The position numbers and the translations under genes were made by a program. From Narcine bancroftii (taxonomy: Eukaryota), in assembly GCF_036971445.1 (NCBI RefSeq), contig NC_091476.1, forward strand, positions 92,132,001-92,196,000: a DNA stretch of 64,000 nucleotides, read 5' to 3'. The first letter of the stretch is position 1, and each line of letters begins with the position of its first letter. Of the stretch, positions 1 to 64,000 are shown one piece after another. The notes under the pieces were generated by a model. The model was not told where the DNA came from. It did no database searches and worked only from the letters and a program-made list of their open reading frames with translations.

Positions 1-363
1 TCAGTGATGAAACTTTGTTGAACTAAAAGGCAGCAATTTTGGTAACCCATGTTCTTTACCATAAAGCAACAAGCACCGGGGACATCATTAACAAGCAACT
101 CCAACTCCAGATGAGTTCATGGCTGGCCTCATGAAAATGTGGATGAAATTATGGAAAAATGACACCTCTTTTCCCAAGGAATTGAATGTTGACCATTTTA
201 TACATTCAACACCGTTTGCTTGGACCTTTCACCCCACAACAGCTGTGTTAGTGAAAGACTTAGCCGAAAGCATAGGGTGTGCTTCAAATTAAAACCATTC
301 CGTCACAACCTCCACCTAACCCAGCATGCAGCAGTAAGTAAATGAGGTGAAATGAATACTTAC

Positions 364-375
364 TGAATGGACCAA
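364..375 (-). CDS. ROBO3: 12-nt microexon between Ig3 and Ig4 of the ROBO gene (adds V-G-P-F); positional equivalent of Robo1/2 exon 6b
   Basis: The minus strand reads a long U-tract, then ...ctttgtttcag|TTGGTCCATTCA|gtaagt. The donor is a perfect consensus and a CTGAC branch-like site lies at 420-416. The exon is phase 1/1 and in frame with the upstream exon ending CAC G|. Confidence 0.8.
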
Positions 376-1439
376 CTGAAACAAAGAAAAAAAAAATAAA
401 AAAAATACATGAGATGTCAGGGAAAATTCATGAATGATCTCATACACAATGGTAGCATAAATGTCAGTTTAACAGTGAGAAACCACAGGAAATATTAACT
501 TCAGCCATTGACAAGGGGCAAATGATTTGCGACAGTGGTTAAATCTACCCTGACCACCAAACCAATCAGATCTCTGCTTCTGAGAAATTTTATGCATTTC
601 ATGATAATTTAGCCATAGATTAATTTCAATGTGGTAAGTGCCAAATGCTGCATCAAATCATTGGACCCTGATAGAACATTGGGGAGAAATACACAGTGAT
701 CATTAAGAATTAATTGCTATTACTGTGCAGTGACTCACATTCCTCCTGAATGAAGACATCATCATTTCCTTTTACAAATACATCAATGATATGTTAGCGA
801 CTGCACTTAAAATGCAATGAGCATCTTCTCAAGACGGACTGAGTTTAAATCACTCACGTCTTCGTTGTTCATGAGTAATTGAATTGCCCCCACGATGTGT
901 GGATATTTATTATACCCTTATTACCCTTATTATGACACATTATATTCATAGCACTGCATAAAATAATAATCTAACAAATTTATGCTTTTATAACATTACA
1001 CGTGGAGCAATATTCACCATTTGCAGATTTGTAGGTGTGGTGCGAAACAGGAAGTTGATACCTCTCCCCACCAACTAAGCCAATCACAGCCGACCATCTG
1101 TCTGCATTTCTTTTATATTTTTTTAATCCCCTCTCCATTTGACGCTATTGAGTTTAGACAGGCTATGGTTCTACCAGCATCTGGTCAAGCAGTGGCTTTG
1201 ATCCATTTAACCCTGGACGTTTTCATTCTGAATTGCACTCAATCCTTGCTTGGCCAGCATCAATATGGGATTGGGGAGTGATGGCCAGCATCAATATGGG
1301 GTTGGGGAGTGAATCGTGCCTAGCCACTAATGTTATTGAAACATTTCTACAAGCTGAGAGTTGAGCATGGTGTTAGCCACTTTTAAAGAGCTGCAGCTTT
1401 CCCTGTGATAAGGAACTATTTCAGTTGTCGCGATTTAAA

Positions 1440-2145
1440 ATAAAACCAGACAATGCTGGAAACACTCATCTACGGAAAGAGAAAACACAAACGTTTTGAT
1501 GGTCAGGGCTGGTTCTCTCTGTTCATCTGCTGAATGTTTTACCCATTTTTAGTCTCGCTTTTGGATTTCCAGCAACAACAGGTTCTTCATTTGTATTTTC
1601 TTTGGCTCCCGGAGTTGTCCTGAAAAGTTGTGGAAACTTTTGTCATGAGAGTGGATGTTATTGAAAGCTTGAAAATCAGGGGAAAAAAAAACCCTGCTGA
1701 TGCTAAAAAATGAAAGCGAAAACATGTTGGAAAGTCTCAGTAGGTTGGGCAACATCCAAGGAAAGAGAAACAGTTAATGATACAGGTCCAGGGTCCTTCG
1801 TTAGACTGGGAAAGAAAGAAAATTAGTTTTAGGTAGTAGAAGAGGTGGGGGCAGGCAATGGATAGAACAAATTACTTAAATGTGGTACATGCCCAGTAGG
1901 TTTTCTACAGATGCTGTCTAATTTGTTGAGTTTTTCCAGCATTTTCTGTTGACAAAATCCCTCCACACTGAAGATTGTCATGAGGACTTCAAGTATAGAT
2001 CTTGTAGGCTTGAAGCCAATTTTTAAGCAAAGATTAACAAAAATCTTCCTTGCCAAATGGCTCAGGCCCAAAACACTGATTATATATCTTTGCCTCTACT
2101 GGACACGGTGAGACCCGAGTTTCTCCAGCATTTTTGCTTATTAAA
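1440..2145. repeat. Cluster of degenerate Penelope-type terminal repeats in inverted and tandem arrangement
   Basis: The motif gctgagtttctccagca / tgctggaaa.actcagc recurs in both orientations, with ggctcaggcccaaaac near 2059-2074. Confidence 0.55.
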
Positions 2146-4139
2146 CAAAAAATATTCTCTTTTGTTTATGGGCTAATTACGTGAACCATCCTGCATTATA
2201 CACCCATGAAATATAACTTAATTGTCCTTGGTAGTTTATTTATTTTGTAGTTTCTCTAATTAGTATTAATCTGGACAAATATATTGTACGTAATGGACAT
2301 TAACTTGGTTCAGGTACTTTTGTAACTCTAATACTTCAATTTTTGGTCTGGTTGGTGTTAATAGTTTGATGTGGGGCCACAAAAACTCACAATGAACTGC
2401 ACCAACCCAAAAGCTATCAAATTCGTCAAATGGTTATGCTTAAGCTATGAGACTACTCAGCTTTTTTGCGAAGGAGATAAGGCACTTTATTTCATCTTCC
2501 TTGACTAATGACTTCTGATAAATATTTCCAAGAGATTGAGTGTAATGGGGAGTGTGAGGTCACAGTAACGGTTCAGACTTGCAGCCCAGAGTTGAAGGAC
2601 TTCAGTCTCACAATGATAAGAACTGAAACTGAATTCAATATAAAAAAAATCAATAAATGATCCTAAATGCTGAGAATTTCTCAGTGCCTTGAAAATTTAA
2701 AATGTTACACCATCCTCTTCAGGCCCGCCAACGTGACTGAAAGGTGTGACTTTTCCATTAATGCTTTCTGGCTCTTAATACCCACTCAAATTGTTCAGCA
2801 AACCGCTCATTGGTGCAAGCGCTTGCCTGATGAGGGAACTAGGCTGGCGAATAAAGGTGGACTTGTGAGATTCATCAGCGTCGCAGGATTTTAACAAAAG
2901 CAAAAAATAATGGAAGCCAATCGACCTGAAGAGTTAAACTCTGCCCTTTTGTCACCAGCCTGATGGCCTCATCTTTGACTCTGTCATTTTGTCTGGTAAT
3001 ACTCTTTGGAAGAGTATAGAGAGGTTAAAGACACTACATAAAGACAATTTATTTGTACCCCCAATATCAGTAAGAATGGAGTCAAATTCTTATAGAACAG
3101 CACTAAATATAGCTCCTCACTTGCCACATAGAGTATATTTGTAATCATTATCTTCTCATTTAATCACTATTGGCTGGTTCATGGGGTGTACTACTGTGAT
3201 TTATGACTAGACTGCTTTTATCAGTGGTTGATAGCAACCCAGACCCCATGGAATATATCCTGCCTGATTGTTTCTGCATTTATCACGATTCAACCATTCC
3301 CACTTCACAGCGCGAGTTTAACACAGATATAATGTGCTTCTCTTTGATCGCCTAGCTCACTCTGTTGTCTGTCTTTTTTACTTGGTTCCCATGTAAACCT
3401 CATCCAAAAATCTAAGATTACAAAGGAGCATCACAACATAAGCCGTCAGAGACCACGAACAGATGTAGAAATCCTGGCAAGTTTAAACTGTTCAGGCCCA
3501 GAGGATATCATACTGATTGCAACACCTCTTATGGAGTTTATTGAGCTCAGAAAATATCACGCATTGAGCTTGGACTGCATGATCCAATTACACTGAGCAA
3601 TACATCTATCATCGAACCAGATAGGCTTACTCCATGGTTACCAACCATTTAAATTCTAGTTGATAAGGCTTAGTTGGCCATTAGTTAATATGGAATCAAC
3701 GTGAGCTTGCAAACCAGTGTGTTTCCTTCCTAAAGGATTTTGAAGACATTTATTTCTGTTGTCGGAAAGCAAATTTACTGAATTCAATAGTATTTGATTG
3801 TGATAGAATTTGAACTCGAGAACTGAGTTTAGTATTCTAATTACGGTAACTATTCACTTGCAAATAGCTCAATAATATTGTTCAGTTTGGAAGTCATTTA
3901 CAATCTTAGGGTCAACCTCACAAACCAACAATGTCCTTCCTTTTCTAGGATGGCTCATTTAATGAAATACTATCACTTCTGAACCCCATTTCAGACATGG
4001 AAACCTTCCCCATTAACTGGGAGCCCTGCAAAAATTCAAGATGTCTCATCACCATCTCAAAGAAACCAGAGAGGGCCAATAAATGCTGAAACCCCAGTCT
4101 CCAGAATAGGAGCCCCTATTCTGAGCAATACCACAGGGA

Positions 4140-4545
4140 AATAAGTCTTTCAGCCCAACTCGTTCATTCTGACCATGCCCATCTGTGCTCGTCCTATTTG
4201 TTCCATATCCATCTCAACATTTCCTGTCCATGTTACCTGCTCAAACATCCTTTGAATTGTACCTGCTATCATTTCCTCTGGCAGCATGTTCCATATATAC
4301 AACACCATTTGTGTTAAAAATATTGCCCTTCGGGTCCACTTTAAAATCCTTCTCATCTCACCTTAATCTAGTGCCCCCATTTTTAGACTCCCCTACCCTG
4401 GGAAAAAAGCTTGTGACTATCCACCTGTTCCATGGAAAAACAGTCCAGCCCTATCCAGCCTCTCCTTATATGTGAATGCCCTCCATTCCTGGTAACATCC
4501 TGGTAATTCTTTACTTTTGCACCCTTTCCAGATTAATGACATTAA
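4140..4545 (-). mobile_element. CR1 LINE 3' fragment
   Basis: Matches the 3' end of other CR1 copies in the window (F.TQ.V..IWN.LP remnant plus tail). Confidence 0.65.
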
Positions 4546-5234
4546 TTGAATAATCCAAAATTCATATCGTGAACTGAGGGATGATAAAATGTCCATTTTT
4601 TTTCTTTACAACAACATTGAAGTTGAAGGTCTTCAGCTAGTCAGGGGGTGGCAATTAATCAGAAATGGGGGATATCACTGAAGCATCCCTTTATCTGTTG
4701 CGGTTGCACATTTTAGCACCAAAGGGCTCATGAGTAATTTGGAGATCTGATTTGAGTGGGTATTGCATTTCATTCACCATTGAACATAAAATGAAAGAGA
4801 TGAACTCACAGACATTGTCTATGGCACAAAGGGAACATTTTTAGAAGGAATGCACCCCATAAGTGATTGCAACCGATCCATTCAGAGATTCAACCTCCTG
4901 CCAGGCACCAGTAAAACGTTCCCATTCATAGTTATAATCAACCTAGTGTCACTCACCAGAAAGTAATTTCCAGATCCTTTGTATAATGGCAAAAAATAAT
5001 TCAATCTCATGGAACATTGAAGTCTTTAATTGCAACAATTATTGTTATATGTTCACTTTCAGTATCAGATAAAAATCAATTGAAGATTGTTTTTAAACTG
5101 ATTTCAATAAAAACTAAAACCAAGCAAGTTTAAAACTTGTGTTCTTCTATTCTACAAAAATCACAAAAAAACTGTCTGTTTCTTTGAGATGTGATTCCAT
5201 CGATCATCCTCAATAACTTGTCTAGTTCAAAGTC

Positions 5235-5480
5235 ATAGGTATACCACAGAAACAGGCTTTTTAACCCATCGAGTCTACACTGACCATAACTACCCTATGT
5301 TAATCCCATTATTTCTTCTCCCTACAACTATCAACTACCCCCAGATTCTATCACGTCCAAATTCAGGGCAATTTACAGGGGCTACCAATCCACCAATCCG
5401 CAGGTCTTTGGAAGAAATGGGAGCACCCAGAGGAAACCACCTTCGCGACCCCAACTGCACACTTACAACAACAGAGGTCA
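5235..5480 (-). mobile_element. Degenerate tRNA-derived SINE (HE1/V-SINE-like)
   Basis: Reverse-orientation match to the SINE at 6600-6860. Confidence 0.5.
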
Positions 5481-5867
5481 GGAGCAAGACGGCAGGTGTG
5501 CCACAGGATGACCATTTGAAGCAAAAACTGAACCCACACCAGACCCAGGCTGTCCTTTAACCTCCGCACAGCATTCTCTCTAGATCCCCCGCTTGTGGCA
5601 GCTGCCTCTTGAGCCAGGACTATTGTACAGCCTGATAGCTCCTACAAAGGACAGAGTTAGATTTCACTGTGATATCCTTTCGTTGATTAAATTGGCCATT
5701 GGCTCTCACTGCAAGGGCTCACTGTTTTAAGTGTTCCTGTGTTTCCTTTCCTTGCATCTGAGGGGTGATTCAGCCATAAACATTAAGTAATAGTATCCCC
5801 GCTCAATCCAATGGAAATAAGACAATACATCTTTATCAGTTCAGAAATATCATCCAGAGGTCCTTAC

Positions 5868-5995
5868 CGTGTACTGTCAGAGTGCCCGAGAATTCAACTT
5901 TACCCACACTATTTTCTGCAATACAGGTGTATGTTCCTTCATCCTCGCTGTTGACTTGTGCCAACCGCAAACTGTTGTCAGACTGAATCTCAAAC
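5868..5995 (-). CDS. ROBO3: ROBO exon, second half of Ig3 ([43 protein letters not shown]), 128 nt
   Basis: ttcag|G...CAC G|gtaagg. It carries the Ig D-x-G-x-Y-x-C motif. [14 protein letters not shown] and SG.L.VH resemble ROBO3 more than ROBO1/2. Confidence 0.93.
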
Positions 5996-6599
5996 CTGAA
6001 TGAGACAGAAAGATCCGCTTTGTTCCCTGTGTATACTGGTGCAAAATAAAAGTTACTCATTGAAGTGAAACACTCATCTCAGGTAACTGTGCCACATGCG
6101 ATGTTAAGTAAAAGCCATGAGTGAATTAGCAACCTGTGTTATTTCTATTGAACCAGTGATATATAAAACAGGCTGTTGATCTATTGCTCATTGTGCATGT
6201 CACAGTCCAAGTAACCCTTTTGTTTATTTCCCCACATTTCTCTTGTCTTCTCCCTCTTCTCTTTTGTGCTCATTTATGTTGGAGTAAAGATTCTAAGCTC
6301 CACTTGTCAGGTTCAAGTATCCAAGTCATACACTGAACATTAATGGATTTGACCACATGAAGGAAGACATAAAGGCAGATCTTAAGCCCAGCATCCAATG
6401 AGGTGGCCATTGAATGTTTGGAATATTGGTCTTTCTTTTTCCTTCATCTCTCTGGGTGCTGAGATACTTGCATTACTTCTTTTACTGTAGGAGTTTAGCA
6501 CATGTGGGAGTGAATCACCCATGCACCAGGATTCAATGCTTTATGGGTTATCTCCCAAGAGCCATTGCTCCTTGAAGCCCCTACTGATGGGCACATTAA

Positions 6600-6860
6600 G
6601 GGTGGAACAGCTGGTGTAGCGGTTAGTGCAACACCTTTACAGCGTCAGCAATTGGGTCTGGACTGGAGTTCAAATCCTAGGCTATCTGTAAGGAGTTTGT
6701 ATGTTCTCCCCGTGTCTGCATGGGTTTTACCCTGGGGGGGCTCCGGTTCCTCCCACTGTTTAAAATGTACTGGGGGTGTAAGTTAATGGGGTGTAAATTT
6801 GGCAGCATGGACTTGTGGGCCAAAATGGCCTTTTACCATGCTGTATGTCTAATTTAAAAA
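6600..6860 (+). mobile_element. tRNA-derived SINE (HE1/V-SINE-like)
   Basis: A-box-like ggtgtagcggttag, B-box-like gagttcaaatcc, V-domain-like gtttgtatgttctccccgtgtctgcatgggttt and a CR1-like tail. About ten copies occur in the window. Confidence 0.8.
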
Positions 6861-7027
6861 TATATATATCAATTAAATTCTACAATATTTCTCACTGCAT
6901 CCATTTCCAATGCAAAACATGACATTAAACTGTAATGGAACAAGTTGGTTTGTTGAAGCTTCACTTGCACATCCTTCTTCCTTGAACAGTACAATGCAAT
7001 GAGGATTCTAACACTTTAGTTGCGTAC

Positions 7028-7166
7028 CTCTCACGTGGCAGCTCACCCTCCTCCTTGCGCCAACGGGTGGTTGGCACGGGATCACCATGCACCTCGCAAT
7101 GAAAATCCACAGTGTCGTCTGCGAGGACCACCTGATTTACAGGCCGTTTGATGAAGGTGGGCCGTT
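7028..7166 (-). CDS. ROBO3: ROBO exon, first half of Ig3 ([47 protein letters not shown]), 139 nt
   Basis: cccacag|AA CGG...GAG AG|gtacgc. Phases match both neighbouring exons. VNQVVLAD and WRKE.GELP are ROBO3-like. Confidence 0.93.
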
Positions 7167-7432
7167 CTGTGGGATTGTATGGGAGGGGGGGTGGTGGAAA
7201 CAAGATGAGAAGGGTTACAAAGAAGAGAGCACATTGAAAATACAGTGAGGCAGGTAGCATCCCAGGCAATGCGCCAACACTTGCACGAGGTGCTTGCTTG
7301 GTGTATTTTTGGCAACTTATTTGTGAAGCCTTTGCAGAAAGGATTAAGCTGGAAATGCTCCCTCAGACTACCAATTTCAGCCTCTCATTCCCTCTCTTCT
7401 CTTTCATTGAATCACAACATTCTAATTATGTA

Positions 7433-7612
7433 CAGGGGTGGCCAACCTTTTAATTTTTACTTTAGACATACAGCACAATAACAGGCTATTTCGGCCCACG
7501 AGTCCATGCTGCCCAATTAACCTATACACCCCCCGGTACATACTTATGGGCTGAAATGGTCTGTTACCATGCTATATGTCTAAATTAAAAATTAAAAGGT
7601 TGGCCACCCCTA
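7433..7612. repeat. Palindromic element: hAT-like termini enclosing two inverted SINE tails
   Basis: aggggtggccaaccttttaattttt (7434-7458) is the exact reverse complement of 7587-7611. The inner arms are inverted SINE 3' tails. Confidence 0.75.
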
Positions 7613-8408
7613 TTCAGCCTTATGTTCCAAGTGCTTAACCTGATCCCACTTTTCAGTTCTTGGTCAGTACCCTTAAAATTTAGAGCACATCAACTGTGTT
7701 GAGTATTCTGCCTCCAGAATCCTTTCACACTGAGCTGAGCAGACTCCATTAACTTCAGTCCTTGTTCGTACTAAATCAATGACCCCCGCTGACTGTTTCT
7801 CTGGCCTCCGAAAGAGCCATTTGTGCACACCTCATCTCTATCCAGGAAAGGTTAGTGTCCAGCTGCTGGTGGAGGAACAGAGTTCATGTCCAGAAGTAAT
7901 ATCTCATTACCAATATGCCACAGCCCATGGCAACACTAAGGTGGCCACCAAACAGTGAAGGTAGACCAAACTCCACACCAAGGAACAATGTGAAGTGTCT
8001 GAATTTGGTGACTGAACCAAGAACATTCCTGAGAGTTAAACAATCTGGGGTGGAGTGCAATACACAAATGTGCTGCATTGGTTGCCCTTTACTTCCTATA
8101 GATGCTGCATGACCAGCTGAGTTTCTCCAGCACTTTTGTGTACTGCACTCCTGTAACGAAGCAGCCAGATGACCATCATTGTACGATCTGTCCTTTCCTC
8201 AGTGGGGGTCAGAGGGGAATGTTGGTGTGAAAGAAATGCACACACACAGGGCTCACTCAATAAAGGGAGTTATGAAATTATCAGAACTTGAACCAGTTAC
8301 ATCATAGAACACTAGAGTACAAGAACAGATCCCTTGGCCCAAAATGTCAACACCAAACATAATGCCAAATTAAGCTAAATCTCTGCCTCTCTCTTTACCC
8401 TGCATATT

Positions 8409-8412
<4 letters not shown>

Positions 8413-8440
<28 letters not shown>
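8413..8440. repeat. (CT)n microsatellite within a CR1 3' remnant
   Basis: Read directly from the sequence. Confidence 0.95.
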
Positions 8441-8442
<2 letters not shown>

Positions 8443-9950
8443 AAGCCTCTTAAACACTACTAACTTATCTAATTCCACCACTACTCCTGGCAAACATTCC
8501 AGGCACCCACTACTCTCTGTGTTAAAAGCTTGCCCGCACAACTCCCCTAAACTGCCCAACCCTTCCCACTATTGTCCAGTAAACACCTAGGCCATTTTCT
8601 ACCATTCTGTGTCACATAATGACAGAGGTGGAAAAAACACCTAAATGATTTTTCCTTTGCTTCAAGATCCCTGAACCCAACTCCAGCAGTCCTGAGGCGA
8701 GGTCTTGCCTCCACAGATGCTGGTTGACCCAATGAGTTTTTCCAGTGTTCTGTTTGGTTCTAGATTCCAGCATCTGAGTCTCGTTTGTCTCTGTCTTCAG
8801 TGGCCCATCACTATCTCAGATGAGATCTGAAACACAAGGTCCCGGGCTTTTTGTCTCATTGACACAGTACATGAGGAATTTTCCACCGGATCTACAGGGA
8901 ACCAATGAGCCTTTTCCTTTAACTGTACTCACTGCGGGCTTTTTTTTCCCATGTCAATGTTACCCCCACAACCAACCTCCCCCTGCATTGATTACAATCC
9001 AATTCCATGTTTTGATATTCTTTGCACTAAAACCTATATCCATGTTGATAAGTACCAGGACACTACTAGTCCTTTCCCACCCCTTCCCAATCTTGTCTAG
9101 GGTTAGGCATCTTGCCAATGAAGTATTATCATTACATGATAGGAAGGAAACCTCACTTTGAATGTGAAGCTTTCTTATATCATATCTAACAGAACTAGTT
9201 AGTTAAGGGATAAACTTAAGGGGGAAATTGGGATGATCCAATTGGCTTCAATGTTCTGGGGGAAGAACTTCACCCCAGGTCCTCTCCACCATTTGGTGCC
9301 TCTGTGAGGTGAGGGGTGGATACATTTTAAGGGTATTGGGTACAATGGAAAATCATTATATTCCCCTCCTGCACAATCCAAATTAACATTCAACAGTCAT
9401 TTCTAAGTGTGCAAGTCCTTGAACAATCTATGCCTTAACTAGCAGTTAAATTGATTTATAATGTATCTGATTTTTTGTGGTTTTAAATTTACAAATAATA
9501 TATTTTAAAAAACCCAGCAGTTATTGGTTTTAGTTATGAAAAGAAAATCAGAAAAAAATAAGCATAGAAAAACAAAAAAAAAGTAAAACTTAATTGTTTG
9601 GATAAAAAGTGATTGAACAGATTGCTCAATGTTGTTCATACCAGGCTTCCTTTAAAAACACTGCCTTTAGTATACCAGCTCGGTAATTGGCTTCAAGTGG
9701 CTAGGGTCTGGATTTGGAAGAGAGAGAGTTCCTGCCGTCAAACAGCTCCTCTTCACTGGGCTGACTCCCCCCAGAGATCATGGACGACCATGCAGCAACT
9801 CACTCTGTGACGTCCATATCCTTGGGCTACTGCATTGGAAGATGCAGTAGCATTGACTTAGTTCTGGGATTGATCCCTGATCAGGCTAATCTCCGAGTTG
9901 CATAGAGAAGGTAAAACAGCGGGGTGGGGGGTCACTAAATTGTCACTTAC

Positions 9951-10071
9951 CAAAAACGACCAAGTCTGCCGGCTCACTGTCCCTCTCACCCACCATATTG
10001 GTAGCCACGCAGACGTACATGCCAGCATCAGACTTCCTCGTGTTTGAGATCATCAGCTTTCCTCCTCGGAT
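9951..10071 (-). CDS. ROBO3: ROBO exon, second half of Ig2 ([40 protein letters not shown]), 121 nt; missing from the ORF track
   Basis: ttgttccag|ATC CGA GGA...TTT G|gtaagt, translated by hand. This is the classic Robo Ig2 sequence. Confidence 0.95.
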
Positions 10072-10324
10072 CTGGAACAACAGACAGGCAATGTCATAGA
10101 GTACTACAGGAGGAAAACAGACCCTTCAGCCCAATGTGTCCATGCCGAACATGCTAGTCCCATTTCCCTGCGTCCAGCCAATATGTTTCCCGTGCAAGTA
10201 CTTAAATGTAGCATTTGCCCCCATCTCTACCACTTCTTCTGACAGCTTATCCCAAATACCTACCATCCTCTTTGGAATGAAGTTCCCTCAGATTCCTTGG
10301 AAATCTTTTCCCTGTTATCGTGAA

Positions 10325-10727
10325 TGGGCATTACAGTTGGTGGTTATCACAATAAAGTTACAACACCAGCCATTGGGACCCCGCACTGACTGTAAGGAAT
10401 TTGTACGTTCTCTCCGTGACTGTGTGGGTTTTCCCTGAGGTCTCCAGTTTTCTTCCACCATTCAAAAGCATACTGGGTGTATAGGTCAATCAGGTGTAAT
10501 TGGGTGGCATGGGCTCATGGACCAAAATGGCCTATTACTGTGCTGTATGTCAAATGTAGACATACAGCATGGCAACATGTCCTTCTGACCCATGAGCCCG
10601 TGCCACCCAAATGCACCAGTTGACCTTCAAGCTCCCTACATTTTTAGAGGGTAGAATGAAACCAGAGCACCTAGAGGAAACCCACGGAGGTCACGAGGAG
10701 AGCATACAAACTCCTTACAGACACTAC
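10325..10727. mobile_element. Tail-to-tail inverted pair of HE1-like SINEs in the 712-nt intron between the Ig2 exons
   Basis: A plus copy at about 10325-10556 is followed directly by a minus copy at about 10556-10727. Confidence 0.75.
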
Positions 10728-10783
10728 CGATCCATTACCCCCCCCCCACTTACCCCAAGTGGTCGATCATGCCACCTACTCAC

Positions 10784-10941
10784 CGTGATCCGCTCATCCT
10801 TGTCATTAATGCGGAGATTGTCCTTCTTCCAGGAGATGGTTGGTTCTGGATGTCCTCTTGGTGGGAGGCACTCCATCACAGCAGGCTCCCCAGCTGCAAC
10901 CACAACATCGCTTGGCGCTTGGCGGAAGTCATCACGCAGAA
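10784..10941 (-). CDS. ROBO3: ROBO exon, first half of Ig2 ([52 protein letters not shown]), 158 nt
   Basis: cttccccag|TT CTG CGT...ATC ACG|gtgagt, with the Robo signature PPRGHPEP. Confidence 0.95.
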
Positions 10942-12319
10942 CTGGGGAAGGGCAAAGGAGGAAAACACCTTCAGCCAATGGCTTCACTTACTGAAACTGA
11001 AATGAGAAGGAATTTCTTCTTTCTTCGGCAAGACATGGAAGTGGCTGATCAGAGGGTATCAGTTTGTGGGTGTCCAACAAGCAACAAATCTCTCTCTGAA
11101 ACCAACTAGAACCTTCCTGAGTGGTAACTATTTACCTTTAAGCACCAAAGCCTGGTGAAACTTCATAAATGTTAAATTCCGTGCACAGTATAAGAAATGC
11201 CTACAACCAGTGAACTTGGAGGACTGAGAAGTGAGATTGCACTATGAATTAAAGAACTTTCCTGAACATATACACATTACATATACATGCGCTTAGAATT
11301 TGAAGTTAAAAGTAATAAGTTAAAGTTTGATCCTGCTTTTATGTTTAAAGAAAATTAAAAGCAACTTTTATTTTTGTAATCATTTGTCTTGGTGAACTTC
11401 TATTGCTGCTGGGTTTTGAAGTCCTCTGGACTCGTAACACTATCAAAAAGCCTCTTACACACGACAATCATATCTGCTTCAACCACAGTCCCTGGCAGCC
11501 TTTTTCGGACACCCACCACTCTCTGTTTAAAAAGATTTGCTCCGCACATGCCCCTCAAACTCTCTCCTCCACGTTAAAAGTATTTGACATTTTTACCCCC
11601 ACTTTCTCTGAGATAATCTGCAGTATCATTGCACACTTCAGTAGAACTGGCGCAGCCACAATATATTAAAAGTAATGATTACATTCTATCAACGTGATCT
11701 GCCTAATCAGCATCTACTAAGTAAATCCTGTACTTATTCAGTCCCAAGCAGTTCCATTAATGCTTGTAATGGCCCACATCACCCTTGATCTATGTACGCA
11801 TTAGTTTCTGCCTGTAACTACACAAAATTACACCAGCTCATTTTTCCCTCCTTTAGTAATTCAATTTGGTTTCCACTGATCTGAATTAATGAATATTCCC
11901 AGGCAGATGGATCGTAGATATGCCCATTACCCAAAATAACATCTAACCCTGCAGTCAGTCAAAAAAACATTCAGGAATCTAAAGTGGACTCATGGCTCCC
12001 AACCAGCACATATTACAACAGCCTAGGAATACAGCAATTAATTAGATCTGCAAGATGTATTCTCAATATTTCCCTTGGGAGCTCTGGAAACGCACTGGGG
12101 ACACCAGGATTATCAATTTTTTGTGGCCTTGTTGGAAGAAGGGAATTGCTGCATCATCCAGTATGCTGATGCCTTATGCCACCGAGTGCTCATCAACCAA
12201 CTATTTGAACAGACCGTTTATAATCTGCTTTCTTTCAAATAGCATCATCAGAAGGAGCAGAGCAAGTAAAAGAAAAGAATGTCACCAAGTACACACCTCC
12301 TGCTTTATAAAAAAATGTA

Positions 12320-12733
12320 TAGATACACAAACACACAGATATGCACAAATACATACAGAAAGACATGCAAAAATACACAGACATAGTAGACACACATCCA
12401 TAGGACAACACACTCACAAGTGTATAGATACACACACACACCCCCTCTACCTGGTGAGATTCTGTAGGACAAGTTTCTCCTGTACATCCAATGCAACTGG
12501 TGAGCTCAGGATACTCTGAGTGACTTAAGCGAAGCTTTATCAACGTGAGATGCGCAAAGACACACATAAGCAGAGTACAAGCGTGTGCACACATACACCA
12601 AAGTGCACAAGTACAAATCAATGCATGCACACACAAGGACAAATGTGGACACACATACATGTGTTTATACAAAAATAATTATATGGATGATGAAAATACA
12701 GATACCCACACTTCAAATACATATGGGCATAGA
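12320..12733. repeat. Degenerate (CA)-rich low-complexity tract
   Basis: Repeated acacac/atacac units running up to the assembly gap. Confidence 0.8.
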
Positions 12734-12881
12734 NNNNNNNNNNNNNNNNNNNNNNNNNNNNNNNNNNNNNNNNNNNNNNNNNNNNNNNNNNNNNNNNNNN
12801 NNNNNNNNNNNNNNNNNNNNNNNNNNNNNNNNNNNNNNNNNNNNNNNNNNNNNNNNNNNNNNNNNNNNNNNNNNNNNNNNN
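12734..12881. other. Assembly gap (148 N)
   Basis: Run of n. Confidence 1.
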
Positions 12882-15180
12882 ACATATTAAGACAGAGCTT
12901 GCGAGTGTCCACTGTGGATATGGAGTTACCCCCACCAAGAACTCAGGAAGAAAGAATGAGGCTGTAACACTTTACGTAGAACAGTACAGCATAGTTTGAC
13001 CTTTTCAGCCCACAATATTCCACCATTAATCTTTGTACTTTTCCCAACTTTACAGCCCATACCCCTCTAATTTTCTTGCATCTACATGCCTATCTGCGAG
13101 GCTTTTAAATGTCCCCATTGTACCAGTCGCCACTGGTACAACTCTCCATGTATAAAAGCTGGTAGATAGCTGAGTAAAAATGTTAACCTGTGCTCTTCCC
13201 CTTCTCCCCTCCTCTGATCCTCTTTCCTTTTTCTTCATCTTTTTATTCCGGAGACCACTTGTTGCTCAGATTCAAAGGGCTCAAAACCAAAATGTCGCTT
13301 GCCTTTCTGTGTGAGTTGCTGAGTTTCTCCAGCACTTTTGTGTATTGTGTACCACTCCATGTAACTGAAATTTTCCATTCCAGGTGAACCTGTGCAACTG
13401 CTCTTTCTTTAGTCAGCAACAAAACTGCAGATGGTGGTCCGGCTGTAGCCTCCCCAAAGTTTTGTCAAGTTTTATGACAATGAAACCTGCTTTTTATATT
13501 CAATACCGCAGCTAAAAATGGGAAGATATGTCAGGCAAGATCTTCCTGAAGGAAACCATGCTGACTTCGGCCTATTTTATCTTATGCTTTCAAATACTCT
13601 GAAATCTCATCCCTAATAATGGTGTCTAGAATTTTCCTGATCATGGCCTCTCATTCGCCTTGCTCTGTATCCATTGACTTTTCATGTGAGATAGGACACT
13701 GAAGGCCAGAGGATCTGCATTCAGCCCTCACTCCTTCACATACAAATGGCTAAGAGAACAAAAACATGGGAAGTCATCAGATGCATGCGTTTTATACAGC
13801 CACTTTGTTCTGGGAAATTATTCCCATTTTTCCGGAATGTTCGCGTGTAAAAAGCACGGAACCAGAATGAGGGTGCCATTCCAGTTCCTTTTTTTTTTGC
13901 CTAGACTCCTTGTAATTTTCCCAGAATGCGTGCAGTGTAAACAGCACTGCAAGTATTCCGGGACCAACTCGGCTAATGAATACGACGTCACAGTCGACAT
14001 CGACGCAGTCCCGCCTCTTTAGATGCCAACATTAGGTAAACTCTTATGTCGATGTGTTTCATTGCATTTTGTGTAAGGTTAGTTCATACAGATTGGCAAG
14101 TGGATACGTGTTTCATTTGCTGAGACTGGGTGTCAGCGAGGGGGAATGTTAAAAATGTTAAAAGTTTAATGGGCATCTAATTGGGACATCAGAGAGGCGA
14201 GGGTCGGAACCAATGTTTTGGGCAAAGAGGAAGGCAAGGCATGTCAAAATCAAGGAGACCTCTCGCTAAACCAGGATGAGGTAAAGAGGAAATGTAAAAT
14301 TCGCAATCCTCAGACGAGCAAAGGATCTGAACGTTTCGCCAATGACACTGGTCGCCGAGCGATCTGAACCCCGTCCATCTTCCTTGCTTCATTGGTGTTC
14401 AAAATACTGTTTGCCTGTCTAAAGTCACCTACTCCCCTCCACACTCTCAGCACCTCTGGGAAGTTAGGGTCCCAACTGATGGCACTGTCTTAGAATATAT
14501 GGCTGTGATTGGCAGAAGCTTCTCTCTGTCTCTATTTATTTAGTAATTCTTTGACAAAATGAACCCTAAGAGCTGGTAAATGGGGACAGTTCCTTAAGGA
14601 AGCTTGCAGTACTCAATGAAGCAACAAAGCTCGAGTGTGATATTTGATGGACAGAATTTTGTTTCACTGTCTGGGTTTTATCAATCTCGCCGATGTCATG
14701 AAAGATATCTTGTGTTTGTTACCCCACTACCTTGCAAGAAGAGAGTATTTATTCCTAGCACATCTGCTGTTTTAATAAACAAATAAAAGGGAACAAGGAA
14801 AGGAAAGATTTGCAATGTGGAGATAGACATGGAAAGGAGCAACTCAAAGGATGTGCACTTGATTAATATCTCTCAGAAAGGCTGAATGGAGAAGCTGAGG
14901 AGAAGGAGGGGGGTGAGTACAGTGGTGTTGCATGTCCCACGTATGCTGTAAGTCACAGTCAACGTTGACACAGTGGTCTTGCACACCCCGCCTCTTTACA
15001 AACCACACTGCCAGTTTGCTGTATAAAATGGTGGACTGAAACAGAGATTCAGTCTGAAATAACAAATGGCAGCATATTGGAAGCTATTCATAACAGAAAA
15101 ATCCCACGAATGCTGTGTAAAAATCATAATGGAGGATGATTTTTATATCTTTGCTCTAGAGTTGATGGCAGCTATAATGT

Positions 15181-15764
15181 TTCTTCTTTTCTTTCTTTGG
15201 CTTGGCTTCGCGGATGAAGATTTATGGAGGGGGTAAAAGTCCACGTCAGCTGCAGGCTCGTTTGTGGCTGACAAGTCCGATGCGGGACAGGCAGACACGG
15301 TTGCAGCGGCTGCAGGGGAAAATTGGTGGGTTGGGGTTGGGTGTTGGGTTTTTCCTCCTTTGCCTTTTGTCAGTGAGGTGGGCTCTGCGGTCTTCTTCAA
15401 AGGAGGTTGCTGCCCGCCAAACTGTGAGGTGCCAAGCTGCACGGTTTGAGGCGATATCAGCCCACTGGCGGTCGTCAATATGGCAGGCACCAAGAGATTT
15501 CTTTAGGCAGTCCTTGTACCTTTTCTTTGGTGCACCTCTGTCACGGTGGCCAGTGGAGAGCTCGCCATATAACACGATCTTGGGAAGGCGATGGTCCTCC
15601 ATTCTGGAGACGTGACCCACCCAGCGCAGCTGGATCTTCAGCAGCGTGAACTCGATGCTGTTGACCTCTGCCATCTCGAGTACTTCGACGTTAGGGTTGA
15701 AGTCGCTCCAATGGATGTTGAGGATGGAGCGGAGACAACGCTGGTGGAAGCGTTCTAGGAGCCG
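15181..15764 (-). mobile_element. RTE-clade LINE, 5'-truncated 3' end
   Basis: Encodes LRWVGHVSRMEDHRLPK and the C-terminal CxxC...HxxxC finger, with an (AAAG)n-like tail. Near-identical to the copies at 23.5, 27.6 and 51.7 kb. Confidence 0.92.
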
Positions 15765-16019
15765 CCAGCTCATTCACCATTGACCTTGTGCTAAAGTCTC
15801 AACTATTCTGAATTGTGGAGATATTTGGTTGGCGATTAATGAGTCAGAACTTCTGCCTGATGCTGGCAAAGGTCAAGAGATTGGGCCACAAAACAAAAGC
15901 ATCTGAGGTTTATACAACAATTGTATGAAATATGCAGGCCCCGATTATCAAGTGGATAATTGAAGTTTCTAAAGTGACAGTGTATCTTAACTGGGTAGCA
16001 GCTAAAAGACCACTGTTGC

Positions 16020-16655
16020 AACTCCAGTATAATTTATTCGCTAACCATAGCATCTGCTCTATTATCACTGCTTTAAATAACTCCAGCATTACCCACTAAT
16101 TAGCCTCAGCATCACTCTTCGGTGAATCGCAGCAGTACTTGCTAATTAACACTGATACTCCCTCCACTGCTACCTGATAACTAACTTCAACAGGTCTCAC
16201 TAATAATATCGATTTTAACTCTGCTGTCACTTAGAACACTGATAATTGCTCCATCATCTCCTGTTATTCACAAATTAACCTCAGCATCACTTGGTAATTA
16301 GCACTGATAACGTGCCATCATCACCCAAGCATCACACACTAATGAACTTCAGTTTCATTCACTATTAAAGAACCAGCTTCACTTGCTAATTAACACTGAT
16401 AACAACTTCACCACCACTCATTGTCATTGAGACCATCGGCTCTGCCACCATCTTCCATCAACTCATCACTTCTCATAAGTTAGCCCCAACGTCAAGTGTT
16501 AACTTTTGTCACTCACTGATTAAAACCGACATCATGGCTGCAATCACCCACTGGTTAACTTCAACGGCACACTAATGAATTTTAACATCAACTCTAGCAC
16601 CAGTCCCTTCTTAACTCCAGAATCAACTCCATCACTCACTAATTAACTCCATTGT
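16020..16655. repeat. Degenerate tandem repeat (cactaattaactccagcat-like), left part
   Basis: Many diverged units of about 20 nt. The array resumes at 19485 after the Rex1 insertion. Confidence 0.65.
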
Positions 16656-16960
16656 CAAATGCCACACCAACATAAGGAAGGCCTGTCCCAAGACTGCATT
16701 TTGACAAGTCAAATCACCTTCTGCCTGCAAACAAGCCTAAAGAGATGCTCCGGGGGAACAGGACAGACAGAAAGTGGTTGTGGGAGCCTGAAGAACGGTT
16801 ATAGGACTGCTTTGAGTCAACGGATTGGACAATGTTCAAGTGCTCAGTTGAGTGATGACACCAGGGCTATCATCGCAGGTGTCGATGAGTGTGTTTCTAC
16901 CAAATTATTCAGGGTCTTCTCTAACCAGAAGCTCTGGATGAACAATGAAATTAGGAACGT

Positions 16961-17284
16961 TGTAGCAGGCAGACACAGCAAACAGCAGTCAAACACAACA
17001 ACCGGGTAGACAGCACAAGGGATGAAACGCCCACTCCCATAGGCCTCAGGAATAGCGGTCGAATCGACCAATCATCGCCAGCGGATCACAGGGGGCCAAA
17101 TCCAGGCCCGCGCATCCAAGACACCCAATCAGCAGCAGGCCTCACTCAAGTCATGCCCCGGTGGTGACGCAGCTGACTGCCAATAAAGCCAGTGTTGATT
17201 TCACTCCCTTGTGTGTGAGTCTTCTTTCAACCTCGAACTATAACCCATTATACCTCAAGCTATTACCCTAGCAACCCTGCTACA
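16961..17284 (+). mobile_element. Solo LTR (324 bp)
   Basis: TGTAGCAGG...CCTGCTACA 9-bp inverted termini and AATAAA at about 17182. It interrupts the Rex1 sequence, and the TSD is not clean. Confidence 0.7.
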
Positions 17285-17394
17285 ACCGGCTGAAAACCAG
17301 ACCACAGACGTTTAAGTCCAGAGATCCTACAAAAAGTCATCTCTTGAATGAAATAGAGAATCCAGGCGAGAATGGAAACAATGAAGGATATGCA

Positions 17395-17601
17395 TGTACT
17401 GTGAATAAAAGTTCTCACGACTTGAGGGAGAACAAACGCTTTTATTAGCTTATAACTATCGGCAGGGTTCAACAGTAGTCTTCAGAAGGGTTCTAGATTT
17501 AGATGGGAAACCAGAGTTATATGTGGACTGATGGGGGGTGGAGCCAGAAGGCGGGGTAACCATCAGCACAACACCCTACCAGAGAATGCCAGTTCACTGC
17601 A
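17395..17601 (-). mobile_element. Short solo LTR (207 bp)
   Basis: TG...CA ends and a 5-bp TSD atgca/atgcg. On the minus strand, GC boxes, a TATA-like motif and AATAAA occur in LTR order. Confidence 0.6.
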
Positions 17602-19484
17602 ATGCGACAGGGCCTTAATGACATAACCTGCTCCAAAACCAATTCTGGTGCAGTAGGAGATGACAAAGCTTCATTCCCAGATGACCTCAATGCCTTCTAT
17701 GCCTGATTTGACCACCAAACAAGGAAGAACTACTGCACACCTCCAGGTCCCCTGATCATCCTCTACTGTCAGTATCTGAAAAAGATGTGAGGGCTGCCAT
17801 TAGGAGAGTGAATCCAAGGAAAGCATCCAGTCCGGACAGAGTACCTTGATGAGTACTGAAAACCTGTGCTGATTAACTGGCCAGTGTATTCATGGATATC
17901 TTCAGCATCTCACTCCAACAGGGCATGGTATCCACCTATTTCAAACAGGCCTCAATAGTACCAGTCCTCTAGAGGAGTGTAGTAACCTGCCTAAATGACT
18001 TTCAACCAGTGGCACTCACATCAACACTGAGGAAATGTTTTGAGAGCCTGGTGTTGAAGCACATCAGCTCCTGTCTGAGTGGCGACATCGATGCATTTCA
18101 ATTTGCCTACCACAGCAACAGGTCTACGGCAGATGCTTTCTCACTGGGTCGACACAAACCCCTGGAAGAAGGGCTCAGGCCCAAAATGTCAGTAATATAT
18201 ATTTACCTCCTATGGATCCTTACAATCACAGCATTTGCAGACTTTTGTGTTTCACTCTACATAAAACCCAAAACGCTTGGCAGCAAACATGTCCTGGAAC
18301 ACCTGGACAACAAACACCTGGATATCAGGAGGCTCTTCATTGACTATTTGGCATTCAACACCATTATCCCCTCAAATCTGATCAGCAAACTCCAACACCT
18401 GGGCCTCAAAACCACAGTGTGTCATTGGATCCTGGATTTCCTCACATCCACACCCCAAACATTGGGAATTGGTAAGAACATCTCCACAATCTTCATCAGT
18501 GCTGGGGCACCATAGGCCTGTGTACTTAGACCCCTGCTCTGTTAGCTTTACATCTACGACTGTGTGGCTCTGTAGGTAAACAACACCATCTTCAAAATGT
18601 ACTGATGAGACCAGGGCAGTAGGCTGTATGAAAAGGGCTGATGAGTCAGTGTACAGGAGGGGATTGAAAACTTGGCCAAATTTTGTACTACCATCTCATA
18701 TTCAACGTCACCAATACTAAGGAACTGATTGTGAACGTTGAGAAGGGAACACTAGAGGTGTACAATCCAGTGATCACTATGGGACTGGAGGTGGAGAGGA
18801 TGAGCAAATTCAAATTCCTGGGTTCACTATCTCAGAGGACCTTTCCTGGAACCAAAATACTAATGTCTTCATGAAGACAGCACATCAGCATCTCTGCTTC
18901 CTCAGGCATTTGTGGAAGTTCGGTACGAAATTGAAAAATTGTTAAATTTCCACAGATAAATGTGCTGACTGGTTGCATCATGGCCTGTTAAAGGGACACC
19001 AATACCACTCAGTGGAAAGCCCTGCAGGAGGTGGCGGATACAGCCCAGTACATCACAAGCAAAAAGCTCCCCAGCGTCGAGAAAATCTACATGGAGCACT
19101 GCCGTCGGAGAGCAGGACCCAGGACACACTCTGTTCTCGCTGCTGCCGTCAGGAAAGAGGTATAGGTGCCAAAAGACTTGTACTACCAGGTTCAGGAACA
19201 CTTCCTACCCCTCCACCACCCTAAACACTAAACTCAATCAGAGGCTAATTTTAGGCCTCTTACTTTGCACATTGCTTTTTAGTGAACAATTTTTTCTGTA
19301 TTGTACAGTCAGTTTGTTAACATTTCTTTCATTATTTACATTTCTCATTTTTGTATAAATATCTTTTGTCTTGAGTACAGTTTGCAATATCGATAAGTAG
19401 AAATTCTACCTGGCCTGCAGTGAAAAGAATCTCAAGATTGCATGTGACATTGTTGTTGTCTGACAATAATTCTGAACTTTGAAC

Positions 19485-19900
19485 TTTAATTAAACCCAGC
19501 ACCACTCACTTATTAACTCTATTTCATTCCATCATTACTAAATAATTAAATCCACCAACAACTGCAGCATTACTTGTTGATTTAATTTTAGTATTGTTTA
19601 CTAATAATGACATTCACCAAGACCGTTGCTTAAATAGGGCTCAAAGAATTATTGATGACCCTTTCCATTCATCACACAGTATCTTTGACCTGCTACCATC
19701 AAGCAGGAGGTGCAGGAGTGTCATGTCTGCAGTATATGTTGAAATATATTCTACAACCAAGTATATCTTTTATATAAACTCCAACATTACTCCCTATGTA
19801 ACTCCAGAATCAACTCCAGCATTATTCACTAATTAACTGACTCTAGCACCATGATCTTTCACTAATTAATTTCACTACCACTCACACATTGGTTTCCAAC
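19485..19900. repeat. Degenerate tandem repeat, right part (same unit as 16020-16655)
   Basis: taactccagcattattcactaattaac-type units. Confidence 0.6.
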
Positions 19901-19905
19901 TAAAC

Positions 19906-20275
19906 CAGTGGTTTTCAACCTTTTTCTTCCCGCACACATACCACTTTATGTAATCCCTATTCCATCGGTGCTCTGTGATTAGTCAGGGATTCCTTAAGGT
20001 GGGATGTGGGTGGAGAGGAAAGGTTGAAAATCACTGCTCTAGACCCAATTGTTATGAAATATTTTGCTTGAGAAAGATTGTCATTGCCCCATTTCCTTCG
20101 GAGTTATGAAACCGTTCACATAACAAGTCAATGAGGTACGATTAAAACAGAGGTTTTCAAACTTTTTCTTTCCACCCACATACCACCTTAAGCAATCCCT
20201 GACTAATCACAGAGCACGATGCCATAGGGATTACTTAAAGTGGGATGTGAGTGGAAAAAAGGTTGAGAGCGACTG
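19906..20275. mobile_element. Composite hAT MITE (unit-spacer-unit)
   Basis: cagtggttttcaacc...ggttgagagcgactg termini, with the same architecture as 26582-26936. Confidence 0.8.
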
Positions 20276-21681
20276 TCATGGAGATTAAGAATCTGAACCC
20301 TTTCTGTCACACTCCAACCAGAATTGGAATTTCTGTTTAGAAGAGCCTGGAGCTGGTTCACTCTCTTCCTTCAGGCACTTAATAATTGTTCCTCAGACTT
20401 GACCCGTTATCACCTTGTCACTGAGCTGCAAAGGAGCAAAACCCAGCTGACCCAAGTTCACATAAACAAACTGCTGCATTAAGGATGCAGCCAATTTTTA
20501 AAACTACATCACTTCGTTAAGAAGATTAGCCTTTTAGAAGCTAGTGTAGCAGATTAACAAGCTATCGGTTAATTGCAAAGAACTGTGTTTGAAGGAAATT
20601 ATTGATGGGATGAAACATTTGGCCAGGTGTAAGATCTTGTGGGAAATAAGCTTCAGGCAGGCTCTGTTCAACACCAAATCTTTAGAAATGGAAAGGAATG
20701 ACAGAATGATGCTATTTCATATTTTCCACATTCCTTATGTTTACGTGCAGATAACATTCGTTATAATTACATTTCAGCTTGGTTGCAAATAAAATTGCAT
20801 CAGTTAAAGCAGCTTGACTAAGAAATTGCTCCACACTTTTATTTTTGGCATTAAAGTTTAGCCAACTATTGTAACTGTAAAGATGCCTGAATGTGCAAGG
20901 TTTGAGAACAGCATGGTCGGGGTTTTCTGTGTAACGTGTGCTGTGTTCCCGACTGAAATGTTATGAATTTTGCAATTCTCAGTGTGATGCCCAGCGGGTG
21001 CAATCTTCGCAGCCAGTTCTTGAAAGTTATGAGTTCATGTAGCATCTTACTGTCCCATCGGTCAACCCCATGTGAAAGACAATGCGTCCTAAGATGAACC
21101 TTAGATCCCGGCACAGCTTTGATGCACAGTGTCAACCCAAATTGTGGACAATTCCTCCCCACCTCCCTCGCAGACGCTTCTCAGCTATTAAATAGCAATA
21201 CTTTAGGGGAAACAGGATTGATTTAAAAAAAATGTTTCTCCATAAGTTCACAAGAGCTTTTGCTTGCCAAATCAGTGGGCTTGAAACATCTCATTGTAGA
21301 TGAATTTTGAATTTTGCTTGCCTGTTCACATTAGTTAGAGGAATTTAACATTAAGTCTCTTAAAAAGTGGAAACAAATTTTCTCATAGTGCAAAAACATA
21401 GGAAAAAAAATGAGAAATTTGTTCCATTCAGGCTGAAGACACTTTTCAAGAAAACACCATTTTACCTTTCTGTCTGAAGAAATTAATTACCCTGAGTAGT
21501 CTCTCTCATGTATAAATAACTTGAACAGTCTGCATTTAAAAGTGCAGGATCATATATCATGGTACATCCAACAGTGAACCTGAACTTGATCTTCCACTGA
21601 CCAAAGGAGTCTGAGCAACAGGTGCGAGGAACTAGTTAACTTTCCTCAAACTAGCTTGTTGAGGTGTTTGCTGGTCTAACC

Positions 21682-22282
21682 TAGGGGGGTCCCCAAACAT
21701 TTTAAACTGTCGACCCCTTCAGAGACTATGTGGTCCCTCATCAACTCCCAGGCATGGAATTCAGCACTGGTCCGGGGTGGGGGGCAGGTGGGAGGGGTCT
21801 GGAAGGGGGGAGGGAAGGTCTGTTGGACCAGAGGGGGGTGGGTAGGCTGGCCAGATGTCTGCTTTTAGGCTGGACAGTACGACTTTTGAGCCCTCTGTCC
21901 TCCATCCGGTGCTACCTCGAGCTGGACGTTAATTTGTCTTCCATTAGCAGGTATAGGCCGTACATCCCCCAAATGGAGGTCAAATTAAGGGGCAGAAAGG
22001 GCACTCAACTGTAAAAGCAGCATCCCAGGGTCCGCAGGCTGTGTGCGGCTGGCTGGTGCATGTGTGAGGAGGGGGAAGCGTGATGGCAGTGCACAAAGTT
22101 TCATGGCAGATAGGCCCCCACTCGACCTGTGCTGGACAGGGTATGAGGGGGGTGATGTGGAGGCAAATAAGACCCCCCCTCCCAATGTTATCAACCCCCT
22201 TTTGACCCCATGGCATTTATTGACCCCCTGGATAGTCCCATCGACCACTGGGGGTCAATATCGACCACTTTGGAGATACCTT
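21682..22282. mobile_element. Non-autonomous hAT element
   Basis: 8-bp TSD gtctaacc/gtctaatc, tagggg..ccccaaa / tttggagatacct termini and tcgacccc subterminal repeats. Confidence 0.75.
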
Positions 22283-22724
22283 GTCTAATCACAGCCCAGG
22301 TATGATAAGTACAGAGCTGAGATTTTGTCTTTAAAACTGAGGTGCGGGGGTAGAAATCTCGATTCCAGTTAGATAATGCTACAAGTGCTTACCGTGGATA
22401 ATCACAGCATCACAAAATAGGAGCCTCATATTCAACCGAACCCCAATGTAAAATACTTATGCTAGCCTCAACTTCTCTTCAGTGCCAGTTGCCCATTAAC
22501 CTCAGTTCAAACTTTCAAATATCCATCTGGCCCAGTATGAATGTATCTAAAGACCGTACCACCACCCACAGGAAATAGAATTTCAGAGATTTATTACTCT
22601 CTGAAAAGAAGATCTTTCTCTGCACCTCAGTTTTAAATGGGCAGCCTCGCATTTTGCAGCTGCTCTCACTTATTCACGACCCCCCCATGGATGATAACCA
22701 CACCCATACTTTGATCAGTGACGC

Positions 22725-23245
22725 GACAGAGAAATGCTGGAGGAACTCAGCAGGTCTCGTAGCATCCATAAGGAGGTAAAGATAACTAGGGTATGAGGGG
22801 GGTGATGTGGAGACAGATAAGCCTCCCCCCCAATGTTATCAACCCCCTTTTGACCCCTTGGCATTTATTGACCCTCTGGATGGCGTTATGCGCCTAAGAC
22901 CTTCATCAGGGCTCAGAGCAGGCAGGCACCTGAATTAAAAGGCTGAGGAGAAGGGAAGAAAGAGCGGGGTGGAGGGGGGGGGGGGGAGGAGGGCTGACCA
23001 ATAGACAAAAAGTGATCATTGGACATGGAGAGGGTGAGAAGGGGAGAAATGATAGGGGAAGGGGTGGCTCTGTGAATGCAGAGCTGGAAGAAAGGAGGCA
23101 GAGGAAGAGGGAAAGAGAGAGAGAAAGAGCAAGAGGAAAGCTGGAGCTAGCAGAAACTGGAGATGTTGCTGCTAATGCCATCCAGTTGGAGGGAATATGG
23201 AGCGTTTTTCCAATATATGGATGGTCTCAATCTGGTAGTGCATAA
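22725..23245 (-). mobile_element. Penelope-like element 3' end: GIY-YIG endonuclease C-terminus remnant, pyrimidine-rich UTR, hammerhead core and terminal repeat
   Basis: Minus-strand ttggaaaaacgctccatattc...ctccaactggatggcattagc...tttctgctag resembles the PLE LEEQ.LIF..LQP.G.N..F end. CTGATGA lies at 22909-22903, followed by the gctgagttcctccagca tail. Confidence 0.65.
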
Positions 23246-23449
23246 GAAAGCACAGAAATGCTGGAGAAACTCAGCAGGAGTTTTCTCTAAAATCACAGCA
23301 TCAGTAGACTTTTGTGTTTTACAATATTTTGATCCACAGTGATTTACTGTTTATCACATCAAACTTCTACTGCTTAGTTCCAGTGTTTGTTCCTCTTGTG
23401 TCATAGGAACATATATTCAAACAATTGTCTGACACTATCACTATTTTTA

Positions 23450-23644
23450 TATTTCTTTGGCTTGGCTTCGCGGACGAAGATTTATGGAGGGGTAATGTCC
23501 ACGTCAGCTGCAGGCTCGTTTGTGGCTGACAAGTCCGATGCGGGACAGGCAGACACGGTTGCAGCGGTTGCAAGGGAAAATTGGTTGGTTGGGGTTGGGT
23601 GTTGGGTTTTTCCTCCTTTGTCTTTTGACAGTGAGGTGCCCACC
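23450..23644 (-). mobile_element. Short RTE 3' insertion with 12-bp TSD
   Basis: TSD tcactattttta at 23438-23449 and 23645-23656. Confidence 0.9.
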
Positions 23645-24006
23645 TCACTATTTTTAATATAACGATTAAAAAAATGACACTAATGGTCATAGGATCATAA
23701 GATATTTATGCATGACAGAAGTTACCCAGTAAAATTAAGCCCATTATTTTGCTTGGATCTTTAGTTCCTATGACTTGCACCTAATACTTTGGACCTGAGC
23801 CCTTTGTCAAAGCCCCGAAACATTGGTTACATCTTTGCCTCCTCTGGATGTTGCGGGATCTCCAGCACTTTTACCTACTTACTACGATCACAGCATCGGC
23901 AGAATTTCTAGTTTCACTATGATTTTTAAATGCTTCTTCTACTCCACCTGGAAAATGCACCTTTCCCTAATCAGCTCTTGGGAAGTATATCTTGCTATCA
24001 GTCCAA

Positions 24007-24249
24007 TTTTACAATGTATTGATTTGAAACTATGTGCACGGTTTCATATTTACAAAGGAAATGGGCCAATGACAATTTTTCTCAAGCAAAAATATTTCAG
24101 TAACCGTTGGGTCTAGAACAGTGGTTCTCAACCTTCCCACTCACATATCATCTTAAGCAATCCCTTACTAATCACAGAGCACTTATGGCGTAGAGATGTA
24201 GAAGGTGGAATGTGAGTTTGGGGGGGCGGGGGGTGTTTGAAAACCACTG
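24007..24249. mobile_element. hAT MITE single unit (24119-24249) plus a reversed copy of the composite spacer
   Basis: cagtggttctcaacc...tgaaaaccactg termini. 24007-24118 is the reverse complement of the spacer at 26694-26807. Confidence 0.7.
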
Positions 24250-26114
24250 CTTTAAAGTCATTGTCAAATGACTGGATGCCAAATGCACTTCACTAAACTA
24301 CAGAACGGGATCACAGAAACACATGTTTTCTTGATTAACACATGCTATTTACAGAAGTGAAAGACAATTACACCATCTTCCTTCCTTCAAGGAAAGTTAC
24401 TCCGAAGAAATGAATCCTCTGAGTGCACAATAGCAGCTGGCGATTGCACATGCTCTCCAACTCCCCCACTGATGCCAATTTGTGTACCTTGTCTAGCCAA
24501 ATGAATCTAGGTGCTATTAGCTTGAAAAAAAAAGCACAATCCACTTGGGATGTATTGTTTGTGAACCTATTAACCCCTTTCACAGGAAGGACACAACCAA
24601 TTAAAAACAAAGGCACATAAATCAACAGTGCACAGTTGGTGCTACATGGTGCCCAGCTGAACTGCGTGGGAGAAGGAACCACTTTTTCCTCCCTTTAAAG
24701 CAGTCTGTTTTTATCAATTTGTTTGACGTTTATAAAAATGACAGATAATGCATTGAACCCATTTTGTTCCATGATGATTGTTCGGCCTCCTTGATAGACG
24801 TAACCAATTAATATTGGAATCCAGCTCTTACCCTATAGCGAGGCATCTGTCCAATGTTACAGAATTGAAGGAAATGTTGGTATTATTCTCTGTACAATGC
24901 CACCCTCCCCGGTCTCTGGGGAAAACCAGAGCAAAACCCATTTCATTCAACCTACTCTTGGGCATCATGGATCAAAGTTCACTGAACCCCCTAAATATAA
25001 ACAAGCAACTCAGGCCAGCATCTAACAAAATAATGAATTGCAGAAAATAGCATATTTTTTTAAAAAGACTGACAATCCTTCTGGGTACAGGGCCCTCCAT
25101 AATGTTTGGGACAAAGACACTTTTTCCTTTTATTTGCCCGTGTTCCACAGTTTTACATTTGTAATCAAACAATTCACATGTAATTAAAGTGTACGTTCCA
25201 GGTTTTATCCAAGATTATTTGTATATATTTTGATTTGACCATGTAAAAGTTACAGCACTTTATATACCTAGTCCCCTTATTTCAGTGAATTATAATGTTT
25301 GGGCATTCCATTGCACAGGTGTTTGTGAGTACTCAGGTAGGTTTAATTGCTTCATTGGTTCTTGCATAAGAGAGCTAGGCTTCCTCCTAAGCATCTAATC
25401 AGCTTTGAAGTCTGCAGTTGTCATTTTTCTACACGAGGACCAGAGATGTTCAAATGAAAGTCAAAGAAGCCATTATGAGGCTGAGAAACAAGAATAAAAT
25501 AGTCAGAGACAATACCCAACCCATAGGATTACCAAAAGCAACAGTTTGAAACATCATTAAGAAGAAAGACCCAACTGGTGAAGTCAATAATTGCAAAGGG
25601 ACTGGTAGACCAAGGAAGATCTCCACTGCTGATGACGGAATAATTCTCATCATAATGAAGAAAAATCCCCAAACGCATGTCCAACAGATCAGAAACACAT
25701 TTCAGGGAGCAAGTGTAGATATGCCAATAACTACTATCTGCAGAGGACTTCGTGAACAGAAATACAGAGGATAGCAAAGGTGGTATACTTTGATTCTTTG
25801 GTGGTTCCTTTATCCCTCCACACTTTGCTCTTGCCATCACTCTGATGCAGCTTAAGCTTGGTCTTTGGTCCACAAAACCTTTTTCCAGAAATCTGCAGGC
25901 TCTTTTAAATACTTCTTGGCAAACTGTGTTCTAGCCATCCTTCCTGTGGCTAACTATTTCTGTTCATGACATCTTCTGTGGACAGTAGTCATTGACACAT
26001 CTTCACCTGCCTCTCGAGGGGTGTTTCTGATCTGTCAGACACACGTTTTGGGGATTTTGCTTCATTATGACGAGAATTCATCTGTCATCGGCAGTGGAGA
26101 TCTTCCTTGGAATA

Positions 26115-26497
26115 CAGGTACACAATCCTTTATCCGGAACCCTTGGACAGTGTGTGCTGAATTTTGGATTTTTCTGTATTTCGGAAAGCCAGAATTAAAC
26201 CCACCCAAATTGTGCTGCCATATCCACCCCCACCCCCACTTCCAGTCGGACTGCCGGTCTCCCCCTCCCCCGCCCGCCCCACTCGCACTGCCAGTCTCCC
26301 CCCTCACCTGCCCGATTCGCACCGCTGGTCTCTCGCCCATCTGACTTGTGCTGCCAGTCTCTCCCCCTCGCCCGCCTGACTTGCGCTGCCGGTCTCTCCC
26401 CCTCGCCCGCCCAAGTCGCGCTGCCGCCTCTCTCCCCACTTGCCGGATTTTCCATCTTTCCGGATTTCAGATGTCTGGATAAAGAATTGTGTACCTG
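26115..26497. mobile_element. Tc1/mariner-superfamily MITE with internal GC-rich minisatellite
   Basis: TA|caggtacacaatcctttatcc...ggataaagaattgtgtacctg|TA, with repeats of about 35 nt (gcgctgccggtctctccccctcgcccgcc) inside. Confidence 0.85.
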
Positions 26498-26581
26498 TAC
26501 CAGACCCTTTGTGATTTCTGAGCTCACCGGTACACTCTTTCTTAATGATATTCCAAACTTTTGATTTTGGTAATCCTAAAA

Positions 26582-26936
26582 CAGTGGTTCTCAATCTTTT
26601 TCTTTCCACTCTCATCCCACTTTAAGTAATCCCTATGCCATAAGTGCTCCGTGATTAGTAAGGGATTACTTAAGGGAAGGTTGAGAATCATTGCTCTAGA
26701 ATCCAATTGTTATTGAAGTATTTTGCTTGAGAAAAAATGTCATTGGCCCATTTCCTTTGGAGTTAAGAAAACGTACACATAACAAATCAATTTGGAATGA
26801 TTAAAACAGTGGTTTTCAAACTTTTTCTTTCCACCCACATCCCACCTTAAGCAATCCCTTACTAATCACAGAGAACCAATGGCATAGGGAATACTTAAAG
26901 TGGTATGTGAGTGAAAAAAAAGGTTAAGAACCACTG
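26582..26936. mobile_element. Composite hAT MITE nested in Tc1
   Basis: cagtggttctcaa...ttaagaaccactg termini and an 8-bp TSD tcctaaaa/tcttaaag. Confidence 0.85.
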
Positions 26937-27219
26937 TCTTAAAGGTTTGACTGCTTCTATTCTTGTTTTTCAGCCACATAATGGCTTATTTGACTTACAT
27001 TGGAACAACTCTGGTCTTAGTATTGATAAATGGCAATTACAAACTCCAAAGGGGATCAAAAACTTAGTAGGAAGCCAAGCTCTCTTATACCTGCAACAAT
27101 TAAGCAATTAAACATACCTGAGTATTAACAAACACCTGTGAAGCCAAATGTCCCAAACGTTATGGTGCCCTGAAATGAGGGGAGAATGTATATAAAATGC
27201 TATAATTTCTATGTGGTCT

Positions 27220-29530
27220 TCCAAAATGACACAAAGATTGGTGGTGTTGTGGACAGTGAGGTAGATTACCATAGATTAAAAGGTGATTTAGGAAGGCTGG
27301 AGGTGTGGGCTGAGAAATGGCTGATGGAATTTAATACAGATAAATGTGAGGTGCTACATTTTGGAAAGGCAAATTTAAGTAGGTCATATACATTGAATGG
27401 TAGACAATTGAGGAGTGCAGAGCAACTAAGGGATTTAGGAGTTATGGTAAATAGTACCCTCAAGGCTGATACTCAGGTAGATGGTGTGGTGAAGAAGGCA
27501 TTTGGAATGTTGGCCTTCATAAATCGGAGTATTGAATTCAAGAGTAGGGAGGTTATGATGAAATTGTACAAGGCATTGGTGAGGCCAAATTTGGAGTACT
27601 GTGTACAGTTTTGGTCACCAAATTCTTCTTCTTTCTTTGGCGTGGCTTCGCGGACGAAGATTTATGGAGGAGGTAAATGTCCACGTCAGCTGCAGGCTCG
27701 TTTGTGGCTGACAAGTCCGATGCGGGACAGGCAGACACGGTTGCAGCGGTTGCAGGGGAAAATTGGTTGGTTGGGGTTGGGTGTTGGGTTTTTCCTCCTT
27801 TGCCTTTTGTCATTGAGGTGGGCTCTGCGGTCTTCTTCAAAGGAGGTTGCAGCCCGCCAAACTGTGAGGCGCAAGATGCACGGTTTGAGGCGATATCAGC
27901 CCCACTGGCGGTGGTCAATGTGGCAGGCACCAAGAGATTTCTTTAGGCAGTCCTTGTACCTTTTCTTTGGTGCACCTCTGTCACGGTGGCCAGTGGAGAG
28001 CTCGCCATATAACACGATCTTGGGAAGGCGATGGTCCTCCATTCTGGAGACGTGACCCATCCAGCGCAGCTGGATCTTCAGCAGCGTGGACTCGATGCTG
28101 TCGACCTCTGCCATCTCGAGTACTTTGACGTTAGGGATGAAAGCGCTCCAATGAATGTTGAGGATGGAGCGGAGACAACGCTGGTGGAAGCGTTCTAGGA
28201 GCCGTAGGTGATGCCGGTAGAGGACCCATGATTCGGAGCCGAACAGGAGTGTGGGTATGACAACGGCTCTGTATACGCTTATCTTTGTGAGGTTTTTTCA
28301 GTTGGTTGTTTTTCCAGATTCTTTTGTGTAGTCTTCCAAAGGCGCTATTTTCCTCGGCGAGTCTGTTGTCTATCTTGTTGTCGATCCTTGCATCTGATGA
28401 AATGGTGCAGCCGAGATAGGTAAACTGGTTGACCGTTTTGAGTTTTGTGTGCCCGATGGAGATGTGGGGGGGCTGGTAGTCATGGTGGGGAGCTGGCTGA
28501 TGGAGGACCTCCATTTTCTTCAGGCTGACTTCCAGGCCAAACATTTTGGCGGTTTCTGCAAAACAGGACGACAAGCGCTGAAGAGCTGGCTCTGAATGGG
28601 CAACTAAAGCGGCATCATCTGCAAAGAGTAGTTCACGGACAAGTTTCTCTTGTGTCTTTGTGTGAGCTTGCAGGCGCCTCAGATTGAAGAGACTGCCATC
28701 CGTGCGGTACCGGATGTAAACAGCGTCTTCATTGTTGAGGTCTTTCATGGCTTGGTTCAGCATCATGCTGAAGAAGATTGAAAAGAGGGTTGGTGCGAGA
28801 ACACAGCCTTGCTTCATGCCATTGTTAATGGAGAAGGGTTCAGAGAGCTCATTGCTGTATCTGACCCGACCTTGTTGGTTTTCGTGCAGTTGGATAATCA
28901 AGTTAAGGAACTTTGGGGGGCATCTGATGCGCTCTAGTATTTGCCAAAGCCCTTTCCTGCTCACGGTGTCGAAGGCCTTCACCTTCACCAAGTTATAGGA
29001 AAGATATATAACAAAATAGAGAGAATGCAGAGAAGGTTCACGAGAATGTTGACAGGATTTCAGGGTCTGAGTTACAGGGAAAGGTTGTGCAGACTGGGGC
29101 TTTTTTCTCTGGAGCGTAGAAGATTGAGAGGGGACTTGATAGAGGTGTTTAAGATTTTAAAGGGACAGAGTAAATGTGGATAGGCTTTTTCAATTAAGAA
29201 AGGGGGAGATTCAAACTAGAGGACATGGTTTAAGATTGAAGGGGGAAAATTATAAGGGGAACATGAGGGGAAATTTCTTTACGCAGAGGGTGGTGGGGAT
29301 GTGGAATGAGCTTCCGGCAGATGTGGTCAAGGCGGGATCATTGGTTACATTTAAGGAAAGACTGGATCGTTACATGGATAGGAGGGGACTAAAGGGGTAT
29401 GGACCGGGTGCTGGTCAGTGGGACTAGGAGGGTGGGGATTTGCTACGGCATGGACTAGTAGGGCCGAACTGGCCTGTTCTGTGCTGTAAGTGGTTGTATG
29501 TTTATATATGTTTCTATGGTTATATGATTA
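27220..29530 (+). mobile_element. CR1 LINE 3' portion, split by an RTE and inserted in the Tc1 right terminal repeat
   Basis: DTKIGG...LVRPNLEYCVQFWSP continues after 28985 as YRKDI...SLERRRLRGDLIE. Confidence 0.9.
27625..28984 (-). mobile_element. RTE LINE, 1.36-kb 5'-truncated copy (RT core to 3' tail)
   Basis: KAFDTV, KQGCVLAP, LLFADD and FTYLG motifs. TSD tcaccaaatt/tcaccaagtt at 27615-27624 and 28985-28994. Confidence 0.93.
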
Positions 29531-30037
29531 TATGTATACAAATAACCTTGAATAACATCTGGAATGTGCACTTTAATTGCATGCAAATAGTTTGATTACA
29601 AATTTTAAACTATGGAGTACAGGGGCAAATAAAGGAAGAAAAAGTGTTTTTCCTAAACATTATGGAGGGCCCTGTATATTCAAAAGGTTTTCATCATAAC
29701 ATTTGGTTTTTATAATTTGGACTGAGGCTCTTGTTGGCTCTGTTGTTGGACGTTAGTCATGACTCCGGTCGAGGTAGGAATTAGATGTTCCCCATCACCA
29801 TAAATAATAGATGTTTCCATCAAAATTCTCATATTCATTGCAATTGTTTTTTTTTTCAAACTTCATTTAAAGGATAGAAAAAAACTTGACATATACTATA
29901 GTAATAATCAAAAAAAGATTTTACAAAGATGTATATAAAAAAACCAAAACAAATAACAATTTTTAAAAAAAATAAATAAATAAACACCCACCCCACCCTT
30001 TCAGCCAGCTCACTTAAGGAGAGCAAAAAATATATAG

Positions 30038-30039
<2 letters not shown>

Positions 30040-30083
<44 letters not shown>
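30040..30083. repeat. (TA)n microsatellite in the L1 3' UTR
   Basis: Read directly from the sequence. Confidence 0.95.
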
Positions 30084-30086
<3 letters not shown>

Positions 30087-31534
30087 AGAAAATATTATAA
30101 ATGTTAATAACATTTCAAAGTATATCTAAATGCATATATTTCAAATACGGAGACCACTTACTAACAAAAGATAATTATCATGTAAATTATAAGTAATTTT
30201 TTCATGACGATACATACTTTCAATTCATTGTGCCAGCGTAATATATTAATCTCATTATCATCTTTCCAAGTACTAGCAACACATTTATGCACTACTGATT
30301 ACACCAATTGTACAAAAGCAATTTGAATTTTGTCCAATCCCATTCCCCTTAACGAATACAAATTTCCCAACAAAAAAGTCGTTGGATCTAATGGTAATAT
30401 AAAATTATATAATTTTTCCAAAACTACTTTAATTCCTTGCCAAAATGATTAAAATTTAACACAGGACCAAACAGCATGTAGAAAAGTTCCAATACATGAG
30501 TCACATCTAAAACAAGAATCTGAATTACTAAACCCATATATTTTTTTAACTTTTTTGGGGTCAAATATAATTGATGTAAAAAATTATAATTAACCATTCC
30601 ATATCTTACATTAGTCAATTTAATTACATTGTCCTGACACAGAGTTGCCCAATCATCTTAGGGAAAAATAAATACTAAATCACTCTACCATTTAAGTTTA
30701 GATTTCTCCCAATCTGACTTATCCATACTATCTTGTAACAAATTATACATAACTGAAATATAACCCTTTTTCGGAATAGAGGAAATCAAAGATTCAAATC
30801 TCGATAAAGTAGGTAAATTAATCTGTCTATCATAATTATCTTTTATCAAAGCTCTAAGTTGATAATACACAAACAAAGAATTTACAGATATATCAAATCT
30901 TTCTCTCAACTGTTTTTTTAAAATCTATCCAAATCTTTAACAAATGTTTCAATATCGACATATCATATTGCTGTAATAAAATCAAATTCAAACGAAATAT
31001 AAATTCATGTATCTCAACCCTAGAAATACACACCATCTCCACTTTAGCCCAGCTAGGAGGCTGATCTAAATCCATCAATTTATTAACAAACTTCAACTGG
31101 GCCGTTTCTTGATAATTTTGAAAATGTAGTCCGCCCAATACATACTTCCATGTAGGTCTATGCAATGCCACTCAAGCTAATTTACCTCTCCATAAAAAAT
31201 CTCACACTGCTTTATTCAAATCTTGAAAAAACCCTTTGGAAGTAAACAAGGTATTGACTGAAATGAATATTGATTTTGAGAAAAATTATTCATTTTAATA
31301 CATTTAACCCGACCAATTAAAGTTAATGGAAGATCTTTCTACTTAATCAAATCTGCTTTAATCTATCTTAATATAGGCACATAATTTAATTGATATAATA
31401 TTTGATAATTAGTATAATAAACACACCTAAATATTTAATTTTACTTGCCCACCTTAATATTGTAATAGTTTTAAATTCAGAATAATCTCCCACTCCAACT
31501 GGTAAAATTTCACTTTTATCCCAATTAACTTTAT

Positions 31535-32857
31535 AGGAACATAGGAACATAGGAAGTAGGAACAGGAGTAGGCCAAAAATGGCTGATCGAGCCTGCTCTG
31601 CCATTCAATACGATCATGGCTAATCTAATTTATGACCTAACTCCACCTACCTGCCTTCTCCCCATATCCCCTAATTCCTCTATCATGTAAAAATTTATCT
31701 AACCAAATTTTAAATATGTTTAATGAGGCAGCCTCAACCACCTCCCTGGTTAGGGAATTCCAAACATTCGCTACTCTCTGGGAAAAACTATTTTTCCTCA
31801 TCTCTGTCCTAAATCTACTCCCCTGAATCTTGAGACTATGTCCTCTCATTTTAGTTTCCCCGGCCACCTCAAAAAACCTTCCTACATCTATCCTATCCAT
31901 ACCCTTCATAATCCTATATGTTTCTATTAGATCTCCTCTCATTCTTCTGAACTCGAGCGAATACAATCCTAGACGATTTAATCTTTCATCATAAGTCAAC
32001 CCCTTCATCCCAGGGATCAACCTAGTAAACCTCCTCTGGACTGTCTCCAAAGTATATCCTTCCTCAAATATGGAGACCAGAACTGGACACAGTACTCCAG
32101 GTGCGGTCTCACCAGTACCTTATACAGTTGCAACATTACCTCCCTACTCCTGAATTCAATTCCTCTAGCGATGAAGGCCAACATTCCATTTGCCTTCTTA
32201 ATAACTTGCTGCACCTGCAACCTAACTTTTTGCGATTCATGCACAAGCACTCCCAAGTCCCTCTGCACAACAGCATGCTGTAGTTTTTCACCCTTTAAAT
32301 AATATTCAGCTCTTTTATTTTTCTTACCAAAGTGGATAACCTCACACTTACTAACATTGTACTCCAACTGCCAGACCTTTGCCCACTCATCCAGCTTAAC
32401 TATATCCCTCTGCAGACTCTCCACATCCTCATTACAATTTGCTCTTCCACTCAATTTGGTGTCATCCCCAAACTTGGCTACACCAGATTTTGTCCCCTCC
32501 TCCAAGTCATCAATGTAAATGATGAACAGTTGTGGCCTAACACTGACCCCTGCGGCACCCCACTTACCACTCTCTGCCAACCTGAAAAACTTCCATTTAT
32601 CCCGACTCTCTGCCTCCTGTCAGACAACCAATTTTCAATACAGGCCAATATACTTCCCCAGACTCCACTTTTCCTGTAACTTACTGATATGTCTCTTGTG
32701 CAGCACCTTATCAAACGCTTTCTGGAAATCCAAATATACAACATCAACCTGTTCCCCTCTATCCACCGCACCCATTATATCCTCAAAGAATCCTAACAAG
32801 TTTGTCAAACAAGATCTTCCCTTTCTAAAACCATGCTGTGTCTGCCTGATTGAACCC
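31535..32857 (-). mobile_element. CR1 LINE nested in L1 ORF2
   Basis: QHGFRKGRSCLTNL, YLDFQKAFDKV and RPHLEYCVQFWSP, with a (gttcctat)n octamer tail. Confidence 0.92.
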
Positions 32858-33297
32858 TTATATCCCAGTAATTCTCCAAATTTCGACAAACACTCTTGCA
32901 ATTGTTTCAACAATCGTTCCGGTTCCGTCAAGCATGCCACCACATCATCCACAAATAAGTTAATTTTATATTCTTCATCCCTCTAATTTCTTCATTTTGC
33001 CTAATAGCCTGAGCTAACATTTCAATAGCCAATGCAAATAAAGCTGGTGACAATGGGCAGCCCTGTCGAGTTGAATGAGTCAATTTAAATGGTAAAGAAA
33101 TCTGTCCATTTGTCACCACCCTAGCAGTCGGGTTTGTATATAAAGCCTTAACCCAACCAATAAAAAAAGGGCTGAATTTAAATTTCTCTAATACTTTAAA
33201 TAAAAAACCCACTCAACCCTATCAAAAGCTTTTTCTGCATCTAATGCATCTAATGGAGGTTAGGTTGCTTTCGGTATGCATTGACCAAAGTAATTAA

Positions 33298-33974
33298 GGT
33301 AGAAACTCACGTGAATAGGGTGGTGAAGAAGGCTTTTAGTATGCTGGCCTTTATCAATCATTGCATGGAATATAGGAGTTGGGAGGTGATGTTGAGACTG
33401 TATAAGACGTTGTTGCGGCCTAATTTGGAGTTCTGTGTGCAGTTCTGGTCGCCTATTTATAGGAAGGATATAAACAGAGTGGAGAGAGTGTAGAGAAGGT
33501 TTACCAGAATGTTACCTGGGTTTAAGCATCTAGAGTATAGGGAGAGATTGGACAGATTAGGTCTTTATTCTTTGGAGCGTAGAAGGTTGAGAGGGGATTT
33601 GATAGAAGTACTTAAGATAATGAAAGGGATAGACAGAGTGGATGTGGATAGACTGTTTCCGTTAAGAGGAGGAAAGATTAAAACAAGAGGACATGAGTTA
33701 AGAATTAAGGAGCAGAGGTTTAGAGGTAACATGAGGGGGAACTTCTTTACTCAGAGCGTGGTAGACGTGTGGAATGAGCTTCCGGGAGAAATAGTGGCGG
33801 CGGAGTCAATTGTATTATTTAAGAAAAGGTTGGACAGATATATGGATGAGAAGAAGATGGAGGGTTATGGGCATTGTGCAGGGAGGTGGGACTAGAGAGG
33901 GGTGTTTGGTTCGGTGCGGACTAGAAGGGCCTAATGGCCTGTTTCAGTGCTGTAAATTGTTATGTTATGTTATT
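33298..33974 (+). mobile_element. CR1 LINE 3' end nested in L1 ORF2
   Basis: LYSLERRRLRGDLIE and FFTQSVVDVWNELP, with a (tgtta)n tail. Confidence 0.9.
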
Positions 33975-35954
33975 ATGAAATATATTGTCTGATGCATTTC
34001 TATTCTTAATAAAACCTGTTTGATCAACATGTACCAATTTGGGTAAATACTTAGCAAGTCTATTAGCTAATACTTTTGCTATAATTTTATAATCTACATT
34101 TAATAAAGAAATAGGTCTATATGAAGATACTTTTAATGGATCTCTATCTTTTTTTGGAATAACAGTTATTAAACCACTTGAACATGATTCTGGTAACTTC
34201 TGATCTTCAGTAAATCGATTCAACACTTCTCCAAATACATTAGAGAAATCATCATAAAAAAGCTTATAAAATTCCACAAGGAATCCATCATCCCCTGGGG
34301 ACTTTCCATTAGGCATTTCCTGAATAGCTTCCTTAATTTCAAAATCCGTAAATGGAGATTCCAATTCCCGAACATCATTCCCATCTAATACCAGTAACTT
34401 TAATTTAGATAAGTAAGAATCAATAGAACCATTATCCTGTTTCCCCTCAGAAGTATATAATTTTAGATAAAATGAATAAAACTGGTCGTTAATTTCCTGA
34501 GGTTTATAAGTAACTTTTGAATTCTTGTTAACAGCATTAATAGTCCGAGATGCCTGTTCAGCTTTCAATTGCCAAGCAAGGACCTTATGAGCTCTTTCCC
34601 CCAACTCATAATAATGTTGCTTAGATCGATTAATTAAGCATTCAAACTCAAACTGTTAAGTTTATAAAGTATAATGTAATTTCAACCTCGCTAATGCGGC
34701 TTTTTGATCTTCTGTTACACCTTTCTGAAAATCTTTCTCTAACTCAGCAATCTGATTTTCTAACTCTAAACTTTCTGCCATATATTGTTTCTTGACTTTT
34801 GTAGAATAACTAATAATCTTCCCCCTCAAATAAGCTTTTAAAGTGTCCCATATTAAAAAATGACTATCCACAGAATTAACATTCTCGGTCAAAGATAAAG
34901 AGATATGCTCTTTAACAAAAGTAACAAACTCTGTTTTTTTCAATAACATTGCATTAAACATCCATCTAAACGATGGACGTACTACCTCCGAAATTTCACA
35001 AGAAAAAAGTAATAATGAATGATCTGATATAACTTTTATACTTTCTGATACTACTTTTATATTCAGCTCGTAATACTCTACCTTGTAAATGTGCTGATAC
35101 CAAAAATAAATCAATTCTAGAAAACGAGTCATGTTGTGAAGAGTAAAAAGAAAAATCTTCCAAGTTTAAATCTTTCATTAACGCATGAATTTGTGTTTTT
35201 ATCTTTAATTTCCTTATAATTTTTGGATTTCTGTCCAATAAGGGGTCCATAAAAATTAAAATCACCACCAACTAAGACATTTTCATTAGTTTGATTAACA
35301 GTAATAAAGCTTCTGAAATAAACCGCTCATCATCTATATTAAGGGTATAAAGATTCAGCAAAGTGCAAGATTTAGCAAGAATTTCACAGCTCACTCTTAA
35401 TACTCTGCCAGCATACCCCTCTGAAGATTCCAATTCAAATGGTAAAATTTTATGAATCAAAATTGCTACTCCTCTTGCCTTAGAGTTAAAAGAAGAAGAA
35501 AAAACATGACCAACCCAATCTCTTTTCAATTTCAAATGTTCTTTTTCAGTCAGATGTGTTTCTTGTAAAACAGCAATGTAAATTTTCATTTTTTTAAATA
35601 TGCCAATATTCTCTTTCTCTTAATTGGATTATTTAATCCCTGAACATTAAAAGTTGCAAAATTCAATTTAGACATCTTTTTAACTACTAATATATTTACA
35701 CACTATAAAATAATGCTCCCCTCTATAATTCTTCAAAAAAAGGAAAAGAAAATAAAATCCCTCAAAACAAAACAATTTATAAAAACACAGAATCACAAAA
35801 AAAACCACCCAAACATAGTAATACCCTAAAAATCTGGCCTTGGTAAACCCACTAGTGGCAGATGACTATCAAAGTGTTCAGTGTCATCCACCCCTCCCCC
35901 AGCCAAATACATATTTATTATTTATTTAAACACAATCAAATATAGTCCATATAT

Positions 35955-37593
35955 TCAATCCAATGATTCCAAGCCCAACAACTGCTCTGGATCTTCAACA
36001 TCATGAAGACTTGGTGTCAACTCTTCTTGCTTTCCATTCTTTCCCTACTTTCCATTCTTACCATACCTATGTCCATTTCCATTTCCATTTACCCTCCGCT
36101 TAGGAGACAACGGGGGAAGAACATCTATTTCTTCACAGTTCCGGAAAAGAATTAGCAAAAACCAAAGCATCATAATCGTTCTCAAAGAATTGAGATTGAA
36201 AATTTCCATTAGAAACCTTCAAAATTGCAGGAAAATGAAAAGCAAACTTGTAGCCATTTCGCCACACAACATCTTTAGCCATATTAAATTCTTGTCGTCT
36301 TCTAATAACCTCTTGGCTGAAATCGGCCTAAAAAAACACTGTTATTTTGAACCATTAATGGAGACTGACTCTGCCGTGCTTTCTGTACCGCAATACGTAG
36401 AATAATTTCTCTGTCTTGGTATTTTAAACAACAAACCAAGACTGCCCTCGGTGTTTGTCTTGGAAGTGGTTTTCTTCTCAGAACTCTATGAGCCCGATCC
36501 AATTCCAAGCCTTCAGGCTCTTTACCCAGCACCTCTGGGATCCAATGCTTTAAAAAATTTATAGGATCGGAACCTTCAATGTCTTCTGATAGACCAACTA
36601 TTTTCACATTATTCCTTTGGTTTTGATTTTCCAACGAATCAATTTTCTTCAATAAATCTCTTTTCTGAATCCCCCAATCGATAAAAGAAACTTCCACTTT
36701 TTCCATTTTTTCTCTATTACATTCCACCCGATTTTTGACCCGATTTTTGACCCGATTTTTGACCCGATTTTTCAATTTTCTTAACATTATCTTGCACAGT
36801 ATCGACAGATTTTATACATCTATTATTATCACTCTTAACTACAGTCATATTCTGTTTCATAGTTGACATTTCATCAAACAAGGTATTCATTTTTATTTTC
36901 ATCTCCATAAATCCTTGATTCATCTGAGTTGATATTTGTTTTGACATATTGTCCATTTGACAAGCAATCCCTTCCAAAACAGTGAACTCTGAATCCATTT
37001 CAGATTCTATCTCCACTTTTTGAGGTCTACCTCCTCTAACTACAGGCTCCTCTCCTGGACAAATTCCAATAAGGTAAGTTACTCTTCTTCCTCAGTCATC
37101 GTAAATCCTTTAGGTGAATGGCTGCGGTCTGGACACCCGATGCCGGCACTCCGACCTCTTCGGGATGTTGGCGTTTGGGCTCCCCCACAGCTCATACTTT
37201 GTCCAGCAATTCTCAAACCTGGGATGCCCCACACAAGCCAGGCAAAGCCACCAGATGCGGAGGAGTGTCCTCTGACGCTACACTGCATGTCCCCGGGCTG
37301 CCCAGCAAGGTTGTGGGTTTGCGGGTCCCTTTGTCGGCCATGCCGCCCGCGTGCATGGCTTCATGGGAACGTGAGTTGGCAACGGCCAAACCCACCAAAG
37401 TGTGGGCGCCATCTTGCGGAGGCAGGATCGGCGCCGAGGTCAAACCCGAACGGGCTGGAGTCCTCTGAGGCTTGGAGGCTCCCAACGATGATTCCATGGA
37501 TTCAGCTATGCCGATGGGCCTCAGTTCTTCTGCACTTTTGTATGGCAATGTTTTCTGAAGTTGAGGTTTAGATTTTTTCACATTAGTTGCCAT
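35955..37593 (-). pseudogene. L1 ORF1 (coiled coil, RRM and C-terminal domain), frameshifted
   Basis: LENQNQRNNVKIVGL.E and LELDRAHR motifs across the ORF fragments 37213-37593, 36717-37016 and 36302-36787. Confidence 0.85.
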
Positions 37594-38169
37594 AATAAAT
37601 CATTGTTATTTAAACAACTGTTAATAGTGTTTTTAACCACTTTTATGCTTTTTAAAAACCTGGTATTTAGTAATCCAGCTGGGGAAAGGTGGAATACATG
37701 TCTTTCTTCTACGCCATCTTGCCACGCCCCCATTCATTGCAATTGTATGGGCAAGGCTGTCTCTTGGTAAGCTGCTTATTGTAAAATGACAACTCCATTT
37801 AGGGTGACATATTTGTGGTTGAAAGGTTATCTTTTTTAGGAATAAGCCAGTTGTAATCTAAATGAACTGAAATTTGGGCAGCAATTCAGATATTGGGAGA
37901 GCTTTGAAGGGAACATAGAAGGCTAACAACAGTCTATGTTAGCCAGATATATCCTGTATCCCAGATCCTTTTAATTTGATGCCAGGGTTGGAGGAAAGAA
38001 GAAATGTATCTTATCTAATACTTCTAGCAATACAGAAGATGACCATTTGGCCCTATTCTGTGAGTCCATACCTCCCTCTTTATTTAATTTTACTCCAGAA
38101 ACCTATTCTTTCTAACACCTTTTATTTTATTTTTTCTAACTCATTATTTTTTTGGATTGAACCATAATT

Positions 38170-38700
38170 GGCAAAGATTTTCAGATTTATTGTCAGACAT
38201 GGCATCCTATACAACCCTGAGATTCCTTTTTCCTGTGGGCGTGACAGAATTACCACTAACTGGTAGTCCAAAAATAAACTGTACACAGCATAAACATGTA
38301 AACAAATCAAGAACTGTACACAGATAATGTATGTAAACAAACTGACTGCGCAAGCTCGAGAGAACAAAAAGAAAATTAAGTGCACAAGTATGAGTCCTTA
38401 AATGACTCTCTGACTTTGTCATAGGGAGTCTGATAGTGGAGGGGTAGCTGCTGTTCCTGACCCTGGTGGTGCAAGTCTTGTGACACCTATACCTCTTTCC
38501 TGATGGCAGCAGTGAGAAGAGAGCATGTGCTGGGTGGCATGGGTCTTTGATGTTTGTTGCTGCTCTCCGACGGCAGTGTTCCCTATAGATGTACTCAATA
38601 ATGGGGAGGGTTTTGCCTGCGATGTCCTGTGCTGTATCCTCCTCCTTTGAGGGCTTTATTCTCAGGGGTAGTGGTGTTCCCATACCAGACTGTGATTTTA
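38170..38700 (-). mobile_element. Rex1/Babar-type LINE 3' end
   Basis: DPCHPAHALFSLLPSGKRYR motif, homologous to 19000-19480 and 46100-46500. Confidence 0.85.
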
Positions 38701-39329
38701 CCAGCCGGCATTTATTGATTATTCCTAATTGTTCTTGAGACGGTGATGGTCATTCTTCCCTCCGCCACCTGCCCCCCACTCCTCAAATTCATGCATTGTG
38801 GCTGTCCTTTGGTGAAAGTGCAATCGATAGGGAGTTCCAGGGTTTACGGTCAACCTCGATGAAGAATCAGCAAATCACTTCCAAGCCAGGAAGGTGGGCG
38901 ACTTCCAGTGGAACTTCCAGGTGCTGGGGTTCTCAAGTGTGCTGCCTTTGTCTTTCTTGGTGGTAGAGTTTCCAGGTCTGAGAAATCCTGTTAGTGGGTA
39001 AGTGCATTTGTCGATGGTAAACACTGCAGCCACTGTATACTGTTGAGGGAATAAATGCTTAGGTGGCTGTTTATGTGCCAACCTATCTTGCTACTTTGTC
39101 CTAAACTTCTTGAAAGCTGGAAGGATGAATTCCAGGTCAATAACGAGTTTTCTATCCACTCCTGACTTGCACATGGTGGAAAGGTCTTGGATTTTAGAAG
39201 GTGAGCTAATGATTGACAGGAGAGTAGTAATTAGCCATATTAGATTTGATATTAGTTAAGGGACATTACTTGGCTAATTTCTGAGGTATATCCCTTTGTC
39301 ACGCACATTGTAAGATCATCACTAATAGG

Positions 39330-39810
39330 CATCACCAGGAGATTTACCTGGATCAGTCCTGGAATGAGGTGGTTTTCCAATCAAGAGAGGTTAGACAGGT
39401 TGAATTTGTATTCCTTGGAAATTAAAATAGTAAGGGGTAAGTTTATTCAAACAAATAAAGTCCTAAGGGGACTTGACAGGGTAGATGTTGAGTTGTTTTC
39501 ACTTGTGGGAGAGTCACGAACAAGACGACATAGCTACAAAGTAAGTACATAGTCATTAAAACTGAGGGGCGTAGAAATCTTTTCGCTCAGACGATAGTGA
39601 ATCTCTGAGATTCTCTGCCCTATGGTTGATAGAGGCCTAATTGTTAGAAATATTTAACTTGGAGAAAGGTAACATTTTGAAAGATCAAGGAATTAAGAGG
39701 GTTATGAAGAATCTGGTGAAGAATCTGGTGAGGCCAGCATATATCAACTATTATTATATTGGATGGTGGAGCAGGATTGAGGCCTAGTATGGCTCTTGTT
39801 TTCTTGAATT
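39330..39810 (+). mobile_element. Old CR1 3' fragment
   Basis: ERLDRLNLYSLE...ESRTRRHS remnant. Confidence 0.75.
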
Positions 39811-40020
39811 CCTGTGTATCTGTACTAGAACAGGTTAGCTCAGTTCAGGGATAGTTCTGGAATGAAAGTCTTCAGTACTAGACCTTGTCTGGTCTAATGG
39901 ACCTTGCAACATCTAGTGTTCTCACCCATTTCCTCATATCACATGCAGTGAATTGGCTGGAGACTGGTTCCTGCATGGTGTGGAACTCAGGAGGAGGCTT
40001 GGATGGGTTATCTGTTTGGA

Positions 40021-40262
40021 ACAGCACCTAACAGACTGAATATGCCTGACAGTGTCTGACCTTGGAAGCTAAGCAGGCTCAGGCCTGGTCAGGTCTGGAG
40101 GAGAGACCGCCCTGGAACACCAGGTGCTGTGGGTTTCTGTGAGGGGCGCTGAACAAAGTGGCAACTCTCTGTCTACCTTACGGTGGACAAAAGTTGAAGA
40201 ATTTCATGTATGGTACATTCTACATGTAGAATTATGTGACAATAATGGAAGCCTTACCTTTA
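40021..40262 (+). mobile_element. 5S rRNA-derived SINE (SINE3-type)
   Basis: 40021-40136 aligns by eye to vertebrate 5S rRNA (ggaagctaagcagg..aggcctggtcag..gagaccgcc..ccaggtgctgt). A non-5S body and tail follow. Confidence 0.85.
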
Positions 40263-40404
40263 ACTGAATTATTGAGCATATCCATAAATTGCCCTTTAAT
40301 GGGAGGAAAAGGTTAAAAAAAATAATCTGGGGTCTGGGAACCATCTGCATTACTATGTGGGTCCCATGACATCAGTGCAATACTTGTGAAACAAGATAGT
40401 TAAC

Positions 40405-40595
40405 AGATGCTGTGATTGTAGTTAATAAACAAAATGTTGGAGAAGTTCAGCAGGACCCACAACGTCCACTGGAGACAAAGATATATGACCAACATTTCAG
40501 GCCCAAGGTCTGCGTTGAAGATAAATATTGGTTATATTTTGTTACTTCCTATGGACACCGCGGGATCTGCTGAGTTTCTCCAGCACTTTTGTGAA
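40405..40595. repeat. Inverted pair of Penelope-type terminal repeats (hairpin)
   Basis: aaaatgttggagaagttcagcagga...tctgctgagtttctccagcacttt. Confidence 0.7.
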
Positions 40596-42559
40596 AAAAG
40601 TGTAATGCTTGTCAAGTTAAAAAGCAAGTTGTTTTTTTTTCACTATCAATTCAGGTGACAAAAATATCACCCTGAGGCAATGGATGCTTGCAGTATTTTA
40701 ACCTGGAGTGCAAAAGGTCTAGAGAAAGAATATTTCAAGTTCATCTCAACCTGGAAACTGAATGTCCCAGGCAGATGAGTGTAACTTAGTGAAGAGAGAT
40801 TAAATAATTAACACTGTCCACTTCTCTGCACCACTGCACATTACACGTTGTCCCAGAAGCACATTCCTGATGGGCACTGCCCATTAATTATCAAGTGCAA
40901 AGTCCACCAAATTAAAAGTGCTCATGTTAAATTTCATGCAGATCCAGCTGTATGTAAGGAGACTGGGGACGGATGATGGGAAAACAGGTGGAGAGGGGTG
41001 AAAGTTGCCAGAGCTTAGGACTGGAGACAGAAGTTGAGGTTGGAATTTGCAATATTTATTGCTGCTCTGGCTGAGGTTAGAGGGAGACTTGGCATTCTCC
41101 TGTGCATAGAATAAACAAAAAGTCAATTACAGTTTACAAACAAGGTTTACAGGCTGTAAACAAACTCCATCTGTTAATGATCACTACCCACTACACATCC
41201 TGTAGTTCTGGTCAGAAATCTTTGGAGCAGGAATTGGACCATAAACTAAACTAGTTGGTCAGAAGGGGCATTTAGGGAATACTGCTGGGTCCTTCCATAG
41301 TACAAGCCATATTTACGGGTCTTGTAGAGAATCAACAACATATTCGTTAGTCCATGGAGCCTGTGCTGATCATCAACTCCCCATTTTTACTCCAATCCCA
41401 CCTGAACCCATCGAATTTTCCTCACATTCCCATTAAACCCAATCTCTTCCCACCAGATTCTACCACCTCTCTATGTGAAAAGGGTGATTTACAGTGGCCA
41501 ATCAATAAACCATTGTTGGGAGATGTGAGGAAACCGCAGGAATCCCATGCAGTCACAGCGAGAATGTACAAAGCCACACAGGTCGATGTACACGCCGTTA
41601 GGTTTAAGGTTGTCCAGTGAGAATATGATGTGTTGGAAGAACTGAACTACTTCTCATTGAGATGGTCAGGTAACATAGCAGCGCAGGCATTTGGCTCAGG
41701 GTGGAGAGCGAGCAAGTAGGTTGGTTTGGATCTGAGGAATACTTGCCTTGATTGGAGTCTGAAGGAATGAGATGCTGGAAGTTTTTTTTTGCTCGTTCTG
41801 CTACTGCAATGGAACAATACACGCTAAATACCTTTGCAAAGACTGCTGATCCTACTGTGAACAGTCACTCTTTATATTGAAAGGCGGGTGCCATCGTGGA
41901 ATTAATTGTTCATTTTGAAGAATTATAGGTAGCCACCTGCCTGAGCAAGTACTTGTGTGGCATTGAGAAATTCACTCCAGTCTGATTAATCTTAATGAGA
42001 GCAGTATCCGACAGGGTTTACCTAACGTGACAGGCAAATATAATTTTAATTTTAATGGTCTAATGTCACTGTAATGTTGTTCCCCGTCAGTGCAATGGCT
42101 ATGAACATGGAATGAATAATTAGCAAAAGTTTCATCACTGAAGTGCAGACAGTATGGAAGTGGAGCCGGGAGCAATTACTGGTACTGCCTCTCAATTTTG
42201 TTTGCAGTTGCCTGGGATGGTTGATTCAGATGAAACCCAAATTGGATTAATGATGTCTGATCCTGATGTGATCTCATCAAATTAATAAGACTTCCCAGAT
42301 GGAACATGACCCACAGGTGACTATCAGACGGAGAGGAACATATCTAGCCTGCAGGCGAATACGACTAAAAAAAAACCCTCCTGACTATTACAATTTGTAT
42401 GGGAGTAAAAGCCTGAGCTGTCAACACTAATCCAGGGTGTGAGAATTCTAGACATGAGTGGACTATACAGCAAGAGTTTCAATATTGTTGCAACTGACAA
42501 AAAAAAACTCTTCCTCTTTGCTCTCCTGCTGCAAGAAATAATCTGAATTTATATATTTT

Positions 42560-42785
42560 TTTAAAAATTTAGATATCAAGCACAGTAACAGGCCATTTCA
42601 GAGTCCATGATGCCCAATTTACCCCCCATTAGCCTACAGTGGGAGGAAACCAGAGCCCCCAAAGAAAACCCACGCAGACAGGGGAAGAACATACAAACTC
42701 CTTACAGACAGCGTGAGATTAGAATCCTGGTCTGGTCCCGATCACTGGGGCTGTAAAGGCGTCGCGCAAACTGCTACACCAACCG
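42560..42785 (-). mobile_element. HE1-like SINE
   Basis: Reverse complement of the 6600-6860 family. Confidence 0.8.
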
Positions 42786-43094
42786 AAATAAAGCATTGGG
42801 TTTTTTTGCAAGTTACCTAAAGCATTTTACTTTAAAAAAAATCTCGTCTGGCATCTCACTTCCGACTCGGTGTAGCACTCCCACATTACAGAACTGGACT
42901 GAAGCCTGCACAAATCCTGGAAATTGAGGCACCAGAATATTGTCTGATACTGCCCTGTGGCCCTGCACACAGCATTTGGGACAAGCCCAAGGCAGAAAGA
43001 AAGCACTTTCCATCCACTTTAGCTCTTTCCTGACTTAAGAGAGGGTTGTATCCCTGGAAAGAAGTTTTGATTTGTGAAATTTCATGAATCAAAA

Positions 43095-43678
43095 TAAAAT
43101 CACAAAAACCAACATACCAAAAAATCCAGAAATTTTTCTTTTAAGTAACATAAGAAGTAAAGAATTAGGTCTCAAATTGGATAAAGAACAAAAAAGATTC
43201 ATTATGATAGCCTTTGCAGTAGCAAAAAAATGTATAATGTCAACTTGGAAAATGGAAGAGAGTCTGAGAATACAGCAATGGTACATGGAAATGAATAAGT
43301 GTATTCCATTGGAAAAAAATAACATATAATTTAAAAAACAAAGTTTCATTGTTTGAACAAATTTGGGAACCGTACATGGAACAAGAGAAAGAGCTTGCCT
43401 CGACCTCCATCTCCTAAAATGATAAGACAAAAACGATTAGATTTAGTGTGTAAAAGTAGATGACACATTTTTCTTGTTTGTTTCTCCCTTGTGTGAAGAT
43501 GATGTTTTATTGTACATGTTTAATATTTATTGGTTTTGGAGGGGGGTGGGAAGGGGGTGGGAGGGAGGGAAGGGGGGAGAAAAGGGGGAAAATGTCACTG
43601 TGTATATTTAATGAGAAACATCTGTACATATTTTGGTTGATATGGTTCATAGTGTGATAAATTTAAAAAATTTAAAAA
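43095..43678 (+). mobile_element. L1-clade 3' end (second family) with G-rich 3' UTR
   Basis: AKKCIMSTWK...W...M...IPLEK C-terminal motif, G-tract at 43538-43590, A-rich tail and possible TSD aatcaaaa. Confidence 0.8.
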
Positions 43679-43775
43679 ATCAAAAGGCTGGATCAAAAAA
43701 AATTGGTCCAGTGATTTCCGTAAAGTTGAAGATTGCATTGTTGTGCGAATTAGATCTGCAAATTAAGGCTAATTA

Positions 43776-43990
43776 GGGTGGCACGATGGTGTAGCAGTCA
43801 GTGCAAAGCCTTTAAAGCACCAGCAATCGGGTCCGGGGTTCCCATCCTGTTTTGCCTGTAAGGGGTTTGTACGTTCTCCCTGTGTTTGCTTGGGTTTTCC
43901 CTGGGGTCTCTGGTTTCCTCCCACTGTTCAAAACGTGCCGGGTTAATGTAGGTTAATTGGGTGGCATGGGCTGAAATGTGCTCTATGTGT
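43776..43990 (+). mobile_element. HE1-like SINE
   Basis: gggtggcacgatggtgtagc head and V-domain-like core. Confidence 0.8.
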
Positions 43991-44830
43991 TAAGGATTAA
44001 GATTACTGTTATTGCCACATAATGATGCATAAAAATGTAAGATATGAGAAATATTTCAACTTTTGTCTGCCATAAGGTAAACAAAGTCATCATGAAAATT
44101 GCTTAATGCTCCTCGCAATAGGAGAAAGAGAAACAAAGAGAATCCCTTCAGAGGCATTGAATATTTGTGGATTTTCCTTCAGTGTTCTATAGCTGACTGC
44201 AGCCACACCGATGCCTGTTCAAACCATTGGTGCCTGAATTTCAGGTCCAAGCCTCCACTATGAATAGGAAGCCTTCAGCGCTCAAGGCTATTTGGGAGCC
44301 CTTCTTGCCCTCAGCACTCTCGCAAATCCCAATTCCAATTCCTGCTTTCTATAAGCCGGTCTCCAGCAATCTGGTTCAAATCCTTTGACCTATGTTGCCA
44401 GTGGCAGCCCACAGGCTGGGTCATTCCTTTAGCCACATGTTGCCAGCGGCCCACAGCCTCTGAAGCCCCTTGCAGGTCCGCCTCCATGATCACCTTCCCT
44501 GACGAGTCATCTCCCATGCTTCTCCTTCTCAACGGGGGTGGGAGGGGGAGTGTTCTTTGCTTGTCCGCTGCTTCCCAGGAGTCTGTAACCCCTCATGGTA
44601 TGTTGCCCAGCACAGGCACCCCCAACGTGGCGACAGACCTCTGTGGTGGCAGGATTTTTAAAAAAATTATCATCATTTTTTAATCGGGCCTTTAAAGCCT
44701 GCACAGAGGAGTTGGCATCAAACGTGGATAGTAGGACCCTGCTGAGCAGTGCTGTGTCTCTGCTCTCTGCTCTCCCTGGTCTGCACCAATGACAGAGCTG
44801 CTATTATAGCAAGCACGGCAGTGGCACCAA
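43990..44830 (-). mobile_element. Unclassified non-autonomous retroposon sharing its 3' end with the 5S-SINE
   Basis: 43990-44090 is the reverse complement of 40165-40260. The body is related to 50340-50835. Confidence 0.55.
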
Positions 44831-45059
44831 TTTTTAAAAAATCAAAGACATGTATTCCAAATTCTATGTATTAAAACTTGCAATTCAAACTATTATAAAT
44901 CAAGGACTATCTATTGTAATTGTGTGGATTATTGAGCTGGTAAACTGAACTCAGATACTTAAATATATGTTGTACAGACACAGGTCCTTCATCCCACCAT
45001 CCATGAGAGCCATCAATTACACCACTTTTGCAAAAATCCCAATTTCATTTTCCCCAATC

Positions 45060-46515
45060 CCATTGTGTCTGTATCTGAGCATGACGTGCCTGCTGTCTTC
45101 AGAAGAGTGAATCCAAGGAAAGCATCCAGCCCAGACAGAAGATCTGGATGAGTATTAAAAATCTGTGCTGACAAACTTACGAATGTATTCATGGACATCT
45201 TCAAAATCTCACTCCAGCAGGGTGTGGAATCCACCGGTTTGAAACAGGAATCAATCAAGAAGAGTATAGTAACCTGTCTTAACGACTATCGACCAGTATC
45301 ACTTACATCAACAGTGATGAAGTGTTTTGAAGGGTTGAACCATATCAGCTCCTGTTTGAGCAGTGATACGGATCCATTCCAGTTCGCCAATTGTAGCAAC
45401 AGGTCCATGGAGGATGCCATCTCACTGGCTCCACACAAAGCCCTGGAACATTGGGACAGCAAAGATGCTCTTTATTGAGTACAGTTCAGCATTTAACACC
45501 ATCATCCCCTCAAAACTGATCAGCAAACTTCAAGAACTGTGTAATTGGATCATGGATTTTCTCACTTCGAGACCACAATCAGTGGAGATTAGTAAGAACA
45601 TCTCCTCCACAATCTCCATCAGAACCGGAGCACCACAGGGATGCATTCTTAGCCCCTGCTCTACTGACTTTACACCAATGACTATGTGGCTCAATACGAC
45701 AATAAAACTATCTACAAATTTGCCAAAAATACCATGGTAGCGGGTTGTATAAAGAAAGGGGTGAGAGAGCATACAGGAGGGAGATTGATAACTTGGCTGA
45801 ATGGTGCAACAACAACCTTGCACTCAATATCACCAAAACTAAGGAGCTGATTGTTGACTTCAGGAAGGGAAAGCCAGAGGTATACAATCCAGTGATCATT
45901 GGGGGATCAGAGGTGGAGAAGGTGAGCAAATTTAAGTTCTTGGGAGTCACTGTCTCAGAGGATCTTTCCTGGACCCAACACACTAATGACATTGTGAAGA
46001 AAGCACATCAGTGCCTCCACTTCTTCGGGAGTTTGCAGATGTTTGATATGACACCATAAACCCTGGCAAATTTCTACAGAGGTGTGGTGTAAAGTGCGCT
46101 GACCAGCTGCATCAGGGTCTGGTCTGGGGACACCAATACCCCTGAGCATAAAGCCCTCCAAAGGTACTGTTCACAACCCAGAACATCTCCACTACTAAGA
46201 ACATCTACAGGGAATGCCGTCAGAGAGTAGCAACGATAATCAAGGATCCACACCACCCATCACACACTCTGTTCTCGCTGCTGCCATCAGGAAAGAGGTA
46301 TAGATGCCGCAAGACTCATACCACCAGGTTCAGTAACAGCTTCTACCCCTCCACCACCAGACTCCTCAACAATAAACTCATTCAGGGACTCACTTAAGGA
46401 CTCTTACTTGTTCACTTTATCAATATTCTCTCTGTGTTGAACTATTTGTTTACATTTGTTATCTGTTTACAGTTCTATTTATTTACATGCATACACTGTG
46501 AACAGCTTTTTTTTG
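45060..46515 (+). mobile_element. Rex1/Babar-type LINE, RT to 3' UTR
   Basis: [34 protein letters not shown] and LNITKTKELIVDFRK. Confidence 0.88.
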
Positions 46516-46519
46516 CAAT

Positions 46520-49225
46520 AGACATTAGGAACTGAAGTAGGCCAATTGGCCCTTCGAGCCAGCACCAGAATTTATTGGATCATGGCTGATCTTTCCCTTT
46601 CAATAACCAATCCCAGCCTTATCCCATAACCCTTAACTCCCCTGCCCACAAGAGCCTTATCCAACTCTCTCTTAAATCTATCCAATGAACCTGCCCCCCA
46701 CTACCCTCTGTGGCAATGTATCCCACAGACCCACAACTCTGGGTAAAAAAATTTCTCCTCATTTCTGTCTTAAATGACCTTCCCTGTATTCTTAAACTTT
46801 GCCCTCTAATCCTAGTCTCACCCATCATTGGGAACTGTGCTCTGATTTCACCCTATCAAGCCCTTTGATAATCATAAATACCTCAATCATGTCTCCCCTC
46901 ATCCTTCTAAACACCATTGCATATAGTCCAAGTCTTTCTAACCTATCCGCATATGACAATCCTGCCATCCCGGGAACTAACTTTGTAAACCTGCACTGCA
47001 CTCCCTCTATAGCAAGTATGTCCTTTCTTAAATATGGGGACCAGAACTGGATGCAATACTCCAGGTGAAGTCTCACCAGGACCCTGTACAACTGCAGGAG
47101 GGCTTCTCTACTCCTATACTCCAATCCCCTCCTTATGAAAGCCAACATACCGTTCGCCTTCTTCACCGCTTGCTGAACTTGAATGCTAGTTTTCAATGAC
47201 TGGTGAACAAGTATACCTTTGCATTACCCCACTCCCTAATTTAACACCATTTAAATAATATTCTGCTCTCTGGTTTCTGCCTCCAAAATGGACAACCTCA
47301 CATTTACTCACATTAAACTTCATCTGCCATCTTTGCACCCATTCCCCTAAACTATCCAAGTCCCCTTGGAATTTCCTGACATCCTCCTCACTCTTTACAT
47401 TCCCACCCAGTTTAGTGTCATCTGCGAATTTGCATATAAAATTATTTATCCCCTCATCCAAATCATTTACACAAATGATAAACAACTGAGGGCCCAACAC
47501 CGACCCTTTCGGGACCCCACTCATCACATCCTGCCATCCAGAAAATGACCTGTTTATCCCAACCCTTTGTTTCCTATTTCTCAACCAATTATCTATCCAT
47601 GACAGAATCCTATCCCCAATACCATGCTCCTTGATTTTGAAAACTAGCCTCCTGTGTGGGACTTTATCAAAGGCTTTCTGAAAGTCCAAGTACACCAAAT
47701 CCACTGACTCTCCCGAGTCCACCCTCCTTGTTACATCCTCGAAAAATTCCAGGAGATGAGTCAAGCAAGATTTTCCTTTAAGGAACCCATGCTGACTAGA
47801 CCTGATACTATTATTCCTTCCTAAGTGTTCTCCTATTTCTCCTTTGATGATGGATTCTAATATCTTCCCCACCACCGACATCAGGCTGACCGGCCTATAA
47901 TTTCCTGTATTCTCTCTCCCTCCCTTCTTAAAAAGTGGTACAAGATCAGCCACTCTCCAGTCTGCAGGCACTTCCCCGGAATCTAAAGAACTTTGGAAAA
48001 TGTCGACTAGTGCTTCCACAATTTCCAGAGCAACCTCTCTAAGCTCCCTGGGATGCAGCCCATCAGGCCCAGGGGACTTATCAGGCCTCAGTTCTAACAA
48101 TTTGCTCACAACCACCTGCTTCTGGATCTGAATATCCACCAAATTCTCTGTTTCCTTCGGTAATTTCACTAAGTCCCTAGGTACTGCTTGACCCCTACCC
48201 CTATTCTGATCATAACCTGTATCCTCCTTGGTGAAAACAGATGCAAAGTAATTGTTAAATTCCTCAGCCAGCTCCATGTCCCCATTGATAATTTCACCTT
48301 TCTCCATTTTCAAGGGCCCAATTTTGGCCCTAACCAATTTCTTCCTTTTAACATATCTGAAGAAGCTTTGGCTATCCCATTTTATATTACTTGCCAATTT
48401 GCCCTCATACTTCATTTTCCCCTCATGAATGACTTTCTGAGTTTCTCTCTGTTGGTTTTTAAAGGCCTCCCAATCCTCTAACCTCCCACTCTGCTTTGCC
48501 ATCTTATACTTATTCCTTTTGGACCTGATACTGCCCTTGATCTCCTTTGTCAGGCACGGCTGCCATTTGCTCTTCGAAGAGCCTTTCCTCCTCTTTGGGA
48601 TGAATCTATTCTGAATCCTGTGAAAAATGTCTAGAAATACCTGCCATTTTTGCCCAGTTGTCCTCCCAGCTAGAATGTCCTTCCATTTTATTTTGGCTAA
48701 CTCCTCCCTCATAGCTGTATAGTCACCCTTATTTAGCTGTAGCACTAATGTTTCTGACTTCCTTCTCTTCTCCCTTTCCATTTGCAGATTAAAAATAATC
48801 ATATTATGGTCACTATTACCTAATGACACCCCTACCTCAAGGTCCCTTATTAACTCCACGTCGTTGCACAGTATCAAGTCCAGAATCGACTTCCCCCGGT
48901 AGGTTCCATCACAAGCTGCTTCAGGAATGTATCTCGGAGACATTCAATAAACTCATTCTCTAGCTTTCCCACACCTACTTGATTTTCCAAGTCCACTTGC
49001 AAGTTGAAGTCACCCATAACGACTGTATCACTACCACTCTGAGTTGCCATTTTTAATTCTTTATTTATACTGATTCCTACATCAGAGCCACTGTTTGGAG
49101 GTCTGTATATAACTCCCATTATGGTTCTTTTGCCTTGCAATTTCTCAACTCTATCCAAACAGACTACTCCACCTGATTCAATGTCTTTCCATCGCCTGAA
49201 TTTAATCCTTCACCAACAGAGCCAC
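46520..49225 (-). mobile_element. CR1 LINE ORF2 (part of the endonuclease and a largely open RT)
   Basis: YRPPN, MGDFN, SDHN, KSPGPDG, NYRPVSL, KAFDKV and FADD, with an open stretch of about 585 codons. Confidence 0.93.
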
Positions 49226-50339
49226 AGTCGGAGTAAAGGCCAGGGAGTCACAAAGCTGTCGAGCCCAAGGAAGAAGTTCCACTCTGTGCTGGATCATAAC
49301 AGGAGGAGCGGCAGCGGACGTTTGGACTGGCCGTATTTTGATCAATGGCACAGCATCTGCGGGACAAGCTGCTCAGCAACACTCTGAATGTGGTCAGTGT
49401 GATGGAGAACCCTGATTCCCCGAGTCATTTCAGGCAGCAACCATCAAGCGCTGATGGTGGAGACCCGCCAGGCAAGGAATATCACCCATTCTTCTCCTCC
49501 CATTAAAGTTGCTTGACACACTGAGCCCCCCCAATTAGATTTGTGTTCTGCTTGAATTTTGGCAAACTACTCTCACACCTTTTTTTTTTGCCATTGTCAT
49601 GCTTATGACCTTTCTCACCTCATTTCTTATTTTCAATGCTTCCCTAATGCTCAGTTCTTATGCAATATGGACTTGTATTATTCTATAACAACTCCTCACC
49701 GCAGCTATAGTTCAAACCCTCCACTATCTCCCTAACTCAGAGGAAGGATCAAACATTAGCTGTTTTCTCCTCCCTCTGATGCAATCCGACTGCCTGAGTT
49801 TTTCAGGCGTTTTTCGTTCTTGGTTCAGATGCCAACTTTTGCAGTTTCATTTGTTTTCTGTTCTGCTTAGGCCATTGAACATAGCCTGCTATGAGTTGTG
49901 TTAAACATTTTTTAACCTCGGAAGAGATATAAATGGAGCTAACCAATTTGAACTCCTGAGCTGATCAGATCACGCCATTGACTGGAATGCACCAAAGGTC
50001 ATTGCTGTGGTGAGGACATCTGAGTTGAAGATATTTCTTCGTGGAATCCCTGGCAGTGAGGCCCAAGAGTAATGTCTTTGGCAGTCACTCCAAACTTTGG
50101 AGATTGTGTCATCTTGACCCTCAATGAGTTTTTCAGTGTGCTTTATGGTCAACAGGCATTGGTTATCAGAACAGACAAACTGGTCAATATGTTGCACTCT
50201 AGGTAACTGAGACTATGTCTTCTTGCCCCAGTTCTCCTACAGAAAATCATCGCCAACAGTCTTCTGCCTCTATCCCCACCTCCTCCCCTCTACCACACCC
50301 CCTGCTTCCCCATCTCCATGCCCAGCCCAGATGATAGCC

Positions 50340-50835
50340 TGGGCTGGGCAGCAGCCACGACAGATTGTAGACCTCAGGGAGCAGAGGACTGCCTCAAAGC
50401 ACCAGAAACAGGGAGAATACCCCACTGTTAAGAAAGAGAAGCATATGAGACAACCCTACAGGATTGGTGACTACAGGAGCGGACCAGCAAGGAGCTCAGT
50501 GGCTGAAGGACCAACAGGCTGCGGGTGACTGGCTCATGGGAACCAGGTATCGGAACCAGGATTCGAGGGGGGGCTGAGGATAAGAAGAGCTCCCAAGAGG
50601 CCTCGGCTACTGAAGGTATTGTAGGTTGGGATCTAGAACTTGGGTTGCAATGGATTAAACAGCAGTCTGTGCAGCTCAGAGGCTGCAGCAGTGCTGGAGA
50701 TGAATCCACAGACATTCAATGACGCTGAAGGGACTCCTTTTGTTTCTCTTTCTCTCTTACTGTAAGGGGCGCCAGGCCTTTGCCTGCCTTTTGTAATATT
50801 ACATTTTCTGTATCATCACACAACAATTAAGGAAT
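50340..50835 (+). mobile_element. Second copy of the unclassified retroposon (related to 43990-44830)
   Basis: Shared motifs ggaaccagga(t)t and gggactc..ttgtttctctttctc, plus tgtaaggggcgc. Confidence 0.5.
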
Positions 50836-50844
50836 TTTGGAAAT

Positions 50845-51090
50845 TTTAAATTTTGCCATACATCACGGCAACAGGTCATTTCAGCCACCCAATTTGCACC
50901 CCATTAAATTACATCCCTGGTATGTTTTTGAACAGTGGGAGGAAATTGGAGCTCCTGAGGAAATCCCACGCAGACAAAGGGAGAACATACAAATTCCTTA
51001 CAGACAGCATAGGATTCGAACCCAGATCCAGTCCCGATCGCTGGCTCTCTAAAGGTGTTGCACTAACCACTATGTCAACCGTGCCACCCT
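50845..51090 (-). mobile_element. HE1-like SINE
   Basis: Family match ending in accgtgccaccc. Confidence 0.8.
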
Positions 51091-51406
51091 CTGTTAGATA
51101 CCCCAGGCTAGCTACTGTCTGGATGCTGACGGTTTACCATCCCCATTATTCAATTCAATCCAGCTCCTTATTTTCCAACTGATCCATTGCACAGCCATGT
51201 TCAATAATTCAGATAATCAGTTTGCCCTTACGGATGTCATTCAGTCATTACCAGTTATAAAATCTAATGAGAAAACAAAGATGGAAATAAATTACCGGGG
51301 TGTGAAGTCTTTATTAAAGCTTCATTTTTCACACCTGTAAAGTGGTTGGAGAAGTGACCTCCTGAACAACCTGCCTGTGTTACACACTTAGGTATAAAGG
51401 TTAGTG

Positions 51407-52313
51407 GGTTGGTGCGAGAACACAGCCTTGCTTCACGCCATTGTTAATGGAGAAGGGTTCAGAGAGCTCATTGCTGTATCTGACCCGACCTTGTTGGTTT
51501 TCGTGCAGTTGGATAATCATGTTGAGGAACTTTGGGGGACATCCGATGCGCTCTAGTATTTGCCAAAGCCCTTTCCTGCTCACGGTGTCGAAGGCTTTGG
51601 TGAGGTCAACAAAGGTGATGTAGAGTCCTTTGTTTTGTTCTCTGCACTTTTCTTGGAGCTGTCTGAGGGCAAAGACCATGTCAGTGGTTCCTCTGTTTGC
51701 GCGAAAGCCGCACTGTGATTCTGGGAGAATTCTGGGCTCCTAGAACGCTTCCACCAGCGTTGTCTCCGCTCCATCCTCAACATCCATTGGAGCGCTCACA
51801 CCCCTAACGTCGAGGTACTCGAGATGGCAGAGGTCGACAGCATCGAGTCCACGCTGCTGAAGATCCAGCTGCGCTGGATGGGTCACGTCTCCAGAATGGA
51901 GGACCATCGCCTTCCCAAGATCGTATTATATGGCGAGCTCTCCACTGGCCACCGTGACAGAGGTGCACCAAAGAAAAGGTACAAGGACTGCCTAAAGAAA
52001 TCTCTTGGTGCCTGCCACATTGACCACCGCCAGTGGGCTGATAACGCCTCAAACCGTGCATCTTGGCGCCTCACAGTTTGGCGGGCAGCAGCCTCCTTTG
52101 AAGAAGACCGCAGAGCCCACCTCACTGACAAAAGGCAAAGGAGGAAAAACCCAACACCCAACCCCAACCAACCAATTTTCCCTTGCAACCGCTGCAATCG
52201 TGTCTGCCTGTCCCGCATCGGACTGGTCAGCCACAAACGAGCCTGCAGCTGACGTGGACTTTTTTACCCCCTCCATAAATCTTCGTCCGCGAAGCCAAGC
52301 CAAAGAAAGAAAG
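51407..52313 (+). mobile_element. RTE LINE with 5' inversion and 13-bp TSD
   Basis: TSD ataaaggttagtg at 51394-51406 and 52314-52326. 51407 to about 51730 is an antisense RT segment, and 51735-52313 is the sense 3' end. Confidence 0.93.
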
Positions 52314-54299
52314 ATAAAGGTTAGTGACACACAGGGTAGAGATAAATCTGCATTTTGTTTGTCACAAACTCATTGACTGTGTTGCTGAGACCGAGATGCC
52401 TGAAGCCATCAATCCTTCTATGAATTCTTCCAATAAAAATTATCTTAATCAAATCTTGCAGTTGGAACACTAGGTTGAAGGTCAAGTCTCCTCTGGTTGT
52501 CATGTGCAATATGTCTACCATATGGCCTCCACGTCTTCCACTGAGAGATCACTAATCAAAAATATATTAAGCTAACTCCCGATTAGGTACATACAATTAC
52601 CCACAATACTCTCTGGTTATTGGCAGATTATGACTGTGGCTCTGACCCCAATGTCCTGTTCTTGCTGACAACTACATAGTCCTAGCAACCACATTGGTTT
52701 CCTAACTGAGTTAGCTAATCAACATGGTTTTAAATCATTTAGGGTTCAGCACAATTGGAGGATGCAAGGAGTTCATATTGAAGTGGCAAAGTGTGGTTGG
52801 TTTGTGGATTGTCAGATTTGACGGTTTAAACTGCATTAATTGTGACAGCTGTAGTTTAAAAGCAACACAAGGCGCTAAAGCAGAGCATCATTGATACAAC
52901 GTTGAGCACACCCCCCGCCCCCCAAAAGGCTGGCTGGCAAGAGGTGGTTTGAAAGAAAGGTCATGTGTGCATTTTACGTTCACAACAATATGTGTCTTTG
53001 TCCCAGCAACAGGGCTTCATTAGTGGGGACACAGTGGCAGATGGCCCTTTGGCCTCCTGGGAGTTGGCATGCTTCGCAGTACGTGACAGAAGATTAACTC
53101 TGAGCATCATCACCTCTAAAGCCCCCTCTCCCTGCCCTGCTGTACCACTCCCTCTTCCTGGGGGGGGGAAAAGAACCATTAATTAACAGGACTCGTATCA
53201 ATAAAGGCTCAAACATACAGTAGCATTCCAACAGAGAACAATAAACAGAGTTTGAGGCATTGCACAATGCATCCAAACAAAAGGAACACGCTTTATGTGG
53301 GGCCCTGCATCCATCTATCCATTCCATTCCACCCAATCCAGCGGACTCACTCACTCCTTGTACTCCCTGGCCCTTGAACATCAAAGGCATTATCAATAAT
53401 GGGGATCAAGCCTCTGAGACCAGGACTAACTTGAGAGATCACCTCAGACTGCCTGAGGGCTTTGGACTGAGACACAGCCCATAGATCCTGAGCTGCATAT
53501 CTCCTCAGAACAAGGGCACCTATTCTGCTCGACATTCTCTGCTTTTGGTGTCTTCATTCTCTCCTGTTCAATAAATAACCCGGTAACCACAAAGCCCTAC
53601 ATAGTAAAACCATCAGGGGAAATTATCTGCTGTACCATTTCCTGTACATTTTTAATCCTAACACAGGGGTCACTGATAGTTTAGTAGATAATTGAAATAG
53701 CAGAGAATGGTTAAATTGAATTGAGCTTAAGGTAAAATGTACAAAGCTCTTTTTGTTTGCAGTTAAAATTAAAACAGATGAACAAATAACACAGTTACAT
53801 TAAACTTTTGGAAACCATGTTGCGAACAGACCTTAATTCACTCAGAGACAATCGATTATTATTCAGGAGCAAAATTATTGGAACAGGCAACATTTAAAAA
53901 AATCTTCTCCAGAAAAAGTAATGAATTTAAATGTCATGCAAGCAAGTTGTTTGCACGTGTTGGGACACCATCGGCATCAAAGTTTCTACAGCAAGGCAAC
54001 TTACTTTTTACCAAAGAGGAGCCATTAGTGACGTTCAAGATACTCTTCCTTGGTTGTGGCATATTCCACAATGGCTAAAGGCTCACGTTAAACAATTTCA
54101 ATTGTTCTCACAGCTGGGAACAGAGAGGGTCAAAAAAGTGCTGGAGAAAGGTAGTTGCCATTGAGAGTTTAGAATAAAGAGGCAAAATATTGAAGGGAAT
54201 TGTCCAAAACCATAGTTGTAATGTAGGGCACAATGTAAGATGGATGTTAAGGCTTATGCATCAAGGGTATCACCATAATTACGGTGGCATTAATTTAAA

Positions 54300-54525
54300 A
54301 AAAAATTTAGACTACAGCAAGGTAACAAGTCATTTTGGCCCATGAGACCGTGCTGCCCCATTTACACACAACCCCAGTACGTTTTGAACAGTGGGAGGAA
54401 ATCAGAGCTCCCGGAGAAACCCCACACAGACACGGAGAGAACATAAACTCCTTACGACTGCGCGGGATATGAAACCCGGTCCCGATTGCTGGCACTGTAA
54501 AGGTGTTGCGCTAACCGCTATGCCA
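54300..54525 (-). mobile_element. HE1-like SINE (CpG-rich, young-looking)
   Basis: Family match. Confidence 0.8.
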
Positions 54526-55779
54526 AAGGTCTTGCTCTATCCAGACTGGGAAAACTGTAAATGATGGATTCATGGAGTGTATAGCAATAGTTTTACTGCA
54601 ATTTTTAATTTTAGATCTAGTATTGTCCTATGAGATGGTAGCAGAGCAGCGTTTGGAGAACAATGATGAGAGCATAAAATGAAAGAGAGTGAGTTGATTC
54701 AGTGACCAATTTTAAACATTAAAAAAGCTTTCTATTAAGACATAATAAGTGAACTGGCTATAGTAGATTGGGAAACAGTATTAACATTAATGGCAGTAAA
54801 ACAGAATAGTTAAATATTGAATAATTAATACTTAATTTGCAAGTAAAATATTTGCCTGGAAGGGAGAAAAAGAATTGGAAAAATTAGTCCAGGTTTGGTC
54901 AATGAGGAAAGTTATAGCGAGACAAAAAGCAATAAAAAAAAATACTAGTGCAGACAATCTAAAAAAAAATCCAGAAGGTGCAGGAAATATTCATCAGGGC
55001 CTGCAATGTCTGTGGAGGGAGAAGTAGAATTAATGCTTCAGATGGATGGCTTTTGAAAGATCCTTAACCTGTAATGTTAATTATATCTCTTTTTTTGATA
55101 AATGCTGCCAGGTATCTCCAGAATTTTCTGCTTTTATTTGTGAAACTTAGCATTAATTCAAAAGGGTAAGATTTAAAATGAAGCCAAAAAAAAAACAATA
55201 AGCCTGAGTGTTGGCAAATTGCAGAATTCAGCAAATAAAATAAGGACCAAGATGCTGTTAAGGAAAGGGAAAATAGAATCTTAGGAGGAGTCAAGAAACA
55301 TTAAAACAGGTTGAAAGAACTTCCATAAGTATGTCAAAAAGGTAGCAAAATTAATATTCTAATATAATTCCCACTGGCAGTGGGAATACTGAATGACCAA
55401 AGGAACTGCTCGCACAAACATTCAAGACACATTTGTACAAAACAATATTTATTTATTTGCATGGATAAAATACTTGTCCTACATATGTATTATTTGTCTG
55501 TATGTGCATTACGTCTGGTTGTGTGTCTGTGTGTTTTGCGTCGAGAGCCAGAGAACGATGTTTCGTTGGGTTGTACTTGTACAATCAGATGACAATAAAC
55601 TTGACTAGATGTGATATAAAACATTTTTTTTGGCTGAGACAGAAGAAATTATGTTTGGGAATAAAATGATGATTAAAAAACACTTCACAGCAGGGGGGGG
55701 GGATACTGAAAACCTCATGAAAATAGTCCAGTGTAAACAAGGGAAAAAAAAATTGGATTAATTAAAAAAAAATTAGAGC

Positions 55780-57140
55780 AATTAAAAGGGCCTGCATCCA
55801 AAAACTTTTGCTTTGGAGGTGACTCGCAAGATTATGAATGTTCTGGTCGTCATCTTCAAAATTTCACAGATAATGGAATGGTTCCTAAAGTTTAAAAGGG
55901 ATCAAATGACACCCCACTTTTAAGAAAGGAGGGAGAGAGAGAGAACATAGGGATCTACAGACCAGTAAGCCTGACATTGTAGTGTGGTAAGCTGAAAAAT
56001 TTATCAAGTAAGGAAAGGTTACAGGGCACTTTTTGATAAATAGTAAGTCAATATGGGTTTATGAATGAGAAATCATGTGTGACAAATGACATGTTGTTTG
56101 AGATTGTAACTACTAATGCAATAATAAATTTCCACCTGAGATATTATTAAGCCAAGTTAGATGACATAGTATTGAGGAGTTGTATGGTGTTGTGGATTCA
56201 GAGCTGGTGAATAAATAAATGTAAGTGAGTCATTTTCAGGTTGGAAGGCTCTGATTTGTGCCATACAACTCTCAGAAACCCAAGGTGTTTGCAATGATTG
56301 AATGTGGTCATTATGTGTACTATATCTAAGTTTGCTCAGAGAGAGTGCGGGCTTGAGGAGGACACAGAAGCCTTCGGGAAGGGATAGAGATAACATGGCT
56401 GGACAAAGATAAGGCAATTGGAACATAAGGTAACTAAGTGTGAGACTGTGCACTTTAGCAAGAAAAAAAAATAGGATTTTTTTTAAATGGCAAGAGAAAG
56501 AGTTGAATTCAGAGGGGCCTGGGTGTCCTTGTGCACATATCCATTGAAAGGTGCAGCAAGCAATGTTTGCCTTAATTGATAAAGGATCTAAGAAAATGAG
56601 TAAATGTGTCTTGCTTCACTTATTAGGGCCCTTGTGAAACTACATCTGGAATATTGAGTGCAGGTCTGGGCTCTTCATTTAAGGAAATACAGAAGAAGTG
56701 CTGCGAGTGTTCACCAGATTGACCACTGGTGTGGACAGTTTTCAACGTGAGAGGCTGGAAGAACAGGTGTTTGCTCTTGATTTCAGTAGAATGAGAGGAG
56801 ATCTCATTAAAATGCACAAGACCGTTAAGGAGTTTGCCATTGTGGATACGTTGATGTTAATAATGGCTGGGTTGCTCAGAAGCAGGGGCCACAATCTCAA
56901 AATAAGGCATCTGACATTTATCGACTGTGAAGTACCTTCTCCCAGAAGTTAATGAATCTTTGGCGTTCACTATGAGGGGACAATGAAGACTCCATTTATG
57001 AGCATATTGAAGACAGAGATAAGTAGATTTTTATGCATTGAGAATATCAGAAGATAAAAGGTTATTGGCAGGTAAATGGCACTGAGGTAAAAACATCATC
57101 CATGATGGCAGAAAAACATAAGGAGCTAAAATATTTATTC
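55780..57140 (+). mobile_element. Old, heavily decayed CR1
   Basis: Remnants such as tacagaccagtaagcctgac (YRPVSLT), RMRGDLI and SRGHNLKI. Confidence 0.7.
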
Positions 57141-57730
57141 GCTGCAGGAGTTCCTTTTAAATCATTTGTGATTATTGCCAAGTTGTGACCAGCTGTGCTT
57201 GAAATCATTGGTGCAGCTGTGAAATTTGATGAGCTTTGGTGGGGTCCTGTAGGAAGGGTAAGAGGAGGTGTCTAAGAGTTGTCGTCAGGCTTCGGCCAGA
57301 TCAATGGTCACTTAAATCATTGGTGAGCAGCTTCACATGAATCCTGTGCCCATCAGACCAATTCCAGGCTGCAGCAGAACATGGCACTGGGCCAAAATGA
57401 TGCAATTCCTTTACCTCCAAAATCTTGACTCTGGTACTCTGGTTTGCTTTATTGCCTGTAGTGATGGTTTGTTATTTGCATTCAATTCTTGGCATGTCTT
57501 TTTTTATTCCACCCCCTTCCCCCCGCATAGTTACAACATGCTCAGCCATCAGGACAGAATATGCTTGAGGTGAGGATCACCTTGCTTTGAATATTAAAGC
57601 ACTAAAAGCAAGACCTATGAATGTATAGATTTTAAATACAATGCTGTTAAATACAATCTGATTAGATTACCTTCATTTAATGGTATTGAGTTACACCATT
57701 GAAACAATCTTCAATCAGAAACCTGTAGAG

Positions 57731-59348
57731 CAGGGGTGTCAACCTCAAATTCACGGAGGGCCAAAATTAAAAACTTGGACTAAGTCGAGGGCCGAACTAA
57801 ATATTTGTTGAAAATTTTCAACAACATCTGCATGTTTTCTCTTCTTTCAACATATGTAATGTTAAACTTTTTCTTATTAAAATAAATGTTTAATAATAGT
57901 TTTGGATAAACTCTTTCCAGAAGCATTAACAAATGAGAAATAAAATATTCAATAAATAATATTTCTCTATAGAGGATTTGCCAAATGTTGCTAGTGTGCT
58001 GTCGAATAGGAAAATCTGAGGGCTATTGAGAATGTGGGAGAATAACATGATTCCTGAAACAATCAAATGGGTGACTGATTGTGGGCATGAACTCCAGCAG
58101 GGTTATTTGCCATGCCCTTTTTCCATTGGTACAGATATCCTTTGATTTACACACTTTTCAAGTTTTATGCCTAATGAGCTTGTATCCAGGTGCAGGACCA
58201 TTTTTAACCAGGAATATATTTATCACTGTGACATGAAACTATTGGAAGATCGTTTTATCCTGAGATTAAAGTTCATAATACTTACTCAGGCCTGTGTGCG
58301 GGAGGGTGGGGTTTGCGGGCGATCGGGTTGGACAACGACATTGCGGGGGCATTGGCTCTCGCTGCAGGGCGGCATCTCGGCGGATCAGCGGCCCCGTCAT
58401 CGTGAGTCGCGGGTCGGCCTGCGGCAGGGAGGGGGAGTGGGCAACGGTCCTGGCGAGGTCAGGCCCCCTCCCTGAGTTTCTCCCGGACTCCCTTTGACCT
58501 GCTGAGTTTCTCCCTTCTGGTGTTTTTACGAGAGCCACAGTCTTTCACTCATGCATTGATGAGGGGGATCAAGGGCTAAACATTGTCAGGTACCTCTCTG
58601 CTGTATAAAGGATACAGTTTAACCTGCTGAGTTTCTCCAGTCTTGGGTTTACACGAGGTAGAGTCAAAGGGCCGAAGGGCCTGTTTCTGATCTGTAATGT
58701 TCTACGGACCCTGCTCTTCTTTCCGTGCCGGTGTCCCAGGACCTATCCAGGGCAGTCTCCGCGCTCAGGACCGCGCTGGGATCCCGGTCAGCGGTGGAGG
58801 AGCAGGTGAGCGTGGCTAATCCCGATCCAGCCCACGCCACTCCCGAGATTGGCGGGGGGTTCCACCCTACCTGCCCGATCAGCCTCGCTCTCCACGTGTA
58901 CTCCGGGCACCCGCCGCTGGTCCGGTGGGAAGGCACAGGGCGGCCGGCGCCCCCATCGCCCGCCAGGGAGCCCCAATCTTCCCTCCGGCGTCCCGACTCC
59001 ATCTGCAGCTCCAAGAAACGCTGTGCCACTGGGGTTCCGGGCGCTGGGAAGCGGCTTTGGCTTCCCCTGACACTGGCCAGGCCGCGCTGCGATGGGGGGG
59101 TGGGCGGGGGGACACGACAGCGTGTTTATAAAACCACGCACCACTACTTTTCAAGGACCAGGATTTTTCTCTCTCTCTCTCACCCTGGGACACAGCGGTT
59201 ACTGTGCATGCGCTATACTGGCGCGGCGGCCAGCGGGCCACCTCTAATACATTTTTGATATGATCTTGCGGGCCAAAATAATTATATCGCGGGCCAAATT
59301 TGGCCCGCGGGCCAAATTTGGCCCGCGGGCCAGAGTTTGACATGTGTG
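57731..59348. mobile_element. Young non-autonomous hAT element carrying GC-rich cargo
   Basis: Perfect 8-bp TSD ctgtagag at 57723-57730 and 59349-59356, caggggtgtcaa...tttgacatgtgtg termini, and ggcccgcgggcc subterminal repeats with intact CpGs. Confidence 0.92.
58368..59095 (+). pseudogene. Putative captured three-exon fragment of an unidentified host gene (58368-58401, 58740-58805, 59009 onward)
   Basis: Canonical AG/GT borders whose phases chain into one open frame: AASRRISGPVI-DLSRAVSALRTALGSRSAVEEQ-LQETLCHWGSGRWEAALASPD. Confidence 0.5.
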
Positions 59349-59584
59349 CTGTAGAGGCATGGGTGCAGAAATTTCTGGTGGAGATGAAAGAGGAGAGGGT
59401 CCAGTAAAAATAACAATTAATGCAATTGCTCAAATTAATCAGCTCATTCAAGATATTGGAATACTGGTCCAAATTCTCAGCATCACTGATGTCTACACAA
59501 ACAAAGGGCACGAAAGAGGCATTTTACACCATATTCTAAATTGAATTGAATTGTTTATTGTCACATGTCCCGAGATATTATTTT

Positions 59585-59825
59585 TTTAAAATTTAAATTT
59601 TAAATCTAGACACACAGCAAAGTAATAGAGGCTATTATGGCCCTCTGTGCCATACCCCTGGTACATTTCAAATGGTGGGAGAAACCAGAGTCCCCATGGA
59701 AAACCCACGCAGACACGGGGAGAACGTTCAAACACCTGACCGAAAGCACGGGATTCAAACCCTGGTCCCAATCGCTGGTGCTGTAAAGATGTCGCGCTAA
59801 CCACTACGCCAACTGTGCCGCCCTG
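59585..59825 (-). mobile_element. HE1-like SINE
   Basis: Family match. Confidence 0.8.
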
Positions 59826-61209
59826 AAAAACCTTTGCATGCCAATCCAGGGAAGTCAACCTCTCATTGAATAAAAGTAGTGCATTGTGTTAGAGAGAAAA
59901 TGTTTAGTTAAAACAGTGCGAGGGCAGTATCATTTTACGAATAAAAGATCCATTCAAGACAGATAAAAATGGGAAAGAACCTGTCCTTGAACCTGGGGTA
60001 CTCATGTATTGATGCAGGAGGAGAAGAGAAAGAAAGTATGACCTGGGTGGGATGGGTATTTTAATATATTGGTAGCAAGTCACAATTATTCCTGAAATGC
60101 AAACATAAATAACTTGAAAATTCAAATAAACCCCTCAAATTTTGGTGTCTTATTCAATGTGCAAGGTGAATCCTTGACTTACAGATAATGGGAGGTCAAC
60201 AGGCAGGGCCTAACAGGCTTCATGAGTAAATGGGAAAGGTAATTTATCATGGGTCACTTGCAGTAAACTCACGTTGCTGTATTTCATGAATAATGAAGTT
60301 AATGGAAACAAGCTTCAGGAGAGAGTATACAGCTGTTATTATGTACAAACAGAGGATGAATTTATACCAGAACTTTCAAAAAAAGCCAGCGAGTCAATGC
60401 CACAAAGCACCTGGATTCCTGCCACACTCAACATACACTCCCCACTTTTTCTATATCAATTTACTGATACCGATGCCAAACATTCTGGCAACTCTACCAT
60501 GGCATTACACTCCCTCAAAAATGAATTAAATTGAGGCGCGGGGTACAAATGTCAGGGCCTGAGCTGGAGAAGGAAGATGCTGGCGGAGAGTTTCCATTTT
60601 ATCTGAACGTGGATCTCCAATTGTTCCCCCTCCTCTCTTGAATGCAGCAATGCCTGCTGGGTACGAACAAGCACTTTTCTAAATTTCTTTGAGCACACTT
60701 CAATCCCGTTTGGGTGGCCAAAGCCTGGGCTCACGATATATCACTTGTACACTCAATTAGCCACAAAAGGTAAATTGAGTCACGGAGATTATGCCAATTG
60801 TACCTTCCATTCCTCTCGTACATGACTGTTTCATGTAACTGTCTGTGCCTGCCAGAAACTGTAAGTAGAAAGCTTGCACCTGGATATTGATAAACCTTTC
60901 AATATGATAATATAAGATTTCCAAATTAATTCATTTATAAAAGGTATTGGAATGGATCCGTCCACCATTTTCAAATGGAACAGCTATTACCCCATCCTGG
61001 ATATAGGCCAATTATCCACTTAGGAGCAAGGAGACTTGCGAGACTGATTAGCATTGAGCAGAGACCTTCAAGCATAATTGAATAATTTGGAAGAGATGAA
61101 ATGCTGCATGTTTCATCAGAGTGGATCAGAATTCAAGTCATGCCGTAATTGAAGGGAGAGGCCAAAGTTCCACCGACAACATTAGACAAACAGCTTGTAG
61201 TTTTCCAAC

Positions 61210-61620
61210 TCAAGCAAACAAAGAAATTGCTGGAGGAACTCAACAGAATAGACAGTCAACATTTCTGTTCAGGATTTTTCACCAAAGGTAAGATGCAGAT
61301 TATAAAATGGATAAAGAAGCTGGGGGAGGAGGGGCAGAGGTGATACGGAAGAGGAGAGAAGGTGTGAGAGGTGGAAAGACAGATGCAGTGAGAGATCACT
61401 AGGAAGGGGAAGGAAAGAAAAGTTAGGGGAGGGGAAGTAAGTCCAGGAGAAGGTATCAAAGAGGTAGAATCAGATGGCATTGGGGGTTATCTAAGATAAT
61501 AAAAATCATTGGGTCTTGCTGTTCGGTTTACAGTTGATGAGGAAGAAAATGATGTGGTTTTCCTCCATTTTACGTTTGGCCTTATTCTTGACGATGGATG
61601 ACGTGGAGAACAAATGTGTA
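61210..61620 (-). mobile_element. Decayed Penelope-like 3' end
   Basis: Same layout as 22725-23245: tgctggaggaactcaaca tail, purine tract on the plus strand, endonuclease C-terminus remnant. Confidence 0.5.
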
Positions 61621-64000
61621 GGAGTGGCTGGAGGTGTTAAAATATCCAACTGTTTTTTGCAGCAACTCTAATATCTAATGTGAGAACTCATCCCAACCTT
61701 CCAGTCCTTTCTTCCTGTGATGCCCCTTGCCCAGAAGGTTTAGCTCTATGCGATTCAATATAAATAGTTTGTCAAGATCTTGCTTTCCTGCCGTTGTCCT
61801 TTCAAAAAGTTCCTCTCTAGTTACAAACCCATCCGCAATAATTACCAACGATATTTTTCGCAGCTCTTTGTCTCCATTTCTTCCACTGAAACTTCCTTTC
61901 TCTCTCAACTATTCTTCCTCAATTTGGATTCTTCATTTGCTTCATCCATCTCTCCCACATCCTGCTCATAACTCTGCCTGTTCTTGCACACCTCTCTTAA
62001 ATTCCCATCACTCTCTCTGCCTATTCCCTTTTCTTTTATTCTCTCACTTCCCCATCCAACCCCTTTACTCTATCCACCCATTCAACCCTGTCTCTTACCA
62101 GGTTGTTATGCATCTATCTAAATGATCCTAATTGGACCTAATTGGATTCCAACAAGGTTGACCGAGTCAGACTCTGTCTAACTGCTGAATAACTGGGGCA
62201 CTATCTGGGCAAATTGCCTGGTTAACCCCACTTTGCATGGGAGTTTGAAAGGGCCTACTGCTAGGGTCACACCAGTGCTGCTTGTGAAAGAAACCTGAAG
62301 AATGAGATTTTCATTTGTGAGGTTCACAGATAGCGTTGTCAAGCCTTGCAGTGTAACACTGCTCAGGTTTCTCCATGTGATCTACTGAAATTTCTTGCCA
62401 TTCTCAGCATTTAGTGCAGGAACTGTGAGCTTTGCAGGGCAGCTTTCAATAAAACCTTCCAGTTTCAGAAAAATAATGCTACTGAGTAAATGGCTGCTGC
62501 AATGATGAGAGATGGGTGTTTTCTTAAGGGTTCAGAGGGGCCTGGACAGGCTCATGAGGAGTAAGGCCATGTTCTTCGTGCCTGAAGTCCACAGAGAGCC
62601 TCAGAAATAGAGCCAGGAGCTCCTGCCACGGAGCTGCTGCAGGGGTCTCTTCAAAAAGAGAATCCTGCACTTTGAAGAATGCTGGCAAATGACAATCTCC
62701 ACTTTTGAAGGGCTGAAGGAAAAGTAGATGACATTCACCTTCCATGAGTATGGAACTGGGGGACCTCCCTAATGCAGCAAACTGAGAAACATGGCCGAGA
62801 TTAGCAGCAGCAACGTGAATGATCCCGAGGTTGAGAAACTGAAAGTGATGGTGACCCCAACTTCCTGAACAAAGCACACAGTGCACTTGTGTTGTTGATG
62901 TCAGGGAAGACAGAACATAGGTCAACCATTTACCACTTTGAGTAGGAAAGTTTGTGTTCTGGGTGTCAAGGGGAACTTGCATTGTTTTTCAAAACAATGA
63001 GAACCCAAAGTTCACTCCAAACAAATTTAATATGTTGCATTGCTATTGAGGCATTTTATACAAATGAAAAAATAAAGCTAGAGAGACAGAAGAATTTCCC
63101 AAAGGGGTCTGAAACTTCCAGAAATATGCAGAAAACTGGTGTTATAGTATCTTCAGAGCATCATTTGTTACCATGTTCTAAAATTACAATGGAGGTGAGT
63201 TCATTTATTGGTGGAAATCTGCAAATCTAAGCAGGCTGTTGCCAATACCCAAGGGGTCAAGAACCTTGTTAAGTTAAAGTTTTCACCAGCTTCACAGTTC
63301 GTAAAAGCAATTTTGATAGTTCTCAGGCAGTTTTCGAGTCATTCTACCACAACAATACAAACCGTTGATATCAGATCAAAACCAGTCAATTCATCCCAAC
63401 TATATGGCACATTATTTGTGCAACAGCCCTCCTCATACACATCGATGATAAGCACAGTCCTATCACATGATTCAAAATCAAATATGGGGTTTTGCAAAAT
63501 TAGGGAAATGGTTCCATGTGACACATTTTTTCCCAATTTAGGTCTGAAAGCATTGACTGCCGCCGGCTTATCGTCGAGCTGAATCTGCCTACCAGGATGA
63601 GCTACGGCATTTATTCCATTCAACCCAAGTCAATCATGATGGGAGAAGAGACCCTTGAACCTGCCTCCCTAACCCATTAGGCCAGTTCCTCTTTATCTTG
63701 GACAACTCTATTTACTTCGGTGCTTAAATCCAAACAAAAGCTGTGAAGATCATTTGACTCTGCATCTACAGTCTTCTGAGGGGGAGTCCTACAGATTTCC
63801 ATAACTCCTATATACAAAAAAAAGTACATCATAATTTCTTCATCCCTGCTGCAAATTGAAGTTGACTACCCCGCACTAGAATTTTGCTGTTCCACTTCAA
63901 TCAAATATCATCAACGTAAACAGATGTGAGGCCAATCACTTCCTACCAAACTTCCATATTTAACATTTATGCAATCTCCTCCAATAATTTGACCCTTTAT

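Follow-up and report, generated by a model that had tools for sequence, protein, structure and literature searches.

A 12-nt microexon at the Ig3-Ig4 junction of a ray ROBO3 gene, a probable counterpart of Robo1/2 exon 6b

The stretch of DNA analyzed here, a 64-kb window at G000:C17:92132001-92196000, contains near its start an exon-shaped unit that is read with good confidence as the ROBO3 copy of microexon 6b, likely switched by NOVA, forming a four-residue Ig3-Ig4 spacer predicted to alter signaling strength and not ligand affinity. The unit is a cassette microexon of 12 nt at window positions 375 to 364 on the minus strand, reads TTGGTCCATTCA, and lies in phase 1-1 between the Ig3 and Ig4 exons of ROBO3. 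Its peptide occurs as an insert in the ROBO3 models of other species, and it is almost certainly a real exon. The microexon is deeply conserved in ROBO3 and is already present, although uninterpreted, in automatic annotation.

The microexon is preceded by a polypyrimidine tract and acceptor at 376 to 410 (minus strand), with ttcag at 380 to 376 and a T-rich tract before it, and is followed by the 5' splice site gtaagt at 358 to 363 (minus strand). The strong acceptor, 12-nt in-frame exon, and gtaagt donor described in an initial annotation made from the sequence alone were all found at 375 to 364. The flanking introns measure 5,492 and 21,364 nt. At the computed junctions the skipped form reads TVH-VPPQIVVRPRDQ and the included form TVH-VGPFMPPQIVVRPRDQ, so that inclusion converts H-V-PPQ to H-VGPFM-PPQ and keeps the reading frame. 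The gain of VGPF claimed previously was therefore correct as an in-frame insertion after Ig3 but not in its exact residues, as the net addition is four residues of which the last (M) is built across the junction. Exon 6b of Robo1 and Robo2 was defined as 9 to 12 nt, in frame, at the Ig3-Ig4 junction, and in phase 1, and the ray ROBO3 site has each of these properties, which agrees with the position and phase initially proposed for it. Across both strands of the window, this was the sole site combining at least 17 pyrimidines in 20, a YAG acceptor, a length of 3 to 30 nt, and a strong donor. When the donor was loosened to GTRAG over 264 kb, six such sites were obtained, three of them on the gene strand, and GTAAGT was found only in that of the microexon. 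Separately, the intron upstream of the microexon carries a 31-nt tandem duplication (two copies, 96% alike, window 1251-1312). A long intron farther upstream holds two reverse-transcriptase-like open frames on the minus strand, at 47189-48943 and 32020-32619, which presumably are fragments of LINE reverse transcriptases.

Four further exons of the gene were located on the minus strand of the window and match ROBO3 models: the second half of Ig3 (5868 to 5995, ending in TLTVH plus G and covered by RNA-type contigs), the first half of Ig3 (7028 to 7166), the second half of Ig2 (9951 to 10071), and the first half of Ig2 (10784 to 10941). The exon upstream of the microexon thus stops at 5868 in phase 1, and the downstream exon begins at G000:C17:92110999, outside the window. 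All four Ig exons were present letter for letter in the public ROBO3 models P0196, P0198, and P0201, one of which continues to map across approximately 150 kb downstream. In ectodomain trees, which like all trees reported here were quick searches, the ray gene was placed in the ROBO3 clade, apart from ROBO1 and ROBO2, with SH-aLRT values of 100 and 99, and the ROBO1 and ROBO2 genes of this ray sit separately on contig C16. The gene is ROBO3, as the initial annotation had it, and the case that it had named against itself, a gene grouping with ROBO2 and hence an ordinary exon 6b, failed when checked by tree. That the site is a chance AG...GT pair in an AT-rich intron, or exon 6b of ROBO2, was rejected as scarcely conceivable, despite the six sites of similar form per 264 kb and the label "roundabout homolog 2" on some public proteins of the ROBO3 clade, since the predicted peptide is present in the proteins of other species, the gene groups with ROBO3 by tree, and ROBO1 and ROBO2 are both accounted for on C16.

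Two observations on naming and neighborhood were made alongside. The proteins P0263, P0269, P0275, P0156, and P0190 are labeled "roundabout homolog 2" or "2-like," yet several such proteins fall in the ROBO3 clade, and this mislabeled set includes a fast-evolving percomorph duplicate that retains the microexon. A ROBO4-like gene, which we take from synteny to be ROBO4, faces ROBO3 tail to tail at G000:C17:91817400-91844700 (plus strand; L057-L059). Its Ig2 and Ig3 exons are kept, no match to Ig4 or Ig5 was found ahead of its FN exons, and no convincing microexon candidate was found after its Ig3 exon.

An optional insert was found in the predicted ROBO3 proteins of chimaera, skate, bamboo shark, ray-finned fishes, coelacanth, frogs, lizards, snakes, turtles, and alligators, and the models of many of these species include forms both with and without it. 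Among the matches listed, in tallies that are not inclusion rates and that lean toward inclusion because the query of one search bore the insert, it was carried by 8/32 chondrichthyan proteins from 3 of 12 species (Callorhinchus, Amblyraja, and Chiloscyllium plagiosum), 13/27 proteins of sturgeon, gar, and bowfin, 20/43 teleost robo3 proteins (VGPF; VGSS in herring and AGRS in pupfish), all 11 copies of the percomorph ROBO3 duplicate labeled "homolog 2," 1 of 2 coelacanth proteins, 7/31 from amphibians, 8/27 from lepidosaurs, 2/11 from turtles (VSPF), and 10/13 from alligators. These tallies leave out the eel fragments P0139 and P0142 (without the junction), the opossum fragment P0429 (junction mis-modeled), and the unnamed P0368, P0377, P0404, and P0433. 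Public predicted isoforms with VGPF(L/M/F), for example, XP_015193160.1 (gar), XP_043532774.1 (bamboo shark), and XP_014456389.3 (alligator), represent the same exon product, but they are unnamed and uninterpreted, and the three ray models considered are without the insert. The insert is also carried by P0161, which derives from a 4,584-base Logan contig and therefore points to a spliced transcript. At the DNA level, a teleost-type robo3 locus (L022, one of 17 loci from a metagenome scan with a bat peptide) was found to contain a 12-nt exon, TCGGCCCATCCA, at 3261-3272, identical to the ray exon at 9/12 positions. When its downstream intron was aligned with that of the ray, the score was reached by 0/238 and 4/238 control donor sites. 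The conservation in other chondrichthyans that had been predicted was therefore observed (in the 3 of 12 species, among the matches listed) and reaches far beyond them. The accompanying view that so small an exon is hidden from gene predictors does not hold generally, as the public models of many nonmammalian vertebrates have the insert.

In the ray itself, the three public models considered (P0196, P0198, and P0201) skip the microexon, and in 4/4 putative-RNA runs, contigs cover the Ig3 exon exactly and extend past it. The 0/3 count could mean that the exon, conserved elsewhere, is silent or rarely used in this species and is a remnant being lost. Such decay is improbable in view of the consensus splice sites at the ray site, the intact downstream intronic element, and a peptide that is the same as in skate, bamboo shark, and chimaera.

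Matching introns of the two ray paralogues also yielded 12-nt candidates in phase 1 followed by gtaagt, each chosen by donor strength and peptide from eight in-frame candidates. The ROBO1 candidate, TTGGTTCATCTG (VGSS), lies at G000:C16:22471564-22471575 (plus strand; L052), and the ROBO2 candidate, CACACCCAGTTG (AHPV), lies at G000:C16:22801308-22801297 (minus strand; L054). The former is identical to the ROBO3 exon at 8/12 positions (binomial p of about 0.005, uncorrected), the latter at only 4/12, and the ROBO2 peptide AHPV resembles the AYPV of other sharks. Mouse Robo1 6b is the 9-nt ttGGGTCTg, and the ray ROBO1 candidate equals that sequence plus one codon and one change. For the ROBO1 candidate, transcript support was absent among five Heptranchias ROBO1 models (0/5). 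The ROBO2 candidate also contains an internal CAG, 3 nt ahead of the donor, whose use would yield a 3-nt exon. Outside jawed vertebrates, and among the matches listed, one hagfish Robo has an optional four-residue insert, EGSY, in 4/6 proteins and lacks it in the other 2; a second hagfish Robo had no insert in 11 proteins, and none was found in amphioxus (0/1) or acorn worm (0/15). The hagfish Robo genes were not placed in the tree. The accessible text of a microexon study (PMC12626420) describes a 9-nt microexon in zebrafish robo1 (VH-VVS-VPP), which shares its junction and its form as a TT...G phase-1 exon with the ray ROBO3 site but differs in being 9 nt rather than 12 nt and in belonging to robo1.

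A single origin before the split of Robo1, Robo2, and Robo3 appears likely from the 12-nt ROBO1 and ROBO2 candidates, which share intron and phase with the ROBO3 exon, from the 8/12 identity of the ROBO1 candidate, and from the optional hagfish insert. The age that the initial annotation had assigned to the exon, preceding these duplications, is thus supported as likely by the paralogue sites and the hagfish insert. The exon could instead be real but have arisen separately in ROBO1, ROBO2, ROBO3, and hagfish if an Ig-Ig junction tolerates short in-frame inserts. The peptides are indeed unlike (VGPF, ARPV/AYPV, VMS, and EGSY), ROBO2 and ROBO3 agree at just 4 of the 12 positions, and the introns around the three ray paralogue sites did not score above controls when aligned. 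Separate origins nevertheless have little probability, given the intron, phase, and 12-nt length common to the three paralogues, the ROBO1 to ROBO3 identity, the YCAY motifs placed right after the donor in all three, and the amphioxus and acorn worm counts (0/1 and 0/15, among the matches listed). Very probably, then, the ROBO3 microexon shares its origin with Robo1/2 exon 6b; one 12-nt origin in an early vertebrate Robo is likely the simplest reading of the sequences, and the Robo1 copy would have been shortened to 9 nt in bony vertebrates.

The surroundings of the microexon were examined for splicing motifs. Upstream, YCAY motifs begin at 478, 452, 437, 433, and 412 (409 to 478, minus strand) and are candidate NOVA sites with a putative function. 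The exon holds one (CCAT at 370), and the downstream intronic element (325 to 357, minus strand) holds three, at 355, 350, and 345, together with TGCATG at 330-325, presumably an RBFOX site. The motifs therefore cluster on both sides of the exon, with five in the 120 nt upstream, one within it, and three at +7 to +31. The interval 440-321 contains seven, a density reached by 2.2% of the 120-nt windows of the intron. The ray ROBO1, ROBO2, and ROBO3 sites each have two to three YCAY at +7 to +31; at least two in that position were found at 13/240 GTRAG sites, those three included. Locus L022 shares the downstream YCAY cluster and the TGCATG with the ray. In targets of SRRM3/4, the UGC motif lies shortly upstream of the acceptor. 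A UGC upstream of the acceptor is used as the mark of SRRM3/4-type neural microexons in the available text of PMC12626420, and no TGC was present in the last 30 nt upstream of the ray acceptor (L022 has one at -16), so that the ray site is unlike a standard target of this kind.

For exon 6b of Robo1 and Robo2, the accessible part of the work of Johnson, Junge, and Chen (2019, PMC6687390) reports that NOVA binds flanking YCAY and represses the exon, that the form including it is more repulsive, with changed CDC42/RAC1 output and unchanged SLIT2 affinity, and that mouse Robo3 splicing is unaltered in Nova1/2 knockouts. The ray exon resembles 6b, as described there, in being short, in frame, at the Ig3-Ig4 junction, and flanked by YCAY; it begins like mouse Robo1 6b (ttGG...), and in the ROBO3 models of other species inclusion of its counterpart is likewise optional. 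It differs in that 6b is described in that text for Robo1/2 of mammals and chickens, whereas the ray exon belongs to ROBO3, encodes VGPF, and has putative NOVA control (PMC6687390). By analogy, the ROBO3 microexon is reasonably likely to be under NOVA control.

The following mechanism is proposed. An early vertebrate Robo would have acquired a 12-nt exon at its Ig3-Ig4 junction, which ROBO1, ROBO2, and ROBO3 would have inherited, and NOVA, acting through YCAY, would switch the ROBO3 copy in or out. Inclusion of VGPFM may loosen or re-angle Ig1-3 relative to Ig4, and this altered geometry may tune signaling strength with ligand affinity unchanged. As described in the available portion of PMC5807052, ROBO1 Ig1-4 has essentially no interdomain linker, and dimer contacts involve both Ig3 and Ig4. 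The insert is missing from the solved chains of ROBO1 and ROBO2 that were aligned. The accessible text of PMC7083938, in which the auto-inhibitory hairpin is formed by Ig4-FN2 and its flexibility is attributed to FN1 and to linkers elsewhere, counts against the proposed role. Tuning of signaling by the ROBO3 insert is thus a tentative suggestion, drawn from Robo1/2, with slightly more to be said against it than for it. The mouse Robo3.1/Robo3.2 switch, as presented in the text available from PMC12308364 and PMC7083938, is also a case of alternative Robo3 splicing that bears on midline crossing, but it works by retaining an intron, which changes the intracellular tail, and is unrelated to the microexon in position and mechanism.

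In waterfowl, the insert was carried by 0/14 ROBO3 proteins from 11 species among the matches listed; the bird sample consists of waterfowl and does not include chick. A gene model without the insert says little about loss, since 9/12 chondrichthyan species, this ray included, show none among the matches listed. At the junction of two waterfowl proteins (P0306 and P0507), an additional 28 residues start with GK and finish in a pyrimidine-type run. This resembles the read-through of an 84-nt intron, which would be too short for an exon and two introns; the existence of such an intron is implied by the proteins. When metagenomes were scanned for bird intron DNA with a swan protein as the query, 0/600 stretches were confirmed. 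To our knowledge, human and mouse ROBO3 lack the microexon, and among the matches listed the insert was found in 0/4 bat proteins. The microexon was likely lost in mammalian ROBO3, a point tested weakly, on four bat proteins, and was likely lost in waterfowl ROBO3 as well, judging from the protein sequences. As alligators keep the exon, the bird loss would be separate from that of mammals. Loss was initially thought to concern mammalian ROBO3; it is probably not confined to that group, as waterfowl appear to be without the exon (0/14, among the matches listed, with an 84-nt intron implied).

A different account of these absences does without separate losses in birds and mammals: the exon may simply be unannotated there, or their ROBO3 may form one fast lineage with a single loss. 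Gene models do often miss the exon, and the ROBO3 proteins of birds and bats grouped together in two quick trees (95 and 98). Both branches are long, with ROBO3 branch lengths of 0.52 in waterfowl and 0.70 in bats compared with approximately 0.05 to 0.06 in lizard, turtle, and alligator, the bird sequences are skewed, and a grouping of birds with other reptiles was not rejected (p-AU 0.072). Against it there are also the 28-codon read-through in two waterfowl models, which resembles a whole intron, and the reported lack of effect of Nova1/2 knockout on mouse Robo3 splicing (available text of PMC6687390). The account is unlikely, though it retains more weight than the other alternatives considered here; it concerns the pattern of loss only and can be held together with the reading of the ray unit as the ROBO3 copy of exon 6b. 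As an observation on rate, waterfowl ROBO3 (P0304, P0511, P0330, and P0458) diverges nearly as fast as that of bats and has a skewed composition.

Exon loss had initially been associated with the lost Slit binding of mammalian ROBO3. In Ig1, the ray has N-C-K and FFLR, bats and opossum have P-C-R and FFPR, and waterfowl have S-C-K and FFLR, at positions that Zelina is said to have shown in 2014 to govern Slit binding. According to the accessible text of a 2026 preprint (PMC13622297), chick Robo3 seems to retain the two ligands and, like its mammalian counterpart, to prefer the open state; on the masking of zebrafish Robo3 the preprint is inconsistent. The tie is therefore weak, since waterfowl Ig1 is without the mammal-type changes and chick Robo3 reportedly keeps both ligands (PMC13622297), both of which speak against it. 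A wider history is conceivable, though on balance doubtful: an early vertebrate Robo would have gained a 12-nt, NOVA-controlled hinge exon that the three neuronal paralogues inherited; ROBO3 would have retained it in lineages from chimaeras through crocodilians, with independent losses in the bird and mammal lines, whose fast-evolving ROBO3 is reported to favor an open ectodomain; and losing the switch would have contributed, convergently, to the change from a tunable repulsive receptor to a specialized commissural one, as an event distinct from the loss of Slit binding.

No literature on a ROBO3 microexon was found in a search made mostly from listings; subscription papers, bioRxiv supplements, and splicing databases such as VastDB were outside its reach and may list the event. 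A review names 6b for Robo1/2 only, in its accessible text (PMC12308364). The supplement files searched from PMC12626420 contained a robo1 row and no robo3 row, and the supplements of PMC12626424 gave 0 matches for robo. Since the exon is already in automatic annotations, the news lies in its history and not in its existence. What is new is the ray ROBO1 candidate of 12 nt, the insert in a hagfish Robo, and, in waterfowl, a likely second loss, which weakens the suggested connection with Slit binding. Most groups of jawed vertebrates have in ROBO3 a splice switch previously known from Robo1/2 alone, and two fast-evolving lines apparently lack it. The isoform used should accordingly be stated in assays of fish or frog Robo3. 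To the shift of ROBO3 from Slit receptor to mammalian midline-crossing receptor, the microexon adds a discrete, datable change.
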